Positions 1-45,719 of a stretch of DNA of 45,719 nt are shown here, one piece after another (positions within the stretch are counted from its first letter, which is position 1; the number at the start of each line of letters is the position of its first letter). The translations under genes and the position numbers were made by a program. The notes beneath the pieces are model-generated. The model worked only from the letters and a program-made list of their open reading frames with translations, was not told where the DNA came from and searched no databases. The stretch covers positions 1-45,719 of the IMG/VR virus record IMGVR_UViG_3300020432_000014. The stretch is one strand, 5' to 3'. This DNA is from a virus (taxonomy: Duplodnaviria; Caudoviricetes).

Positions 1-479
1 GAAGTAGAAGCAGCCATGATTTTACTGCCGTTTTCAAGTTCCAGAGAGCCTCTGTTCCAGTTGACGACTCCTTGTTGCATCCAGTTTGGGAGGTTTTCAT
101 ATGACAGTTGTAATCTTTGTAGCATTTCTCTTGCAGTCGCTGCTTTGTTAGCAAGGATTGCAACGTTTACGTTATCATTAAACAGCGTATACCATAACAG
201 ATAGGCAGTAACAACTGTTGACTTACCTGACTGTCTTGGTAGTTTAGCAATATTGAATCTATTCTCATGAAACTTGTTGACCATGTCCGCTTGGAAGTCA
301 TACAAGTCAAAAGGGACTAAACCTTTATCTAGTGAGATAATCTTAATGTAGTTTGTTATGAAGTAAACAGGGTCTTGACTACACTTTACGAATTCTTCTA
401 CTTGCTTAGGTGTAAAATTCTGAGCAATGTTTGCACGTTTTAGATTCGGATTACCTAGATATATTTCGTTTTGTGCCAT
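1..479 (-). CDS. g17: Terminase large subunit (T4 gp17-like), 5' part; runs off the window edge
   Basis: Not in the ORF track. Manual translation from ATG at 479: MAQNEIYLGNPNLKRANIAQNFT...FNIAKLPRQSGKSTVV...ILANKAATAREML...LELENGSKIMAASTS. Has the YLGNPNLK N-terminus and PRQSGKS Walker A typical of T4-like gp17. Confidence 0.96.
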   Translation of the reverse strand, partial: MAQNEIYLGNPNLKRANIAQNFTPKQVEEFVKCSQDPVYFITNYIKIISLDKGLVPFDLYDFQADMVNKFHENRFNIAKLPRQSGKSTVVTAYLLWYTLFNDNVNVAILANKAATAREMLQRLQLSYENLPNWMQQGVVNWNRGSLELENGSKIMAAST

Positions 480-1154
480 CTAGGGTTTATCAAATAGGAT
501 GTTGTTTATATATTTATCTGCCCACTCTTCACTAAACCATTGACTAAGCACTGCTTTTGTTTTCTTATTCTTTCTTTGCGAAGTAGTATACCAACACTGG
601 TCATCTAATCTTTTCATAATACCAACCCAGTCATCAGACCATTGTGCTGTCTGCACCTCAGTGCAGTATATCCTGAGATACTCGAGAACTACCTGATAGA
701 ATTTGTTTTGCTCCTCTTCTGTCTTTAGTCTTGCAAACTTACAGTAAGGTGAGAATATCTCACCCCATTCGGGTAGTTGACGATTATCTTTAAATTGTAT
801 TTGTTTACTGATAGGTGACAACTTGTCACTCCAGTCCACACCATCTACAAATGATATGTCTACAATAGCAGCAGTAACCCCTGCATGAGTTTGTATTATA
901 TCTGCACCAAATATAGGCAGATAGTATGCAGGGTCTGGCCAAAAGACACAGTGGACAATTTGTATTTTATCTGTTTCTGCTGTCTCTAAATGAATCCTTC
1001 TTAGTCCTTTAGACTTCCACATTTCATTTTTAATAACAACCTTCTCGTGTGTTATTAAGTCATGCAGAGTAGTTATTTGCTCTAACTCTGGGAAGTCTGC
1101 GATACTACATCTAATTAGATTAGCAAGGTCATCACGTACGCTTGGAAAGGGCAT
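480..1154 (-). CDS. pcyA: Phycocyanobilin:ferredoxin oxidoreductase (ferredoxin-dependent bilin reductase)
   Basis: Motifs RRIHLE, IVHCVFWPDP..LPIFGADI, RQLPEWGEIFSPYC, QRKNKKT, WADKYI..LFD. His-x-Glu, His and Asp equivalents of PcyA H74/E76/H88/D105 are present. ATG at 1154 preferred over the upstream start at 1181 in the ORF track. Confidence 0.88.
   Translation of the reverse strand: MPFPSVRDDLANLIRCSIADFPELEQITTLHDLITHEKVVIKNEMWKSKGLRRIHLETAETDKIQIVHCVFWPDPAYYLPIFGADIIQTHAGVTAAIVDISFVDGVDWSDKLSPISKQIQFKDNRQLPEWGEIFSPYCKFARLKTEEEQNKFYQVVLEYLRIYCTEVQTAQWSDDWVGIMKRLDDQCWYTTSQRKNKKTKAVLSQWFSEEWADKYINNILFDKP
511..518 (-). promoter_or_regulatory. Putative T4-type late promoter (GATAAATA) upstream of g17
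   Basis: NATAAATA on the minus strand ~30 nt before the g17 ATG, inside the pcyA 3' end. Confidence 0.45.
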
Positions 1155-1299
1155 AACCAACTCCAATGAAAAGCACAGCAAATACCAATAACACTAGGGG
1201 AGAGGTTACGATTGGGTCCCAGTTACCATGCTGTATGAGTGGTTGCTTTTCCCACGTACCTGGTAAATGATATACCGAAGGGTGTGATGCAAATATCAT
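1132..1299 (-). CDS. Small membrane protein, 55 aa (MIFASHPSVYHLPGTWEKQP...LVLLVFAVLFIGVGYALSKRT)
   Basis: Manual ORF below the track cutoff. ATG overlaps the upstream stop (ATGA at 1296-1299). One hydrophobic helix. Fills the gap exactly. Confidence 0.75.
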   Translation of the reverse strand: MIFASHPSVYHLPGTWEKQPLIQHGNWDPIVTSPLVLLVFAVLFIGVGYALSKRT

Positions 1300-1511
1300 C
1301 TGCCTAAAAAATAATGATTAATGATTTCAATTTTCTCATGTGCTTGAGCAATAGCAGCAATCTCGCCATCTATCGCTGCCATAACATCTGAGTGCTCACC
1401 TATACCTACAGGTTGGTTGAGATAAATTTCTACGTTTTGTGAATGCTTTGCAATCAAACCATTGTAGTATACGATTTGATTATTCAGAATGTTGTCACGC
1501 AAGTTGACCAT
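1296..1511 (-). CDS. Hypothetical protein, 71 aa
   Basis: Co-oriented and tightly packed; YL..PVGIGEH motif that I recall from T4-like phage hypotheticals. Confidence 0.8.
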   Translation of the reverse strand: MVNLRDNILNNQIVYYNGLIAKHSQNVEIYLNQPVGIGEHSDVMAAIDGEIAAIAQAHEKIEIINHYFLGR

Positions 1512-1514
1512 AAA

Positions 1515-1979
1515 TTAACCTTCAATTAGTGTGCCTTGTGACCTACGAATCTCACGTAGCTCTTCAAAATTTTTATTCTTTGCGCCCCCATCATACTCCC
1601 ACGCATACCCTTCGGCAATCATTTGTTCGTTGAGCGATACATCATCATCACCAACATATAACCAACCAAGCAGACGCCCATACTTACCCATCCCGCCTTT
1701 GAGTTCAGTTCGTATAGTAAGTTCATGCTCTCCATTGATTGTGTCCTCAAGTGTACCTTTCATCCAGTTAGTAGCATCTATACCCAATGCTTTTTCTTCT
1801 AAGTCTCTTGTCCTTTTCTCAGGTGTATCAATACCCGCTATTCTCACACGCTCGTGTTTGTAGATATCAAATCCTAAGTCAATAACAACGTCAATGGTAT
1901 CACCATCAACTACTTTAACAATTTCTGTGACGCGAAAGTTATAACAACTTTTACGACTTGGGGGTGTCATTGCTCCCAT
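1515..1979 (-). CDS. Thermonuclease (staphylococcal nuclease, SNase) family nuclease
   Basis: VVDGDTIDV, RVRIAGIDTPE, GKYGRLLG and LNEQMIAEGYA are the SNase catalytic motifs. Confidence 0.9.
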   Translation of the reverse strand: MGAMTPPSRKSCYNFRVTEIVKVVDGDTIDVVIDLGFDIYKHERVRIAGIDTPEKRTRDLEEKALGIDATNWMKGTLEDTINGEHELTIRTELKGGMGKYGRLLGWLYVGDDDVSLNEQMIAEGYAWEYDGGAKNKNFEELREIRRSQGTLIEG

Positions 1980-2082
1980 CGTTCATCTCCGAGTATGCAT
2001 ACTTCATTATATAGCCGATGACAATAGACACCGAAATAACTAATATAAGTATCATAATATTCACGGAGTGGACGACAGTCAT
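1951..2082 (-). CDS. Small membrane protein, 43 aa (MTVVHSVNIMILILVISVSIVIGYIMKYAYSEMNDGSNDTPKS)
   Basis: Manual ORF; ATGA overlap with the upstream stop; single TM helix. Confidence 0.7.
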   Translation of the reverse strand: MTVVHSVNIMILILVISVSIVIGYIMKYAYSEMNDGSNDTPKS

Positions 2083-2162
2083 TTTTTAGACTCTTCGTAT
2101 TGGTATACCAAAAATAGTCCTAGTGTTACCCAGAAAACTATCTCAAGACCATAACCAGACAT
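2079..2162 (-). CDS. Very small membrane protein, 27 aa (MSGYGLEIVFWVTLGLFLVYQYEESKK)
   Basis: Manual ORF; TAATG overlap at its start and ATGA overlap at its end, consistent with translational coupling on both sides. Confidence 0.62.
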   Translation of the reverse strand: MSGYGLEIVFWVTLGLFLVYQYEESKK

Positions 2163-2467
2163 TATGTAATAAGTGGTAGTATTTGCTCCTTTACCTTATC
2201 TGCAATCTCGCCAACGATATTGATATCTATACCCATGAATGGTGGAATGAATCCAATCATTCTAAAGAATCCTTCTGCAAACAATGCTAGAAAAACAAAA
2301 CCTAATACCATACTAATCAAGCCAGCATTTCTATTGTGCTGACGGATAGCATCGTCTATCATTTCTTGTACTTGTGCTTCAGTTACAGTGATTGTTTTTT
2401 CTTTGGATGGTTTCTTATCCTTCAAAACAGTTGTTACTGGAAACTCTCTATATGCTGTTGATAACAT
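2162..2467 (-). CDS. Hypothetical membrane protein, 101 aa
   Basis: ORF track; hydrophobic segment after the IDDAIRQHNRNA motif; first gene downstream of the promoters at 2488-2544. Confidence 0.8.
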   Translation of the reverse strand: MLSTAYREFPVTTVLKDKKPSKEKTITVTEAQVQEMIDDAIRQHNRNAGLISMVLGFVFLALFAEGFFRMIGFIPPFMGIDINIVGEIADKVKEQILPLIT

Positions 2468-2487
2468 GGACTTTCTCTACTAAGGGT

Positions 2488-2494
2488 TATTTAG
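2488..2494 (-). promoter_or_regulatory. Putative late promoter variant CTAAATA
   Basis: Intergenic, ~20 nt upstream of the ATG at 2467. Confidence 0.45.
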
Positions 2495-2515
2495 ATAATA
2501 AGGTAAGTCAACACC

Positions 2516-2544
2516 ATTATAGATGCTGATATATTATTTGTCAA
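2516..2544 (-). promoter_or_regulatory. Consensus sigma70 (host-type, early) promoter TTGACA-N17-TATAAT
   Basis: Minus strand reads TTGACA aataatatatcagcatc TATAAT: both hexamers perfect, 17-bp spacer, intergenic. Confidence 0.9.
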
Positions 2545-2552
2545 GGATATAT

Positions 2553-2714
2553 TCAATCTAGTTTAACTACATATTCGCTTGCGTGTGGATGTCCCACTAA
2601 CTCAGGTAAATCCAGTTTTGCTTGTCGAATAGCATTGTATGCATCATCGGCATACTCGCAAATCTCGTGAGTATGATTGGTTGTATCATGATAACCTACA
2701 AGGTAATGTGCCAT
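2553..2714 (-). CDS. Small His-rich protein, 53 aa (MAHYLVGYHDTTNHTHEICEYADDAYNAIRQAKLDLPELVGHPHASEYVVKLD)
   Basis: Manual ORF with a GGAG RBS just upstream; fills the gap between PTOX and the sigma70 promoter. Confidence 0.8.
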   Translation of the reverse strand: MAHYLVGYHDTTNHTHEICEYADDAYNAIRQAKLDLPELVGHPHASEYVVKLD

Positions 2715-2748
2715 GATTCTCCGTCATATACTATTAGTATTTACCGAA

Positions 2749-2779
2749 CCACATACATTCTGGTCTCAGAAATATGTGG
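2749..2779 (-). other. Intergenic stem-loop downstream of PTOX
   Basis: CCACATA-T-TTCTG-agac-CAGAA-TG-TATGTGG on the minus strand (~12-13 bp stem, one bulge); no U-tract. Confidence 0.6.
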
Positions 2780-2785
2780 ACTCAC

Positions 2786-3289
2786 TCACACAATCATCGC
2801 CATTGCATCATGCAATTCATGAGCATGCTTGAGCTCATCCTCTGCTATCTCTGCAATTTTCTTATCTTCTGGATGATATGCAAGGTATTTAATATAAGTT
2901 TCATACGCATGCTTTTCTATCTTCATGTTGATGTCGTAAGCGTCCATAGGATCGATGAGATAGTAAGCAACCATAATCCAATAATAAACCAAAACAAGAT
3001 GCTTGGCAAAGAAGCGGTCAACCCAATACTTGTTACCTTCTCTGAGCTCCATTTCTTCCAAATGTTCTGTTTCATTTAATGCCTGATAGAAGTGCTCCTT
3101 CATTAGATATATGTGTTCCTCTCCTCTAAGTCCCAGTGATTCACGAAAATGTAACACACTTATAAATGAGAAGTATGGTGCTCTTGCAATAACTTCTAAT
3201 ACCCAAAACCTTTGAAAGTCTCTACCTCTGTAGAGGAAGTCAAGGATGTATATTGTGGTATCTAATACCCAAGTGTTAAATTGTTTCAT
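2786..3289 (-). CDS. ptox: Plastoquinol terminal oxidase (PTOX, AOX-family di-iron protein)
   Basis: FWVLEVIARAPYFSFISVLH, NETEHL, EKHAYETY and DELKH: di-iron E / ExxH ligands. Confidence 0.95.
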   Translation of the reverse strand: MKQFNTWVLDTTIYILDFLYRGRDFQRFWVLEVIARAPYFSFISVLHFRESLGLRGEEHIYLMKEHFYQALNETEHLEEMELREGNKYWVDRFFAKHLVLVYYWIMVAYYLIDPMDAYDINMKIEKHAYETYIKYLAYHPEDKKIAEIAEDELKHAHELHDAMAMIV

Positions 3290-3428
3290 TTCTTTCTGTG
3301 AGTCCTAGAGATTGTAAATATTGTATCCACCAATCTGGATTGGTGTTTCTTTTCCAGTTAGGGACTGGTAAACCTTTTGCTGAGTAATATTTGAGAATGA
3401 CATCATCGATAATCTGTTTTATCTCCAT
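3276..3428 (-). CDS. Hypothetical protein, ~50 aa (MEIKQIIDD...PDWWIQYL...)
   Basis: ORF track 3276..3548; ATG at 3428 preferred because it minimises overlap with the upstream gene. Confidence 0.65.
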   Translation of the reverse strand: MEIKQIIDDVILKYYSAKGLPVPNWKRNTNPDWWIQYLQSLGLTERNETI

Positions 3429-3621
3429 ACTCTTCTTCCTCCTCATCAAGGTCTGCATACGGATTTTCCACATAGGGTCCTCGTTTTCTAAAGGGTTCCT
3501 GTTTAACATAGTCTGATTCCGCAGATACAGCAGATAACCAAACAGCAAGTTTCATAACTATGTAGATGAATACTAGGGGTAAAAAACATGCAACTAAGAT
3601 AAATTGTGATTTGAAAACCAT
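3403..3621 (-). CDS. Hypothetical membrane protein, 72 aa, acidic C-terminus
   Basis: ORF track; N-terminal TM helix; TAATG coupling at 3619-3623. Confidence 0.75.
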   Translation of the reverse strand: MVFKSQFILVACFLPLVFIYIVMKLAVWLSAVSAESDYVKQEPFRKRGPYVENPYADLDEEEEEYGDKTDYR

Positions 3622-3782
3622 TAGTATGAAGCTTCTTCCAACACGTAGTCGGGAGCTAGTTTTATATAATTAATTTTATCATTATAAGTTGATAGAATTC
3701 TATCCCAAATAAATTCAAACTCTTCTTCTGATAGGTTTTTAAAGATAGGTTTGTCGTGCCAATAGATGTGATAGGTATACAT
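3621..3782 (-). CDS. Hypothetical protein, 53 aa (MYTYHIYWHDKPIFKNLSEEEFEFIWDRIL...EEASY)
   Basis: Manual ORF; TAATG overlaps at both ends. Confidence 0.78.
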   Translation of the reverse strand: MYTYHIYWHDKPIFKNLSEEEFEFIWDRILSTYNDKINYIKLAPDYVLEEASY

Positions 3783-4255
3783 TATTCTCCTAGTGTGTGG
3801 ACTACTGGTTTTTCTTGAGTAAGTGCATTATATAAGTCAATGTTAGTAGCACAAGAGACTGGATAAAATTCAGCATTTGAATCAAACCCATCATATCTCT
3901 TTGCTTGATTTATTACGATACTACCTTTGTCTCCCGATTGTGACCTATGAAATGTGCCACGAGGTATAACTAACGCACCACTATGCACATTGAGATGCAC
4001 TATGTGGTATGGATACTTCCAACTGTAGTTTACCAACTCGAAAGTCCTCTCTCCCGATACAACTCTGTTATAGTCGTCTTGAAAACTATGTATATAAAAT
4101 TGTTTTGCTCCTACCGAATCATTAGGTGGTGATATAGCAGGACCTGAATGGACTACTAAATCAGATGCATTTGATTCATCTACAGAGATATCATAAAAAA
4201 TAACATCGTCTGTCTCTCGAAACACACGATGTTTTTTAAAATGGACGTCACTCAT
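3782..4255 (-). CDS. RmlC-like cupin-fold protein
   Basis: Cupin-like motifs FYIHSFQDD..VVSGERTFEL and GALVIPRGTFHRS. From memory it resembles a picocyanobacterial/cyanophage family loosely annotated as 'hemagglutinin/redox protein'. Confidence 0.65.
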   Translation of the reverse strand: MSDVHFKKHRVFRETDDVIFYDISVDESNASDLVVHSGPAISPPNDSVGAKQFYIHSFQDDYNRVVSGERTFELVNYSWKYPYHIVHLNVHSGALVIPRGTFHRSQSGDKGSIVINQAKRYDGFDSNAEFYPVSCATNIDLYNALTQEKPVVHTLGE

Positions 4256-4476
4256 TACTTGTTGTGTGCTTGTTTATGTCCTTCTACTATAGCATCAACG
4301 ATGATTTTTTTCAACTCTCTAGATTTCTTTTTACCAAGTCCTGCTCTGGTATCAATTTTTACCTTGACCCAATAGAGTCCAATAAGGCAAAGTATAAATG
4401 GGAAAGCATCTTTCCATTCAATAGTATTATATGCGTTAGCAAGGTCACCAACGACTCCAAAAATTAACAATTCCAT
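4255..4476 (-). CDS. Hypothetical membrane protein, 73 aa
   Basis: ORF track; TM segment; TAATG coupling to the cupin gene; GATAAATA at 4490-4497 upstream. Confidence 0.75.
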   Translation of the reverse strand: MELLIFGVVGDLANAYNTIEWKDAFPFILCLIGLYWVKVKIDTRAGLGKKKSRELKKIIVDAIVEGHKQAHNK

Positions 4477-4736
4477 GCTCTTAATGATTTATTTATCCTG
4501 CTATCAGGATCGCTCGCTGTTTTTTTAGAAGTCAACTTCTTCTTCATTCCCTTCATTCTAGCACAGAAACTAGCACGTCGTGGATTGCCAACCTTTTTAC
4601 TAGGTGCTTTTAAATCGCTACCTGGGTTAGCACGCTCATAAGACTTGCGACCCTTTTCATTGAGTCCACCAGACTTATTCTTGCCTTCCTTCTTTTGCCA
4701 TGCTTCTTCAGCAATGAATTGGGAAAATGTTTTCAT
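4464..4736 (-). CDS. Basic 90-aa protein (DUF6321-like) with an N-terminal T4-type capsid targeting sequence; candidate internal head protein
   Basis: Begins MKTFSQFIAE (compare T4 IPII/IPIII MKTYQEFIAE). Body GGLNEKGRKSY...DLKAP...RRASFCARMKG...SLRAWNC is as I recall DUF6321. Confidence 0.75.
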   Translation of the reverse strand: MKTFSQFIAEEAWQKKEGKNKSGGLNEKGRKSYERANPGSDLKAPSKKVGNPRRASFCARMKGMKKKLTSKKTASDPDSRINKSLRAWNC

Positions 4737-4870
4737 GGTTTCTTAGGACAATGCTCTTCATGTTTTTCAATGTAAGTGCGAGGTCTCCAATGTCCACGTG
4801 GGGCAGTGAGTCCGCAATAAGCACAATACCAAACACCGTAACCTTCAGCATCAATTTTATGCTCAGCCAT
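4733..4870 (-). CDS. Small zinc-finger-like protein, 45 aa (MAEHKIDAEGYGVWYCAYCGLTAPRGHWRPRTYIEKHEEHCPKKP)
   Basis: Manual ORF overlapping both neighbours (ATGA at 4733-4736); W-x-C-x2-C-x17-H-x3-C pattern. Confidence 0.72.
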   Translation of the reverse strand: MAEHKIDAEGYGVWYCAYCGLTAPRGHWRPRTYIEKHEEHCPKKP

Positions 4871-7181
4871 AATGATACGCTCCTTTGTTTTGTTTCTTAG
4901 GAAGTGACTTACCTCTGACTTTATTGCCAGAAGTTTCTCCTTGACCTGAGGGGTTAGAGCCAGGCTTGGATTTTCCTATATTTATAGACTTCCCAGGTTT
5001 CTTGCTTTCGGTATCATGTAGTCTTGCGGGTTTATTTTTATCCTTAGTGACTACAGATTCTTGTCCGTGCTTTCTACCTAGACGACGCATGGTTTTTCCA
5101 AACTTCCGCTTGGACATTTTAGCAGGTTTTGAAGTCTGATAGGAGACTTCTGTGCCAGTTTCACCACTGTCATACTTATACTTGCCTACACCTTTAGTGT
5201 AACCAATCCCCTTTTTCTTTAAGTCTTTTTCGAGTCCCTTACGAGACTCTTTATTCTTTTTTTCGTCGCCACCTCTATCTGCAGATATATTACCTGTAAC
5301 AGAAGTTTTAGACTTATGTAACATTCTAGCAGTTTTATTGCCTTCTGTAAAGTAGCTCTTAAAACTTACGTGCTCATACTTGTTTCTACCTGATGGTGAG
5401 GGCACTGTGCTATCAAAATGAGGATTGTTTTTAGCAGCATCAGACTGTGAATCTCTCTTCTTCTGTAGCATCTTTGCTTTTCTATCAAGATACTTCTTCA
5501 TAGCACCTGATGGTTTACCTGACCCTTTGTATAAACCATAAGAAGTGCCTTCTTTCTGAGTCTTCTTTTTCTTTAATGCTTTATATTCTTTTGTTTTCTT
5601 TGGGTCAGCACCTAGAAAATAATCCATAGAAGACCCTTTACTATCATACTTTATTGCTTCATGTGTAAACTTCATACCCTTAGTTGCTTTGTCCTTAAGT
5701 GCCTGACGTTTCTTAGGGTCCATATTCTTTTCATATTCTTTAAATGCTTTAGAGCCATATCCTTTTAAGTCACCTTTCTTAGGTCCTGTATATACTTCTT
5801 CATTAGCGGGTAAGAAATTAACATACTTTCTATGCTCCTTGTCTCTCATTATCTTAGCAGCGATAGCACCCGCATCTCTACCAGTTGTTTTCTTAGCTGG
5901 TTTCTGTTTAATTCCTGCTGCTCTCTTCACCATACCCATCACACCTTCTTTCACTTCTTTCTTTTTCTTGTCAGCGTGATACTTCTTCATAGAAGGTAAC
6001 GGTGATTTTTCTGGGTCTCCACCTTTAGAGATACGTTTCTTCTCAAGTCTTGCAAGTATAGATGCGATGTCAGATTCTTTAACACAGTTAGGGACTGATT
6101 TACCACCCTTCATCTTAGTGCCTTTTGCTTTATAACCTGTCCAACAGGTTTTCTTATCTGGGTCTCTACCAATATTTCTCTTTGCTCTATCTAATGCTGT
6201 CTCTTTCTCATGTAAAACTTCTTCTGTCCTGTTATCTTCATTATTTTTATTAGACCACTTTACAGGTTTCATTTTGTCTTCTCTTTTCTGAGTGCTACCT
6301 TTTACACCTCTAGATGCTTTATGTTCTGTTTCTCTTTTAGATATTGCTTCACCTCTTCTATTTTCCTTTGTAGTGTTGTTGCCACCATAACCAAACCTTC
6401 TCATATTTCTTACGGATGCTTTACCATAATTAGAGCGTCCAGATTCCTGTGTTCCCTCTGGTATTACTTCTTCCTTATAAGTTTTCCCCATCCTATCACC
6501 ACTTGCTTTCTTTGCTAGTTTATCTCCTGCTTTCATCACACCATCCATTCTACTCATTTTCTTTGCATACTTAGGACCTGAGCGTGACTCAGGGTCTGAT
6601 GCTCTCTTAGCAACATCTTTTGTTGCCCCAATGATATAATTTCTCATTGTATTGGGACCAAGCTCGTTTAAAGATTGCTCATCAACTCCTTGCATTTGTC
6701 CTCTCCTGTTTTTTGCAGTTACGGTTGCAGGCATACCACCTGTTTCATCTTTCTTTTTATTGTGGACTGCTTTATGTTGTGCAGCCATTGCTTTTCTGTC
6801 ATCACAGTTTACATCTTCACCCATGATAGCACCTTTACCATACTGTTTACGTATGTTTGCTTTCACAATATCAAGTGCTGATTTACCCTTTTTCGGCTCA
6901 GGAGATCGCTTGTAACTTTTAGGCATAGTGGTTGCATCCTTCTTGCCTTTAGTTGGTGGAATCTTTCCCATATCTCTGAGATGGTCGTAACCTTCCTCAT
7001 TCATTTTCTTTTTCTCAGGTAAACCTTTATGTTTAGTAGATGCAAAATCTTTTGCATCAGATTTTTTTATGCTGGAAGCAACTCTGGCAACCTCAGGTGA
7101 GGCAGCTTTCGCTTGACCCTCCTTTTGAGCTTGTCGAACCATCCCGAAGAATCTTTGTTGTTTTCTCGAGACTGCGGGCAT
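4863..7181 (-). CDS. Lysine-rich modular 772-aa protein; putative internal-head polyprotein
   Basis: Very high K/R content; basic modules separated by short acidic hydrophobic-x-E linkers. Confidence 0.85.
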   Translation of the reverse strand: MPAVSRKQQRFFGMVRQAQKEGQAKAASPEVARVASSIKKSDAKDFASTKHKGLPEKKKMNEEGYDHLRDMGKIPPTKGKKDATTMPKSYKRSPEPKKGKSALDIVKANIRKQYGKGAIMGEDVNCDDRKAMAAQHKAVHNKKKDETGGMPATVTAKNRRGQMQGVDEQSLNELGPNTMRNYIIGATKDVAKRASDPESRSGPKYAKKMSRMDGVMKAGDKLAKKASGDRMGKTYKEEVIPEGTQESGRSNYGKASVRNMRRFGYGGNNTTKENRRGEAISKRETEHKASRGVKGSTQKREDKMKPVKWSNKNNEDNRTEEVLHEKETALDRAKRNIGRDPDKKTCWTGYKAKGTKMKGGKSVPNCVKESDIASILARLEKKRISKGGDPEKSPLPSMKKYHADKKKKEVKEGVMGMVKRAAGIKQKPAKKTTGRDAGAIAAKIMRDKEHRKYVNFLPANEEVYTGPKKGDLKGYGSKAFKEYEKNMDPKKRQALKDKATKGMKFTHEAIKYDSKGSSMDYFLGADPKKTKEYKALKKKKTQKEGTSYGLYKGSGKPSGAMKKYLDRKAKMLQKKRDSQSDAAKNNPHFDSTVPSPSGRNKYEHVSFKSYFTEGNKTARMLHKSKTSVTGNISADRGGDEKKNKESRKGLEKDLKKKGIGYTKGVGKYKYDSGETGTEVSYQTSKPAKMSKRKFGKTMRRLGRKHGQESVVTKDKNKPARLHDTESKKPGKSINIGKSKPGSNPSGQGETSGNKVRGKSLPKKQNKGAYHYG

Positions 7182-7187
7182 TCCTGA

Positions 7188-7721
7188 TTATCCTCCGACA
7201 ATCTGGACTTGCTCAACGACAACGTTGGCAGAACCTGCAGTAAGTTTGACTGCTTTTTGTATGACTGGGACTGTACCTGCTTCAAGTTTTGCTGAGGCAA
7301 GTGAATAATTTCCGCTAGCTCCTGATGCGTCATAATCTGTAGTGATTGTTGTATCTGTGATAGCAGTAATCTTCTTACCACCACTCGCTGCTGTTATAAA
7401 ATCAGATGTGAATGCAGTATCACCGTCTGCAGCAGTCGAGATGTAATCTCCGACTACGAATCTATGAGCAGGAGTACCACCACCTAATACAGTAACAACC
7501 ATAGTGGCAGCATTAGTCGCTGTTTTAATTTGAGCATTTTTCGATTTACCTACAGACAAAAGAATTGCTTCTCCTGCAGCAAGAGTTATAGCAGGTCCTG
7601 CATCAATCTGAATAGTTGAAGCACTTGCTGCATATGCACGAATCACGCCAGATTTTACAGTGATATAACCTGAGCCAGACCCTGTAATTGTTTGTGTGTC
7701 AATGACGTTTAATACTGACAT
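7188..7721 (-). CDS. Hypothetical beta-rich (T/G/A/V-rich) protein, probably virion structural, 177 aa
   Basis: ORF track; TAAGGAG RBS upstream; GATAAATA at 7747-7754. Confidence 0.75.
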   Translation of the reverse strand: MSVLNVIDTQTITGSGSGYITVKSGVIRAYAASASTIQIDAGPAITLAAGEAILLSVGKSKNAQIKTATNAATMVVTVLGGGTPAHRFVVGDYISTAADGDTAFTSDFITAASGGKKITAITDTTITTDYDASGASGNYSLASAKLEAGTVPVIQKAVKLTAGSANVVVEQVQIVGG

Positions 7722-7745
7722 TGTATTTGGATTCTCCTTACTAGA

Positions 7746-8192
7746 CTATTTATCGCGTTGTTGTTTTAAGAATTTAGCAAGGTCAGCAGTGCTACCAACA
7801 AACATTGTATTGTTTGTAGTATTGACTTGCTTGTCTTTCTTAGGGTTTTCAATCTCGTTGACCTTCTTTTGTAGGTCTACAAGTTTGTCAGCAACGTCTC
7901 CGACATGTTTAATCAACTGTCCCGCAACCTCAAACGCACGAGGTTGGTCTGACTCTTGTGCCAACTCAAGTATACCATCTACTGCTTCTTGACCCTTTTC
8001 AACCAATGAGTATAGATGACCACGAGTATACTCATAGTCTTTCTTTAATTGCTCTTTTGTAGATGCAGTATCAACTGGTGTTACTACTTGTGGTTTATCC
8101 ACAGGGACTATATCTGAATTAACATCGAGAGCATTCTCAATGCCATCAAATTTATTCGTCTTGTCCTGTGACTGGGTTTCTCGACTTGGCAT
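7746..8192 (-). CDS. g16: Terminase small subunit (T4 gp16-like)
   Basis: DYEYTRGHLYSLVEKGQEAVDGILELAQESDQPRAFEVAGQLIK...NNTMFVGSTADL; position after g15. Start codon uncertain. Confidence 0.93.
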   Translation of the reverse strand: MPSRETQSQDKTNKFDGIENALDVNSDIVPVDKPQVVTPVDTASTKEQLKKDYEYTRGHLYSLVEKGQEAVDGILELAQESDQPRAFEVAGQLIKHVGDVADKLVDLQKKVNEIENPKKDKQVNTTNNTMFVGSTADLAKFLKQQRDK

Positions 8193-8949
8193 CTTGGAAC
8201 TCACTGAATATTTCGTTAAAACCAAAGTTGTCATCAGGGTCAGCAGTTAATGGGTCTGGTGTAACCTGATATCTAACCTCCCTTGTAGGCATGGTTTTAT
8301 CTTTTGTATTATAATCAACAATAGCCTTCTTGATAATCTCTGAGTCTGCGTCTTGCACAGGACCGTATAGAAATGTCTTAGCTATAAATGACAAATTATA
8401 AACTAGAGTACGACGTGTATCGTAATCTCCTTCATAAACATCTTCATAATCAATAGCAGTTAGAGTGACAGGATAGTCTCTCTTCTCACCTAGCTCTGGG
8501 ACTAGATTCATTGTGATAGTGAATGAAGGTTGAAAGAATGGAAGAATCTGCTCTAGTATTTGTAGAGAATCATCTTGATTCTTTGCCATAATAGACAACT
8601 CAAAATTGACGTTATATGGTATTGGCATATAACTTTTTACATTGTCTCCCGTACCTTTAGTGTTACGGATGTATTGTGTAGGTGAAAGTTTTCTTGTTGC
8701 ATCATAGCTAATACCTTGTATCTCAAAAGATAATCTAGGTAAAGTAATTTGCACTTGGTCTTTAGTAGTCAAATCTCCTACTGCAGCTAAGCGAGTAAGA
8801 AACTTTTGTCTAGGACCATAAGCAAGAGGGACTTTCATCACCTCTGTTTTGCTACCTTTAGTGCGTCGGATTTCAATGTTATTGAAAAGTGTACCGAAAC
8901 CGATAACAGTCTTTTTAATTATTTCATGATAAGAATATGTCCCTAACAT
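8152..8949 (-). CDS. g15: Tail sheath stabiliser / tail terminator (gp15)
   Basis: YHEIIKKTVIGFGTLFNNI, KVPLAYGPRQKFL, LPRLSFE, QILEQILPFFQP. Confidence 0.95.
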   Translation of the reverse strand: MLGTYSYHEIIKKTVIGFGTLFNNIEIRRTKGSKTEVMKVPLAYGPRQKFLTRLAAVGDLTTKDQVQITLPRLSFEIQGISYDATRKLSPTQYIRNTKGTGDNVKSYMPIPYNVNFELSIMAKNQDDSLQILEQILPFFQPSFTITMNLVPELGEKRDYPVTLTAIDYEDVYEGDYDTRRTLVYNLSFIAKTFLYGPVQDADSEIIKKAIVDYNTKDKTMPTREVRYQVTPDPLTADPDDNFGFNEIFSEFQDAKSRNPVTGQDE

Positions 8950-9824
8950 TATAAGGTACCTCCAGAGTTTCCAAAGTCACCGAAAGGATTACTTTCAGTG
9001 AAATCTAAAATAGCATCTGCCTGTGTTTCAAGTGTGAAGTTTTGGTCTGTGTCGCTATTCATATTATTTAGTGTATTATATGTAGCAGAAGTCCATGCTG
9101 CACCAGATGTATTGCCTGTCAATGTCTCAGGTATAGCATACGTACCAGACCTATTGAAAACAATTAACTGTCTTGTAGCAGAATTCCATGACTTAACTTC
9201 AGATGTTACGTTAGAGCTACCACCTGTTACAATCTCTCCTGCAACAAAGTCTCCTGTGCCACCATCTGCAACGTTAATAGTAACTGCGTTAGCGAAGTTA
9301 ACTTCAACTGCATCAATCTCTGCGACACCAGTGTTGAAGTCTTCGTCACTGTATTCAAACAACTCACAACGTAAACCCCATACATGCACTTTACCTAACT
9401 GGTAGAATGGGACTTCGTGCTCTACGAATTGTATTTCAAATGTTTTATTTGCCATAGGCAAATGAATAAGGTCACCCTCATTAGGACGACCTTCTACAAT
9501 TAATTGTGCATTATCATCTACTGCGGCTGTAAATCTTTCTCTTGAAATTATAAACGTAACTTGGTCTGCTATTCTTACACCAAACTTACTAAACATATCT
9601 CCATCGCCACGAAATCCTGTAGCATCTTCAATGTATGCTTCTATTAAATATGCACCATTAAATGCTGATAGACTATCCTCTTCAAACACTGAGTCTCTAT
9701 TAACTAAAGTGCGAGGTATATAATAGACATCTTTACCAAACATCTTGATTTGCTCGGTAACTAAACTACCGACTAAATCCTGCTCGCCTGTTGTGCCCTG
9801 TGTGAAATAAGAATTAGTAGCCAT
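8949..9824 (-). CDS. g14: Neck protein gp14
   Basis: EQIKMFGKDVYYIPR, SKFG, RPNEGDLI, FEIQFVEHEVPFYQLG, LDFTESNPFG. ATG at 9824 is coupled to the g13 stop (TAATG). Confidence 0.95.
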   Translation of the reverse strand: MATNSYFTQGTTGEQDLVGSLVTEQIKMFGKDVYYIPRTLVNRDSVFEEDSLSAFNGAYLIEAYIEDATGFRGDGDMFSKFGVRIADQVTFIISRERFTAAVDDNAQLIVEGRPNEGDLIHLPMANKTFEIQFVEHEVPFYQLGKVHVWGLRCELFEYSDEDFNTGVAEIDAVEVNFANAVTINVADGGTGDFVAGEIVTGGSSNVTSEVKSWNSATRQLIVFNRSGTYAIPETLTGNTSGAAWTSATYNTLNNMNSDTDQNFTLETQADAILDFTESNPFGDFGNSGGTL

Positions 9825-10624
9825 TATCCTATCATATCTAGTGGTGGTGTTTCCCAAACCATTCTAAGCTCTTCATCAAGTCGTTTTAATTCATCAACTG
9901 CGTCGTTATAAATCATTTCACCATTCAATGTGACGCCCCCTGGCATTTGCACACCAGTAAACTTAGTTAAGTTTTGACCCCACTGCTTTTTAATCTTAGC
10001 AGTAGCGTAGTCCTTAACCCACATCTGATTATATATTTCAGTCCACGTTGTAGGGTCAAGTGCCCTCCATGCTTTAATCACAATAAATGTATCCAACAAT
10101 GCGTCAGTTGACCAATCAAAATCTAGATATAATCTATCTTGTACCTGAGAATATCTAACTGGTTTCTGTCCCTCCAATAGAAAATCGATAGTTTCTAAAT
10201 GTTGTTTAATCATATAGTAATGATAAAACTGTGTAGATGTAAAATCATACAAGTCATTCAATCTCATCTGGTATCTAATATCAAATATATTAGATGTCCC
10301 TTTATCTGTAAATGAGAATATACCTTCGATAGAAAGGATATGCTCTGGCACTTCAATGTATTTGTTTGACTCTAGCCATATATCATTTCCTGCGTCAGAT
10401 GTAGTGCTAGTGCTTGTATCAGCACGGTCAAGCACATCTTGTGTAATCTTGTGTTTTAGATAGCATCTTTCAGCACCATCATAATGATACTGTTGAAACT
10501 TCTGTAAAGTATAATCAATAGCGTCATCTACTTGGTCGTCAGAAACATTCACTTCTAAGACAGGTTTACCTAATCTACGAAGAGCGTATTCTTTTAATTC
10601 TGCTTTAGAGGTAGGAGTTGCCAT
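9824..10624 (-). CDS. g13: Neck protein gp13
   Basis: LKEYALRRLGKPVLEVNV..DQ, YHYDG, KKQWGQNLTKF.GVQMPGGVTLNG. Confidence 0.95.
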   Translation of the reverse strand: MATPTSKAELKEYALRRLGKPVLEVNVSDDQVDDAIDYTLQKFQQYHYDGAERCYLKHKITQDVLDRADTSTSTTSDAGNDIWLESNKYIEVPEHILSIEGIFSFTDKGTSNIFDIRYQMRLNDLYDFTSTQFYHYYMIKQHLETIDFLLEGQKPVRYSQVQDRLYLDFDWSTDALLDTFIVIKAWRALDPTTWTEIYNQMWVKDYATAKIKKQWGQNLTKFTGVQMPGGVTLNGEMIYNDAVDELKRLDEELRMVWETPPLDMIG

Positions 10625-10887
10625 TACTGTTTCTGTAGTTTTTCTAAGACTGATACTTCTTGCATTGGTGCAACATCATTCAGTCCGTTAGCATCAAACC
10701 AAGGTGCGTCTTCCCAAGAGAATCCTTCACCAAAAGTATTATCAGGAGCCATAACATACCAATGACATTTAGCGTCAGGTATATCTACAGCACAAACTGC
10801 CCAATCATCTGCCCACTGAGGTACTTGCACATACATCACTGGTAAGTGGTTAGCAAATAACGATAGGATGAAAGAGAATATCATCAT
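10624..10887 (-). CDS. Hypothetical protein, 87 aa
   Basis: ORF coupled to both neighbours; Trp/Cys motif VPQWADDWAVCAVDIPDAKCHWYV. Confidence 0.8.
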   Translation of the reverse strand: MMIFSFILSLFANHLPVMYVQVPQWADDWAVCAVDIPDAKCHWYVMAPDNTFGEGFSWEDAPWFDANGLNDVAPMQEVSVLEKLQKQ

Positions 10888-13800
10888 GTCATTGCTGCCA
10901 CTCTAGTCTGGAAGTCATCAAAGTCTGCTGATGCAGCAACCACAGACTTGAAGTCTGCTAATGTAATTGTTTCTGCCTGCAATGCAGATGCAGCAAGAGC
11001 ACCTTGTGCAGCAGTAGCAAAGTCACTTGTAGCAGCCGCAGCAGCAGTGCCTAATGTAGGTTTGCCAGTTAGGTCATTATATGCACCAGAGAATAATGAA
11101 GGTTTGTTACTTAAGTCATTGTAATTGCCAGAGAATACTGTTGGCAATGTGACGCTCATCACACCAGTAGAAGCGTTATAAGACAAGTCACCGCCTGCAC
11201 TGATTGCTGCACGAGCACGTGCAGTTGTATGATAAAGATTGCTACCTTCTGAAAGGTCACCAGTATCAGCAGCAGCAATTCTTGCATCTGCTCTAGCATC
11301 TGTGTAATATAAGTTGCTTCCTTCTGTTAAGTCACTTGTAGTAGCAGCAGCGATTCTTGCGTCTGCTCTAGCGTTAGTGAAGTAAAGGTTTGTGCCTTCT
11401 GATAAGTTAGTTGTAGACTTACTTGATAGGTCTAAGTTTGCACCTGTCTGTAAGTTAACTCTTGCATCAGCACGAGCGTTAGTGTAATAAAGATTGCTAC
11501 CCTCTGTAATACTACCTGTGTCAAACTCAGTAAAGTCAATCGCCAAGTCAGCAGTCGTAAGTTTAATACCTGTGCCATATGTAAAGTGGGTGCGTGTCCT
11601 AGCAGCAGTTGTGAATAGATTGCTGCTTCCCTCTGTAACATTATCTGTATTAATATCACTCTGTGTAACTGATAATGTATAACTGTTAGCAGCGTCGTCA
11701 TATACCTTAGTAATACCTGTGCCTGCAGTGAAGAGATTATTTACTCTGTCATCTACTCTCTCGTCAGTGTAGTATAAGTTGCTTCCTTCTGCTAAATCAT
11801 CTGTATCATGATTAGATAGAGATGCAATAGTAGATGGGATAGTGTATGAGATAACACCAGTAGAAGCGTTATATCCTAAATCTCCACTAACACTGATATG
11901 TCCACGAGTCCTAGCAGCAGTTGTGAATAGATTAGTGCTACCCTCAGTTACGTTGTCAGTATTGATATCTGCCTGAGTAACTTGAAGTCCACCACTACCA
12001 TCATGCTCGATACCAGTGCCATATGTAAATGCGTTTCTAGTCCTTGCTTGAGTGAAGTATTTGTTGCTAGTGCCTTCAACAACTTGGTCAGTTGTATACT
12101 CACCGAAGTCAACAGATAGAGACAATAGATTGTTTGCATCATCATAAGTAGCATCAATACCAGTGCCACCTTGAATTAATGCAGCAACGCGGTCATCAAC
12201 TCTTTCGTTAGTATAGTATAGATTAGTGCTACCTTCTGTTAATGCATCAGTATCATGGTTTGCAATACTACCAACCTGTGACTGGAAGAATGTGATATTA
12301 CCAGTAATGTTTAAGTTACCTTGAATCTCAAAGTCAGTTGTTGACTTGAAGTTAGTAACAGTTAGTCTGTTTTCAAATGGGTTGTAGTTTAAGTTTTGTG
12401 AGTCTGTCCTTATCTCAGTGTTTCCAGATGTAGAAGAAACAAATACTGGATAGTATGTCAAGTTTGAAGATGCAGTCTCAGTGATGTTAACTAGAGATGC
12501 AGTATCTGCGTTACCAGTTAGGTCACCAGTTACGTTACCAGTAATCTGTCCTGTTGAAACTATTGTGCCACCGACAGTTAAGTTGTTGGTGATTGCCATT
12601 GACCCAAAGTCACCAGCTCCTGCAGCAGTTATATTACCTGTTGTTGATTGTAATTCAACCTTAGTTGTGTTACTTCCATTTTGCAACTTAAGTGTCTTAG
12701 AAGCACCACGTATCACCATACTATCTTTGAATAGTGATGTGCTATCTACAGTCAGTGTGCCATCTAGTTGCTGATTACCATCAACATTTAAGTTAGTATC
12801 GAAGTCAACATCATTAGTTACTTTTAGAGTATCATCAATAACTGTTGAGCCACCAACGTCTAGAGTACCTGCAATATCAGTGTTACCACTAGACCCTGTA
12901 ACGATAAACTTGTTAGTGTTGACGATAATACTACCACCAACGTTGACGTTAGATGTAGTAGTGATAGTGGAGATATTACCAGTTGTGCCACTAAATGTTG
13001 CTGCAGAAACTGTGCCATCTGCTGTGATATTACCTGTAGCACCAAACAATGTGATTGTCTGTGCTTGGTCAGGTCCTACAAATATATCCTCTCCGAAGAA
13101 TGAATCTTCAAATACTGTGATACCACCGTTAGGTACCATGATTGCTGCACTTCCTGCAAGACGAGTTGCAGTTGTATTTGCATTAGCAGTTACGTTACCA
13201 CTTAGTAGAGAAGTTGTGCCGACTGACAATGACTCATCAACAGTTGCTGTGCCACCTACTACAGTATTACCATTATCAGAGTCAACTGTAAACTGGTCAA
13301 CACTAGAATTATTTTGTATCTTGAATGCTTTATTATCTGCATTGAGGATTACATTATCTTGGAATACTGCTTGACCATCTACGTTTAATGTAGTGTCAAA
13401 GTCAACAGCACCTGTTACACCTAAGTCATCATTAATAGTTGTAAGACCTTCGATTGTTGCAGTGCCTGCGACGAAAGTATTACCATTATCTGTGTCAATA
13501 GTAAACCTATCAACTAAAGAAGACCTAACAATAAACTGCTCATTGGTTGAGTCTATGATTAGGGAGTCAGTGATTTTTGTTTGGCCAGTAACTTCTAACT
13601 CACCGCTAATTGTAGCGTCATCTGTGATTGAAACTGTGCCTGCCTGAGAGTCTAATACTAAGTTACCCGCAGTAGTGCTGATTTCGTTTGCAGCATCAAC
13701 ACCAATCTTGATACTATCAGCAGTAATATCTGTTGATGTGATTGCAGCGTTAAATGTAGATGTCGCATTAACGACTAGGTTATCACCACTAGCATCACCA

Positions 13801-16800
13801 AGAGTTGTATTACCATCAACTTGTAAGTTACCATCTACCTCAGCATTGTCTGTAATATGGACTTTGCCATCAGCAGAATCTAGGATAAGGTTACCAGATA
13901 CGGTACTAATTTCGGTAGCACCATCGACCCCGATTTTGACGGAGTCTGCTGTGATGTCTGTGGAGGTGATTGCTTGGTTAAATGTAACCGTGCCAGTGAA
14001 TTCGTGAGCATCTCCTGATGCGTTACCGATAGTAGTATTACCATCGACAGTAAGAGTGCCATCAACTTTTGTATTACCGTCAACATTTAAGTCTCCATCT
14101 ACGTCAGCATCATCTGTAATATTAACTGTGCCACCTTGTGAATCTAGAATTAGATTTCCAGAGGTTGTTGAAATTTCACTTGCACCGTCAACACCAATCT
14201 TAATGTTGTCAGCAGTAATATCTGTAGAAGTTATCGCATGGTTAAACTGGACAGTACCTGATACGCTATGTGCATCAGAGCCAGCATTACCAATCGTTGT
14301 ATTACCATTGACTTGGAATGTCCCTGCAGCAAATGTATTACCTGTCTGTGCATCTACTGTAAATGTAGCAGCAACAGCAAAGTCATCAGTTACATCGAGC
14401 GTGCCAGTGATGTCGACATTTCCACCAAAGCTTCCATCGTCAACGACGATGAGGTCGTCACCGACGTGTAAGTCAAGACCAATACCCGCGCCACCACCAA
14501 CGATGAGAGTACCTGTAGCAGAATTCGTTGCATTTGTTGTATCAAATAATTTTAAAGAGCCTGCGTCGATACCAGACCTAGTGCCACTAAATGCTTCACT
14601 ACTGTTAGTTGCTGCATGATAAACTGCAAATCTTTCTGCAGAATTATCCCAACCAAAGAATCCAAGACGTGCTTGTGAATCATAGTATCTAAACTCAACA
14701 CCTCTGTCCTTAGCATCATCTGATGAAGGAGCAGTGTCACCACCAACTGTGATGATAGGGTCATCAATAGTAGTTACAGTTGAGTTAACTGTGGTTGTTG
14801 TGCCATTAACAGTGAGGTTACCCTCGATTAAAGCATTTGTATTAACAGTCAAGCTGCCATCTACTGTTACATCATCTGTAAATTGAGAGACAGCATTTAC
14901 TGTTAAGACATCAGAGTTAGCATCTCCAATCGTGGTCAAAGGACCGTTGATTGTTACCCGCTCATTCATTGTAACAAATCCATGCACAGTTAGTGAGCCG
15001 TCTGTGACATTTCCTTGACCGACACGTCCTATTGTAGTAGCACCTGATTCTCCTAAGATTGAGAATTCAACAGTATCATTAGTTGCTACCTTACCAACGT
15101 AGAAGTCATCACCAACATGTAAGTCTTGGACAATACCAACACCACCCGCAACTCTTAAGTTAGCATCTGGGTCATCAGCGAATGAAGCATTATGGACTCC
15201 TGTTGCTCCAATATACTGACGATATTTTACATCAACATTATTAAGTAAGGATGGACGAGTCCTTGCTGTGCCTGCATCCTTAACTACAATTCTATCTGAA
15301 ACGTATAAGTCAGTGCCTACTCTGACATCTTTATCAATGTTAACACCACCCGCAAATGTCGCATTACCACCACTGGTTAATGTGATTGCAGATTCTGATG
15401 TTGTAGGGTCAACAACAATATTATTTGTCCTTTCAAAAGTATTGACACCACCTACATTTAGACTACCTTCTATGTCTGTATTACCATTTGTAGAAGACAC
15501 TTTAAATGTCTGGCCACTACCATTGGTTATCGTGAAGAATTTACCAGTAGTATCGAGTGTAATATCATCATGGAATACTGAATCATTATCAACGTCTAAG
15601 GTTGAATTAAATGTAACAGCAGAATCTACATCAAGAGTGCTATTAAATGTTACTCCACTATCTACATCCAGTGTGCCATCTGTGTGGACGTTACCATTAT
15701 CTGTATCAATATCAAATACGCTAGTGCCACCCGCAGTTTTAATCTCGAATTTTTTATTGTCTGCTTGTAAAAGAAGACCATCAGTTATAGTTGTTTGTAA
15801 CTGAATATCAACTGTACCTTCAATAACTGTGTTACCTGTAGCACTTTCGATAGTAACCTTATCAGTAGTGCCATTTCTAACAGCGAAGTTTGCATCTATA
15901 TCAACAGTGCCATCAATCTCAACGTTACCATTCAAGTGGGTTGTGCCACCGACGTTAAGATTTTCAGAAATACCTGCACCACCAGTTACAACTAATGTAC
16001 CTGTTGTAGGTGTCTTCCAAGTAGATCCTGTGTTAGTTGTTAATCTGAGGTTACCACCAATGATAGCAGCGTCAGTCCCAGTAAATGTTTCAGAAGAGTT
16101 GGTCGCATTGTAGAGGAAGCGATACCCGCCAGTGCCAGACCATATGTTAGAGTCTGCATAATCTTCGTCCCACCCGAAGAATCCGAATCTTTCTTGTGTA
16201 TCATAGTATCTAAATTCTACACCACGGTCTAAGTTATCATCTGATACAAGAGTATCTTCACCACCTAGAGTGATGATAGGATCTTGGACTGTTATTGTAG
16301 TTGAGTTTACAGTTGTAGTTGTGCCATCTACTTGGAGATCTCCACGGACTCTAACAAGACCAGTAGCACCATCATCGTCATTAGGATCAATTATCAACGT
16401 AGAGTTGGTAGTTGAAATAACGTTGTCTTGGAAATGGAAGTCCTCTACGTTGACTCTATTAGCAACGTTTGTGGCATTGATAGTAATATCATTTTCAGAA
16501 GTGATATTGATAAGAGCATTACCACTACCTGCATTTGTCGCATTAATTAATAGAGTGCGATCTTCTGTTGTATTTTGTGTGTGTTGGAAAGTAAGATTAC
16601 CATTACCAGTCTTGTCTAGAGTCTGGTCGATTGCACCATCTAAAGTAATATCTGCATCAGAGAAGTAAGTCCTTACATTAATATCAACTTCTCCTGCACC
16701 ACCATCAGTAATAGTTAAACTGTTACCTTGATTTGTGTGATGATGACACCAGTAGTAAAGAGTTGCGGGTGCATCAGTTTGGACTAATATTTCTGCAACA

Positions 16801-18437
16801 CGAGTTGTAGCAGCATCAAAACCACTTACATACCCTGCCATATTAACAGCAACACCATCTAACTTATAAGTGATACCATCCATATAATGACCATTGCCAT
16901 TATGCTCACCATCATCACCTAAGCTAAACATCAATGGGTGATTCATCCCATTGTATACTTCATTGCTATTATCTGATTGGTCGAAGACGTAAGTTACTCC
17001 TCTCTTAAGAGCAATACTAGGTTTCTCTACACCATCAAGATAGAATACACCATATGGGTCTGAGCTAACATTATCTACACCAACTGTGACTGCTATATTA
17101 GTAACTAACTGTTGAGTCCCACCACTACCATCACCAGTATTATTAACACTAAAGAGTAGGTTACCAGTTGTATCGTTTACCTTTGTATAGTTAAGGTAAT
17201 TAAATCCTCTATAACCAGTAACAGGAGTTAATTCTTGGTCTAATTCAAAGTCTTCTTTCGAGTTACCATCAGCGAAAGAAACGCGATTATTTTGTAGTTG
17301 AGTATTATCTACACCCGCAGCAGCGATGGTTACGAAACCACCTTCTATATTATTTCCTGCATCCCATGCAGTTACATCAAAATCTTCTTGGTTAAATGCT
17401 GCTATACCTTTTTGTGGTGCAATAGCAGTCCCTAAGTATCTCCAACTTCCTGTATCAGATGAATCAGTGTGAGTAGGCTCACCTCCACCTGAGGATATAT
17501 CTAATATTGCTTCATATAATACGTCAGCACTATTCTTTACCTTATCATATCTTGAATATGATGCAGCGTTACTATATGCAGGAGCAAAACTACCCTCTGT
17601 TGCTGTAGCGATAGGAGAAGTTTGTGCATATGTTAAACGACCATATCTGTCAACGTTGAAGTTTGTTACGTTAACAGTTTGAGTACCTGTAGTAGCAGAG
17701 ATTAAAGGTGTATCTGCATTACCTATTGGGTTATAATTTCCAACAACAACTGTAGTATCAGCAAGGTCAATAAATGGGTTAGATGATTGTCCATTACCAT
17801 TCTGCACAATGACACGTCCACTACCACCAGTGATTGTGCGGTTGACTAATGTACCTTCTGCCTGTCTGGATATAATACCAAAACCTGACATCGTCGCTAG
17901 AGAAGTCAGGTCAGAGTCTAATGGTTGTGCGTCAGTAATACCATAAGCACCTAAACTTGTAGGGTTTGTGGCATCTACGATACGACCTCTAGAGTCGATA
18001 GTTACTTGAGAATATGTGCCTTGTGCGTCTAAATTGTTTGCATCGTAATGTGGTAGTGCGACCACATAGTTTAATTCTGCTGTGATGGTTAAGTTTGCAG
18101 ACCCATCAAAAGTACCTGCACCAGACATATCACCACCAAGTGATATCTGACGTGCGTTAGCAAGACGTGTAGCAGTTGCAGCATTACCTATAACAGACGC
18201 AGTAATTGCACCCGCTTCAAAGTTACCGTCAGCATCCCTTTTAACAAGAGTGTTAGCAGTATTTGATTCAGTTTCAATAGGTCTCTCATATTTCAGAGAG
18301 TTCCACGATGTAACACCGTCTCCGATTTTGATACGTGAAGTATCAATCTCAATACCTAACTCACCCTGAGCAAGGATTGGATTGACGTTAGCCCATTGCT
18401 GTGCACCGTCACGTCGTAGTTGTAGTCTATTTGCCAT
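10884..18437 (-). CDS. Long fibre protein, 2517 aa (tail/whisker fibre at the position upstream of g13)
   Basis: N-terminus LQLRRD...W...NPILAQGE.G.E.DT...KIGDG.T.WNSL.Y resembles the Mtd_N / phage hyaluronidase N-terminal domain. Extensive G-x-L-x-V-x-G beta repeats and C-terminal EGSNLYYT repeats. Confidence 0.85.
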   Translation of the reverse strand: MANRLQLRRDGAQQWANVNPILAQGELGIEIDTSRIKIGDGVTSWNSLKYERPIETESNTANTLVKRDADGNFEAGAITASVIGNAATATRLANARQISLGGDMSGAGTFDGSANLTITAELNYVVALPHYDANNLDAQGTYSQVTIDSRGRIVDATNPTSLGAYGITDAQPLDSDLTSLATMSGFGIISRQAEGTLVNRTITGGSGRVIVQNGNGQSSNPFIDLADTTVVVGNYNPIGNADTPLISATTGTQTVNVTNFNVDRYGRLTYAQTSPIATATEGSFAPAYSNAASYSRYDKVKNSADVLYEAILDISSGGGEPTHTDSSDTGSWRYLGTAIAPQKGIAAFNQEDFDVTAWDAGNNIEGGFVTIAAAGVDNTQLQNNRVSFADGNSKEDFELDQELTPVTGYRGFNYLNYTKVNDTTGNLLFSVNNTGDGSGGTQQLVTNIAVTVGVDNVSSDPYGVFYLDGVEKPSIALKRGVTYVFDQSDNSNEVYNGMNHPLMFSLGDDGEHNGNGHYMDGITYKLDGVAVNMAGYVSGFDAATTRVAEILVQTDAPATLYYWCHHHTNQGNSLTITDGGAGEVDINVRTYFSDADITLDGAIDQTLDKTGNGNLTFQHTQNTTEDRTLLINATNAGSGNALINITSENDITINATNVANRVNVEDFHFQDNVISTTNSTLIIDPNDDDGATGLVRVRGDLQVDGTTTTVNSTTITVQDPIITLGGEDTLVSDDNLDRGVEFRYYDTQERFGFFGWDEDYADSNIWSGTGGYRFLYNATNSSETFTGTDAAIIGGNLRLTTNTGSTWKTPTTGTLVVTGGAGISENLNVGGTTHLNGNVEIDGTVDIDANFAVRNGTTDKVTIESATGNTVIEGTVDIQLQTTITDGLLLQADNKKFEIKTAGGTSVFDIDTDNGNVHTDGTLDVDSGVTFNSTLDVDSAVTFNSTLDVDNDSVFHDDITLDTTGKFFTITNGSGQTFKVSSTNGNTDIEGSLNVGGVNTFERTNNIVVDPTTSESAITLTSGGNATFAGGVNIDKDVRVGTDLYVSDRIVVKDAGTARTRPSLLNNVDVKYRQYIGATGVHNASFADDPDANLRVAGGVGIVQDLHVGDDFYVGKVATNDTVEFSILGESGATTIGRVGQGNVTDGSLTVHGFVTMNERVTINGPLTTIGDANSDVLTVNAVSQFTDDVTVDGSLTVNTNALIEGNLTVNGTTTTVNSTVTTIDDPIITVGGDTAPSSDDAKDRGVEFRYYDSQARLGFFGWDNSAERFAVYHAATNSSEAFSGTRSGIDAGSLKLFDTTNATNSATGTLIVGGGAGIGLDLHVGDDLIVVDDGSFGGNVDITGTLDVTDDFAVAATFTVDAQTGNTFAAGTFQVNGNTTIGNAGSDAHSVSGTVQFNHAITSTDITADNIKIGVDGASEISTTSGNLILDSQGGTVNITDDADVDGDLNVDGNTKVDGTLTVDGNTTIGNASGDAHEFTGTVTFNQAITSTDITADSVKIGVDGATEISTVSGNLILDSADGKVHITDNAEVDGNLQVDGNTTLGDASGDNLVVNATSTFNAAITSTDITADSIKIGVDAANEISTTAGNLVLDSQAGTVSITDDATISGELEVTGQTKITDSLIIDSTNEQFIVRSSLVDRFTIDTDNGNTFVAGTATIEGLTTINDDLGVTGAVDFDTTLNVDGQAVFQDNVILNADNKAFKIQNNSSVDQFTVDSDNGNTVVGGTATVDESLSVGTTSLLSGNVTANANTTATRLAGSAAIMVPNGGITVFEDSFFGEDIFVGPDQAQTITLFGATGNITADGTVSAATFSGTTGNISTITTTSNVNVGGSIIVNTNKFIVTGSSGNTDIAGTLDVGGSTVIDDTLKVTNDVDFDTNLNVDGNQQLDGTLTVDSTSLFKDSMVIRGASKTLKLQNGSNTTKVELQSTTGNITAAGAGDFGSMAITNNLTVGGTIVSTGQITGNVTGDLTGNADTASLVNITETASSNLTYYPVFVSSTSGNTEIRTDSQNLNYNPFENRLTVTNFKSTTDFEIQGNLNITGNITFFQSQVGSIANHDTDALTEGSTNLYYTNERVDDRVAALIQGGTGIDATYDDANNLLSLSVDFGEYTTDQVVEGTSNKYFTQARTRNAFTYGTGIEHDGSGGLQVTQADINTDNVTEGSTNLFTTAARTRGHISVSGDLGYNASTGVISYTIPSTIASLSNHDTDDLAEGSNLYYTDERVDDRVNNLFTAGTGITKVYDDAANSYTLSVTQSDINTDNVTEGSSNLFTTAARTRTHFTYGTGIKLTTADLAIDFTEFDTGSITEGSNLYYTNARADARVNLQTGANLDLSSKSTTNLSEGTNLYFTNARADARIAAATTSDLTEGSNLYYTDARADARIAAADTGDLSEGSNLYHTTARARAAISAGGDLSYNASTGVMSVTLPTVFSGNYNDLSNKPSLFSGAYNDLTGKPTLGTAAAAATSDFATAAQGALAASALQAETITLADFKSVVAASADFDDFQTRVAAMT
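11200..12260 (-). repeat. Nine (L/V/I)xEG(S/T)..N(L/K)(Y/F)xT.(A/E)R repeats in the fibre C-terminal region
   Basis: Counted in the translation; includes an exact 26-nt duplication at 11596-11621 and 11908-11933. Confidence 0.88.
13600..14320 (-). repeat. Three tandem ~76-88-aa repeats (NTTIGNA..D...AITSTDITAD.IKIGVD...EIST..GNL.LDS..G.V.ITD)
   Basis: Seen directly in the fibre translation. Confidence 0.88.
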
Positions 18438-18475
18438 TACCTTTTATTGTGGGCTGCAGACGATTCCGTCTGATT

Positions 18476-18483
18476 TATTTATG
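18476..18483 (-). promoter_or_regulatory. Late promoter CATAAATA upstream of the fibre gene
   Basis: Intergenic NATAAATA ~40 nt upstream of ATG 18437, followed by a 6-bp hairpin CAGACG-gaat-CGTCTG (18457-18472). Confidence 0.7.
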
Positions 18484-18510
18484 CAATAACGAAGAGACTC
18501 CACGTTTCTG

Positions 18511-18738
18511 TTATGCTGCAGGCACTTCTGCAGTTTCCTCTACCTCAGTAGGTTCTGGGGGAGCAGGATTCAGATATTGTAGTGTCTCAATAGCACCAAG
18601 TAATTTAAGGGCAGTTGCCTCATTATCCTTGATTTTTTTTGCTAACTCTTGGTTTTCTGAAATAAGATTGCTATAGCGAGTTTGAAATTGCTCTAACAAT
18701 TCTTCTTGTGTAGCAGTTTCCTTCACATCAACTGGCAT
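18511..18738 (-). CDS. Hypothetical coiled-coil protein, 75 aa
   Basis: ORF track; GGAG RBS; heptad pattern. Possibly a fibre assembly chaperone (inference). Confidence 0.8.
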   Translation of the reverse strand: MPVDVKETATQEELLEQFQTRYSNLISENQELAKKIKDNEATALKLLGAIETLQYLNPAPPEPTEVEETAEVPAA

Positions 18739-19012
18739 GATTTTCTCCGTTTACGATAATTTGTTTGAGAAGAGATTTGATTTCATTCAAATCTAATTTT
18801 ACAGCATCAACATCGGTTTGTAAAGCTTCAAACTTTGCATCCTTCTGTTTTCTTTTATTATAAGCTGCCATATAGTCATCATACTCTGTTTTGTTACAGT
18901 TTACAACAGCGTTTGAATCTGGGTCTCTGTACCATCCATCCTTTCCCTTTACAGGGATTAGGTCGGGTGAGTATGGCTCTATATGGTCTGTGGACTTTTC
19001 GGGACTTGACAT
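18728..19012 (-). CDS. Hypothetical protein, 94 aa
   Basis: V.G..G.YRDP.SNA.VN motif plus a C-terminal coiled coil; typical of this locus in T4-like marine phages (recall). Confidence 0.8.
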   Translation of the reverse strand: MSSPEKSTDHIEPYSPDLIPVKGKDGWYRDPDSNAVVNCNKTEYDDYMAAYNKRKQKDAKFEALQTDVDAVKLDLNEIKSLLKQIIVNGENHAS

Positions 19013-19042
19013 GAGTATTAATAATGTATATAATCAACCGTG

Positions 19043-22000
19043 TTAGGTTGCAAGAGCGATAGCCCTTAGGTCAGCTATGAGTGGGACTCGTGCCTGATTT
19101 TTGGAGCGCATCACGATTTTTAATTGGAAAGCGTTGAAACTTAATCCTTTCTTCTCGTATGCGTAATCCTTCCAAAGATATTCATCTGTTGGACTTGTAT
19201 CATAATCTTGATTCAAGGTTGTGATTGGGTCTCCAATCGGTGACCATCCAACGTTATTGGGGTCAGCATTGTCACCTGTTTTGAAAGCACGATAATATAT
19301 ACGGATTTCAGTTTGTGGGTGTCTTGTGATTTGGAAATCAACCTTGACTGCCCGCGCTTCACTACCCAATCTTGCAAGACGAGTAATATAAACCGCGTCG
19401 TTTTGGTCACCTGTAGGTAACGTTGATACGTCCTGAGTCCTATCAATATCACCTTGTTGTCCGTATGGTGAAGGACCACCAGGCCACATATTGACTCTGT
19501 TTGTAGTCGTAATAAGCGACATTCTATCTAGGTCAAGACATGGAGACAGAGATTCTTTCTCAGTATTCAATGTTATTGCCATAGTTAGAGACTTATTACC
19601 ATCTAGTTTATTCTGCTCATTAATCTTAGATGCAATCATCTGAGGAGAAGTAAACGAGTTTTCTTCATTCAATACGACATCATAATATTGACCACTGTTG
19701 ATAAAGGAAGATTGGTCTCTAGGAGATGAGCCTCCTTCACCACCACCATCACCAACAGATGTAGCAGTTGTTGTATTTACACGAGCAATAACTTCAGTTT
19801 CTGGAAGTTGCATCGTGGAAACCGTCGGGGTTAGACACTCAAACTGGACGTTTTGTGTGCCCCATACTTCTGCTCCACCACCACGTATACCGTTTGTTGC
19901 AACGTGGTCTACCGCTAACATGTAAGTATCAATCCAAGGACACTCAATGCTAGAGTGGACTTTGTTAATTTCAGTTAGTGGTATACCGTCTAAGTTATAA
20001 CATTCAACTACTGTGCCTGATGGATGCTCTATATCAGCAGTGCCATTACTACCTCTACCAGAAGTAGCAACAGTTATAACTTGACCATTAGTTGATATTG
20101 CAGAGTATTGTATAATTTCGTCGCCAATTTTAAGATACCCAGGATTTAAGTTTCCTATCGCAGCACCACCAATGATAGCGTGGAATTGAGAAGCATCCTG
20201 CACCTGTATACTAGAGCTTGATTGTGCAAGTGTAGTAGTTAATGTTGTGTTAGGTACCTCAGATACAACACCCATAATCTCAACGTTGTTTGTACGTTGA
20301 TGCATACCATGATTTCTATGGTAGATAAGCACTTCCTTATCATCATGTGGATATGATGGTGCTTGTGTTGGATATGCAGTATATGAATCTCCTGCATAGT
20401 TAATAGATGTGATAGTAGCACTTGTGCCACCAGGTTCGTTTAATGTATCAGATGAATCGAATGACTTGGTAATGAAATTCAATATAAGAGTTGTAGTACC
20501 TGAATCATAAGATGTAACCGTACCTACTGCACCTGATGTTGACCCTGTTACTGTATCTCCAACCTCAAATGTGCCATTGAATATAGCAGACAATACAATC
20601 GTTGCTGTAGATTGTGATGAAGTTAAACCTTGGAATGGGTCACCGTTAGTATCAAGGAAACCAGATGAGAATGTGCCACTGATATCTGTCAATGTCATTT
20701 TCTCTGGGTCAGATACTGCATCGTATTCTTTAATAGTACCTGCAGCACCTGATGGTTGCTGTACTATTCTTGCACCAACTGTGAAGTTATAATTGTTACC
20801 CGCAGGCATCATTAACTGTTGAGTTGGTTTAATTGTTTGAATTGGATTCTCAATAAGATTGTGAATACCTCTGTTACCACGTCCTAACTCAGCGTTATTA
20901 AGAATAACTGTGCCAGTAGGTTGTGTGAAACTTGCACGATATATTGTAAACTTCAAATCTTCATACTGGTCAGCAGTCCATGTAGATGCGTTTTGTGATT
21001 TGAATAACACACCTGAGTATGGTTGCTCAGATATAGTCCTTGTGCCTGATACATCTATATCACCCATTCTGGATATCCAAACTTGATATTCATTAGAGTC
21101 AGATAGAAGCACAACACAATATTCTGTATCTGCCTTGATGTATACAGGAGACCTAAAGACGAATCTTGATGGTATTGCTGCGTTGTCTGATAATTCAATC
21201 TGGTCAGAATCAACTGTGCAGTCAGAGAAAGGTAGAATCTCTTTACTTGGATAACCATTCTCCATAGTCCTTATCTGCATGGAGATAGGAATATTACTAT
21301 CCTTAGTCTTGAAGAAGATATCAACACTACTTAAGAATACACCACCTTCTTCTGCAACAAGGAATGATTGTGCAAGAGGGTCATACCAACCAATCTGACG
21401 TGTGGATGTCCTAGTAGTTGTAACAGTCCTTGTGTCGTTAACTGTATCTCTAACAACTTCAGCATTTCTGATTGCTAGGATATTCTCTCTAACAACTCTC
21501 AATGTACCTGTTGCCTGATATGTGGTATCTGCAGAAGAATCTACTTCACCTGATGCCTTACTATTGGTAGAAGATGTTGTAAATCTAACTGAGCGAGTAC
21601 CTGTTGCCCAACGTGGGTTTGAATCATTCTTAGGTGATGGGATAAACAATGTACCTTGTAGGTTACCAATGTTATCTGACAATAGACGTCTGTCTCTCAT
21701 AACAGCACGTGCACCTGATGTCTGTCCTACTAATATTTCACCAACAAGAGCGTTACCAAAGAAGTTTGGATTGACGCTTTCTGCCATAGCAGTGATATCA
21801 ATATTTAAGAATGGTGTCTGTGATGCATATGACTCTGCTAATGTTGCTTGTCCTACACCATATGGGTCAGTTTTTAAACCATCGTTTGCAGGAGCAACTT
21901 TTAGTTGACACTTAGATGTCTGACCAATAACTGTCTCACCAACAACGAAAGGTGTTTCGTTTGTATTAGGGTCAGCACTAGATGACTTAGTAATCTCGAT

Positions 22001-25000
22001 GACCTTAGGTAAAATATAACCAGTAACATCCACACCATCGAAGAATGCATACATTCTTGTGCGTGGTTTTAGTCTGTCAACATTAAATCCAATATTTCTT
22101 GAGCGAATCCAAGGTACTACTGATTGTGATAGTATTGTGTCACCAAGTGATTTTCTTTCAATCTTAGGTATAACACGTGTCCTAATACCTTGTCTTGCTT
22201 GGTTATTAACAACCCTCCAAGTCCTTCTTTCATGGACGAATAGTGGTTGTCTTCCTTGTCCGTGACCTAATCTACCAAGTCTACGACCACCAGCTGCGAA
22301 ACTACCAGACCTGTTTCTAAATCTACTACTAGAAATTAGAGACTCACCAGTCCAGTTAGTCCTCCAACCACCCCACTGAATAGGAGCAAAACCGTTTTGG
22401 TCAATTTGTAAATCTCTTGCTACAGCAGAGAAGTCACCTTCTACGTTTTCAACTCTTGCGGGTTTACGCTCAATGTCAATCCAGTCATCAGATGCAGGAG
22501 TTAAGTCAACACGACCAATAAAGGTAAACACGTTGAATGGGTTTACATTCTCTACTCTAGATGCATATGGTTGTGTAACAATAGGGACATCAACGTAAGG
22601 CAACATTACCATGTTACCACCAGTCTTAATTACGTTAGTTGACTCAGCTAAGTTTAATTCGAGCGGGACATTGGTTGTATAATGAGAAGGACGTAAATGA
22701 CCTTGGCTAAAGTCCATGCTGCATTTATAGTCAACATTAAGGACGTCACCAATAGTGTGGTCTGTAAAGTCATCAACAATGTATCCATTCTTAAGTCTAT
22801 CAAATCCATTATCGTCATAAGATTTAGTATTCTCTGCCTGTGATTCTAGCATAGTCAGAGACGTATAGTACTCAACATGTGACAATCTTGTTTCAATGTC
22901 ACCAATATCCTTCATCGTATAACGACGGATAATTTCTTGGTTGATTAGTATGTCTCTTTCTACATCATAAACATAAGGACGATATTCAATTTGTGCCAAC
23001 AACATAGCGTTGTCAATATTGTCAGGAGGTGGAAGGTCTTCCGAAGATACACCTTTGACAACTTTTAATTGATTATCATGAGTTAAGAATAACTTGTCTG
23101 CTCTGGGTAGGTAATAGCAGTAATCACATCTAAACTCGCTATTAACTCTAGGGACGTCGAATATAGTCGAGCCACCCGCACCACCACTGGTATCAAAAGT
23201 CCTTGCACCGAAATCTAATGACGCACAATTCACATAATATGGAGCTGTGATTAGACCACTACCTGATGCTAATTCTCCTACACCTGGGCGGAAGTCAAGT
23301 TGGTCTCTTAAGAAGTTAATAGACCCATCCAGTTTGTATTTAGGTATCTCTTTAAATGTGATACCAGTATATGACTGGTTACTGAAATAGTCACCTGATG
23401 ATTCATGGACGAAGTAGTCAAAGATAACAAGAATCTTTCTGATAGGTGGTGTAAACTGTGGAAGTCTAGTCATCTTAGACACATCATAGTAATGTGCTTT
23501 CTGTCCTGCGTCTAATTCAAACTGACTGGTAACAACTTTACTACCTTTAGTTACAGACCCTTCTGCGTCATCAACAATACCAACTAACTGGACACCGTCA
23601 TCATCCACACCATCAATAGTTTCACCTGGGATGAATGGAATCTCATTAAGAGCAACAAAGTATAGTCTTAATGTAGAGTTGATAAACTGAATGACTCTAC
23701 CACGAGCACCTGATGTCCTACCTACGACAACACTACCATTGTCAAAGAATCTAGATTCTGTTAATACAAGGTAAGGTGACATAGCGTCTGTGTCATCCTC
23801 TGATTCATATACAGCATGAATCTTGTAAACATCATTCAGTGCAAATGATATTTCTTCGTCTTCAATACGTGACCCATATAAGTTACCATATGCTAAACCA
23901 TATCTCTGTGAGTCTTGCTGTATTCTTGTGCGAGTAACTTTCATCGCACGCATTTTTGCAGCAGTCTTAATCTTCTTGGTAACAATATTCTTAGATACCA
24001 ACGCGGTTAATTTAACAGTAGATACGTTTGCTAATCCATCAATAGTAACTGACTGTCTGTCAGCACCAAATGTAACTGTTAATGTGCCTGCATCATTTAA
24101 AGCATCGATGTCAAGGTTATCTCCAACTGAGAATGCTGACCCTGATTCTGCTAAAATTGTTAGGAAATAATTGTCATTATCTAATGTAGCAAACTGCTCA
24201 GATTCTGGTAGAGAAACAGTAACACCACCAGACACAACTGTTTTATTATTAAACGTCCTAAACACGAAGAATGATTCGTCAGAAATTGACTTCATTGATG
24301 TACGTGGAGTATCAATGGTCATCTCACCATTCTGGTAGTCCTTCTGGAATACAAAAGGACGCATTCTTAATAGATTAGTATAGTCACCATCGGTGATACT
24401 ACCCTTAGTTAATCCTGTTTCTAGTAATGCAGTCTGTGTTTGATAGTTAAAGATATAACTTGACTGTCCTGTAGCAGCATTTGTTGATACTGTATTAATA
24501 CCACTAGATGTATCTACTCTTGCAATTCTTAGAGTCCTATTTCCTTCTGCGTCAGAGTTTACAGGTGTAACAACATCACCAGGGCGAAGGTCTGCCTCCA
24601 TCTTAGTGTTGTTACCTATAATATTTGTATTTCCTGCTTGGTCAATAGTAACACTAACACCTTCAATAATTGCTTGGTCATTTAGTAGTAAGTTTGCACC
24701 AAAGATAACTGCGTTACCTGAGTTTCTACCTCTAACTGTCCTAGCATCGGTTAAGTTAAATGAATGTGCTGCTTCTAATGTACCGATAACACGTCCATCT
24801 CTTTCTATAACTTCACCATTAACGAAGTCTCCTGATACTTGCTCAAGGAAACAATGTGTGCCACTTCCTGCATCAGCAACGAAACCTCTAGCATTAGATG
24901 TCCTTCCTCTTAATACATCACCAACAATTACTGCATTATTTCCTGCTGCAAAGTTGATACCTGTCCACATCTGTGCATCAAATATCCACATATCATAGAC

Positions 25001-26365
25001 ACCACCATTATCCTGCTGCAACTGAATTGTGCGAGCACGACCAATCTGTCTACCAGTAATAGTAGATGTATTGTTTAGTGTCCAGTCATCATATAATTCT
25101 AATGTTTGATATGCAGATGTAACACCTTCACCAGTTAGGTCAGGCCACCCATATACATCATACACTTTCATGAATTGTCCTAGACGGAATGATATGATAC
25201 CATTCTGCACACACTCAAAATCTCTAGGTTTAGGTGCATCTACAAATTCTGGGACAAGAAACTCAGTCCTATATCCTTTAACGTAAGCACGACCTGGGGA
25301 TACCTCAAATGATACTAAATCATCTGATGCTAAATTACCATTTGAAGATGTTTCTCCAACACGGTATACACCATTATTGAAACCATCATCTAAATTTTCT
25401 CTAGGTGTAATAGTAAATGTATCAATTACATAGTCACCTGATTCTTCATATGTCCTACGTGCTAATGATTTCTCTAATTCAGAGTATGCTGTAGCAGTAA
25501 CAAATTCTTCTACCTTAGAATTATTAAGACGTAGTAATTCAATAAAGTTTTTATCTGTAGTATCGTTTATTGCTTTCTTTACAAGACTTGTCCTGATTCT
25601 AAATCTATGACCACCTGGGGCAGAATAGTTAGATGTGCCTGCAGCGTTATCATTTAGATTAGGGTCGTCTTCTGGAGTTACAATAGATTCACTAACTTCC
25701 AAACCAACACGATAAGATGGTGTGTTAGTATACTGGTCAAGAATCAAATATGAAGATGGGACATCTACAAAGTGTCCTCTAATAAAATATACACCCGCAT
25801 TAATATAAGCAACAGATGCTACTGCACTTGAATCAACTGGTAACAACTGTCCAAATGGTGACCCAACTTCAATCAAAGTTGTGCCGAAAGTTATTTCATT
25901 TTCTGCTAATAACTGCTCGTTTGGTTGGAAAGTTTTAAGAGTTGTATCAGAAGTGGTATCACCTGACTCAACATACTTAACATATAAAGTTACATATCCA
26001 CGAGATGACTCAGTTGATGGAATTGAATAGAGGACTTTCGCCTTGATGCCAGTGGTGATACCCTCAATTATTTGTCCGTTTAACTGTGTCCTATATGTCT
26101 CAACGTCTACACCTAAGAAAGACTGCTGTAATATAATTGCTTGCACTTGAAGGTCATATCCTACCTGACCTGGGATAACCATAGCACCTTCTTTAAAGAA
26201 GTGCTGACCTATAGACTCCAACTGATTCTGTAGAATTGACTGCATAGTAGTCAATTCTCTTGCTTGGATAGGATATCCTGGGCGGAAGAGGACTCTGTAG
26301 AAATTGTTGTCCTTATCGAAATCGTCGAAATAAGGAGAAATATTCAGATTAGTATTCTGTGGCAT
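19043..26365 (-). CDS. Large virion structural protein, VrlC/DUF4815-like, 2440 aa
   Basis: N-terminus NLNISPYFDDFD...FYRVLFRPG.PIQARELTT.QSILQNQ; RYTMKDIG..E.R...EYYTSL, NPFNVF, DPLAQSF, LFKSQNASTW, C-terminal DLRAIAL. Confidence 0.88.
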   Translation of the reverse strand: MPQNTNLNISPYFDDFDKDNNFYRVLFRPGYPIQARELTTMQSILQNQLESIGQHFFKEGAMVIPGQVGYDLQVQAIILQQSFLGVDVETYRTQLNGQIIEGITTGIKAKVLYSIPSTESSRGYVTLYVKYVESGDTTSDTTLKTFQPNEQLLAENEITFGTTLIEVGSPFGQLLPVDSSAVASVAYINAGVYFIRGHFVDVPSSYLILDQYTNTPSYRVGLEVSESIVTPEDDPNLNDNAAGTSNYSAPGGHRFRIRTSLVKKAINDTTDKNFIELLRLNNSKVEEFVTATAYSELEKSLARRTYEESGDYVIDTFTITPRENLDDGFNNGVYRVGETSSNGNLASDDLVSFEVSPGRAYVKGYRTEFLVPEFVDAPKPRDFECVQNGIISFRLGQFMKVYDVYGWPDLTGEGVTSAYQTLELYDDWTLNNTSTITGRQIGRARTIQLQQDNGGVYDMWIFDAQMWTGINFAAGNNAVIVGDVLRGRTSNARGFVADAGSGTHCFLEQVSGDFVNGEVIERDGRVIGTLEAAHSFNLTDARTVRGRNSGNAVIFGANLLLNDQAIIEGVSVTIDQAGNTNIIGNNTKMEADLRPGDVVTPVNSDAEGNRTLRIARVDTSSGINTVSTNAATGQSSYIFNYQTQTALLETGLTKGSITDGDYTNLLRMRPFVFQKDYQNGEMTIDTPRTSMKSISDESFFVFRTFNNKTVVSGGVTVSLPESEQFATLDNDNYFLTILAESGSAFSVGDNLDIDALNDAGTLTVTFGADRQSVTIDGLANVSTVKLTALVSKNIVTKKIKTAAKMRAMKVTRTRIQQDSQRYGLAYGNLYGSRIEDEEISFALNDVYKIHAVYESEDDTDAMSPYLVLTESRFFDNGSVVVGRTSGARGRVIQFINSTLRLYFVALNEIPFIPGETIDGVDDDGVQLVGIVDDAEGSVTKGSKVVTSQFELDAGQKAHYYDVSKMTRLPQFTPPIRKILVIFDYFVHESSGDYFSNQSYTGITFKEIPKYKLDGSINFLRDQLDFRPGVGELASGSGLITAPYYVNCASLDFGARTFDTSGGAGGSTIFDVPRVNSEFRCDYCYYLPRADKLFLTHDNQLKVVKGVSSEDLPPPDNIDNAMLLAQIEYRPYVYDVERDILINQEIIRRYTMKDIGDIETRLSHVEYYTSLTMLESQAENTKSYDDNGFDRLKNGYIVDDFTDHTIGDVLNVDYKCSMDFSQGHLRPSHYTTNVPLELNLAESTNVIKTGGNMVMLPYVDVPIVTQPYASRVENVNPFNVFTFIGRVDLTPASDDWIDIERKPARVENVEGDFSAVARDLQIDQNGFAPIQWGGWRTNWTGESLISSSRFRNRSGSFAAGGRRLGRLGHGQGRQPLFVHERRTWRVVNNQARQGIRTRVIPKIERKSLGDTILSQSVVPWIRSRNIGFNVDRLKPRTRMYAFFDGVDVTGYILPKVIEITKSSSADPNTNETPFVVGETVIGQTSKCQLKVAPANDGLKTDPYGVGQATLAESYASQTPFLNIDITAMAESVNPNFFGNALVGEILVGQTSGARAVMRDRRLLSDNIGNLQGTLFIPSPKNDSNPRWATGTRSVRFTTSSTNSKASGEVDSSADTTYQATGTLRVVRENILAIRNAEVVRDTVNDTRTVTTTRTSTRQIGWYDPLAQSFLVAEEGGVFLSSVDIFFKTKDSNIPISMQIRTMENGYPSKEILPFSDCTVDSDQIELSDNAAIPSRFVFRSPVYIKADTEYCVVLLSDSNEYQVWISRMGDIDVSGTRTISEQPYSGVLFKSQNASTWTADQYEDLKFTIYRASFTQPTGTVILNNAELGRGNRGIHNLIENPIQTIKPTQQLMMPAGNNYNFTVGARIVQQPSGAAGTIKEYDAVSDPEKMTLTDISGTFSSGFLDTNGDPFQGLTSSQSTATIVLSAIFNGTFEVGDTVTGSTSGAVGTVTSYDSGTTTLILNFITKSFDSSDTLNEPGGTSATITSINYAGDSYTAYPTQAPSYPHDDKEVLIYHRNHGMHQRTNNVEIMGVVSEVPNTTLTTTLAQSSSSIQVQDASQFHAIIGGAAIGNLNPGYLKIGDEIIQYSAISTNGQVITVATSGRGSNGTADIEHPSGTVVECYNLDGIPLTEINKVHSSIECPWIDTYMLAVDHVATNGIRGGGAEVWGTQNVQFECLTPTVSTMQLPETEVIARVNTTTATSVGDGGGEGGSSPRDQSSFINSGQYYDVVLNEENSFTSPQMIASKINEQNKLDGNKSLTMAITLNTEKESLSPCLDLDRMSLITTTNRVNMWPGGPSPYGQQGDIDRTQDVSTLPTGDQNDAVYITRLARLGSEARAVKVDFQITRHPQTEIRIYYRAFKTGDNADPNNVGWSPIGDPITTLNQDYDTSPTDEYLWKDYAYEKKGLSFNAFQLKIVMRSKNQARVPLIADLRAIALAT

Positions 26366-26366
26366 C

Positions 26367-27902
26367 TTAGAACTCGATTACGATTTTTATATCCTCGATT
26401 TGGTCACCCGCACGAGTGATTGCTCCTCTGTTATCTATGTAGATAACTTCACCAGAGTTAGGCTCAACTTCGGGTTTTGCATAACCGTTAGTAAATGCCA
26501 TACCCAAATCATATTCTGTGTTGTTGATGATTCTAGTGCTAGAACCTGATACAATCGGGAAGTTAATATCAGGGTCAGCAGATGCACCAGATGTCGCACC
26601 TACAACAGGGTTACCACCTTCAAACTCAATTAGGTTTCCAGTGAATTCTGGGAAGACACCGTCAATTCTATTTTGATAATATTTTAACACTTTAGTTGTG
26701 TTATTCCATGATATTACACGACCACGTGCAGTCACCTGTTGACCACCAATAGTTCTAGATTGTGTAATAATTTCGTCAGTCTGGAAGTTACCTGTGAAGG
26801 TTGGTGAAAAGATAACTGCCTTTGTTGCTGATAATGTAAGGTCAGAAGTTAATTCTTCTGTGCCATACTTGTTAGGATTAATAACCAAACCAATACGACG
26901 ATAGTCGTTATCAGTTGGGAAGTCACCACTACCTTCAGCGTAGGTAAACTTGGTGTTAATCATGACACGGAATCCACCTAACTCAGTTGCAGGGTCTGCT
27001 CCATGTCCTTTTACTGGGGGTATAACAACTTCGACGCTACCGCCTGTTCCTGTACCTGCTCCAATACCATTAACCTCATCGATAATAACTTTACCGAATG
27101 TATATCCACTACCACCAGATGTCACAGTAGCAGATACAATTCTACCACCATCAACAACGAGTGATACACGACCACCAATACCATCTCCCTTAATAGGGAC
27201 GTTTTCATAAGTACCATTATTATATCCACTACCAGAGGAAGCGATAATAACAGTATCAATTTCTCCACCAATAGCATCTGCTACCACTGCTGTATCAGAC
27301 AACACTGGCATATACTCATTAGAGAAGAATTTCAACACCTGTCCAACAGGAATAGTATACATATACTTCCAACGATAACCATCAGCAGTTGTGATGATAG
27401 ATGTAGAAGTACCTGTAGGCTCAACGGTTGAAGGTTTACCGTTAGGGTCGCTAGGTGATGTACCGTTATAGATGCACTTATATACCTGATAACTTGAGTT
27501 TACAACGTAGAAATCTGCGTCATATAATTTAGTAGCACCAGAAGATGCAGTCTTTGTAGCACTATAGTCATGTCTATACATGTCATACACATAACCCAAT
27601 CCACCAGTAGTTTGCTCTGGGGGAATCCAGTCAGTCCTTCTGATAACCTGTATGGTATCATTTGCTAATACCCTCTTAAGGGATATCATGTCAGAGTAGT
27701 CGTCTGAAAACTCTTGGAATGAATCTACTGGGTCAGGTGGTGCATTCTCGTTATCCCATGACTGTGGACGACCAATGAATACGTACAAACGGTCACGGTC
27801 AGCACCAGCTAAGAGGTCGGACTGTGTTGGGTCAGGACCCTCAAGTGCACTTCTGAAACGCTCGGCAGTAAAGATTCTAAATTGGTCGGTTAATAGTGCC
27901 AT
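26367..27902 (-). CDS. g8: Baseplate wedge subunit gp8
   Basis: YVFIGRPQSW, FYVVNSSYQVYKCIYN, DGYRWKYMYTI, NDYRRIGL, SGEVIYIDNR..I.R..DQIEDIKIVIEF. Confidence 0.93.
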   Translation of the reverse strand: MALLTDQFRIFTAERFRSALEGPDPTQSDLLAGADRDRLYVFIGRPQSWDNENAPPDPVDSFQEFSDDYSDMISLKRVLANDTIQVIRRTDWIPPEQTTGGLGYVYDMYRHDYSATKTASSGATKLYDADFYVVNSSYQVYKCIYNGTSPSDPNGKPSTVEPTGTSTSIITTADGYRWKYMYTIPVGQVLKFFSNEYMPVLSDTAVVADAIGGEIDTVIIASSGSGYNNGTYENVPIKGDGIGGRVSLVVDGGRIVSATVTSGGSGYTFGKVIIDEVNGIGAGTGTGGSVEVVIPPVKGHGADPATELGGFRVMINTKFTYAEGSGDFPTDNDYRRIGLVINPNKYGTEELTSDLTLSATKAVIFSPTFTGNFQTDEIITQSRTIGGQQVTARGRVISWNNTTKVLKYYQNRIDGVFPEFTGNLIEFEGGNPVVGATSGASADPDINFPIVSGSSTRIINNTEYDLGMAFTNGYAKPEVEPNSGEVIYIDNRGAITRAGDQIEDIKIVIEF

Positions 27903-27923
27903 GTCTAGCGATTGCCTTCTTTA

Positions 27924-27931
27924 TATTTATA
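27924..27931 (-). promoter_or_regulatory. Perfect T4 late promoter TATAAATA upstream of g8
   Basis: Exact gp55 consensus in the 33-nt intergenic gap. Confidence 0.85.
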
Positions 27932-27935
27932 GGGG

Positions 27936-29780
27936 TTAGTCATCCTCATTTCTGATAAACGTTGTATATTCAACAGAAATGATGTCGGCTTGTGCTCCTG
28001 AGGTGTTTCCTCTCAAGATTTCACCGACTGTAAACTTAAATGTTGGGTCATTATCTACAATATTTTTTACTGTTAATGTAAATTGTCCTGCTTTAGGACC
28101 TGTTACACGACTGACAGTTGTTGCAGTCAACCCTGACGATAATCCTTCTACTACTTCTGGTATGTTAAACAAGGTAGTAGTGTTATATGTAATAACGATA
28201 GTTGCGGTTGATGTATGAGTATCACCGTCTCCCAATTCACCCGCAGCTTGGATAGTTGCAGTTAGAGGTGTTGCATTACCATCATATATCTGGTCTCCAA
28301 CTTGGAATAGAGTGGTGTTTTGTCCACCTAATGTTTCCTCAATACCATATTTAGACGAGGCGATGCCACCATCTAGATTAATTTGGTTTTCATACTCAGT
28401 GCCAGTATTAACAAGGTCAATAATTCCATCACCAACACCATTCAATTCATCATCATCTTCAAACTTTCTGTTAAGAATTAGACTTAAAGGATTAGTAAAT
28501 GCAACAATATCATTACCTTCAAACTCTATCAATACGTGTGGAGCAACACCAGTGCCACTAGACCCAGATGTGCCTCCTACAAATGCTATGATTTGAGACT
28601 TCTCACCAGACCTACCACCATCGATAAATGCTAATTCATCAACTTGGAATGTTAGATATAATGCTCTTTGAGTTGGGTCCCAATCATATACAATAGCAAC
28701 TCGGTTGTTAGATGATTCAACGACACGTCTTACTTTGTCAGTAACAGAGAATTGATACTGTGTAAGACCTGTATTAACATCATCTTGTAAACTATCCAAT
28801 ATAACCTTCTGGTCAAAACGAAAATTTACACCTCTGTCACATCCAGTGAAAGATGTTGGTGTCTTACCAGTATATCTAACAACCTCTCTTCCAATCAAAA
28901 ACTTACCTGATCCTGGATAGGGGTCAGTGGTTTCTATATTGACAACTGTGTCATTAGAATCAACATCTGTAAGTATACCAGACAGATTGTATAGGACACT
29001 GTTTAATGATTGACGATTTCTTGCAGTACGGATCAGGTCAGTATCTCTTGTAAAGATAACGCTTGGTGTTCCTTGATATCCGCCACCTCCCGATATAAGG
29101 TCGATGTTTGTGATGACACCTAAGTCAATAAATGCCTCAGCAGATGCACCACTACCTCCACCACCTATGATTTGTATGAGTGGTGGTGTCTCAAAGAATT
29201 CTCCTGCATTGGTCAAAGATATAGAAGATACCTCACCAAACTGGTTTACAGAAGCAACACCAGTTGCACCCTGTCCACCTCCACCAGAAATAATAATATT
29301 TACATCCTCTTCGGTATAGTTTCTACCTTGCTGTTGAATTGATAGACCTGTTAGTAGTCCTGTAATAGGGACTAATTCAGCACCACTACCTCCACCACCT
29401 TCTATAACTGCAGTAGCATCAAAGTAGTTATCACCAAATCCAGTCATCTGGATAAAGTCTATACCACCATCATCTTTTAAAAATACATTACCAGTAGCAT
29501 GACCATTAGATTCATCATCTTCAATTTTTAAACGTAAAGGGTCATAACCCTCACCTGGGTCTAATACCTCTACTGCTATAATTTCTCCTGCAACTCCTGC
29601 TATAACTGGTCTTAACACTGCCTCTCTAATAGGTGTGCCACAGTTTCCTATACGGAGTCTAGGAGGGTCGTTTGCATCGTATCCACTTCCACTGGCAGTA
29701 ACGTACACCTCTCTAACACCGTAGACGCTGTTAAACATCGGGACGATTTGTGCACCAGAACCAGGAACTGTACGGGTCAT
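27936..29780 (-). CDS. Baseplate-associated structural protein, 614 aa, with Gly-rich I-x-V-x3-G-x-GY...GGGG-x-GA repeats
   Basis: Repeat type shared with gp8 and the gp7-like protein; located in the baseplate cluster. Confidence 0.8.
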   Translation of the reverse strand: MTRTVPGSGAQIVPMFNSVYGVREVYVTASGSGYDANDPPRLRIGNCGTPIREAVLRPVIAGVAGEIIAVEVLDPGEGYDPLRLKIEDDESNGHATGNVFLKDDGGIDFIQMTGFGDNYFDATAVIEGGGGSGAELVPITGLLTGLSIQQQGRNYTEEDVNIIISGGGGQGATGVASVNQFGEVSSISLTNAGEFFETPPLIQIIGGGGSGASAEAFIDLGVITNIDLISGGGGYQGTPSVIFTRDTDLIRTARNRQSLNSVLYNLSGILTDVDSNDTVVNIETTDPYPGSGKFLIGREVVRYTGKTPTSFTGCDRGVNFRFDQKVILDSLQDDVNTGLTQYQFSVTDKVRRVVESSNNRVAIVYDWDPTQRALYLTFQVDELAFIDGGRSGEKSQIIAFVGGTSGSSGTGVAPHVLIEFEGNDIVAFTNPLSLILNRKFEDDDELNGVGDGIIDLVNTGTEYENQINLDGGIASSKYGIEETLGGQNTTLFQVGDQIYDGNATPLTATIQAAGELGDGDTHTSTATIVITYNTTTLFNIPEVVEGLSSGLTATTVSRVTGPKAGQFTLTVKNIVDNDPTFKFTVGEILRGNTSGAQADIISVEYTTFIRNEDD

Positions 29781-31270
29781 ACGATTACTAAGTCACCTAT
29801 CATTGCTGCGTGTGATGGAATACCACATTGGTATTTGTAAGTTGTGCCTGCTGCTAATGACATAGGCACAGTGTAATACTGGACTCCTTCGTCATTACCA
29901 CTCACACCATCAGTAACAGCAGCTCCTCCTGCTGATACTCTGAGTTTAAATGGGTGTGATGCACCTGTATTATTATTAAATCTATAAGTAAATCCTCTAT
30001 ACAGATATAGAGTTGGATTGTCAGTTGTTGCTCCAACACCTGGCCCATCAAAACGATATGCTGAAGAACCATTTGCACCGATATTCCATCCTAATCCTGC
30101 TGATGCAACAGACTCTAAACCATCATTACCAAAAATAAGAAACTTATTTTCTGCTGCTGAGAATCCACTTTGCATGTATAACTCAGCATTCATTGTCAAT
30201 GTGTTAGATGCAACAGCAGATGTTAATCCAGTGCCACCAGCTATAGTTACAGTGCTATCACTAGCATTTGCAGTATATGACCCAGTATCACCCGCTATAC
30301 CTTGTAATACGTTTTGGACAACATTGGGTGAGGAGTTTGTAATTGTTAAATTGTCTCCTGCAACATCTGTTGATATACCTGTGCCACCTACAAAATTAAC
30401 TGTAGTAGATGTGCTACTTGCAGTCTTACTATTATTATCTGTCCCGAAAACAGTAAACACGTTTTGGTCAGGAGCACCTAAAGCTCCTGTCATAGCGATG
30501 GTAACTGTGTCACCAGCTATTGAGGTAGAGATGTTTGAGCCACCCGCAATAGTTAAAGTATCAGTTGCAGCAGATGCTGTAGTTGAGCCACTATCTGCAC
30601 TTATAGTTTCAAATAAATTCTGTGTAGTCCCTCCACCACCGCCTGTGGCAGTCTCGTCGTTAGCAGGATACCAGTAACTGTTAGTGCCATCCCATTTCAA
30701 TACTTGTCCATCAGATGCACCACCACCTACAGTCAAATCTACATCACTTAGGTCACCAATACTATGGTCTTCACCTATAAGTTTTTTCCATCCGCCTGCT
30801 GTTGCAACTCTTGCTGTAGTGTCACCAGAGACATATGCAAACATACCATGATGTGCAACATTCTCAGGTAAATCTCCTGTTGCAGCAAAATGATTACTAT
30901 ATTTTAGTTTACCATCAGCACCATCAATATATGTTAATGCAGCACCTGTGCCACCAGCCCAGAATTTAATATCTCCTGTGCCATTTGGCATTACAGTTAT
31001 ATCACCATTAGCAGATGATATAATTTTATTTCCTGCTACATCAAGGTCTGCTGTTAAAGAATCTAAAGCACCCTCAGCAAACTGAGACCCATTCCATTTT
31101 AGAAATTGTCCAGTGCTAGGAGACCCGACGTTTATTTGTAAATTAGTGTCATTACCAAGATTGGTATATAACTCATCGATGACTGAATTTAATTTTATAG
31201 CTCCATCTCGCAGGCTGTCACCTGTGCCATCATTCGCAGAAGAGCCTATGTTAAGATTTTGCTTTGCCAT
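29777..31270 (-). CDS. gp9/gp10-like baseplate/fibre connector with a C-terminal cupredoxin-like domain, 497 aa
   Basis: N-terminus KQNLNIGSSANDGTGDSLRDGAIKLN...ELY is the T4 gp9/gp10 N-terminal motif; three QN.F..I..D.G...A repeats; C-terminal HPF...YKYQCGIPSHAAM. Confidence 0.8.
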   Translation of the reverse strand: MAKQNLNIGSSANDGTGDSLRDGAIKLNSVIDELYTNLGNDTNLQINVGSPSTGQFLKWNGSQFAEGALDSLTADLDVAGNKIISSANGDITVMPNGTGDIKFWAGGTGAALTYIDGADGKLKYSNHFAATGDLPENVAHHGMFAYVSGDTTARVATAGGWKKLIGEDHSIGDLSDVDLTVGGGASDGQVLKWDGTNSYWYPANDETATGGGGGTTQNLFETISADSGSTTASAATDTLTIAGGSNISTSIAGDTVTIAMTGALGAPDQNVFTVFGTDNNSKTASSTSTTVNFVGGTGISTDVAGDNLTITNSSPNVVQNVLQGIAGDTGSYTANASDSTVTIAGGTGLTSAVASNTLTMNAELYMQSGFSAAENKFLIFGNDGLESVASAGLGWNIGANGSSAYRFDGPGVGATTDNPTLYLYRGFTYRFNNNTGASHPFKLRVSAGGAAVTDGVSGNDEGVQYYTVPMSLAAGTTYKYQCGIPSHAAMIGDLVIV

Positions 31271-31292
31271 TTTCGGTAGTTTTCTACAAGTT

Positions 31293-31300
31293 TATTTATG
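31293..31300 (-). promoter_or_regulatory. Late promoter CATAAATA overlapping the upstream stop codon
   Basis: NATAAATA 22 nt before ATG 31270. Confidence 0.6.
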
Positions 31301-32885
31301 TGCCATCAAAGGACTGTGCAGTAGAGTCGAAACTACTTGATGTAGAATCAAATCTATTCTGTAAATCTCCACCTCCACCAGAACCAGATACAGTTAGATT
31401 TGCCTGATTTGAATCTAGAGGAGAGTTTTGAGCATTGTTAGCAGGTACAGGTCCGATGATACGACAACGATACTTATACCCTGTCATATATGCTAAAGCA
31501 GTAACACTATATGACGCTGATGTTGCACCTGTGATAGCAGCAAATGCAAATCCACCATCAGTTGACCTATACCACTGATAAGAGATAGGTCCGTTTTCTG
31601 GTATGATAAGTGCATTGACTGTAAATGTCGCAGTTTCACCCGCATTGACTGTTGCACTTTGAGGTTGTAATGTAAACTGCAACGTTGGAGGAGTAGGTGC
31701 ATCTCCACCACCATCTCCACCACCCTGATCCTGTTGCACAGGAGATACAGTGTATGAGGTGTCTATAGTTTCTCTTGTTGTCAACCCAATCATATAAGGA
31801 AACTCTGCTTCACTCTGGTCATCAACAGATAAGAAATAAGCATAAGTGCCATTAGGATATTCTGGTGTTACACAGAATCTACCATTATGATAATCAAGGT
31901 CACCTGTGCCTTCTACATATTCCCAGTCTTCTATCAATGCACCAGCTGGAGGATTCTCTGCTGTGCTACCATAATCAGGTCTTCCTGCAACTTCTGTATC
32001 TCTAGCAGAATATGAGCTAGACATGGTAGAAGTGCCAGAAAGACTATCCCAAGGTTGTGTATATCCAAACGGACCGTAAACAGGAAATCCATCAAATGAT
32101 ATACCAACCATCTTAGAATGACCATCAGGATGTCTAATATTATCACCGTTATACTGAGTAGACCCATAGTAATCATTGTATGATGCTATTGAAGACCCTG
32201 CTCTCCAACAATCTAAAAAATGTGTATCATGATAATGATATTGACCAGACTGCTCTGGATGTCCACCACATGAATCTGCACCGAAACTTATAGGTAGATT
32301 AGGGAAATGAGCATTCCAACTAAAGTTTGTAGGAGGGTTACCACCAGTGCCTGCACTAGGGTTGAATAGTGCAACACCATTTGCAGCGATTGCTATAGTG
32401 CCCAGTGGTGTAGGAAATCTACCGTTTCTCTGGTCATAGTATTCGTATGTGCCAGTTACAGGTGTATTTGCTTGGTCATTTACAATTAAATCTAATCTAT
32501 CATCTGCTGCTAACCAACATTCTCCTGCAATAGATGTAAACGTTGTGCCTCTAAAAATATAAACTAATTTATAATCATCAAATGCAAATAAAATTCTATC
32601 TCCTACTCGAATGTTTGCATTTGCTCCTGTAAACAATGCAATATCATTAATGGATAAAGTTATAGACCTGATAAATCCGTCATGGGTATACTGATTAGAA
32701 TCAAAAACTCTACTAATACCAAATGTTCCTCCACGGTATAGGAAGTCATGGTCAAAATCCTGCTCTGTGACTGTGTTTGGGTTATTTTCATTAGGAAAAG
32801 TACCGTAAGATACAGGTCTTGGTAGACCATCAGATGCTACGGTTACAATCTTCGTTGCGTTATTAAATGATGCGGTTGCTGCCAT
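31296..32885 (-). CDS. YHYH-domain protein with a C-terminal Ig-like domain, 529 aa
   Basis: IAANGVALFNP, DSCGGHP...YHYH, HSKMVG...DGFPVYGP, DLD.HNGR..VTPEYP.GTYAYF. Ig-like part: QPQSATVNAGETATFTV...YQWY...Y.C. Confidence 0.88.
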   Translation of the reverse strand: MAATASFNNATKIVTVASDGLPRPVSYGTFPNENNPNTVTEQDFDHDFLYRGGTFGISRVFDSNQYTHDGFIRSITLSINDIALFTGANANIRVGDRILFAFDDYKLVYIFRGTTFTSIAGECWLAADDRLDLIVNDQANTPVTGTYEYYDQRNGRFPTPLGTIAIAANGVALFNPSAGTGGNPPTNFSWNAHFPNLPISFGADSCGGHPEQSGQYHYHDTHFLDCWRAGSSIASYNDYYGSTQYNGDNIRHPDGHSKMVGISFDGFPVYGPFGYTQPWDSLSGTSTMSSSYSARDTEVAGRPDYGSTAENPPAGALIEDWEYVEGTGDLDYHNGRFCVTPEYPNGTYAYFLSVDDQSEAEFPYMIGLTTRETIDTSYTVSPVQQDQGGGDGGGDAPTPPTLQFTLQPQSATVNAGETATFTVNALIIPENGPISYQWYRSTDGGFAFAAITGATSASYSVTALAYMTGYKYRCRIIGPVPANNAQNSPLDSNQANLTVSGSGGGGDLQNRFDSTSSSFDSTAQSFDGT

Positions 32886-32890
32886 GAGAT

Positions 32891-32897
32891 TATTTAG
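32891..32897 (-). promoter_or_regulatory. Possible late promoter CTAAATA overlapping the gp7 stop
   Basis: Only 5 nt before ATG 32885, so a transcript from it would be near-leaderless. Confidence 0.35.
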
Positions 32898-35800
32898 ATG
32901 TCATCGAAGATTTGGTCAGGTGTGAATCCTGTAATTACAGTTGCACCTGTTTGGACAGATAATATAGCAGATAGTGAGTAAACAGGAGTTGCACCCGCAG
33001 CAGTTATTGCTACACGATACTCATCACTATCATCAGCTTGTGTAGTTGGATTAGTAAAGTATGTTGCTTGGTTAGCACCAATAATGTTACTCCAAGTTTG
33101 TGTGCCATACTCTTTCTTCTGCCACTGATAATTCATTGCTTGACTGTTGGTTACAGTCGAAACAACTGTGAATGATGCAGTCTGACCTTGGTTAACAGTC
33201 ACGTTAACTGGGTCTTGAGTGATAGCGATTGTACCAGGTGTGATAGTTGTGCCACCAGTGTATTCACTACCCTCACCCGCGAGGACGTCAAATCCACCAT
33301 TGACAGGTGTGCCAGTAGGTTCTACGAAATCATCTGGGACTTCTGTCTCAACTAAAACTGAAGGCATAGCGTATCCAACACCAGCTGTCTTAACATCAAT
33401 TCTTGTAATACCAGTCAATGCCTTAATATTTGCATCAAATCCAGAAGATGATATAACGTCAACGTTAGGACGTGAAGTGTAACCGTCACCTGGGTTTGTG
33501 AGGATTGCGTTAGTTACTTGACCACGTGTGATAGTAGCAAGTGCTTGTGCATTTCTACCTTTAACTGAGCCTGTATATTCAAATGTAATCAAGGAGTTTG
33601 AAGACTCAATTAGAGCAACTTCACGATTAAATTCTTCACCCTCAATGAAGAGTTGGTCACCAGATTCTATTGGTGGGACAACAGTTGCTGCGATAACGTC
33701 AGCATCACTACCAATGTATGAGAATCCAACAAATGTGCTTCCTGCGCGAGGAGTCTCAGCGAAGATTATTCTACTACCAACCAATTCATATGCTGTACCT
33801 GGCTCTTGGATAATACCATTCAGTGAGACAATAATGTTGTTTTCTGGAAGTATAGTGTTAGAAGAAACACCTTCAGTCAATGTCAAGGAGTAGAATAGTC
33901 CACCACGCTTGAGGTTGAATGAAGACCTTAATGAATCAAACTCAAATGATATATCATCTAACTGTCTTAACTTACCAACGTAGTATCCAATAAATTCACT
34001 GCCAATGTCAGGTGGCTCGTTAAATTGTATCTTATCAGAGAATGCAACATAACTTGCGTTACCACCTGGGGGTTGTAGCACACCATTAACAAATATTAAT
34101 AGATGTCCTGCAGGGTCTGGGAAGTATGCTTCACCATTATTGATAGTAAGGTCAAATGTGCTTTGTGCTCCATCAAATCCTCTAAAGTATCTGTCAACTC
34201 TACCCTCAAGTGTGCGAGCAGATGATACTGCACCACCCCAACCATAGTCAGATTTAACAGTCATATTATCAGCAAATACACCTTGTGCATTTTCTACCCA
34301 TATAGTCGCTGTAATACCAGTCTGCTCAATAGCAACAACTTTACCATATACAGAAGATTGTGTATTTGTGTAACCTATAACGTTAGCATAGATTGTTGGG
34401 AAGTTACTTCCTATCTCAATCTTACCAATATTATTTGTAGAATTACCAACTTCTGATATATCAGCACCAGCTCCAACTGGGACTAGATTACCAATCCAAA
34501 GTTTGTGGACTCCATAATTAGGGTCATTAGTATCAACAATGTTTAGACCATTGATATACTTGGTAACTGTTGCTGTCCAACCTGGGTTTTTCTGAGTTGT
34601 GCCTTGTAGTAAAGTAATCTCATCACCAACGTTGAAGGTATCGCTAACACCAGTATCTGTAATTGCAACGCCTAGAGTTAATTCATAGATGTTTGTGCCA
34701 TGAATATACTGGTTAAGTTGAATTTGTGTGCCAGATATACCCTTAACATCGAGGATGTAATCTGTGACACTACCATATACAACATCACCTGTTGACCATT
34801 CATTTTCAATAGTTTCAACATCAATAGTAATACGTCCACCGTCTGTATCTGTCAAACTACCAGACTTATTGGTGTATGTTGAGAATAATACTTCAGCAGC
34901 GTTGTCTTTGTTGAATACGTAATCACCAGATTGGAAACTACCAGATTCAACGTTAATTAACATCCTATCACTCAAGTCTGCTGTAACAGTACCTGTAGCA
35001 CCAGATTCAACACCCTCCAATACATCACCCGCACTTATAGTGCCTGCTACATTTATAAGTTTTACAAATCCATTTAGGTCTCCATCCTTAGTTACAGTTT
35101 GAATTACCTTACCTGTGTTAGATGTAGCACCTTGCACCACTACATCCTCACCATTAACGAAGTTAGCAACAATACCTGATAATCCATAGTATTTCATTAA
35201 TACTCTGATGTTTGCTTCGTTAGCAAATACTGTGCCAATTTCAGATGTAGCATCTGATGTAGAACCGTAGATAACATCAGCAGGATTAAATCCACCCTGT
35301 ATTGGTGTCTCTGATGGGTCAGATGGATATACAGGAGCAGTCCTTGTAATACCAGACCTTCTAACAACAGAGAATATTTGTGATCCTGAGTTATTAGTGT
35401 CGACAAATACTTCTCTAAATCTACCATCATGTATGTAATGTGCACCAACTTCAAACCACTGTGCAGTTGCAGTCATAACATACCAGTAAGGTTGGTTAGT
35501 AAATGCAGTAACAGAAGTCTGAGATGCAGGGATATAAGTTAGAATATCACCACGACGGAATTGGTTTCCACGATTAATCCTGACTCTGTATTCTGCACGG
35601 TCAAATCCAACATCAACTGTAGGTGTAAGCACAACAAGAGCAGGGTCTGTGTTGTAGTCAATACCCATCTGATATGTCTTACCAAGATTCTCTGCGTCTG
35701 TGCTAGGTATCCATGTGACAGATGCCTCAGTTGGGAATTTAGATAATTCTAGAGCAAACTCGATTGGGTTGAGAGATGAGTCCATAATAAACTCAGCTGC

Positions 35801-38800
35801 TTCTTGGTTATACTCTAATCTTGCAGGAGGAAGATATACTGGATATCCTGCCCAGTCTGGGTCATCTCTATCATAAAGGACTGCCTTCATGTATTCTCTA
35901 ATTCTTGTGAGATAGTAAATTAGATGAGACCTAACAACATCTTGATATGCTATAAAGTTACCTTCACCATCAAACCAGTTTTGTAGTAGACGGAATGAGC
36001 CAGCATTACCATGAGTAATCATGTCATAACGGACTGCCTTCATTACATCAGTAGCAAACTGTAGTGTAGCGTTTGTGCTGCCGAAGTAAGTTACTGTAGC
36101 ATCGTATGCTCTTTGCTCAATAGCATATGTGTTGAATAGAAGTTGATTAGCAACTCTCTTATCATTCTGTGTGCCACCACCAAGTGCTGAAGATAATAGA
36201 CCCATCAAGGTATCAACAGCAGATGTTACGTTATAACATGTGCCTCCTTGATAATTTGTATTGCCATTGTAAGGGAATGTCTTAGTAACACTAGATGTTA
36301 GATAATTTGTATTGGCAGTTGCTGCTTGAATAATAGTATTGAATGGAATCTCCATCAATGTATTGATTGCTGACACAACCTCAGGGCATGTCATATTAGA
36401 CAAGTTATCAGAATCTTGACCACCATTACTTGTATCGTAAGTGACTGTAAGGTCTCTCTTAGGTAAGTCAGGAGTATACTTAACAGGCCATATGTATGGT
36501 AGTGTGTAAGTCCTGTTTAAAATATTGTTTGGATTGCTGATAGTATCATTAAAGATTGCCATCAAATTAGTTACTTCAGTGCCAACTCCGTCTGCTTCGT
36601 CACCTTGATATGATTGTGCAACTTGACGTGCACGATAGTATGAAAGGTCACCATTGATAGGCCATGCCCATGTAGAAACATCAGTAACATCTAATTCAGT
36701 ATCAATCACTGGGTCATGAGGACGTGGATATACATGCTGTGATGCAAACTGGTCAGAAGAGCAACTCATTGTCAAGGACTGAGGTGCAATAGTAATCTTA
36801 TTAGCAGTTGTTAGTGTATGTCCTGCAACTGTAAATGTTAATTCACCAGTCTCAGGGACGTAGTATGCATTAGTTGGTGTTAATGTGCCACCACCAGTGA
36901 CTGATATTGCACCAGAATCTGCACTTACAAATCTGTGGACATATCCACCACCAGAAATTAATGCACCTGATGTTGCATTTACAAATGTATGAGGATATTG
37001 TTGTCCTGCAGGAGATGCACCAATGTGGACTGTAATTGTGCCATCCTGTTTCTTGACTGCACCAGTAAGGGCAGAAACAAATGTGTGGTCATATTGCTGA
37101 CCTTGTTGTGATGCTCCAACATTAACAGTAATTACGTTACCAACAACAGATTCAACAGGTAACCATTCTTTTATTGCAGGGTCATCTGCTCTTGGATATG
37201 AGTGGTTAGTATTGTTGCCATCTTGTGTGCAAGTAAATGTAACACCGTCAGGAGCAATCTCAACCATTGTATTTGCTCTTGCAACACCATTTGATGCAGC
37301 ACTAATAAAGGCATGTGCATATCTGCTATCAGCAGCACCTATACCAACATTAACTGTGAATGTATCTGTAGTGTGTGATTTAACAAGAATCCACTTATCA
37401 TACCATGGGTCTGTTGGACGTGGATAAGAATGCTGAGTTGCATTACTATCTTTTGTGCAAGTAAATGTAAATGCGTTTTGGACAAACTTGACTTTACCAC
37501 CAGTTGTTACGCCATGACTCGCAGCAACCACAGTTAAGTCACCAGTGTTAGCGTCATATGTGGCTCCTGTAGGGCTCATGTTAGTAGGAGCAGTGAATCC
37601 AGAAACACTGGGCAATGTAAGACCTAAGTCTCCAGTTGCAGCGTTATATGTTGCGGTAGATGGAGTATGTGCTGTGCTACCTACACCTGTGATACCGATT
37701 GAAGAATTATACGCCCAATCTGTAACTCTTGGATATGCATGGGTAGTTTGATTACTATCCATTGTGCATGTAAAGTTGAGTGACTCACCTAAGAATCTGA
37801 CTGTCTCTGTTGAGTGAATAATATTGTTATTTGTGTTAGAAACATATGTGTGTGAATGTTGTCCAGTTGCACCCGCTACACCAACGTTGATTGTGAAAGT
37901 ATTTGCATCTGCTGCAGTCACAATCATCATCTTGTTGTAATATGGGTCGGTAGTTCTTGGATATGTGTGGTTAGTTGCTCCACCATCCATAGCACAATTA
38001 AATGTAACATCCTTAACGATAACTCTGTCACCCTTCTTAATGCCATGCCCATTGGATGTCATTACCATAACACCAGTGGCAGGATCATATGTCGCACCTG
38101 TTGTTGTTAGTAGTGATGTGTCTCTGAAGTCATGATTACCAACAGTAAGCACCATCTCACCAGTTGCAGGGTCATAAGTTGCACCGCTAACATCATATGT
38201 TGACTTAGGTGATGCACCAACGTTGACTGTAAATGTATTGAGAGTTGTTGACTCACCATTTGCTACAGTGCCATTTGTTGCTGCAAATCCACCATCACCA
38301 GTGTCAGACATCAATCCAGATGCTGCACCTAATCCAGTAAATCCAGTTGAAGTTTCTGCACTACCTATTGGGTCACCGTCAATCCAAAGTCTTACACGAC
38401 CTCTTCCAACATCTATGTCTCCACCAATTTTAACTTCCCAAACTAATTCATGCTCTTCATCATCCATATATTGTGTGATATCAGCAACAGGGATATCAAG
38501 CATTGCAAGACCATTATCAGATGAGTAAGTTGCACCACCAGAGTATGACTGATTACTGCTTCCTGCACGAATTCTAAAGTATGTGCCACCGTCTCTAAAT
38601 CCAACCCAAACACCTTGACTTGTGCCACCCAATTCAAATAAACAAGCATCAACCGCAGTTGATGGAAGCACAGTTACACATCTGAATACTCCATCGTCAG
38701 TTGGGTCAACACCAACGTTGCTATTTTCTGCAACATCAATATTATTTTTCTTCTGATGGAAAGTCCTTGTAAGTAAATTATTTGGAGTCTGTGTTGCACC

Positions 38801-41800
38801 ACCAGATGCATCAACTAATTTAGTTGTTGGTTTGTCAGTTGCATTATAGAATCTTTGATATCCATAGCCAGCATTATCTGTGATAATCTGGTCTTTCATT
38901 GCACGGATAGCAAGGTCTTTTGCTTTATTAAATATCCAAAGTGTTTCAGTAGATTGACTGTTAACATGGATTAAAGCAGACCCACCATAACCTACGTAGA
39001 ATTCTGCACCATACTGGACGTAGTTGTCACCACCATACTTAAGGTTGAATACCATCGCTCTTAGTAAGTCAGTAACGTCATGGACGCAATTTATAGGACC
39101 ACCTGGGATTGATAATGATGGGAATTGAATTCTACCTAACGCTACAGCATTCTCAGCAATATAACGAATGTTTGCATCAATAGCATCACCACATCTTTGA
39201 TAGATTTCATCTCTAGGATTCTGCTCATAAGTTTGGACAGGTGTTATTAGATTTGTATTACCAGAAATATAATCTCTACCAAAACCATTTCTTAATGTTA
39301 ATATTGCAATATCTTTAGCAATCTTAATAGTTGTAATAGATGCTTCCCATTCTGATTCAATATGTTTTAATGAATTGTTTTCAGGCTCAACATACAATGC
39401 AGATGCATCATATACCTTCTCATTACAATCGTATAGAAGGTCATGTGACATAGCATCAAGAATGTCTACAATATCATCTTCACAATTTACAGGACCACCT
39501 GGGATTGCAAGAGATGCATACTTAGACATATCATTCATTATCGCAACAGATTCTTGTGCAATCAATCTCTTATTGCGTTGAATCATGTCAACAGAGTCAA
39601 TGAATCTATCGTTAACACTACGTGTTTGCTGAGGATATCCTTCTGGGTCGATAGTTACAGTATCGTCTCTATATGCACCACGTGCAGTCCATACAGGAGA
39701 ATAGTAATCATCTTGGTATGCTGCAGGGAATCCTAAAGATGCTGCAGTTTCACCTGGGCTGAGTAGTAACTGATTTACTGCCTTCATTGCCAACATCTTA
39801 GAGAAGTCAAATGCATCAAGCATTGGATTCAATTCATTCTCTACATGTAGAATATTATTCTGACCATCTAAGTATTGGTCAATAACATAATCAATATTAT
39901 ATGTGCCTCCTGTTGCTAAGTCACTGATGACAGCAGGAAGAATAAATTGCTTAACGTCTCTCAAACAATATGGCTCACCATAGCCAGGCATGACTAAGAA
40001 ATCATATTCTGTGCCATCGATAGTTTGTGCATACTTGTCTTGAATATAACCAACTGTCTCTTCTGCAATGTAATCTCTATTTTTCCAGATAGCAGTACCA
40101 CCATCTCTGAATCTATTACCAGTAGGTGCAAGCACTTCTAATAATGCATCCATCAATGCTCTAACTTCATTCTGGACTCCAATGGATGCAGGAGTTGCAA
40201 AGTTATTTGGTATTCTCAATTTCTGTGTATACTGACCACTTAAATCATAACTTGTAGATGTAATAACCTGATTACATAAATCAGCAGCATAATCCCATGC
40301 AAATAGAGTTTGTAAAATCTCATTTTGGACATGCTTTAATTTACCACTAACTTCTAAGTAAGTCCTAGCAGTATAAAGTGTATGATAATTACCACCTTCT
40401 CTAAGGTCTTTAACAAGAGCACCTAAGATATAATCTTTTGTATCACGAATACATGTCGCAGTACCACCACTACCATATCCACTGCTTCCCATACCGTCCC
40501 CAGGAATTGTAAAGTCTGGGAATTGTGCTGCCATATATCCGACTGCTTCTTCAGCAATCCACTCAGCATTAAGTAAGATAATTCCTGCAGCGTCACGATA
40601 AGATGCTCTACCTAAATCAACGTCCTTAATGATGATATCATCAGTACCATAATTAATGCTTCTAGCAGTAGCAGATGATGTGCGTTGACCAGTAAATGTT
40701 GCATAACATTCTGTGGTAGAAAGTATAAATGGTGCTTCACCATCTAAACCAATAGAAATCTTTTGTCTAGTGTAATCAATCTGTGATGGAGGACTAAAGT
40801 CTGCTACGTAATCTGCTTCTCCTTTTCTAATGCAGAGTAAATCAATATATCCTGTAAATCCTGTATTCTGTTGGAATGATGTGCCAATCCATGCAGGAGC
40901 ATAAAGATAATTGTTTGTATCTGCAGCACTAGCGACTGTATTACCATTAAGATATAAAGTAATAACACCACTAGACCTAACAACTGCAAGATGTTGCCAT
41001 ACAGTTGCTTGGACTGTGCCACCAAATACTAATACACCTGTGCCATTTGCAACACGGATAGTTGAGCCATCTAAGTAGATTCTAAGACCAGTTGATGCAG
41101 ATGTCCTTCTAAAATCAAATATATGTTGTGTGCCAGATACAGCATCAGGTCTAAACCATGTCTCTATAGTAAAGTCATCTGTGCCATATGTGAAATCATA
41201 ACTGTCTGCAGCAGCAAGATAACCATTAGAAGGAATTCTAATTGATTTGCTACCAACTAGAGTTGTCTTTCTTTCTATAACACTTGTTGTGCAATTACTA
41301 TTTGTTAAAGTAGAGTTAGTAATAAATTCATCTTGTTGGAATGTGCCTGTAATAGCATTAGAGAATATCCACTTAAGACCAGTATTAATACCAATAGCAG
41401 ATGTGGTAGCACCAGAGGTCATACCCTTAATCTGGTCACCAGTTACAAATAGACCACTAGACTTATCCTTATAAGCAAGTTTAATAGTCCTGATAGTTTC
41501 ACCATCAACAAATGTGCCATCTGTAATAGATGCTAATGCATTAACATTATCAAGGTCACCATGACTAATTGCAGTTGTTGCTATGTCTGCTAATGTTGCA
41601 ATATATGCTTGGACGTTTGCACAGTTTTGTATAGACTGATTTCTACCAGATGAGTAGTTGGGGTCAAAGTATTCTGCCTTTGTGCCACCACCCAAGAATA
41701 CTGCATTGGGTAATGCAGAGATGAATGTATGAGTATAACCACCACCAGACTTAACTGCTCCTGCATTAGCAGATGCAAATGTGTGAGCATAGATTGGCTC

Positions 41801-44800
41801 ACTATTCTGTGTTGCAACAAATAATGTGATTGTAGTGTCTGTCCTTGCAATAACTTGTAGAGGCACGTTTGATGCAGGGTCACTATTACGAGGATAAGAA
41901 TGAGTAGTAGCATTATCATCCATTGTGCAAGTGAATGATATTGAATTATCATCTAATTTAATATACTCGCCAACGTCTAATGTATGAGCACCAATAGTCA
42001 ACACCATCATACCTGTAGATGGGTCGTATGTTGCATCTGTTGGTGTCCAAGATACTAATGGAGATGTGCCAACATTAAGGTCAATAGTTGTAGCAGTTGG
42101 ATTCTGTACTTGAATTGGGGTATTGAATGCAGGGTCGCCCGCTCTAGGATAATCATGGAATGTCTCATCATTATCCATGCTGCATGTAAACCTTATAGAA
42201 TAAGGTCTAACTGTGACACTATCAGCTGTAGTCCATGAGTGTCCTCCACTCAATGTTAGTGTCATAATACCAGTGCTTGCATTATAAGTTGCACCAGTTA
42301 CATCTTTCTCTTCTAATTCTACTGAGCCGTTGGTATAAGGTCCTGCATATGTTGTTGGGTCTTTCAACATATAACCTGTTTCAGAAACAGTAGAGTTTCT
42401 CTGGAAGTAGAGCAAGTTGTTGATTGCTCTAAACATCAAGTCTCTTGCTTTAGTAATTGCAGTGATTGAAGGACCTTCCTCACCAGTTAAACCGTTAGCG
42501 ATAGGACTTCCTGCAGCAGTGAAATACTTCTTAGTAAATTCTACAGTATTATAGTTACCACCATCAGAAACATCTTGTGCTACCGCATCAATCATCAGAC
42601 CTAAATCACGACGACATTTAGTCTGGCCTGTAGTGTATGTGCCGACGGTTTCATCAGGTAACTCTGTTAGGTTACCATTGGTTAGAGTTGTATCTACAAT
42701 ATCATGCAATGTTGTGATTGCTGCCTGCACATCAGAGCAATTATCTGTGCCATTGTTAGATGTGTTTGCTCCTGCTGTGCCATAGTCATCATTAGGTGAT
42801 GGGTCAGCAGTAATACCATGACCAGTATATCCACCTTCATCTACCTCATTATGAGGTTTAAATGTGATGCCAGCTAGACTTCCAGATGATGCAGTATAGT
42901 TAGTAGTAATATTGTTTACTATTGCCAACTTCATCCATTCTTTTGCTCTAGTGAAACCATAACGTGTTTCAGCAGATTCGTTGTTTACATATACAAAGTT
43001 ACCGTCTGCATCAAAATAATCTTGTGATAATTTACGTGTATAAACGTTACCACCTCTAAAGATGTCAACAGAGATTGCATCGATGTAATAATGAAGGTCA
43101 CGGATACACTTACCTGGGTCGCTGACTGTAAGAGATGGATACTGTGTAATCATCTCATCATATGCTACAGCAGCAATATAATCTTTATTAAGTTGAATTA
43201 GACGATATGCATCAGAATATCTTGACCAAGGATTCGTAATGATGTCACCTGGGAAATAGAAGTATGGATGCTCTACTGCAATCTGTGCATCGGCAAAATC
43301 GATAATTTCTTGTCTATTGCCAAGAATCATTGCAGAAGCATCTTTAAATCTGTTTTCTGCACTGCCATGGAATGAAGAGTTAGGATTATTGTAACTAACT
43401 CTCTTATTGATAATATTTGCTCCTGCAGAGATTGTGCCACCTGATAATCCAGTATAGATAACTTCTGTGCTTCTTACTTGCTCAAAGTCTAAGAAATCAT
43501 CATTTATTCTCTGAGATGAATCATACAACTCTGTAGGTGTAATTGAAGACTTAGAAATGTCATCTACGATTACGTTGGGGTTTGTGATGCTAACAAGACG
43601 CTCAAACAGTAATCCAAAGAATGTAGAGCCAGGGTTGATAATTAACTCGTCTACAACGTCATTAGTTACAGGATCGCTGTATGGAGCGATATATGTGATT
43701 TGACCAGCTATCTTAGACCTAGCAGAGTAAATATATTCGTTTAATCTTAAATCAAAGATTCCAGTCTCGAATCTTGGAGTACCTGATGTTTTACTTACAA
43801 CAATACGGTCACTAATGACTCCTTGGTCGTCAATATTAGTTTCTTCAATAATTGCAGTATCACCTTCTAAATTAGTGATAGATTCGCCAAATTCAAAGAT
43901 AGTTTCGCTATTAAGTAGAGTTACGGACTGTATAAGTGCTGAGAATAATTCTCCTCTTACAATCTCTTCATTAAGTTGGAATGTGCCACCAGTTACGTTA
44001 ATAACGTCAATATGTGCTAATCCACTGTCAATAACAGTTGCAAAGGTGTCTGAAAACTCACCTTGCACCTGTTGACCTAAAGTTGGGAAAATACCAAACT
44101 CATTTGTGCCATTTGAGTCATAAAGTGCAATTCTGTAGATAGGAGTTGGTGTAACACCTAATTCTCTGTAATTAACTTTAGAAGGTGGTTTGGGTGGCTC
44201 AGCAAAGACTAAGTTACCACCAACAACTTGATATGACTCACCTGGGGCTTGAATAACACCATTAAGGGTAATCATCAACTGGTCTTGCTGCACAATGACT
44301 TGCTCGCCTTCTACAGTGATTGGGAATTGCTTATCAATACCATTAAACCTACCAGAGATGTCATCCATCTTTTTAACGATAGATGTCAAGATTTCTTCGG
44401 AAGATGTCAATCTTCTCTTTCTGAATAAGACTTCTGTGTTGTTATAGTCAGTATAGATTGGTTGAGCAGCACCAAATGATGTAATCTCATTTACATTACT
44501 ATAGTTGTTAATATTAACCTGTTTAGTAAATTCTGTGCCGATATTTCTTCCAGAAATGTCCTTACCACCAGTCAACTCAAGTTGACCAAACATATTGAAT
44601 CCTGCAGGGTGATTATTCTCTAATACCTGAGTTTTCCAATCTGTAATAGGAATTTGTGACTTAATAACATAAGAGAAGTTTTGATAGAAGTAAGAGTCTT
44701 GAATCTTCTGGACAATCTCTGATGGTTTACCAACATCATCAATAAACCTACCTGGGGTGCGAGTTAGTGACCCAATATTCAATACACCACGAGCAATGCT

Positions 44801-45718
44801 GAGGTTATCAATAACACCAGCTGCTTTTGATATAGCTCCAGTTACTCTTTCTCCTGCAATCCAGTCACCTGTATAATCAACAATCTTAAGAATCTTAGGA
44901 CCTATTTGCCAACCAGTGTTTGTAGAAACTTTACCTTCTGCAGTTGCTTGCTCTGGACTACTACCTTGATATACTTCTTCACCTTCTAAGAATCTTGATG
45001 TCTCTACAACTGCCTCTGCTGCTCCACCAAATACCTCAGTAAGTAATGTCTGACGACCACTACCTTGTGTCAAGAATGTGATGTAATCTCCACCTTGTGC
45101 TGCTTGTAAAGTCAAACCAAAACGTATTTGGTCAGATTCTAATCCTGCTGCCTCTCCTGCAATAGCATAGTAAGTCTGTCCTTCAACTAAAGATGTTAAA
45201 CCCGCACTACTTGGTTTTGGTAATTCACCTTCTGTGCTTCCAACACTATCAGCACGGAATTGGACTTCTGCACCAGTTGTAATACCATGTGGGAAGTTAA
45301 ACTGTAGATAGTTAAGGTCTAAGTTAACAACATAGTTAAATTCTGATTTTAGAGTTACAGTAGGCTCAGATGAATATCCTCCACCTGGGTTTTTGATAAT
45401 AATCTCAGAAAGACGATTATTCTTAATAACTGCCTCAGCAGCAGCCCCTGTGCCTCCACCACCTTCGATTATAACAGCAGGAGTTGAAGTATATCCTGAA
45501 CCTGGATTTGTAATCTTAATCTGTGCAAGTATAGATGTATTGAAGAGTTGTAAGTTTACAGGGAATGTAATTTCTGGTTTTAGAGTGTAGTCATGTGAAT
45601 ATCCGAAACCAAATTCATTATTCTTCAATCTCTTAATCTTACCGATATTCTTACCAGTTAAGAATACAGATGCACCACTACCTTCAGAAGGAATGATAAC
45701 ATTTACTGCACCACCAGA
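32894..45718 (-). CDS. g7: Giant baseplate wedge protein (gp7-like, >4270 aa), 5'-truncated by the window
   Basis: The frame stays open from 45628 to the window end (SGGAVNVIIPSEGSGASVFLTGKNIGKIKRLKNNEFG...). KIQDSYFYQNFSYVIKS...W......HPAGF motif of T4-like gp7. Carries LamG-like, Ig-like and several repeat modules. Confidence 0.85.
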   Translation of the reverse strand, partial: SGGAVNVIIPSEGSGASVFLTGKNIGKIKRLKNNEFGFGYSHDYTLKPEITFPVNLQLFNTSILAQIKITNPGSGYTSTPAVIIEGGGGTGAAAEAVIKNNRLSEIIIKNPGGGYSSEPTVTLKSEFNYVVNLDLNYLQFNFPHGITTGAEVQFRADSVGSTEGELPKPSSAGLTSLVEGQTYYAIAGEAAGLESDQIRFGLTLQAAQGGDYITFLTQGSGRQTLLTEVFGGAAEAVVETSRFLEGEEVYQGSSPEQATAEGKVSTNTGWQIGPKILKIVDYTGDWIAGERVTGAISKAAGVIDNLSIARGVLNIGSLTRTPGRFIDDVGKPSEIVQKIQDSYFYQNFSYVIKSQIPITDWKTQVLENNHPAGFNMFGQLELTGGKDISGRNIGTEFTKQVNINNYSNVNEITSFGAAQPIYTDYNNTEVLFRKRRLTSSEEILTSIVKKMDDISGRFNGIDKQFPITVEGEQVIVQQDQLMITLNGVIQAPGESYQVVGGNLVFAEPPKPPSKVNYRELGVTPTPIYRIALYDSNGTNEFGIFPTLGQQVQGEFSDTFATVIDSGLAHIDVINVTGGTFQLNEEIVRGELFSALIQSVTLLNSETIFEFGESITNLEGDTAIIEETNIDDQGVISDRIVVSKTSGTPRFETGIFDLRLNEYIYSARSKIAGQITYIAPYSDPVTNDVVDELIINPGSTFFGLLFERLVSITNPNVIVDDISKSSITPTELYDSSQRINDDFLDFEQVRSTEVIYTGLSGGTISAGANIINKRVSYNNPNSSFHGSAENRFKDASAMILGNRQEIIDFADAQIAVEHPYFYFPGDIITNPWSRYSDAYRLIQLNKDYIAAVAYDEMITQYPSLTVSDPGKCIRDLHYYIDAISVDIFRGGNVYTRKLSQDYFDADGNFVYVNNESAETRYGFTRAKEWMKLAIVNNITTNYTASSGSLAGITFKPHNEVDEGGYTGHGITADPSPNDDYGTAGANTSNNGTDNCSDVQAAITTLHDIVDTTLTNGNLTELPDETVGTYTTGQTKCRRDLGLMIDAVAQDVSDGGNYNTVEFTKKYFTAAGSPIANGLTGEEGPSITAITKARDLMFRAINNLLYFQRNSTVSETGYMLKDPTTYAGPYTNGSVELEEKDVTGATYNASTGIMTLTLSGGHSWTTADSVTVRPYSIRFTCSMDNDETFHDYPRAGDPAFNTPIQVQNPTATTIDLNVGTSPLVSWTPTDATYDPSTGMMVLTIGAHTLDVGEYIKLDDNSISFTCTMDDNATTHSYPRNSDPASNVPLQVIARTDTTITLFVATQNSEPIYAHTFASANAGAVKSGGGYTHTFISALPNAVFLGGGTKAEYFDPNYSSGRNQSIQNCANVQAYIATLADIATTAISHGDLDNVNALASITDGTFVDGETIRTIKLAYKDKSSGLFVTGDQIKGMTSGATTSAIGINTGLKWIFSNAITGTFQQDEFITNSTLTNSNCTTSVIERKTTLVGSKSIRIPSNGYLAAADSYDFTYGTDDFTIETWFRPDAVSGTQHIFDFRRTSASTGLRIYLDGSTIRVANGTGVLVFGGTVQATVWQHLAVVRSSGVITLYLNGNTVASAADTNNYLYAPAWIGTSFQQNTGFTGYIDLLCIRKGEADYVADFSPPSQIDYTRQKISIGLDGEAPFILSTTECYATFTGQRTSSATARSINYGTDDIIIKDVDLGRASYRDAAGIILLNAEWIAEEAVGYMAAQFPDFTIPGDGMGSSGYGSGGTATCIRDTKDYILGALVKDLREGGNYHTLYTARTYLEVSGKLKHVQNEILQTLFAWDYAADLCNQVITSTSYDLSGQYTQKLRIPNNFATPASIGVQNEVRALMDALLEVLAPTGNRFRDGGTAIWKNRDYIAEETVGYIQDKYAQTIDGTEYDFLVMPGYGEPYCLRDVKQFILPAVISDLATGGTYNIDYVIDQYLDGQNNILHVENELNPMLDAFDFSKMLAMKAVNQLLLSPGETAASLGFPAAYQDDYYSPVWTARGAYRDDTVTIDPEGYPQQTRSVNDRFIDSVDMIQRNKRLIAQESVAIMNDMSKYASLAIPGGPVNCEDDIVDILDAMSHDLLYDCNEKVYDASALYVEPENNSLKHIESEWEASITTIKIAKDIAILTLRNGFGRDYISGNTNLITPVQTYEQNPRDEIYQRCGDAIDANIRYIAENAVALGRIQFPSLSIPGGPINCVHDVTDLLRAMVFNLKYGGDNYVQYGAEFYVGYGGSALIHVNSQSTETLWIFNKAKDLAIRAMKDQIITDNAGYGYQRFYNATDKPTTKLVDASGGATQTPNNLLTRTFHQKKNNIDVAENSNVGVDPTDDGVFRCVTVLPSTAVDACLFELGGTSQGVWVGFRDGGTYFRIRAGSSNQSYSGGATYSSDNGLAMLDIPVADITQYMDDEEHELVWEVKIGGDIDVGRGRVRLWIDGDPIGSAETSTGFTGLGAASGLMSDTGDGGFAATNGTVANGESTTLNTFTVNVGASPKSTYDVSGATYDPATGEMVLTVGNHDFRDTSLLTTTGATYDPATGVMVMTSNGHGIKKGDRVIVKDVTFNCAMDGGATNHTYPRTTDPYYNKMMIVTAADANTFTINVGVAGATGQHSHTYVSNTNNNIIHSTETVRFLGESLNFTCTMDSNQTTHAYPRVTDWAYNSSIGITGVGSTAHTPSTATYNAATGDLGLTLPSVSGFTAPTNMSPTGATYDANTGDLTVVAASHGVTTGGKVKFVQNAFTFTCTKDSNATQHSYPRPTDPWYDKWILVKSHTTDTFTVNVGIGAADSRYAHAFISAASNGVARANTMVEIAPDGVTFTCTQDGNNTNHSYPRADDPAIKEWLPVESVVGNVITVNVGASQQGQQYDHTFVSALTGAVKKQDGTITVHIGASPAGQQYPHTFVNATSGALISGGGYVHRFVSADSGAISVTGGGTLTPTNAYYVPETGELTFTVAGHTLTTANKITIAPQSLTMSCSSDQFASQHVYPRPHDPVIDTELDVTDVSTWAWPINGDLSYYRARQVAQSYQGDEADGVGTEVTNLMAIFNDTISNPNNILNRTYTLPYIWPVKYTPDLPKRDLTVTYDTSNGGQDSDNLSNMTCPEVVSAINTLMEIPFNTIIQAATANTNYLTSSVTKTFPYNGNTNYQGGTCYNVTSAVDTLMGLLSSALGGGTQNDKRVANQLLFNTYAIEQRAYDATVTYFGSTNATLQFATDVMKAVRYDMITHGNAGSFRLLQNWFDGEGNFIAYQDVVRSHLIYYLTRIREYMKAVLYDRDDPDWAGYPVYLPPARLEYNQEAAEFIMDSSLNPIEFALELSKFPTEASVTWIPSTDAENLGKTYQMGIDYNTDPALVVLTPTVDVGFDRAEYRVRINRGNQFRRGDILTYIPASQTSVTAFTNQPYWYVMTATAQWFEVGAHYIHDGRFREVFVDTNNSGSQIFSVVRRSGITRTAPVYPSDPSETPIQGGFNPADVIYGSTSDATSEIGTVFANEANIRVLMKYYGLSGIVANFVNGEDVVVQGATSNTGKVIQTVTKDGDLNGFVKLINVAGTISAGDVLEGVESGATGTVTADLSDRMLINVESGSFQSGDYVFNKDNAAEVLFSTYTNKSGSLTDTDGGRITIDVETIENEWSTGDVVYGSVTDYILDVKGISGTQIQLNQYIHGTNIYELTLGVAITDTGVSDTFNVGDEITLLQGTTQKNPGWTATVTKYINGLNIVDTNDPNYGVHKLWIGNLVPVGAGADISEVGNSTNNIGKIEIGSNFPTIYANVIGYTNTQSSVYGKVVAIEQTGITATIWVENAQGVFADNMTVKSDYGWGGAVSSARTLEGRVDRYFRGFDGAQSTFDLTINNGEAYFPDPAGHLLIFVNGVLQPPGGNASYVAFSDKIQFNEPPDIGSEFIGYYVGKLRQLDDISFEFDSLRSSFNLKRGGLFYSLTLTEGVSSNTILPENNIIVSLNGIIQEPGTAYELVGSRIIFAETPRAGSTFVGFSYIGSDADVIAATVVPPIESGDQLFIEGEEFNREVALIESSNSLITFEYTGSVKGRNAQALATITRGQVTNAILTNPGDGYTSRPNVDVISSSGFDANIKALTGITRIDVKTAGVGYAMPSVLVETEVPDDFVEPTGTPVNGGFDVLAGEGSEYTGGTTITPGTIAITQDPVNVTVNQGQTASFTVVSTVTNSQAMNYQWQKKEYGTQTWSNIIGANQATYFTNPTTQADDSDEYRVAITAAGATPVYSLSAILSVQTGATVITGFTPDQIFDDI
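36677..38250 (-). repeat. Five interleaved copies of a ~95-aa domain (ATYD..TG / FTC..D....H.YPR..DP / T.TVNVG / Y.HTFVSA)
   Basis: Seen in the translation; two more copies at ~41695-42306. Confidence 0.9.
40785..41255 (-). other. LamG/concanavalin-A-like lectin domain within the gp7-like protein
   Basis: DFTIETWFRP, WQHLAVVRSSG.ITLYLNG, FTGYID signatures. Confidence 0.8.
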
Positions 45719-45719
45719 A

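Follow-up and report, generated by a model that had tools for sequence, protein, structure and literature searches.

A predicted barrel block inside a giant structural protein of a probable cyanophage

The window (the whole stretch of DNA analysed here, 45,719 nucleotides) carries on its minus strand an open reading frame (ORF) at positions 32894–45718, which encodes 4274 amino acids and whose 5′ end lies beyond the window; the complete protein (P0007) is 7473 amino acids long. The protein annotated as 'gp7' in P-SSM4 is 46% identical to the window protein over 714 columns and 39% identical over 700 columns, and downstream of the ORF lie genes for a YHYH protein, gp9-like and wedge-like proteins, gp8 and a VrlC-like protein. 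Homology to annotated cyanophage gp7 and a position upstream of gp9, gp8 and VrlC thus assign the ORF to the gp7-like proteins; as regards coliphage T4 gp7, the homology ties the window protein only to the cyanophage proteins of that name. One module of 105 residues, recognisable by four motifs (A to D), recurs in this protein and is laid out as follows.

32894..45718, minus strand: C-terminal 4274 amino acids of the gp7-like giant structural protein (homology to P-SSM4 gp7, gene order).
41696..42310, minus strand: second nest in the window protein, of two copies, A1B1C1[A2B2C2D2]D1 (motif scan; C2 by pattern, under the weight-matrix threshold).
38243..38722, minus strand: N-terminal body of the host LamG/ConA-like beta-sandwich (ESM Atlas 0.93, a lead; 103 homologues; profile 144 bits).
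38207..38242, minus strand: C0, the strand with which the circularly permuted outer barrel (copy 0) begins (motif scan, profile; modelled contacts with A0 and the end of B0).
38120..38206, minus strand: A3, the hairpin that opens copy 3; this copy is inserted in the C|D loop of copy 0 (motif scan, profile; modelled contacts with C3 and D3).
37820..38119, minus strand: copy 4, an uninterrupted leaf barrel within the A|B loop of copy 3 (110 bits; barrel match at model residues 51–156).
37676..37819, minus strand: B3, middle part of copy 3, with the invariant Cys, YPR and D (motif scan, profile, two-chain model).
37589..37675, minus strand: A5, the hairpin that opens copy 5; this copy is inserted in the B|C hairpin of copy 3 (motif scan, profile; pLDDT 94–96).
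37280..37588, minus strand: copy 6, an uninterrupted leaf barrel within the A|B loop of copy 5, at depth 4 (125 bits; barrel matches at model residues 31–139).
37046..37279, minus strand: B5, C5 and D5, the rest of copy 5 (rejoined copy 107 bits; 3 of 50 structural matches listed).
36956..37045, minus strand: C3 and D3, closing strands of copy 3 (motif scan, profile, two-chain model).
36890..36955, minus strand: D0 with the short linker from D to A by which the permutant is closed (motif scan, profile; D–A junction class, commonest spacing 26).
36671..36889, minus strand: A0 and B0, remainder of the permuted outer barrel (rejoined copy 106 bits; two-chain model).
36623..36670, minus strand: last strand of the host LamG-like domain, after the 524-residue insertion (last-strand weight matrix, empty-site orthologues).

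The larger block has exact boundaries at 36671–38242 and comprises 524 residues. The 160 residues ahead of it have 103 homologues, including tail proteins of Roseobacter phages, and fall with Laminin_G_3 clusters in the ESM Atlas (features 0.93, 26 of 30 matches), a placement that serves as a lead only; Pfam gave no match at the host-domain position. The last strand on its own scores about 0 bits with a profile HMM. A weight matrix for this strand, derived from the 103 homologues without the barrel block, ranked the site just after the block first in the entire protein in five of five proteins, and in empty-site orthologues the two flanks are joined directly. The proposal in the initial annotation that a lectin-like beta-sandwich is interrupted here is thereby confirmed, and the block has been inserted exactly ahead of the final strand of the LamG-like domain. 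No convincing target-site duplication was found in a three-way DNA alignment of the junctions or in the flanks of large alleles.

Gene position and strong homology are shared with the gp7 and giant virion proteins of T4-like cyanophages (P-SSM4 gp7, S-TIM4 ORF101, PHROG 701), among which P-SSM4 gp7 has a tree of 11 units and S-TIM4 ORF101 one that is smaller. The available portions of the literature on these proteins treat them as divergent structural proteins, with the order of the repeats undescribed. ORF101 of S-TIM4 sits between gp6 and gp9, shares 51% identity with the beginning of the window ORF, is expressed late and has been detected in virus particles (PMC6224464). From gene order and the virion mass spectrometry of this orthologue, a baseplate location of the gp7-like protein is likely. 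A weak Baseplate_wedge match, below threshold (E 1e-5), lies in the N-terminal part of the P-SSM4 orthologue, which corresponds to a region outside the window. The virus is likely a T4-like marine cyanophage, since plastoquinol terminal oxidase and ferredoxin oxidoreductase genes occur elsewhere in the window and 315 of the 324 phage records are named Synechococcus, Prochlorococcus or Cyanophage.

Several further observations concern the surroundings of the block. The two host-derived genes, for the ferredoxin oxidoreductase (PHROG 7278) and the plastoquinol terminal oxidase, lie at 480–1181 and 2786–3289 (minus strand). Two ORFs at 27936–29780 and 31296–32885 (minus strand) match different portions of a single 'baseplate wedge' family of 1383 positions (PHROG 708), which suggests that they are the counterpart of a gene that is single in relatives. 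A 92% identical protein (P0010) is labelled as belonging to a Flavobacteriales genome bin, probably a mis-binned phage contig. Also, the helical, weakly phycobilisome-like repeats of the window protein look nested (window 36000–40600, minus strand; residues 1707–2312 and 3035–3180 of the open ORF): four consecutive repeats match profile positions 1–110 without the last helix, several segments resembling that last helix come after the LamG-like domain and barrel block, and a repeat at 42637–42368 picks up again at 41659–41561, around the two-barrel nest. The helical-repeat profile was built from six sequences only, and the closing helices score just 9–12 bits; if these repeats are nested, the barrel tree would sit about four levels deeper.

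Motif order and predicted fold

Position-weight matrices, based on some 600 intact homologous units and refined in three rounds of retraining, detected exactly 20 motifs in the block, five each of A, B, C and D, in the order CAABCDBAABCDBCDCDDAB. This reproduces letter for letter the order read in the initial annotation, C0[A3(4)B3{A5(6)B5C5D5}C3D3]D0A0B0, in which five copies are nested four deep; the three insertion loops claimed there (A|B, B|C and C|D) also held up. A tandem-array reading of the block would need 10 edits and was ruled out, canonical brackets need four, and brackets with the outer copy read as C-D-A-B need none, bearing out the suggestion that this copy is circularly permuted: copy 0 is entered at its B|C hairpin and is hence permuted. 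No zero-edit parse occurred in 3000 shuffles of the same 20 letters with all rotations allowed. Misassembly is an unlikely source of the nesting, because the copies in the window are only ~60–87% alike as DNA and independent contigs, 90–100% identical, yield the same motif string.

A failure of the rejoined discontinuous copies to align with intact ones had been named in advance as a refutation of nesting. Against a profile of 591 intact units, from which the window and its three closest proteins were left out, the rejoined copies 0, 3 and 5 aligned end to end (profile positions 4–105) and scored 105.7, 101.3 and 106.5 bits, with 109.9 and 124.6 bits for the intact copies 4 and 6 and a 5th percentile of 94 and a median of 130 bits for intact homologues. 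Each rejoined set is a complete unit, the choice of partner for any one segment being beyond the reach of this test. Among intact units one Cys is invariant (1.0), two His are conserved at 0.97–0.99 and an Asp at 0.96; copy 5 of the window is without the first His. The Cys and His strands adjoin in the model, and a metal or disulfide role is possible.

For the pairing of segments we turn to predicted structures. The whole block, modelled with AlphaFold2 and nine natural alignment rows selected for identical motif order, reached a mean pLDDT of 83.6 and a pTM of 0.77; split segments were as confident as intact ones, except for the first 20 residues (<50) and the last 90 (67–88 per block of ten), and single continuous strands crossed the B3–A5 and D5–C3 junctions. 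Copies 5 and 6 modelled with 25 sequences gave a pLDDT of 95.6 and a pTM of 0.87. Distant segments thus fold together into one domain in the predicted models, and the second check named beforehand, whether AlphaFold returns beads of sequence-adjacent segments, came out on the side of nesting. Barrels of similar fold are present in the PDB, and model confidence may partly reflect likeness to them.

Additionally, we modelled the block as two chains, C0–B3 and C3–B0, with the cut chosen by the analyst and copies 5 and 6 omitted. The pair scored 0.75, and the best of three controls 0.00; of 157 solved complexes, 116 pass the mark applied, as do 2 of 215 mismatched pairs, counts that are approximate when own alignments are used. 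The runs shared at least 93% of their contacts, with a partner pLDDT of at least 84. In the lowest-error contacts, C0 touched the second A0 strand and the final B0 strand, A3 touched C3, and D3 touched both B3 and the beginning of A3; copy 4, adding three residues, lay almost outside the interface. Chain 2 could have closed on itself as a C3-D-A0-B0 barrel; the model did not do so. These models support the C0–A0/B0 and A3/B3–C3/D3 pairings that the brackets demand, and the block is predicted to be a forked arm of five six-stranded barrels. As for the branched, tree-like baseplate appendage put forward in the initial annotation, nested and forked models favour its shape, and its placement on the baseplate comes by way of gene order and the orthologue's mass spectrometry.

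A structural search with the model of copies 5 and 6 aligned 47 of the 50 matches listed to the intact copy, and the other three aligned one 72–80-residue barrel over model residues 1 or 2 to 214, which is split copy 5. In the predicted model the unit is a six-stranded closed beta-barrel that shares its topology with the FCCH and endosialidase barrels (Z 7.5–8.4, 78–82 residues aligned). Individual comparisons gave Z 7.5–8.4 and rmsd 2.5–2.7 over 78–81 residues for the Uba1 FCCH domain, Z 7.6–8.3 and rmsd 2.0–2.4 for the phi92 endosialidase barrel and Z 7.5–7.8 for the FCWL1 tail protein, values that are middling on the tool's own scale, at 13–25% identity. No sandwich-barrel hybrid motif stood among the 50 matches listed in each structural search, the top ones being FCCH, endosialidase and reductase-type barrels. 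At the curated cut-off no Pfam profile, including E1_FCCH (PF16190) and End_beta_barrel (PF12195), matched the window copies; PF12195 appeared at E 0.13 in two of 25 homologous pieces and as an atlas neighbour at 0.92, which is a lead. A PDB sequence search returned nothing meaningful, Foldseek found no PDB match at E 0.001 or better, and matches in BFVD were homologous cyanophage proteins with poor global superposition.

Alleles of the site and motif grammar in relatives

Across 113 loci we found 47 distinct alleles of the insertion site: four filled ones, 18 empty orthologues of cyanophage type, and 25 empty domains that belong to other proteins. The block is thus missing in 18 of 22 distinct cyanophage-type alleles, and an uninterrupted host form exists (L095, L096, L107–L130 and others). 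Filled alleles are either of the window type, with five copies, or large trees of 24–30 units that parse 8–10 deep with 7–10 edits and all start C-A and end D-D-A-B. When window segments were matched to the large alleles, C0, A0 and C3 took the same position in 4/4 cases each and D3 in 3/4, and interior segments scattered with no clean mapping. A simple deletion of a large tree, considered as the origin of the window tree, is unsupported given this scatter.

The empty allele L096 belongs to a close relative, with 91.9% identity to the window over residues 693–2207, 93.6% over residues 3015–4274 and 76% in the host domain; DNA identity across the three parts is 90.9%, 81.2% and 92.1%. Because this close relative is without the block, it shows that the block is dispensable, and its pattern of identities would fit cassette exchange between close relatives. 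L096 carries one extra intact barrel just upstream, in a helical-repeat loop (ORF residues 1504–1623); the window and L096 show a reciprocal presence and absence of barrels within one apparently swapped cassette.

The motif grammar was examined in 124 proteins, made up of the 120 best hits, three annotated proteins and that of the window, in which 6946 of 7193 motif neighbours are of bracket-allowed types. For 69 distinct blocks of 12–60 letters, with longer blocks omitted and relatives not independent, total edits came to 338 as brackets, 1274 as tandem arrays, 669 for neighbour-preserving shuffles and 1417 for plain shuffles, with 64 of the blocks under their own shuffle mean and three above it. 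Only 8 of the 69 parse with zero edits, and 24 with two or fewer. Missed motifs, further insertion loops and permutants account for part of these imperfect parses, not all: allowing permuted units lowered the cost in 14 of 27 poorly parsing blocks, and isolated D-A-B-C permutants number 5 versus 17 isolated A-B-C-D units. Relatives use two more insertion loops, one separating the Cys strand from the YPR motif and the other YPR from DP, so that the family has at least five usable ones. Other permuted entries take the form of D-A-B-C units, alone or nested, and of blocks leaving after the YPR motif (P0100, P0103, P0107, P0108, P0110; P0054; P0013; L002 of S-SSM7; L358 of S-TIM4).

Spacings at the junctions are narrow (C-to-A 20–21 in 644 of 750, D-to-D 18 in 439 of 558, D-to-C 16 in 211 of 291), and each junction class carries its own conserved linker residues. 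Such classes are as expected from a rare origin followed by copying, which we infer may have been their history; structural constraint could look alike.

Growth, exchange and possible role of the tree

The best overall account, to which we assign a probability of roughly 0.6, is an exact nested barrel insertion that is swapped by recombination and serves as an optional surface-contact branch at the tail base. Its parts differ in standing: the nested architecture is highly probable, spread by recombination reasonably probable, and the adhesion role of the arm an even call. The two chain ends of the predicted barrel lie side by side, and a whole barrel could therefore plug into a loop of another. 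The chain would run outward to the leaves and complete each open barrel on its return, yielding a tree in which the LamG-like host bears copy 0, copy 0 bears copy 3, and copy 3 bears two branches, copy 4 and copy 5, the latter carrying copy 6. Each child would be held by two strands, making the arm stiffer than a chain with single tethers and leaving the main chain path unbroken.

Growth of the tree may have started from a few junction types that arose rarely and were then copied by double cross-over between paralogous copies, the exchange of an intact unit for a 'unit plus child' giving recursion. Whole cassettes would pass between co-infecting phages via flanking homology, and a permutant would follow from two sibling units trimmed at both ends. 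The arm might add weak binding sites or reach toward cell-surface glycans. An optional surface-contact branch is favoured because ORF101 is late and present in particles, the arm is rooted in a lectin-like domain, and related barrels, the FCCH-like domains of siphovirus tail tubes, face outward (PMC13576161). Arguing against a contact role, none of the 11 distinct host-adaptation mutation sites in S-TIM4 ORF101 falls in the barrel region (~15% of the protein, with ~1.6 expected, a weak test; PMC6224464), and most alleles are empty.

The same nested fold could instead behave as a nearly neutral accordion, in which barrels are gained and lost wherever loops tolerate them, selection removes only unbalanced products, and the arm has no binding role and acts at most as a spacer or steric cover. 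We regard this as rather unlikely: frequent empty alleles (18 of 22 of cyanophage type), a copy number of 7 to 30 among the 120 best hits and the absence of adaptation sites from the barrels agree with it, whereas the ~3,150 residues added by large alleles are unlikely to come free of cost, core residues are 90–100% conserved in the units, and the cassette has apparently been exchanged between 91–92% identical genomes.

It is improbable that this fold, with this role, grew by tandem duplication in pairs (X to XX, followed by Y to YY) instead of whole-unit transfer. X[XY]Y and XXYY are one string, which leaves unproven the statement in the initial annotation that insertion was recursive and not by tandem duplication; whole-unit indels nevertheless favour it. 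Among 62 pairs at ≥75% identity, 37 of 49 motif-bearing indels (roughly de-duplicated) are single and lie within 15 amino acids of a multiple of 105, with ~30% expected by chance, and no lone part-length indel without a partner was found in these pairs. The remaining 12 appear paired around a retained piece, with sums of 334 or 522, and runs like ABCABC...DD are common, both in line with paired duplications, but neighbouring segments of one type in the window resemble each other only moderately. Least credible is a fold in which real motifs form a strand-swapped or linear chain, or pair across oligomer copies: motif counts do permit crossing pairings, and the pairing is a prediction, made for one copy of the protein, but brackets beat neighbour-preserving shuffles in 64 of 69 blocks, intact copies have the standard internal spacing, the models yield nested pairings and whole-subtree indels are clean.

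Recursive self-nesting is itself published, contrary to the initial annotation, which knew of no description of this architecture: Si3 of cyanobacterial RNA polymerase arose by recursive self-insertion, with eight domains at six levels (PMC13114784), and in its crystal structure four of eight motifs are discontinuous (PMC10895346). In common with Si3 (RpoC2, beta′, sandwich-barrel hybrid motifs), the phage block is a small beta domain inside its own copies, branched and set in a host-domain loop, with discontinuous copies that are each interrupted by complete copies in properly nested order. The two differ in protein and apparently in fold, the phage host being a virion protein, and the phage block, unlike Si3, has a circularly permuted outer copy. 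Tree shape varies among close relatives of the phage (0, 5 or 24–30 copies; parsed depth up to 8–10), whereas Si3 is reported at 8–10 domains; the Si3 crystal structure is solved, whereas the phage block is known from predicted models. Location sets the block apart from the Si3 family proper, the host being a phage structural protein and not the trigger loop of RNA polymerase beta′.

The best structural matches of the phage unit are the E1 FCCH domain, endosialidase barrels and the FCCH-like domains of tail tubes. FCCH and the endosialidase barrel are themselves inserts, and the endosialidase barrel binds sialic acid. These known FCCH and endosialidase barrels are single-copy and are not known to be self-nested, and the invariant Cys, YPR-x-x-D and His motifs are peculiar to the phage unit. 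We found no description of nesting in cyanophage gp7 in the literature searched, which excludes subscription papers and preprint supplements, and the accessible portions of PMC1079782, PMC3037559 and PMC13612043 describe none for these cyanophage proteins. What the locus adds is a permuted root, an exact graft into a LamG-like domain and a set of alleles with 0, 5 or 24–30 copies, one of the empty relatives being 92% identical.

Almost all repeat proteins are interpreted as beads on a string, an assumption built into domain callers and aligners; here, a single site has natural alleles of 0, 5 or ~30 domains that follow a bracket grammar with permuted entry points. The deepest published case that we found, in RNA polymerase, has six levels, and the alleles described here parse 8–10 deep. 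The five-copy allele is small enough for expression and structure determination, with the empty sister allele as a natural control, and the order in which deep nests fold, what branches cost and gain, and how recursive growth works can be tested; the block is also a natural scaffold for branched single-chain designs. It offers a structural way into the largest virion proteins that remain unexplained in abundant marine cyanophages. More tentatively, junction types may act as rewrite rules of a generative grammar, copied by recombination into any barrel, inner ones too, with permutation re-rooting trees at any loop and grafting them into unrelated domains, and populations evolving arm shape as a heritable, swappable trait. 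If this is true, these phages would carry branched, many-valent host-contact arms of 0 to 30 barrels, at most about ten deep and set inside nested helical repeats, and would diversify their adhesins by topology, not sequence.
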